Assembly: GCF_001194135.2 (NCBI RefSeq)
Contig: NC_068983.1
Coordinates: 65,089,615 to 65,123,557, forward strand
DNA from: Octopus bimaculoides
Lineage: Eukaryota
Length of the DNA: 33,943 nucleotides
Reading direction: 5' to 3'
Made by a program: the position numbers and the translations under genes. This document shows positions 1-33,943 of the stretch, piece after piece (position 1 is the stretch's first letter; every line of letters starts with the position of its first letter). The notes under the pieces were generated by a model. That model did not search any database. It worked only from the letters and a program-made list of their open reading frames with translations, and was not told the DNA's origin.

Positions 1-26
1 ATATATATATATATATATATATATAA
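1..26. repeat. (AT)n microsatellite
   Basis: Direct reading. Confidence 0.95.
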
Positions 27-254
27 AGACATGTACATATAATTATATATATTACACATTTAGATACACATATATGCATATATAATTTTACGAGTGTGCA
101 TATGCCTTTGTGCGTGTATGCTTATTTCGTCAAATGTATAAAAATGTATAAATGCCTATATTTAATCTTTTCACTCCTTCTAAGTGCACAATGAAAAAAC
201 ACGAACCCAAGTAATGGCATTATCTTTTGTATGTTACAAGATTAGTTTTAAGCA

Positions 255-470
255 ATATTGCTTATATTCACATCATACTCTGGTGCAGGCAATTACTCCT
301 GATTTACTCAACCCCTTTCATGTTATAGGTCAATCTGTACTATATCACACTTTCATGCCTGGTAATAAGGATGGGATTATTGCTTTAAATCTTGGTGTTG
401 TATGTCACGAAAATTTAATCTCCATCCAAGTATATCTTATCTGCTTTATACGATGTGCAGAGAACTTTGC
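255..470 (-). mobile_element. Highly decayed RTE-like LINE fragment (post-RT region)
   Basis: Minus-strand translation gives FKAIIPSLLPGMKV* and NMKGVE*IRSNCLHQSMM*I, loosely resembling RTE YKAVVLPTLLYGCETW and LEAFHQRCLRRIL; many stops. Confidence 0.3.
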
Positions 471-1187
471 ACTGCATTTCCTTTTTGCCTATTTTATTGT
501 TTCCTAAAATTTGACATTTCAACATGATCATTTATGATAGAATATTAGTAACGAAGAGAAATGTCCTGCTAGTTCTCCTATGACACAGAGTTAACGATAG
601 GAAAATTTGAATAATATCTCTTAAATCAACTAATTGAGGAAGCTGAACACTTTTTGCGTTGAGCCAGTTTTGCTCAGTGTGTCACAGTTGTAGTTCCTTT
701 ACGTGAAGCAGATGTAGCAGAACCTACTGTAGAAATAAGAACAATAAACATGTTGTATTCTACAAATGCATAAATCGAGATCTTACAAATTGCTGTCCTT
801 TCTCTTAAATATTTTATTATATATCCAACTTGTATACACTAAATTATGTGAAATAAAATATCGAGAAATCAATTTGTTCAATAATTATGCTACATAACTA
901 TAATTTGTTTAGTCATAAGTTATAAAAACTATTTAGAAAATAATATTAAAACTGGACTCCGGATAGTCACATGGGTGCAAAGAGATGCATAGTGTGACAA
1001 AATCAATTTGTTATGCATTATGTCAAGAATGTTGGTTTATGCTTATATCAATTAGCCGTCTGCCTTAACACTTTACAGTCTGGCATTATTTACAGAGTTT
1101 GTACATGTAGGTGTGCGAGTGTCGTGTTTTTAGTTTGTGCATGTATATACATATATAAAGGAAGAGAAAGGAGAGGGGGACGAGGAG

Positions 1188-1214
1188 ATAGATAGATAGA
1201 TAGATAGATAGATA
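1188..1214. repeat. (GATA)n microsatellite
   Basis: Direct reading. Confidence 0.9.
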
Positions 1215-2175
1215 TGCGCATACACACAATCGATCACTCACAAATGCACATATACGTATTGAACAACATCTGGTTTTTACAGACTTGTCCATGTTACGAT
1301 TCGAATGCGTTAACCATGAAAGTTATTCAACTGCAAGATTAAATATGTTTTGAACATATAATTATATTTTCATGACTGGAATTAATTAATTAATTTACTA
1401 CGTATTCTCTTACATAATCAATATTTAGTATTTGCCGTGTGGAATAAATGAAGTTACAATTTACATGTATATTTTACTTTACGTCTAATAACCTCAGTGT
1501 TCAATAATCAGAGTTTACATTAATGGCATCTGAAGAAAGCGGCCTCAATTATAATCCAGAAACCAAATGACATTCGCGTCAAAATTATTGCGTTTTAGTC
1601 CACCAGGGAATTAGAACCATATAATATGACTCACTGTTTGTGTACCGCTGCTTTATTGAAACCTAAGGATATATCAGTATATGCAGCAGCATCAGTAGAA
1701 TGTTTTTGTCCAACAAAATTTGTTCCATAGAATATCAATCATCTTTATGCCTCCATTGTCGCAATTGACGCGATCTGTTTCTGTGTTTTTTTTCCAGATT
1801 GCTATTATTCAAACAAACTGTTAATGTTTCTATCATTCGGAAAGAGATAGATGCAATCAAAACAAGTGTTACGCATCGATTTGTAATGTTATGCTATTTA
1901 GAGAAGTGTTCGACTGAAACATGTGCAATTTTCATTTACCGAAGAGAAACGACATGAAAGTATCATTCCAAAGAATACATAGCAACTCTGATGACAGAAT
2001 ACAACGTACTGTCGCCTTGAAAATGCATATAACATGACATGCAAGTTTCTGCAACTACATTGTATGTAAGAAACAAAACAAAAACTATCATACATGGTGT
2101 TGAGAACAGTTATACATTTTTTCTCGCAATTTAAAAGTGACTAGTGAATCACATTTATTTTATTTTATTTTATCA

Positions 2176-2421
2176 TGCCCCCTTTTAAAGCCTAGCCAGG
2201 CTCATGGGCCCGGTTTCCCGGTTTCTATGGCTTATGTGTTGCCCCCAACTTGACGGGACGCCAGTCCATCGCAGCGTTATTAAAAAAAAACCAGGAATAC
2301 AGAGTGAGAGCAAGTTGGAGCGAAAGAGTACAACAGGAGTTACCACCACCCCTGCCGGAGCCTCGTGGAGCTTTTAGGTGTTTTCGCTCAATAAACACAC
2401 ACAACTCCCGGTCTGGGAACC
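2176..2421 (-). mobile_element. tRNA-derived SINE-like repeat, head truncated by gap
   Basis: Minus strand starts GGTTCCCAGACCGG (remnant next to a B box), then GTGTTTATTGAGCGAAAACAC (CORE-like segment); GC-rich island; resembles an octopus SINE family as I recall it. Confidence 0.6.
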
Positions 2422-2756
2422 NNNNNNNNNNNNNNNNNNNNNNNNNNNNNNNNNNNNNNNNNNNNNNNNNNNNNNNNNNNNNNNNNNNNNNNNNNNNNNN
2501 NNNNNNNNNNNNNNNNNNNNNNNNNNNNNNNNNNNNNNNNNNNNNNNNNNNNNNNNNNNNNNNNNNNNNNNNNNNNNNNNNNNNNNNNNNNNNNNNNNNN
2601 NNNNNNNNNNNNNNNNNNNNNNNNNNNNNNNNNNNNNNNNNNNNNNNNNNNNNNNNNNNNNNNNNNNNNNNNNNNNNNNNNNNNNNNNNNNNNNNNNNNN
2701 NNNNNNNNNNNNNNNNNNNNNNNNNNNNNNNNNNNNNNNNNNNNNNNNNNNNNNNN
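2422..2756. other. Assembly gap
   Basis: N run. Confidence 1.
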
Positions 2757-3300
2757 ATATATATATATATATATATAACTGTTTGTGTGTGTGTGCTTAT
2801 ACAGAAATAAAGATGAAATGCTTCTACACCATCTGACACGAAGCTAAGCAAAGCAATGTCAGAAAGAGAACCACACCGATATTTGTTTCTTTTATTTTGC
2901 TACTTCATTACGAAATTTACAACATGCTTTTAAATGTAGTATCTCCGCAGCAAAACCCAATTTTCCTAGAGTAAATATTTACATTTTGCTGTAAATGTAA
3001 ATGTACAAGGAAGATTTAGATGTTATGCTGCAGAACATTGTCTGAGAAGATATACTAACAAGGTTTTTACAAAAACTGATAATACAAAGAAACAATCTTA
3101 GGAAATATACGAAAATCTTATTTTCATTATCTGTTGAGTTTCACGTTAGATTAACCCCCTGATCCATAAGCTTTTACAATACGGTATATTATAAATCTTG
3201 AATGTAAACTGTGATTACTTATAGCTTAAATATAGTATAAAATTGCCTGTAGCATTACCTATCATTATAGCCAATGTGTACTTATCACTAATTTTACCAG

Positions 3301-3324
3301 AAACACTCGGGAATAGTTGGCAAG
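3301..3324 (+). CDS. Candidate 24-nt micro-exon (phase 1-1), xTLGNSWQ, unidentified gene
   Basis: ctaattttaccag acceptor, AAG|gtaaac donor; joins in frame to 4737. Confidence 0.4.
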
Positions 3325-3947
3325 GTAAACGTGATACTTTTGTATTTCTGTGAAGTCAGGCATTTGACAATCAAACAAACACAATGCATATTTTGTTAGC
3401 ACGAGCAGTGTAGACAATATAAAGTTTACTGTAGGATATTTATGACTGACACTTTCTATTGTATTTGTCAGCAACATATTGCTATCAAACACAGCGTCGT
3501 AGTTATCAAAACTCTAAATTAGTTGAAAGGTTTTAACTGACTCTCTGTGTTGTATACGATTCTTCCAACAATATTTATCGAATATAAATAGATTTACTCG
3601 CATAGGCTGTATTTATACATTTTACAGGATAATATTTTTTTTCTTTTAGACTATAATAAGTGTTCATTCCAGACATCCTTGAAATATTGATAAACGGTTT
3701 AAAAATACGACATACTGATTGGCATGAAGTCTTGCTCACATATAACTGGAATGAAGCCCAGTAGTTTTGCCGAAATAGGAAAATGAAAATTATTGGAGAG
3801 ACTGAAATATATTTATTCAAACTATTATTGTATGGTCCTCGCACTTCAATCGTATTTCATTATCTTGTACTTAGCATACATACAAATACATACAGATGCG
3901 CTTACATACAGTTAATCATATCATACACACACGCATATATGCACGTG

Positions 3948-3949
<2 letters not shown>

Positions 3950-3999
<50 letters not shown>
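3950..3999. repeat. (TA)n microsatellite running into gap
   Basis: Direct reading. Confidence 0.95.
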
Positions 4000-4641
4000 N
4001 NNNNNNNNNNNNNNNNNNNNNNNNNNNNNNNNNNNNNNNNNNNNNNNNNNNNNNNNNNNNNNNNNNNNNNNNNNNNNNNNNNNNNNNNNNNNNNNNNNNN
4101 NNNNNNNNNNNNNNNNNNNNNNNNNNNNNNNNNNNNNNNNNNNNNNNNNNNNNNNNNNNNNNNNNNNNNNNNNNNNNNNNNNNNNNNNNNNNNNNNNNNN
4201 NNNNNNNNNNNNNNNNNNNNNNNNNNNNNNNNNNNNNNNNNNNNNNNNNNNNNNNNNNNNNNNNNNNNNNNNNNNNNNNNNNNNNNNNNNNNNNNNNNNN
4301 NNNNNNNNNNNNNNNNNNNNNNNNNNNNNNNNNNNNNNNNNNNNNNNNNNNNNNNNNNNNNNNNNNNNNNNNNNNNNNNNNNNNNNNNNNNNNNNNNNNN
4401 NNNNNNNNNNNNNNNNNNNNNNNNNNNNNNNNNNNNNNNNNNNNNNNNNNNNNNNNNNNNNNNNNNNNNNNNNNNNNNNNNNNNNNNNNNNNNNNNNNNN
4501 NNNNNNNNNNNNNNNNNNNNNNNNNNNNNNNNNNNNNNNNNNNNNNNNNNNNNNNNNNNNNNNNNNNNNNNNNNNNNNNNNNNNNNNNNNNNNNNNNNNN
4601 NNNNNNNNNNNNNNNNNNNNNNNNNNNNNNNNNNNNNNNNN
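4000..4641. other. Assembly gap
   Basis: N run. Confidence 1.
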
Positions 4642-4736
4642 ATATATATATATATATGCAAATTAGGGAATCCTTCATAGAGTAACCGCTGCATTTGTTG
4701 AGTATATAAACGGATTAGCTATTTGTTTCTCTGCAG

Positions 4737-4779
4737 ATGGTCAAAGTGATCTGGACACCTCTTCTGGGAACCCAATAAG
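4737..4779 (+). CDS. Candidate 43-nt exon (phase 1-2), DGQSDLDTSSGNPIR
   Basis: tttgtttctctgcag acceptor, AAG|gttcga donor, GC above background, phase-compatible with 3301 and 6504 candidates. Confidence 0.5.
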
Positions 4780-4869
4780 GTTCGAAAACCGATTAAGGTT
4801 GTTCATTATCTTTTTTCAGTCTGCGGAGAAATGGCTAAAATTTGCCCTCTTTATGATTATACCATATGT

Positions 4870-4902
<33 letters not shown>

Positions 4903-4916
4903 TTATATATATATAT

Positions 4917-5665
4917 AGGTTTCGGCCAGGATAGACCCATGCTATGTGAAACTTAATAGCACCATCTGGTGAAGTCTTTGACTCATATAGTGGGGACCAT
5001 GGCCCACACCTGCAAAGATATGTTATTGTTGGAAAAAATATCCGGGTGAAGGACGTTCCACCGGGATTTTTTGAAGAAATTTCTCCAGTAAACGTTTCAA
5101 TTTTATGGAATCCGCTTTCGTTTTGACCTATTTTGGTACGATTCTAAAGAGAGATTGACCGGTTTGAGGTAAAGTATTTGTGTCGTAATGTTGTGTGTCC
5201 TGAGTTCGGTTTTTGTAATGGGTGGATAGCACGTGGGGTGGGGAGTCTTGGGTGTATTTTAAAATTGATGCCAACATCATTTCTGCAATATTGATGGAAT
5301 ATTGTCCGCATCACAAAAATCATGTAGCGCTCCTGGCGGCGTTGGAGAGAGTGGAGACTGAGGTTTTTCTTTAGTCAACTACAATAGTCAATTCCTGTTA
5401 TATTATCTTTCTTGTTATTGACCTCTGGAGTACTTCCACTTTCATAATGTGTTACTTTGTGTGGAGAGACCACAGTGGGAAACAGTAGAACAGAGAAGGA
5501 TGATGGTGTGTGCATCTCTAGACCGAAAAGTTTTCAAAATCCAGGAGCACATCTTGCGGGCCAAGTGAATCTTTAGACGCATATTGTTCTTTTCCGACCA
5601 TTGAACAACAGCAGACAGATCCGACTGATTGCATGTTCGGTCTTCCATATCGTTCAAGGCCATGA
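4917..5665 (-). mobile_element. CR1/L2-type LINE 3' fragment, decayed
   Basis: Translations QSDLSAVVQWSEKNNM, ARKMCSWILKTFRSRD, KVEVLQRSITRKI and LHSLQRRQERY match the CR1 RT C-terminus; ends GGCCGAAACC beside (TA)n. Confidence 0.8.
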
Positions 5666-6503
5666 AACATTATGCATGTTCAGTAGATAAAACTCATAAG
5701 GCAAGATACAGACGAGGTCTCCGATCTCTTTCATAAATCTGTTGGGTGATGAGCAAGATATCTCCGAATCATTAACCAACACAATGTTACTGTTTTTGAG
5801 CTCATCTGAACATGGTACCAAGAAGAAATGACGACAATCCCAGAAAAAACTTATCCAAAAATGCGATTCCGATCTAAAGCAAGCAGGATTTCCTTTCTTT
5901 TTTTCATTTCTTTTATTTTTTGCGAGAGAAAGAAAGCTGGAAACGAAAGCCAGCAGCGTAACGCAAGGAGGAAATGAATGGATTGTCGGGTACTATAAGC
6001 TGTTGAACAAAAAGGGAGAAATGACAGAGTACTAGGTACTACATGGATGTGCATATTCCTGTGTACAGACATACATGCATATATACATATACATATATAT
6101 ATATAGGACGGAGAAATTGATCGTGAAATGCGCGCATTAGAAGGGGAAAACGAGACAAGTAAATATTTATATTAATAATTACTAGTAAAGTAGATAGATG
6201 CGTACGCAATTGTTTTATTTGCCACTCGTATAATATACTACAACACTTAATAAGTTATTAAATACCTCTATACAAAGACGATAGCAGAGAATCAACCAGA
6301 ACTGAATGATCTCCATATTATCACTTAGGGCTACATGGAAGGGTTCCAGAAACATAGGATCAGCAATTGCTGTATTAACAGTCACTGCCAAAAGCTTTCT
6401 TTCCATTAATACATAACTATCTAATGTAATCGGATGTTGTATTAACGTTGTCAATAATTATTACAGTAACAAGTAAGCGAGAACATATATTCCTTTATTT
6501 CAG

Positions 6504-6552
6504 ATATGACGCAGCCAGTCGGGCAATGCATACAGCGTATTACATCTTGGAG
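6504..6552 (+). CDS. Candidate 49-nt exon (phase 2-0), (R)YDAASRAMHTAYYILE
   Basis: ttcctttatttcag acceptor, GAG|gtggta donor (weak); without splicing the frame stops after EVVLY. Confidence 0.45.
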
Positions 6553-7119
6553 GTGGTATTATATTAGAGGAATGAATCATCGTTTCGTATATTTTTAAAT
6601 GCTGCATCTGAAGAAAATGTTATGCCTGACATGTGCATTAGAAATACATTATGTCAAAGTCACAAAATAATACATCCCAGTTATCCTGATACATGATTAT
6701 GGGTTTTTGCATACAAAAAAAAAATATTAACAATAGACAATGTGTGTGTGTGTGTAATAAATGCAGGCATGGAGGAAGGAGAAATGGGCAGACAAAAATA
6801 TGACATTCAGAAAAATGTATAAGCTGTCATATATGCGAGATATGATTTTGATTTGTGTTGTCCTGTTGGGTCACTTAATGAAAAAAAATATAAAAAAATA
6901 TATTTCGGGAAATATGACATAATAAATAACTTTATCCATAGAGGTTATATACAATGGAATTGCGATCTAAATTAAAATGCGACTGACATGGACGAGACGA
7001 CTGAATTATAATCCTATACTTCCTATAGTTCTAACCTACAGAAGGCTCATTTTTGAGGAATTGGTTACGTACACACATACACTGACGCACATATTTCTTT
7101 TTCCTCTCTCTTCCTCTAT

Positions 7120-7164
7120 GCACACACACTCACACACACACACACACATACATACACACACACA

Positions 7165-7220
<56 letters not shown>
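7120..7220. repeat. (CA)n microsatellite
   Basis: Direct reading. Confidence 0.95.
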
Positions 7221-7222
<2 letters not shown>

Positions 7223-7231
7223 ACTTAGATT

Positions 7232-8040
7232 GGTTTCGGCCAGTATCGATCCAGGCCGTGACTAAGTCAAGAGCACCATCTGGATTAATCATTTAGTTAA
7301 TTATTTCGGGAAACCATGGACCACTCAAGCAGAGAATTATTGTTCGTTGAGATGTATCCAGGTCTAGGTGGTTTATCAGATATATTCTGGAGGAATTTTT
7401 CCCGGTACCGTTTGAAAGTTGTGGGGGTCTTTTCCTACTTTAATTTCTATCGGGATAACATTGAAAAGAGCAAGACCATTTGCGGTGAAGTAATTGTGGC
7501 GCAATGTTCTTGTGTGATGTGATTTCGACCATTGGAGCCTAGTCTTGGGTTAATTGTAAACATAATACCGATATCATTTCGAAAATATTGGTGGAATATT
7601 TTCCACATACTTCAAATAATGTAACGCTCACGGCGGCGTTGCAGGGAATAGAGTTTCGGCTAAGTCGAACCCAATAATCAAGTCCCACCATGCCATTTAT
7701 TTTTTTAGGGATTGATTTTTCTGGCGCTTCGTTCATCATTATGTCTTCTTTCTTGTAGGGGGGAACACAATGGGTAGTAGTATTCAAGGAGGGGGGTAGC
7801 GAATGTGGAGAAATGAACGATAATGGTTTTATGATCCCTAGATTGGAAAGTGCAGAGGATCCATGAGCACATTCTGCGGGCAACATCGACTTTTTTTGTT
7901 GATGTACACACTCCAGCTAAGGTTGCTGTGGGGTACTCCGCGTAAGTCCGATTGAAGCATCTTTCGAGCATATGCTCCCTTAATGACTTTCTGGTGCTTA
8001 GAGTTATCTGCAAATATTTTGATGGGGCTATGTTCAATGG
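7232..8040 (-). mobile_element. CR1/L2-type LINE 3' fragment, second diverged copy
   Basis: IKIFADNSK (YADD-box region), LQSDL, VARRMCSWILCTFQSRD, PLLEYY, LDYWVRL, LQRRRERY; 3' end similar to the 4917 copy (AGCACCATCTGG and GGTTTCGGCCAG shared on + strand). Confidence 0.85.
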
Positions 8041-8259
8041 ATATATCGATATACGTGTATATATATAATATTAGGGATAAAAATCCAAATTTACAGGTAA
8101 AGACTCAATTAAATTCAATTTATTAAAAATGAAAATTAAATTAAGTCTCACAGTATAAAAGATATGTGTACATGTGACTGGATTTTCAACGATGAGTTTA
8201 TGAACCATGGTTCCTTTCCCTAAAATTATATATATATATATATATATATACATATATAA

Positions 8260-9180
8260 AAAATATGAGTATATACATATATATGTACATGTATGTACAT
8301 ACCTTCATCTACATGTACATATAGATACATAACTGGGTACATGACGTGGCAAAAGAACATAGACAAAATGATAAACAAGGTACAACAAACAAGCAGGCCA
8401 CATAGAAACATCTCCTTCATCAGCTGCCACCATTAAAACCCCGGCGTTTCGAAGAATTAAGGCAGTACGCATCGTTAAAATGGTTCCTCCCACGAACACA
8501 AATTAAATTATTTTCGTGGAGGGTAGTGGCGGACGGAAAACAAGACAGGAAAATGAAACCGTGAAATAAACAAACAAAAAGGCTGTACAGCCAGACGTGA
8601 AGTGTGTATGTATTGAACGCTGTGAAGCACGAACAGGAGGGGTAAAGAAGTATGTGCGAGCTTGGGGAGTCCAAGAACGAAGAGAAATAGCAGCCGAACA
8701 CACGTGACCAGTGCAGTGTAGAGAGAAACAGTAGCAGAGGGAGAAAAAGGGGAGGAAGTAGAATAAAAATGAGCAACGAGAGGTAGAGAGGGAGAGAGAT
8801 AGTAGTAGTAACGGTGAGAGGCGAAGGACGAGCAACAAGAGATAGAGAGAGAGAGATAGTAGTGACAGGGAGATGAGAAGAACAGTATAGAGAAGAATGA
8901 GATGGAGAGATAGATATAGAGATAGAGAGAGTCGCGTTAGAAAAATAGTTAAAACTTACTGTATAGAGGTTAACGCGTGCGTTCTGGCGTGATACAAACA
9001 ATATATGAGTATAGGCATATATATGTACATGTATGTACATACCTTCATCTACATGTACATATAGATACATAACTGGGTATACATAATGATGAGTAGATAT
9101 GGATAAATTATTCAGGCGCGTACCCTAAAATATCTCAGGTATAGTCCGAATAATCGCATCCGGATTTACCCAGTGAAGTG
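8260..9180 (-). mobile_element. Non-coding hammerhead-bearing element (Penelope-like-derived or retrozyme-like) with 77-bp direct repeats
   Basis: 8263-8339 and 9003-9079 are 75/77 identical; GA-rich interior; (TA)n on both sides; carries a hammerhead core; no transposase or RT ORF. Confidence 0.6.
8411..8470 (-). ncRNA. Hammerhead ribozyme candidate, non-circularly permuted; predicted GUA cleavage between 8466 and 8465
   Basis: GCGUA-CUGCC-UUAA-U-UCUUC-GAAACGC-linker-GGCAG-CUGAUGA-A-GGAGA: intact CUGAUGA and GAAA, helices I (5 bp), II (5 bp) and III (4 bp) paired by hand. Confidence 0.65.
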
Positions 9181-9239
<59 letters not shown>

Positions 9240-9252
9240 GTGTGTGTGTGTG
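9181..9252. repeat. (TA)n/(TG)n compound microsatellite
   Basis: Direct reading. Confidence 0.95.
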
Positions 9253-9425
9253 AAATATAAAAAGAATGCTTCCGTATTATTTTTTAATATACATATATCT
9301 TTTGTGTAATTAAGACAAGCTTCATTTTTTAACACAAGAGGGGAGTAGTTGCATTCGTATTTTTCTGCATGGAAAATGAAATAACTCTAATGAAACATTT
9401 TCACAGAATAATTGTATGGGTATTA

Positions 9426-10223
9426 TACGTCAACTGAAAATATATTTTATAATTGTTGTTCGTAAGATGAGTTTCGCAATATGTTATAACGTTCTAGCTC
9501 ACGTCTGCTGTTCAGAGCAGTTCTTAGAATGAAGGTTTGTAGTGTGTGATCATCACATTGACCATGACAGAGAGAATTGTCATGGTGATACCTGCACACA
9601 GGCCTACGCAAAGTTGCAGAAAGTGTATGGAGAGGAGTGTATGAGCCGCACATAAATGTACGAGTGCTTCAGACGTTTCCAAGATGGCTGAAAAATGTCA
9701 ATATTCTGGGAGACCAACATCCAGCAGAACTGTGAAAAATATCGCGTGCAGCTGTTAGGGGAAATCGTCGAATCGCCACCTATGAGTTGTCAGAAGATGT
9801 GAAGATTAGATACGGTCCAATTCAATCCATCATCACAATAGATTTGGGTATGGGTCGCATGTCTGCCAAGTTTGTGATAAAACTGATTTCAGCTGACCAA
9901 AAAGACACTCGGGTTTCAGTTGCGTAAGATCTCGACTGTGACGAGAACGATGAAATCCTTTTTGAAAACTTTACATAAGTGTCGCCAAGCTTTTGGCAAA
10001 ATTTGCTGAAGATTCTCTGCTCAACTTTCTTTGCCATGGTCAATTGGACGATCACATGATACACACCTTCGTTCCAAGCAATGCCTTAAACAACAGAAGT
10101 GAGCTAGAACCTTAAAGCTTAGTGCGCATGTACAGCCGAGTTCAAGCTGAATGTGTGCAACTCGGATTTACTCAGCTTTGTTACAATGGCAACAGTCAGG
10201 ACATTTATTGATCAGAATACGTA
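9426..10223 (+). mobile_element. Mariner (Tc1/mariner) relic with inverted duplication of its 5' end
   Basis: + strand GDTCTQAYAKLQKVYGEECMSRT*MYECFRRFQDG, SGRPTS-like and DLGMGRMSAKFV (mariner N-terminal HTH region); minus strand MAKKVEQRIFSKFCQKLGDT at 10037-9980; TIR-like end at 10190-10223. Confidence 0.8.
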
Positions 10224-10320
10224 TGCATTTTCCTATATTTGTTACTGAAATAATCACATTGAATTTCTACCCGCATTAAAAAATACGTTAATTAGGGGTC
10301 ATTTATTTTTTACTGCATGT

Positions 10321-10472
10321 CTTCCGTCTTTACGTTCTGTATTGAAATTTCTCCAAGACTGAGTTTAGTCTTTTTCTTTACGTGGGTTTTAAAATTAGTA
10401 CCATTTCAGATAATCGACAAACCACTTCACCTAAAATTGCTGGCCTCGTACCAAACTTTGAAGGCATTATTC
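10321..10472 (+). mobile_element. Degenerate SINE copy, same family as 10918
   Basis: GTCTTTACGTTCTG, AAATTAGTACCA and AAAATTGCTGGCCTCGTACCAAA segments align by eye with the 10918 copy. Confidence 0.55.
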
Positions 10473-10917
10473 AATGTAGTGAATGTAAAGAACCCTAAAC
10501 ATCGAATTACAAGGAAATGGGGAAAATACAAGATTATCAGATTGATAAATATTTCTCGCTCATTTTTTGCAATTATAACAAACCGCTGAGAAGATATTTC
10601 GGTCCTATTAGTCACATTGTTGTTAATAATATTAAAAATAATATCCATTCATCCCAGAAAGTATAAACTGCCTACAGAGAATTTGTGAATACGCTTAGCT
10701 CTTTGAGACAGTATTACATTAACGTAAGTTATGAAATATTCATACTCGAATTGCATGATGAAGGAAGTTTTGAATTTGTCATTTAGTCTCTATTTTCTCC
10801 ATCGTACTTTGTGAACGCCGAAGTTCGTGAAATGATTCGTTTAGCTTCTGTTTCTCATCGATAGAAGATGCCGATGAGTTCAGATGTTTCAAGCATTTCA
10901 ATACATACGACTACATT

Positions 10918-11135
10918 AAGGCAGCGAACTGGCAGTAATTTTAGCACGCCGGGCGTTATGCTTAGCAGTATTTCGTCTGTCTTTACGTTCTGAGTTCAAA
11001 TTCCACCGAGGTCGACCTTGCCTTCCATCCTTTCGGGGTCCATAAAATAAGTGCCAGTTGCGTACTGTGATCGATTTAACCGACTGACCCCCTCTCCCAC
11101 AACTTCGGGCCTTGCGCCTAGAGTAGAAATGAATA
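10918..11135 (+). mobile_element. tRNA-derived SINE, near full length
   Basis: A-box-like TGGCAGTAATTTTAG, B-box-like GAGTTCAAAT, central GTCGACCTTGCCTTCCATCCTTTCGGGGTC domain; matches an abundant octopus SINE as I recall it. Confidence 0.8.
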
Positions 11136-12779
11136 TACATGACAATATTTTAGTATGTAAAAGTCCTATGTAATATCAATTTCCACATGTGTAGTTATTA
11201 GAGAAGGGGACCAATGCCTACTATTACACAACTACGTCGAATTAGTTTAATTATTGTGGTGATTTGCCAGTAAAAAATGCGAAAGTCCAGTGTATTCACT
11301 GTATATGTATGTGTAATTATCTAAACATCATTAATTTGATAATAATAATTATTTTTGTTGTTGTTGATTTATTACTTTATTTGGGTAATCAGAATGCTCT
11401 GTTCTATTGGAAGACATTTAACGATTGAAACTTTTAGTTTATTAGTTTATGCTCGGCTATTAGCTATAATTATGCGTTTCTTCTGGATATGAGCGGTCGT
11501 TACAATATTTAGTCTTTGGTGATTGTCGAATGGTTTTATCAGACGATACTCCCGTGTGAATTAAATATGAAGCTTATTAATTCGTTTCTTAACAATGGGA
11601 ATTCTATTACAAAATTCATCAATTATCAACCTCATCAGGGATCAATAATATAATATAAAATGTATTTATCAAAAGCATCTTCGCATTTCTGTTGTGATTC
11701 TTTTTCTGGCTATCACATAAAGCCGTCTGAATTTCCCGTTCTAGTAATTCTGAAGGCTTCACAAAATGAAAATTCCGCTTGGTATTAATAGTGAAATATT
11801 AATCAAAGACACAGCCTTTAAAATAACAATATAACTGCTATGGAAGTATAATGGGTAATGTTAGAGTATTATACAATGAATAGGACATCAATATCTGTAA
11901 CTTTCCAAGCGTAATTGTTCTCTTAAAAGTACCAAATTGGCTAATAACAATAACAGTTAATAGATGCTTAGAAAATTGTATATCATTGTCATGAAAGTCA
12001 TATGATAATTGGTTATCAGAAATATTAGCATCAGCAAGTAATTATGAGACGCCTAAACGTTTGTGTACAGCGAAGTCATATTTTCTGTATTGCAGTCTGA
12101 TGTCCCTGTCGTTATGTACTCATTTGACATCTGTTTAAACTTATATAAGAGACATGTTACATCTCTATCCATGGTTTAACCTCCGACGTATATATTGTAA
12201 ATATTAAGATATAGGTTGTAGATTATGCACTTACAACTCCGTAACTTAGGTTTATATATTCAGTTTGACTAATGAAAGGCATTGAACATGTTCTGTACAA
12301 AATGAGCAACACACTGCAAGCATCCCTTCCCCAAATACTAAATATGTATTATATATATGTGCAGTTGGTAGAGCTTGTGTCGTAGCTATCTCCAATGAAT
12401 ATTTCATCCACTCAGACATCTGTTTTAGAATTTATGGTATCTAGTATTTAGGTCCCAAAAAGAATACAGCACTGTTGCATATAGGACAAGTCGATAACGA
12501 ACGTCTAGCGAGTGTTATAAAACCTATTTCATGTGCTATTATAATTCATCACATAAAACGTACTTATCAGAAACATGCAAAAATACAGGAATGCACATGT
12601 TTATATATCTGTATATATACATATCTGTATGCATGTACGCATGTATGTATATGTCATTATCCAGTTTTATTTCAAGATCTCTTGCTAATAGTGAAAATGT
12701 CGGTTTCTAACCTAAATCCAAGGATCCTTCATTGGATTTCAACAGCATCAACAAGGTATTTTTGTATGTATGTGTTGTG

Positions 12780-13801
12780 GCGGACACCACCGGGTGAGAA
12801 GTGGACTGGTCTATTACTAATAAATAGTGGACTGACACAGTCAATAATGTCAATCGGCGAAGGTACGCCGTTCGGACCAGTCCTGCAGAGACGACGAAAT
12901 ACGTCGTCATAATGGGACATATCAGTGGCGACGAAGATTCGTGGCTCCCTCACTGAAAAAAGATTATGAAGAAAAAAATCGTAGTGAAAAATATTAGAAA
13001 TTCCAACGTAGTATTTGAACTATCGCAAAACTACACACAGTGAAAAATGTATAAATTCTATAGAAAAATATTTGGAGAAAAACGTTTGATAAATCTGGAA
13101 CTCTAACACAGAACTGAACTACATACAGTGAAAAATAATATAGGTCCATTTGAAGGATTTTAGTCAAGTCGCTATATGTAGTAGCACTACCAGTAATAAT
13201 GTGAGACTTTGTACTACATGCGGCATTTTGAAAAAAGCTACAAAGCACTATGGTTATCTGTGGAATAAAAACATAATGATAATGGATCCGTGCGAAGGAT
13301 TTAATAATTCTGTGTGGAACAAAAGATATTTCTGGTTTGGAAAAAAATGATAAAGAATTAACGTTACATTCACAGCGAGTCATACCAGAAGATTTCAAAC
13401 GTATGTAGATATCTGTTGAAGTTGAAAACGAACAAGTTGTTAAGAAAGTTAAAGTTGACAAAGTAAATGCAAGCAATTTTGTGATTGAAAATACTGAACA
13501 AGTCCTCCTTGAGAAGACTCCAGATGAAATGTTGATGAAAGTAACGAGTGAGGAACACGTTATAGAAAATTCTGAAATTATAACCATCTTTTACAAGAAA
13601 TGGTCCGTCTACTGAAAATGTTTCGTTGAGGAATCGTTCTAATGCAAACACTTAGGAGACAATGAAAGTTTACAGGTAAACCGGTCCAGTTTCTCCCGAC
13701 ATAAGGGTAACGAAAGAACAAGTAGAAATGAAAAATACGTTTATGTATAATAATCGTGTGCCATTTTTGACAAAAAAAAAATATAATTCTGTGTGGAACA
13801 A

Positions 13802-13838
<37 letters not shown>

Positions 13839-13956
13839 GTCCACTGCTAATAAATAATGGACTGACACAGTCAGTAATATCAATCGGTGAAGGTACGCCG
13901 TTCGGAACAGTTCCGCAGGGACGACGAAATACGTCGTCATAATGGGACATATCAGT
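12780..13956 (+). mobile_element. Rearranged RTE-like LINE 3' fragments with duplicated 3' end
   Basis: LYVVALPVIM* and IRAKDFNNSVWNKRYFWFG resemble the RTE C-terminus; ~110-bp direct repeat 12817-12926 / 13847-13956. Confidence 0.5.
13323..13781 (+). pseudogene. Possible retroposed coding fragment (E/K/V-rich) ending in A10
   Basis: About 95 codons with one internal stop; A10 at 13772-13781; 19-bp direct repeat at 13304-13322 and 13783-13801. Confidence 0.35.
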
Positions 13957-14000
13957 AAGTATGTATGTATGTATGTATGTATGTATGTATGTATGTATCC
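13957..14000. repeat. (GTAT)n microsatellite
   Basis: Direct reading. Confidence 0.95.
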
Positions 14001-15420
14001 ATATTGTATGTTTTGTTTTATGTATGTATTCTCATGCATATAGCTGCATGTCTAGACTTGCTCATATATACTGAAATGATAAACTCCTGGAAAGTTTTAC
14101 AGAATATTACAGTTCCAGTGATGGCTTGGATCTGTAGTCTTCGAATCAGCTTCCTCCTTTCTAATTTGGAGAAGCCTAAATTTTCAGGAGTGGTATTTAT
14201 TCAGAGTGTTGTATATCACAGTGCCTCAATAATTACAGTTATAAACCAGAGTTTGTAATCTCGATAGAGTAGCTGTAATTTCCTCAAAAGTTCAGCGTAG
14301 GTATTCTTTCTTTCGCTGATCGTTAGCTTGATCGTTAACTGCCGCAGGGTAGCTGATTTACACAACTTTCACTAGTGTTTCTTGTCTTCAATTACTATGA
14401 CAGATCTGGTATGTTTACGTTTTATTGAGGATTTTTACTGGGACATTCCACCAGTGCTCATATTTATTATCAGTTACTATGGCTTCTACCATGCTGTAGA
14501 TTTTTATTCTTTTAGCCTTCGGGGTATCCTTCCAAGGGATCTCGTTATACCGTGTCCTACCTACATCATTATGTACCATCAGTACTGTGATGATATTTTC
14601 CAACAACTCATACTACGATGATACCGTGATGACATTTTCCGACAACTGCTTATAACGTGGTTGATATCTTCAGTGTTAGCTCCACCAAGTCTACTTTTCA
14701 CATTTATCTTCTTTTTCTGCGTCTCTGTTCCATTTGGACATTAGGTATTTGGTTGATATACCTTGGTCCTTGATTGAAAAACACATATCCTTCAATGTTG
14801 GGAATTAGTTATCTGGTTGTTGCTCTATGATAGACAGCTTTGATGATTAATGTTACTTATGACCAAAGCTTAGAGAAACGCCTCCAAGCTCAAACTGTAG
14901 GTGTCCACTTCAGATAATTCCCCATAACCTGGTAATTATTCAAAGTGTTGATTGTAATTTACTTGACCCGTATGCCATTGCTTTTCTACACATAGTTTTC
15001 TTCATACCATCCAATTTAGCATCTCATTTCTTTAAACATATTGGCACTAACCACTTCTTTGTATATGTATTTCTAATTCGTGAAATGTATACATTTATTC
15101 TTCGTCTGATTATGACCTAATATTTTCTGCTTCTGTTCTTTCACACTAATCTCTCCATACCTCCTACTACTAGTATATCATTACTTATTAATAAGGCTCT
15201 ATCCCACTCTTTTTTCGATGATGAAACAGATTGCCACTGTGGACAAATGCATCAACTCCGCATCTATTTTTGACACGACTGTAAGATACTATCTTGCACA
15301 CCTTCTTCCTTCCTGCCTACTTTCTCATCGCCCAGGCTAGGATTCTGCCTACGATGACCAACATTACCTAATATAAAAAATTCGGACTTACCGTATAACT
15401 GTTCCTGAGGAATACTTCAT
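14000..15420 (-). mobile_element. R4/Dong-like RLE LINE 3' fragment, decayed
   Basis: EGYVF..QDQ-like segment, TEDINHVISSC (zinc knuckle), WWNVPVK..PDL, LRKLQLLYRDYK, LIRRLQIQAITGTVIFCKTF. Confidence 0.75.
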
Positions 15421-16011
15421 ATCGCATAACAATTATGAACATTCCTTCACTAGCTTTTATAGAACTCTTGCGATCTAACCTCCTGTAAACATTCTATTCA
15501 CATGTAGAAATATATACGACATGATCCGAGTTAACATAAGTTTACCTGCTCGTAATTTTGTTGTATTAAACATGCAACTGATCAAAGAAAATAATGCCAA
15601 TTAGTCAATGTTCATTAGACAGCTATAACAACACTGCTTTTTGTTTTTATTTGCAGTTCAAGTTGGAGTTTAAGCAAGAAGTCAGCCTGTAATTATAATA
15701 TATGTGACCTTGATAATAGTAGAATAAATTTGCAAATTTGTCATCAAGTTGTTATTATAGGGAAAAATATTTCTGAATACTGTTTTGCTGGTGTCTTTAG
15801 AACTGTCCCATAGTTCGACTGGAGTTGACGTCGATATTTCAATGGCATTATCCACTCGTATATTTGCACGTAATAACTATTTGCACTTAATGAACTATAT
15901 GTCCAATCTTATAAATTTGAAGCTAAATCAAATTATCCAATAATAGACATGTGTTATTCTAATGCTCGTAACAATGTAATGGTCTACGAGATATGATTTC
16001 GATTACTCCAG

Positions 16012-16091
16012 GGAGAACTACAACAATCTAGAGAATACACGAAATGTTTTCTGTATAACTGCTTATTTGTGGGGTTTTATTATCTAAATAC
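16012..16091 (+). CDS. Candidate 80-nt exon (phase 0-2), GELQQSREYTKCFLYNCLFVGFYYLN(T)
   Basis: gattactccag acceptor, strong TAC|gtaagt donor, only one open frame. Confidence 0.4.
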
Positions 16092-16857
16092 GTAAGTCAT
16101 ATGGTATTCCTTTACTGTTTATCCTCTTGTGACTATTATATGAAATTATGTTCCCATGAAGTGACAAATTACGTCTCTTCGTGATAGGTTTACGTGAAAT
16201 TGCAATCAACAGAAATGTCAAACATCAAACGATTACTCTCGTTATGTAATTATTTCCAAGTGTATATGCTCAAGGAACAAGATCCTACTTTACAGCTCTT
16301 TGTTATATTCTATCATCAAACACCACAGGATAAATTTCCATAAATCTAATTCCAGTATTTTATCATGGAATGTACGTGATGATATTATCTATTACCGAAA
16401 GATAATAGATAATATCAGGACTTGGTTCTCTAAATATATGCTTCAGAGTTTTCATTCTACACTTCTTATCTGAAGAAGTTTCATCAGCGTAAATGTTTTG
16501 CATTAAAATGAAATTTGTTTGAATTTCAAGAGTATGTCTGGAATATCTTGATCGGAAAAAAGATACGCCTTCATTATGCAAATTGTGACTATCAATTAGA
16601 AAAATTTAGACGGCTTGCATGAGCATAACTGTAAAGAAGAAATTAGCGAATCCGAGAGGTGTGTGAAAGAGAGAAAGGAGGAGGAAAGAAAAGAGTGAGT
16701 GAGAAGAGATTTCAGAAGATATAGAAATAAAACAAAATGTAAGAGAAAAGGTGTATGAAAGAATATATTTTCATTCACGCATGCGTAAATATTAATAGTT
16801 CTATATATATATTGTATAGAAACAGATTCATGATGTTTTACGTTTATTACCAGCTAG

Positions 16858-16910
16858 AGCTGAGTGGGCAGTCTATGGCACCTATTCGCTCGATGGAACG
16901 ACGAAATTTA
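16858..16910 (+). CDS. Candidate 53-nt exon (phase 2-1), AEWAVYGTYSLDGTTKF
   Basis: ttttacgtttattaccagctag acceptor region (tandem AG), TTTA|gtatgc donor, GC-rich island. Confidence 0.45.
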
Positions 16911-17099
16911 GTATGCTGTTACGCCACCAACATTTCTATGCCTGATTTAGTCTAATACGCAGGTGCCAATCATACCGAACACAGTAGTAAATGGTGGTAT
17001 GTATTTTGTTGCTGAAAGAAAAACTGAAACTGTTCAGAAGATGAAAATTCGTGTTTAAGTATACCGATATTTATATATATTTACGGAACAAATTTACAT

Positions 17100-17300
17100 G
17101 GAGTACAAAGAACTACCGAAAACGAAGGGGAATGGGCATGGTATTTCAGATCCGACAGCTGTTTCTGAATAGTTGTAATGTTGACAGATGGAGTGTGCAA
17201 GAAGTGAAGGATGTGCAACCTGCAGTAGATGCATATAAACATGACCAAAAGCCGGCCTCTGCTTCCAGGGTAGAAATACTGGCAACTAAATGTTCAGATC
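17100..17300 (+). mobile_element. Possible piggyBac-type C-terminal cysteine-rich relic
   Basis: CARSEGCATCSRCI*T*PKAGLCFQGRN resembles the Cys spacing of piggyBac transposase C-termini; several stops. Confidence 0.3.
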
Positions 17301-17324
17301 ATGAGAGAGTCCTTGTTAACTCTC

Positions 17325-17388
17325 TGTATGTATGTATGTATGTATGTATGTATATATGTATGTATGTATGTATGTGTGTATTTATGCA
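17325..17388. repeat. (TATG)n microsatellite
   Basis: Direct reading. Confidence 0.95.
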
Positions 17389-17484
17389 TGTGGATACGTA
17401 CATATATTACAGTACAATATAGTAAAATAATACCGAACTTAGATTCTGTCTATCACACCTCTTGGTTTGTCTCGTTTTCGGTAG

Positions 17485-17540
17485 GAAAAAATAATCCTTT
17501 CCAGATTTGGAGCCTTGTTGATATATTTCCCTGCTTCTGT
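17485..17540 (+). CDS. Candidate 56-nt exon (phase 1-0), (R)KNNPFQIWSLVDIFPCFC
   Basis: tttgtctcgttttcggtag acceptor, TGT|gtgagc donor, phase-compatible with 16910. Confidence 0.4.
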
Positions 17541-17699
17541 GTGAGCCAATTCTTGCGTTTCTAGAGAATCGACCCGACCACGCTACTCGAATTATAACAT
17601 TTTAGCTTTAGTATTCTGACTTACGTAAGCTCTAAAGGAAAGAAGATAGAGCCGTGTGTATTAAAACAACACCTTAGTAATTTAAATTCTACACCCACT

Positions 17700-17740
17700 C
17701 ACCCACACACACACATACACACACATATATGTATGTGTAT

Positions 17741-17789
<49 letters not shown>
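17700..17789. repeat. (CA)n/(TA)n microsatellite into gap
   Basis: Direct reading. Confidence 0.95.
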
Positions 17790-18153
17790 NNNNNNNNNNN
17801 NNNNNNNNNNNNNNNNNNNNNNNNNNNNNNNNNNNNNNNNNNNNNNNNNNNNNNNNNNNNNNNNNNNNNNNNNNNNNNNNNNNNNNNNNNNNNNNNNNNN
17901 NNNNNNNNNNNNNNNNNNNNNNNNNNNNNNNNNNNNNNNNNNNNNNNNNNNNNNNNNNNNNNNNNNNNNNNNNNNNNNNNNNNNNNNNNNNNNNNNNNNN
18001 NNNNNNNNNNNNNNNNNNNNNNNNNNNNNNNNNNNNNNNNNNNNNNNNNNNNNNNNNNNNNNNNNNNNNNNNNNNNNNNNNNNNNNNNNNNNNNNNNNNN
18101 NNNNNNNNNNNNNNNNNNNNNNNNNNNNNNNNNNNNNNNNNNNNNNNNNNNNN
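17790..18153. other. Assembly gap
   Basis: N run. Confidence 1.
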
Positions 18154-18484
18154 ATATATATATATATGAAGTAAATGTAGATAGAGTATGTATTTCCGTC
18201 GAGTAATCGGCAGAAGAAATGGTGTGTCGTATTAGAAATAATCAACAATGTTCTAAAAGTGTAAATGATTATGAAAGCTTTATTGACAGGCGTGTTGACA
18301 CGTTCTAATTAGTGTTTAATGTTCACGTTAATCATTAATGATTGCGATCAAACAATACATTTAACATACTACGATTACATTTGCTTCTAATCGTGTTTAC
18401 ATGAAATAACACGGCGTAATATATGTTTTAATAATATTGTTAACGAAATGTGAGAGTATCAAACAAATTAACTCTTACGTCACT

Positions 18485-18545
18485 CGGTTTCGTATGTTCT
18501 GAGTTCAAATCATACTCAGATCAACGTTGCTTTTCATCCTTGCAT
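18485..18545 (+). mobile_element. Short SINE remnant, 10918 family
   Basis: GTTCTGAGTTCAAAT and TTGCTTTTCATCCT segments. Confidence 0.5.
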
Positions 18546-18602
18546 AACAGAAGAAAAAGCAGAGCAGTATCATTGAATGATGCAAACCATTAGATCGCTT
18601 AG

Positions 18603-18674
18603 TCGAGACGTTGCATTTTTTTCACTGGCACCCGCGTTTCTTGATTGGATCGAAATCTTGAACCATCACATAAT
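18603..18674 (+). CDS. Weak candidate exon (phase 2-2), RDVAFFSLAPAFLDWIEILNHHI
   Basis: AAT|gtaaga donor, weak acceptor; joins 18827 in frame. Confidence 0.25.
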
Positions 18675-18826
18675 GTAAGATAACCAGAATGTTGATGGAC
18701 ACATTCCGCTAGGATCATTCTGTTCCAAGCATTTGAAGCATGTCTTAGAATGCCTTTCTCACTTGCTTCCCCTATTTGCTAAAACTTCCTAAATTGTCAG
18801 GTGTACTCTCTCACTCTCTCTTCCAG

Positions 18827-18845
18827 ATTCACCCCTAAGACTTAC
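18827..18845 (+). CDS. Weak candidate 19-nt micro-exon, (I)FTPKTY
   Basis: Strong ctctctcactctctcttccag acceptor; weak donor gtataa, or a stop after V. Confidence 0.25.
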
Positions 18846-18902
18846 GTATAAAATGTATGTAAACATGTGCTCGTATGAATGTGAGAGCATACATTTGCAT
18901 AT

Positions 18903-19130
18903 ATTCTTTATTTGCCTCAGTCACCGGAATGTTGCGATGCTGGAGCATCCTCTTAAAACGTTTATTGAAGGAAATCGATCGTAGTGTGCGTATGTTATAA
19001 AGTCTAGTACTTATACTATCGGTTTCTTTTGCGCCCAAAATTGAGTTAGAACATAAACAGCCAAATACTGGCTGACAACTGGTGGTGGTGGGGAACAAGT
19101 ACAAGCACAGATACACACACGTATACGTTT
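18903..19130. mobile_element. Decayed copy of the interspersed repeat at 28369
   Basis: Shares TCAGTCA, GATGCTGGAGCA, TAGTACTTATACTATCGG and a CA-rich end with 28369-28610. Confidence 0.6.
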
Positions 19131-19809
19131 TAACTTCATACCGAATCCCATCGGCCACTTTCGGAATCATTAAAGTAAACATCAACAAAGATTTTCATCA
19201 TGCGAGTCAACTATAGAACATCGATCCTTTCACGGGATGCATATTTATAGATCAGTGTCAAAAAAGGAATGTCTAGCTATCTAAGAGAAGATTAAGCCGT
19301 TTTCTGGATAAGAAAAAACTTTCATACACTTACTGACTAGGAAACACCCTTATCTGATATCTGCTACGAGTCGTCTCGTGACATCCATGTAGAACATGAC
19401 GAAATAAGAAACACGAAATATGGATTCTCTGTATATAATAACTAGTACCAATTTTTGTTCCTAATTGAATTTGTTTCTATTTTTTTAGATTTAAATGTTA
19501 TCTTTTTATATGGGTTTTTTTTTTTTTTCTAAAAGACAAAACGCAGTATCAAAATCGTTTGCAAACCTCTCGAAACTTGACAGTATACATTTTGAACACA
19601 CCAAAAATACAAACAAAATTCCAAGATTCTAAGAATCTACACATGGCCATTTGGTCTTTTACAAATAACACACAAGTATATATAAAGTAGGCCAATCATT
19701 TCAAAAACGTTTTGAATGAGGTAGTCCTAACCCGAAACTTGAAACCACCATCATTGCCGTCGACGTTGATGTCGTCGTCGTAGTTGTTGTTGTTGTTTTT
19801 ATTCCTTTA

Positions 19810-20330
19810 TATCAGAGATTTTGCTGGAACTCCTAGAGAATTGCATGCTTACCGGGCATGTTACTTGAAGCCTACGGTACCATGCTATCCGCTCTTTTCA
19901 GCTATCTAATACTTCCCACATTATTCTGGCAGTGCCATAGAGGCAAACATCTTGTAAGAGTTCTACTGGGTACTCTATTAAGTTTCCATTATGTTCCTCT
20001 TGACGCCTTCTGATACTATTCCCAAGGACCTAACAATAACTGGCACTATCTTCACCTCTTCATTTTCAATAGCCGGGCTATTTCGTACTTAAGAAGGTTG
20101 GATTTATCTATTGTTTCGCCTTCAACCATGACTATTCCTAGGTAAAAGGGGCACGCATTATCAGCTATCAAGCACATATAGAACATCTTCTCGAGCACCA
20201 CTAGGCCAGGTCTGTTATGCTCTAGCACCTGATTTGTTAGGATTGGGAAATCCCAGAAGATTTTGCTAGTCTCCGACTCCGACACTCTCTGCGATTTCAA
20301 TTCTTTCTGCCGACATTTCTTGGTGCCGAC
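19810..20330 (-). mobile_element. R4/Dong-like RLE endonuclease 3' fragment
   Basis: KIFWDFPILTNQVLEHNRPGLVV..CLIADNACP..KYEIARL; (AAC)n tail at about 19780-19800. Confidence 0.8.
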
Positions 20331-20339
20331 TTTTGAAAT

Positions 20340-20990
20340 ACATCTAGATTATAAGGTATTTCTAAAGTTTTCAGATGTCTTTTTTCATATTGGGTGGCAT
20401 TTAACCCAATGCTCCGACAACAATATGGATAAACTTAATGTTTAACTCTCGTAGCTGCCACATGTCAGCGATCACAATTTTCAGGTCTCCATATTCATCA
20501 ATCTTTTCTCTTCCTTTCATGATATGTTGACCTTCTGGCACTGCCACGTCAACTATTAAGCACAGTTGTTTGTCCCTCCTAAAGGTTACTATATCCGTCT
20601 TTCGGTGCTCTAACACTTTGTCTGTCTGGAAATCAAAAGTCCCAGAGGATTTTTGCCTTCCCCTTTTCGTCCATAACATTTTCTGGTGTGTGTCGGTACC
20701 AATACCCGTAACATCATATCAATACTTACGGCATAGTGGCCAGTGGAGCTTTTAGGCTACTTTTCTAGTGTCTACGCTTGCAATCTTACTGCACAAGTCT
20801 TCCACAAGCTCTAACAATGTGAGTCACGCTTTCGACCTTCTTCCTAAACATTCTGCAGAGATCTGTTGCATTTCTGTGGTATATATTCCTTTTCACTGAG
20901 TTGGTAAACGTTTTCTATATGCTGTCAGTTCCGTCAAAATCATCCCCATTGCGACTTCATAGAAGCAGCCATACCTGAACTCAAATTATA
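20340..20990 (-). mobile_element. R4/Dong-like RLE endonuclease fragment
   Basis: FDFQTDKVLEHRKTDIV..CLIVDVAVP..EKIDEYGDLK..IVVGALG (PD-(D/E)xK domain). Confidence 0.85.
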
Positions 20991-21124
20991 TTCACGGATC
21001 CATCACAGATAGATGCAGAATTTTGGTTCTTTTGTTTAAAAAATTTTTGTTCACTATATCTCACTTTTTATCTTTAAATCCTCTCCTTTAAACACTCATA
21101 AGTCGAAATCGATAAGACCGACCA

Positions 21125-21291
<167 letters not shown>

Positions 21292-22122
21292 NNNNNNNNN
21301 NNNNNNNNNNNNNNNNNNNNNNNNNNNNNNNNNNNNNNNNNNNNNNNNNNNNNNNNNNNNNNNNNNNNNNNNNNNNNNNNNNNNNNNNNNNNNNNNNNNN
21401 NNNNNNNNNNNNNNNNNNNNNNNNNNNNNNNNNNNNNNNNNNNNNNNNNNNNNNNNNNNNNNNNNNNNNNNNNNNNNNNNNNNNNNNNNNNNNNNNNNNN
21501 NNNNNNNNNNNNNNNNNNNNNNNNNNNNNNNNNNNNNNNNNNNNNNNNNNNNNNNNNNNNNNNNNNNNNNNNNNNNNNNNNNNNNNNNNNNNNNNNNNNN
21601 NNNNNNNNNNNNNNNNNNNNNNNNNNNNNNNNNNNNNNNNNNNNNNNNNNNNNNNNNNNNNNNNNNNNNNNNNNNNNNNNNNNNNNNNNNNNNNNNNNNN
21701 NNNNNNNNNNNNNNNNNNNNNNNNNNNNNNNNNNNNNNNNNNNNNNNNNNNNNNNNNNNNNNNNNNNNNNNNNNNNNNNNNNNNNNNNNNNNNNNNNNNN
21801 NNNNNNNNNNNNNNNNNNNNNNNNNNNNNNNNNNNNNNNNNNNNNNNNNNNNNNNNNNNNNNNNNNNNNNNNNNNNNNNNNNNNNNNNNNNNNNNNNNNN
21901 NNNNNNNNNNNNNNNNNNNNNNNNNNNNNNNNNNNNNNNNNNNNNNNNNNNNNNNNNNNNNNNNNNNNNNNNNNNNNNNNNNNNNNNNNNNNNNNNNNNN
22001 NNNNNNNNNNNNNNNNNNNNNNNNNNNNNNNNNNNNNNNNNNNNNNNNNNNNNNNNNNNNNNNNNNNNNNNNNNNNNNNNNNNNNNNNNNNNNNNNNNNN
22101 NNNNNNNNNNNNNNNNNNNNNN
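21292..22122. other. Assembly gap
   Basis: N run. Confidence 1.
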
Positions 22123-22445
22123 GTTCTTTAATATGTTGGCCTGGTAGTTCTTTGTAGGTAGGCATTGATCTTGGGCTGCTATGATAAACCCCTCTGATTC
22201 TGATTTCAAGCCAGAGGCCATTAACCATTGGTGGGTAAGGGTTTGTCAATATCTGCATTATTCGCTCTCTTTGGGTATTTGCCATCGAGAGGTTTTCCAT
22301 GCCATTTTTCAGTCATGATATCTAAGGCAGCAATTTTTGCACGGGTTTTCAAGCGCTTAGCTTTTTCTGCAAGTGTTTCTAGTTCGTCTAATTCTTGAAT
22401 TTGTTGCAATTGGAATTCACTTAGATAGTCCTTTGCCTGTTTGTT
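22123..22445 (-). mobile_element. R4/Dong-like LINE fragment continuing into gap
   Basis: WHGKPLDGKYP and SGLKSESEGFIIAAQDQCLPTKNY (region just before the zinc knuckle). Confidence 0.85.
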
Positions 22446-22454
22446 ACTGAGTAA

Positions 22455-22545
22455 GATGCTTATTATTATTATTATTATTGATATTATTATTATTATTACT
22501 ATTATTATTATTATTATTATTATTATTACTACTACTACTACTACA

Positions 22546-22615
<70 letters not shown>

Positions 22616-22631
22616 TTATTATTATTATTAT
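22455..22631. repeat. Compound (TAT)n-(TAC)n-(TAT)n microsatellite
   Basis: Direct reading. Confidence 0.97.

Positions 22632-33943: not shown

What the first reader, a model, noticed from the sequence alone, without database searches (positions are those of the whole stretch)
8411..8470. Complete hammerhead ribozyme with its three strands in non-circularly permuted order
Seen: the minus strand reads 5'-GCGU A|CUGCC UUAA U UCUUC GAAACGC cgggguuuuaauggu GGCAG CUGAUGA A GGAGA-3'. All core nucleotides are present (C3-A9 CUGAUGA, G10.1-C11.1, G12A13A14, A15.1-U16.1, H17=A in a GUA triplet). Helix III is GCGU/ACGC (4 bp). Helix I is CUGCC/GGCAG (5 bp), extendable by UUAA/UUAA across a UGGU bulge. 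Helix II is GGAGA/UCUUC (5 bp, one G-U), with one extra A after A9. Known: types I, II and III are circular permutations of the order CUGA strand, GAAA strand, cleavage strand. Here the order is reversed (cleavage, GAAA, CUGA), which no circular permutation produces, so the fold must be pseudoknotted. Extra nucleotides after A9 occur in natural hammerheads. From memory, natural non-circularly permuted hammerheads were reported by Eckert, Weinberg and colleagues (NAR 2023); I cannot check whether this family was among them. Inference: the very short linker from helix I to helix II is plausible because these helices lie side by side in the active fold. A competing pairing (UUCUUC with GAAGGA) would sequester G8/A9 and could act as an off state.
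Basis: partly seen in the sequence, partly recalled or inferred. Interest (0 to 1): 0.9.

Follow-up and report, generated by a model that had tools for sequence, protein, structure and literature searches.

The report
Lone permuted hammerhead motif, unproven
The sequence really does spell out every part of a self-cutting hammerhead RNA in the rare, already published "S-G-C" scrambled order, but it is a single copy with no relatives found, so it is more likely a lucky coincidence in junk DNA than a working ribozyme.

Summary
The minus strand 8470-8411 holds all hammerhead core nucleotides and three helices of 5, 5 and 4 bp, in the order cleavage strand, GAAA strand, CUGAUGA strand. This is the "type-SGC" non-circular permutation published by Eckert et al. 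(NAR 2023), so the topology is not new. The candidate lines up block by block with the published ribozymes. Its extra nucleotide after A9 falls where all 20 published sequences I aligned carry an extra U. By chance such a motif is rare in one window: about 5e-4 for any block order and about 1e-5 for this exact architecture. Over a whole genome it is still expected roughly 18 and 0.2 times per Gb.

Evidence for a selected ribozyme is missing. I found no second copy in the window and no relative in any searchable collection, so covariation cannot be tested. A covariance model built from published SGC sequences does not detect it. The fourth helix, required for cleavage in the one published SGC ribozyme where it was mutated, is only marginal here (p 0.07-0.3). 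The site lies in AT-rich, repeat-rich, apparently eukaryotic non-coding DNA.

Best reading: a fortuitous singleton (about 0.6). A genuine genome-encoded type-SGC hammerhead remains possible (about 0.25) and is cheap to test.

The parts
8467..8470 (-). Helix III 3' strand, GCGU (positions 16.4-16.1)
   Evidence: sequence. It pairs with ACGC at 8447-8444 (4 bp, -3.4 kcal/mol).
8466..8466 (-). H17 = A of a GUA triplet. The predicted scissile bond lies between 8466 and 8465.
   Evidence: GUA is a natural triplet. Cleavage is not tested.
8461..8465 (-). Helix I 5' strand, CUGCC (1.1-1.5)
   Evidence: Pairs with GGCAG at 8428-8424 (5 bp, -6.8 kcal/mol).
8456..8460 (-). Helix I to helix II linker, UUAAU (5 nt)
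   Evidence: Published SGC ribozymes have about 1-4 nt here.
8451..8455 (-). Helix II 3' strand, UCUUC (11.5-11.1)
   Evidence: Pairs with GGAGA at 8415-8411 (5 bp including one G-U, -2.7 kcal/mol).
8444..8450 (-). G12 A13 A14 followed by the helix III 5' strand ACGC (15.1-15.4)
   Evidence: found by the descriptor.
8429..8443 (-). 15-nt linker, CGGGGUUUUAAUGGU. It holds the only candidate 5' strand of a fourth helix (GGGUU at 8441-8437 and AUGG at 8433-8430).
   Evidence: the best duplex with the 3' flank is -6.9 kcal/mol, p 0.07-0.31 against shuffles, which is not significant.
8424..8428 (-). Helix I 3' strand, GGCAG (2.5-2.1)
8417..8423 (-). Core C3-A9, CUGAUGA
   Evidence: It is one of 14 CUGANGA sites in the window.
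8416..8416 (-). Extra A between A9 and G10.1
   Evidence: it aligns to the extra U present in all 20 published SGC sequences aligned. An A at this position is tolerated in CChMVd.
8411..8415 (-). Helix II 5' strand, GGAGA (10.1-10.5)
8395..8405 (-). Possible 3' strand of a fourth helix (CUAU at 8405-8402 and GGCCU at 8399-8395). Doubtful.

Best explanation
The site is a real, complete match to the hammerhead consensus in the published type-SGC block order. Most likely it is a solitary, unselected occurrence in non-coding, repeat-rich, apparently eukaryotic DNA rather than an evolved ribozyme.

If the minus strand is transcribed, the RNA could in principle adopt the doubly pseudoknotted hammerhead fold:
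- helix III GCGU/ACGC,
- helix I CUGCC/GGCAG,
- helix II UCUUC/GGAGA,
- an A inserted after A9.

It would then cut itself after A8466 by the usual attack of the 2'-OH on the phosphate. I estimate a 35-50% chance of some Mg2+-dependent cleavage in vitro. A sequence that satisfies the consensus can cleave without being biological, as the published singleton GCS-1 did.

Shown here: the sequence, the pairings, collinearity with the published type, and rarity in one window.
Inferred: lack of selection, the fold, and any activity.
For: - Single copy: there is no other copy of 8340-9015 or of the motif in the window.
- No relatives elsewhere. Metagenome, viral and prokaryote-genome pattern scans gave only chance hits with no hammerhead motif around them.
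- Protein-level searches with the overlapping ORF and with neighbouring transposon fragments found nothing. Exact look-ups of window ORFs found nothing either.
- Rfam gives no hit. Covariance model R1, built from 20 published SGC sequences, does not report the site at E<=10 with filters off.
- The fourth helix was needed for cleavage in SGC-3 and is used 'predominantly or exclusively' by published SGC ribozymes. Here it is only a -6.9 kcal/mol bipartite G-U-rich pairing with p 0.07-0.31.
- Nested folding of the region is no better than shuffles, z +0.26 to +0.70.
- Chance rates predict about 18 hits per Gb for any order and about 3 per Gb for SGC.
- The authors of the family treat uncorroborated descriptor hits as expected false positives and found no eukaryotic SGC when they searched all of RefSeq.
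- Context: AT-rich draft assembly with N gaps, microsatellites and decayed LINE-like fragments.
Against: - For this one window the coincidence is strong: 5e-4 for any order and about 1e-5 for SGC with a short helix I to helix II linker.
- Its helix energies (sum -12.9 kcal/mol against a nested MFE of -14.7) fall inside the range of validated SGC ribozymes (-9.5 to -17.6 against -10.6 to -21.5).
- No searchable collection here contains eukaryotic genomic DNA, so the absence of relatives is weak evidence.
Confidence: 0.6

Rival explanations
1. It is a genuine, selected type-SGC hammerhead ribozyme encoded in a eukaryotic genome. It would be unrelated in sequence to the published HRIMA-1 and SGC-variant families. 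It would cleave its transcript in cis between A8466 and C8465, with the short UUAAU linker (plus perhaps a weak fourth helix) holding helices I and II side by side.
For: - The core and all three helices are complete.
- It is collinear with published SGC ribozymes block by block, including the inserted nucleotide after A9.
- Both deviations from the canonical form, A10 and GUA, are in the tolerated set.
- Chance expectation for this exact architecture is about 7e-6 per window.
- Helix energies lie within the range of validated examples.
- A fourth helix of 4+5 bp can be drawn.
Against: - No homologue was found and no covariation can be shown.
- The family covariance model does not detect it.
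- The fourth helix is not significant, while disrupting that helix abolished cleavage in SGC-3.
- Helix II is weak at -2.7 kcal/mol.
- All published SGC ribozymes come from metatranscriptome or metagenome contigs of presumed circular RNA agents, and none from the RefSeq genomes the authors searched.
Confidence: 0.25
2. It is the ribozyme, or a decayed relic of one, of a mobile element. The roughly 660-bp segment 9005-8343 is flanked by 77-nt direct repeats. It would be a non-autonomous retroelement or retrozyme-like unit whose RNA is processed by the hammerhead.
For: - 77-nt direct repeats at 9082-9006 and 8342-8266, with 2 mismatches, bracket the segment that holds the motif.
- Hammerheads in animal genomes are typically carried by retrozymes and Penelope-like elements.
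- Decayed LINE-like fragments lie immediately downstream.
Against: - Only one ribozyme site is present, and it lies outside the repeats, so a monomer could not be excised.
- The repeats are microsatellite-like (TGTA/CATA) sequence, which is prone to slippage or assembly error.
- There is no second copy of the segment in the window.
- There is no tandem array and no poly(A) or LINE-type tail.
- Animal retrozyme and Penelope-like-element hammerheads are type I, not SGC.
Confidence: 0.08
3. The region is protein-coding (ORF 9070-8420, 216 aa, minus strand) and the RNA motif is incidental.
For: An open frame of 216-234 codons covers the motif and ends in the UGA of CUGAUGA.
Against: - The translation is low-complexity Ser/Leu/Pro/Thr from a CT-rich strand.
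- It has no homologue in 5.8 billion protein clusters.
- It has no Pfam family above threshold.
- No gene with this product is on record.
Confidence: 0.02

Closest known systems
Type-SGC hammerhead ribozymes, HRIMA-1 motif (Eckert, Friedrich, Weinberg & Weinberg, NAR 2023; PMC10085705)
   Same: - Same block order S-G-C and the same doubly pseudoknotted topology.
- Helices I and II are 5 bp each.
- Helix I is joined directly to helix II by a few nucleotides.
- One extra nucleotide sits between A9 and G10.1.
- All core nucleotides are present.
   Different: - HRIMA-1 has an invariant helix I (AUGUU/AACAU), mostly a GUC triplet, and an extra U rather than A.
- It has a 5-6 bp helix III and a clear Watson-Crick fourth helix.
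- It has copious covariation and comes from metatranscriptomes.
- The candidate shares none of the non-core sequence and is missed by a covariance model of the family.
- The candidate has only a marginal fourth helix and lies in genomic DNA.
Type-SGC variant ribozymes, e.g. SGC-3 (same paper)
   Same: - They show that helix I sequence is free in this topology.
- Same architecture and the same extra nucleotide after A9.
- SGC-3, reconstructed from the published oligos, reads ...GCAAUC^UGUGAU-UA-GUGUC-GAAA-UUGC-UUACGUG-AUCAUA-CUGAUGA-U-GACAC-AA-CACGUAA.
   Different: - SGC-3 has a 7-bp fourth helix whose disruption abolished cleavage and whose restoration rescued it.
- There are 176 variant sequences with covariation.
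- The candidate is a singleton.
Type-GCS singleton GCS-1 from Caballeronia peredens (same paper)
   Same: It is a lone descriptor hit in genomic DNA with all expected features and no covariation. This is the closest precedent for the evidential status of this candidate.
   Different: - It has a different block order and is bacterial.
- It was tested and cleaved incompletely in vitro, yet the authors still rate its biological relevance as unclear.
- The candidate here is untested.
CChMVd (+) hammerhead with extra A10
   Same: It has an extra A between A9 and G10.1 and still self-cleaves. A causes a moderate rate decrease, U gives a 3-4-fold increase, and C or G is detrimental.
   Different: It is a classical type III hammerhead in a viroid and is not permuted.
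Type I hammerheads of animal retrozymes and Penelope-like elements
   Same: They are hammerheads encoded in repeat-rich animal genomes next to retroelement debris.
   Different: - They are circular-permutation type I, multi-copy or tandem, and often have a very short palindromic helix III and act as dimers.
- The candidate is SGC, single-copy, and has a 4-bp helix III.

Membership tests
Hammerhead ribozyme (catalytic core) | C3 U4 G5 A6 N7 G8 A9 between helices I and II | tested here: met
   CUGAUGA at 8423-8417 on the minus strand.
Hammerhead ribozyme (catalytic core) | G12 A13 A14 between helices II and III, the A15.1-U16.1 pair, and H17 not G | tested here: met
   GAA at 8450-8448, A8447 paired with U8467, and A8466.
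Hammerhead ribozyme (catalytic core) | G10.1-C11.1 closing helix II directly after A9 | tested here: inconclusive
   This is met only if A8416 is treated as an inserted nucleotide. Without the insertion, 10.1 would be an A opposite C. The insertion is precedented.
Hammerhead ribozyme (catalytic core) | Three helices I, II and III radiating from the core | tested here: met
   Helices of 5, 5 and 4 bp with energies of -6.8, -2.7 and -3.4 kcal/mol.
Hammerhead ribozyme (catalytic core) | Site-specific Mg2+-dependent self-cleavage 3' of H17, abolished by G5 or G12 mutation | not testable with these tools
   This needs in vitro transcription and cleavage assays.
Hammerhead ribozyme (catalytic core) | Match to the Rfam hammerhead covariance models | tested here: not met
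   There was no hit at the gathering threshold or at E<=10. This is uninformative in my judgement: covariance models encode one nested, collinear arrangement, and I did not check which hammerhead models Rfam 15 holds.
Type-SGC permuted hammerhead (Eckert et al. 2023) | 5'-to-3' block order S (cleavage), G (GAAA), C (CUGANGA) | tested here: met
   The descriptor classifies the hit as SGC, and it is collinear with published sequences.
Type-SGC permuted hammerhead (Eckert et al. 2023) | Helix I joined directly to helix II by a short linker (typically about 3 nt) | tested here: met
   The linker is 5 nt, UUAAU at 8460-8456. Published linkers are about 1-4 nt.
Type-SGC permuted hammerhead (Eckert et al. 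2023) | Helix joining the other sides of stems I and II (fourth helix), needed for cleavage in SGC-3 | tested here: inconclusive
   The best pairing is GGGUU..AUGG with CUAU..GGCCU at -6.9 kcal/mol. Its p value is 0.07-0.31 against shuffles, so it is possible but not distinguishable from chance.
Type-SGC permuted hammerhead (Eckert et al. 2023) | Covariation supporting helices I, II and III across homologues (the authors' acceptance criterion) | not testable with these tools
   No homologue was obtainable. There is no copy in the window, and the scans of searchable collections gave only chance hits. Eukaryotic genomes cannot be searched by DNA here.
Type-SGC permuted hammerhead (Eckert et al. 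2023) | Sequence and structure homology to the HRIMA-1/SGC alignment (Infernal) | tested here: not met
   Model R1 (20 published sequences, helix III plus the fourth helix) gives no hit at 8411-8470 at E<=10 with filters off.
Animal retrozyme / Penelope-like-element hammerhead | Type I topology in tandem or pseudo-LTR repeats, with multiple copies | tested here: not met
   The topology is SGC and there is one copy. The 77-nt flanking repeats do not contain the motif.

The most novel reading that the evidence does not exclude
This is the first DNA-genome-encoded, eukaryotic example of a non-circularly permuted (type-SGC) hammerhead ribozyme, arisen independently of the metatranscriptome HRIMA-1 lineage. 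That would show the permuted fold is not confined to circular-RNA agents, and that it can work with an A insertion and without a strong fourth helix.
Probability: 0.25. Interest if true: 0.75.

Novelty: not a real feature. Interest (0 to 1): 0.4.

Why it matters
If it proved to be a working, conserved ribozyme, it would take the only known natural non-circular RNA permutation out of metatranscriptome circular-RNA agents and into a cellular eukaryotic genome. It would also give an independent sequence solution for that pseudoknotted fold, with different helix I, an A instead of a U after A9, a longer helix I to helix II linker, and a weak or absent fourth helix. That would be useful for understanding how such permutations arise and for ribozyme engineering.

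As it stands it mainly shows that descriptor-quality hammerhead matches, including permuted ones, occur by chance at a rate of several per gigabase. They need covariation or biochemistry before being believed.

Tried and rejected
1. Rfam 15 in gathering and E-value modes gave no ribozyme hit. It returned only AT-rich miRNA-like noise at 8244-8343.

2. Looking for copies:
- BLAST of 8340-9015 and of 7200-8420 against the window found nothing beyond the 77-nt repeat and LINE fragments.
- The 14-nt identity TAATTCTTCGAAAC with a second hammerhead-like site at about 33.39 kb is isolated (E 0.23) and is not homology.

3. Reaching the source genome through proteins: the ORF over the motif, a LINE composite and a transposon ORF all gave no hits. 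Pfam gave none. Exact-product look-ups of three ORFs gave none.

4. Pattern scans:
- The metagenome scan gave one GC-rich bacterial chance hit.
- The viral scans gave 0, 3 and 5 chance hits, with no hammerhead motif found around them; the script stopped before printing every locus's context.
- The prokaryotic genome scan gave 0 hits.

5. I considered arguing that competing nested folds rule out activity. The competitors are the CUUCG/CGGGG hairpin and the shifted helix I register CUGCC/GGUGG. I rejected this argument because validated SGC ribozymes show the same relation between helix energies and nested MFE.

6. I considered that the local purine/pyrimidine tracts inflate the chance of helix II. 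I rejected this because a null trained on the local sequence gives a lower hit rate, not a higher one.

7. A conventional type I, II or III hammerhead using the same CUGAUGA is not possible, since there is no GAAA within about 100 nt downstream.

8. tRNA or SINE head: ARAGORN found none.

Full report
**What is there**

Assigned to hammerhead numbering:
- Helix III is GCGU (8470-8467) with ACGC (8447-8444), including A15.1-U16.1.
- H17 is A8466, and the scissile bond lies between 8466 and 8465.
- Helix I is CUGCC (8465-8461) with GGCAG (8428-8424).
- Helix II is UCUUC (8455-8451) with GGAGA (8415-8411), including G10.1-C11.1 and one G-U pair.
- G12-A14 are 8450-8448 and C3-A9 are 8423-8417.
- One extra A (8416) sits between A9 and G10.1.

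Duplex energies are -6.8 (I), -2.7 (II) and -3.4 (III) kcal/mol. The three helices cross each other, so the fold has to be pseudoknotted.

**Is it more than chance?**

I wrote a descriptor with these requirements:
- CUGANGA, 0 or 1 inserted nt, G10.1/C11.1, GAAA, U16.1, and H17 not G;
- helices of at least 5/5/4 bp with G-U allowed;
- a span of at most 150 nt, in any of the six block orders.

It finds this one site in the whole window on both strands. There are 14 CUGANGA sites in the window.

- Simulating 2.94 million random contexts around a CUGANGA under a first-order Markov model of the window gives 3.8e-5 hits per site. That is 5.4e-4 per window for any order and 9e-5 for the SGC order. 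An independent unconditioned simulation agrees in order of magnitude.
- A null trained on the local pyrimidine-rich sequence gives 1.65e-5 per site. For SGC with a helix I to helix II linker of at most 6 nt it gives about 5e-7 per site, or about 7e-6 per window.

For one window the motif is therefore a rare event. The same rates imply about 18 per Gb (any order), about 3 per Gb (SGC) and about 0.2 per Gb (narrow architecture) in a large genome. The descriptor was also fitted after the fact.

**What it corresponds to**

The block order is exactly the "type SGC" non-circular permutation described by Eckert, Friedrich, Weinberg and Weinberg (PMC10085705). In that paper S is the cleavage block, G the GAAA block and C the CUGANGA block.
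- The published set is 407 HRIMA-1 sequences plus 176 variants, all from metatranscriptome or metagenome contigs.
- Helix I is joined to helix II by a linker of typically about three nucleotides.
- A fourth helix ties together the other sides of stems I and II.
- Cleavage occurs at the canonical site.

The supplementary alignments show two further regularities. Helices I and II are each 5 bp, and almost every sequence has one extra U between A9 and G10.1 (CUGAUGA-U-GGCCA).

A MAFFT alignment of 20 published sequences with the candidate is collinear block by block, and the candidate's extra A falls in the column of that U. An A at this position is tolerated in the CChMVd(+) hammerhead, where A causes a moderate decrease, U a 3-4-fold increase, and C or G is detrimental. 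GUA is a natural cleavage triplet. The topology is therefore already known, and the candidate matches its architecture well.

**What is missing**

- Relatives. The 8340-9015 segment and the motif occur once in the window. Pattern scans of the metagenome, viral and prokaryote-genome collections gave only chance matches with no hammerhead motif around them. The protein route to eukaryotic assemblies gave nothing for the overlapping ORF or for neighbouring transposon fragments. No covariation test is therefore possible. The authors of the family accept only candidates with covariation and expect descriptor false positives.
- Family homology. A covariance model built from 20 published SGC sequences (helix III plus the fourth helix) does not report the site at E<=10 with filters off. 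Rfam gives nothing.
- The fourth helix. In SGC-3 its disruption abolished cleavage and compensation restored it. [quoted passage not shown] Here the best pairing between the 15-nt linker and the 3' flank is GGGUU..AUGG with CUAU..GGCCU, at -6.9 kcal/mol. Shuffled controls reach that value 7-31% of the time.

**Neutral evidence**

Nested folding of the region is no better than shuffles, with z between +0.26 and +0.70. RNAfold prefers a competitor that combines a shifted helix I register with a CUUCG/CGGGG hairpin. Validated SGC ribozymes show the same pattern: summed helix energies of -9.5 to -17.6 against nested MFEs of -10.6 to -21.5 kcal/mol, compared with -12.9 against -14.7 for the candidate. 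Thermodynamics therefore do not discriminate.

**Context**

The window is AT-rich (GC 0.18-0.40), full of microsatellites, and has six N gaps. It looks like a draft eukaryotic assembly.
- The motif lies in a roughly 660-bp CT-rich segment bracketed by 77-nt direct repeats at 9082-9006 and 8342-8266, which differ at 2 positions.
- The repeats are TGTA/CATA-like low-complexity sequence, and they account for the sub-threshold miRNA-like Rfam hits.
- A 216-codon ORF covers the motif, but it is low-complexity and has no homologues.
- Downstream lie decayed LINE-like 3' fragments, with a second copy at about 4.9-5.7 kb.
- None of this resembles a retrozyme or Penelope-like-element arrangement, which would put a type I hammerhead inside repeated units.

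**Weighing**

Against chance:
- the per-window rarity;
- the detailed fit to the published SGC architecture.

Against a selected ribozyme:
- it is a singleton;
- the fourth helix is not significant;
- helix II is weak;
- there is no family homology;
- the published RefSeq-wide search found no eukaryotic SGC family;
- a large genome is expected to contain several such matches by chance.

I put a fortuitous, unselected motif at about 0.6, a genuine selected type-SGC ribozyme at about 0.25, a mobile-element ribozyme or relic at about 0.08, and coding sequence at about 0.02. Some in vitro cleavage is plausible under either of the first two readings, as the singleton GCS-1 cleaved in vitro. Biochemistry therefore needs to be paired with conservation or expression data.

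**Verdict**

- Observation: confirmed.
- Interpretation: partly supported. The structural description and the literature recollection are correct, but function is unsupported and the novelty was overstated.
- If real, it would be a new, sequence-unrelated member of a known kind in an unexpected host. On present evidence I file it as probably not a biological feature, of moderate interest because the decisive tests are cheap.

Noticed in passing
window 33372-33455, minus strand: A second, weaker hammerhead-like match in classical type I order: UUCC-CUGAGGA-GAAG...(53 nt)...CUUC-GAAA-CAUAUGUC-GGAA. It has a GUC site and a palindromic helix III (ACAUAUGU), reminiscent of dimeric animal hammerheads. 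Helices I and II are only 4 bp. The expected count is 3.5e-3 per window. It folds no better than shuffles (z +0.88) and is not part of any repeat in the window. It is probably chance.
   Followed up: partly
window 9006-9082 and 8266-8342: A 77-nt direct repeat with 2 mismatches, made of TGTA/CATA-like sequence, brackets the roughly 660-bp CT-rich segment that holds the motif. Similarity does not extend beyond the repeat. It could be a long target-site duplication, slippage, or an assembly artefact.
   Followed up: partly
window 7226-8070 and 4912-5700, minus strand: Two decayed, frameshifted copies of what looks, from my own recognition of the translated motifs, like the 3' end of a LINE. They are 66-75% identical in patches. 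Each ends in ...CTGGCCGAAACC followed by a microsatellite. There were no Pfam or database hits. The GGCCGAAAC end was picked up as weak noise by the SGC covariance model (hit at 4895-4940).
   Followed up: partly
window 28193-28370 and 28433-28610: Two 178-nt copies, 100% identical and 240 nt apart, sit immediately after an 896-nt N gap (27297-28192). This is possibly an assembly artefact or a very recent tandem duplication.
   Followed up: no
window 31414-31817 and 32814-33240: An old inverted repeat of about 430 nt at 66% identity, with short open frames in both arms. It is probably two decayed copies of a repeat element in opposite orientation.
   Followed up: partly
window 20055-20718, minus strand: Open frames of 105 and 98 codons. 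From my own recognition, the ...LIVDVAVPEGQ...KIDEYGDLK...IVVGALG pattern looks like a transposon-encoded nuclease-type domain. There was no Pfam hit and no database hit.
   Followed up: partly
window 2422-2756, 4000-4641, 17790-18153, 21292-22122, 25821-26215, 27297-28192: Six runs of N totalling 3463 nt are assembly gaps. They generate all the long 'repeats' reported by the repeat finder.
   Followed up: yes
window 12809-12926 / 13839-13956 and 24163-24323 / 26288-26448: Two further dispersed direct repeats, of 118 nt at 91% identity and 161 nt at 83% identity, of unknown nature.
   Followed up: no
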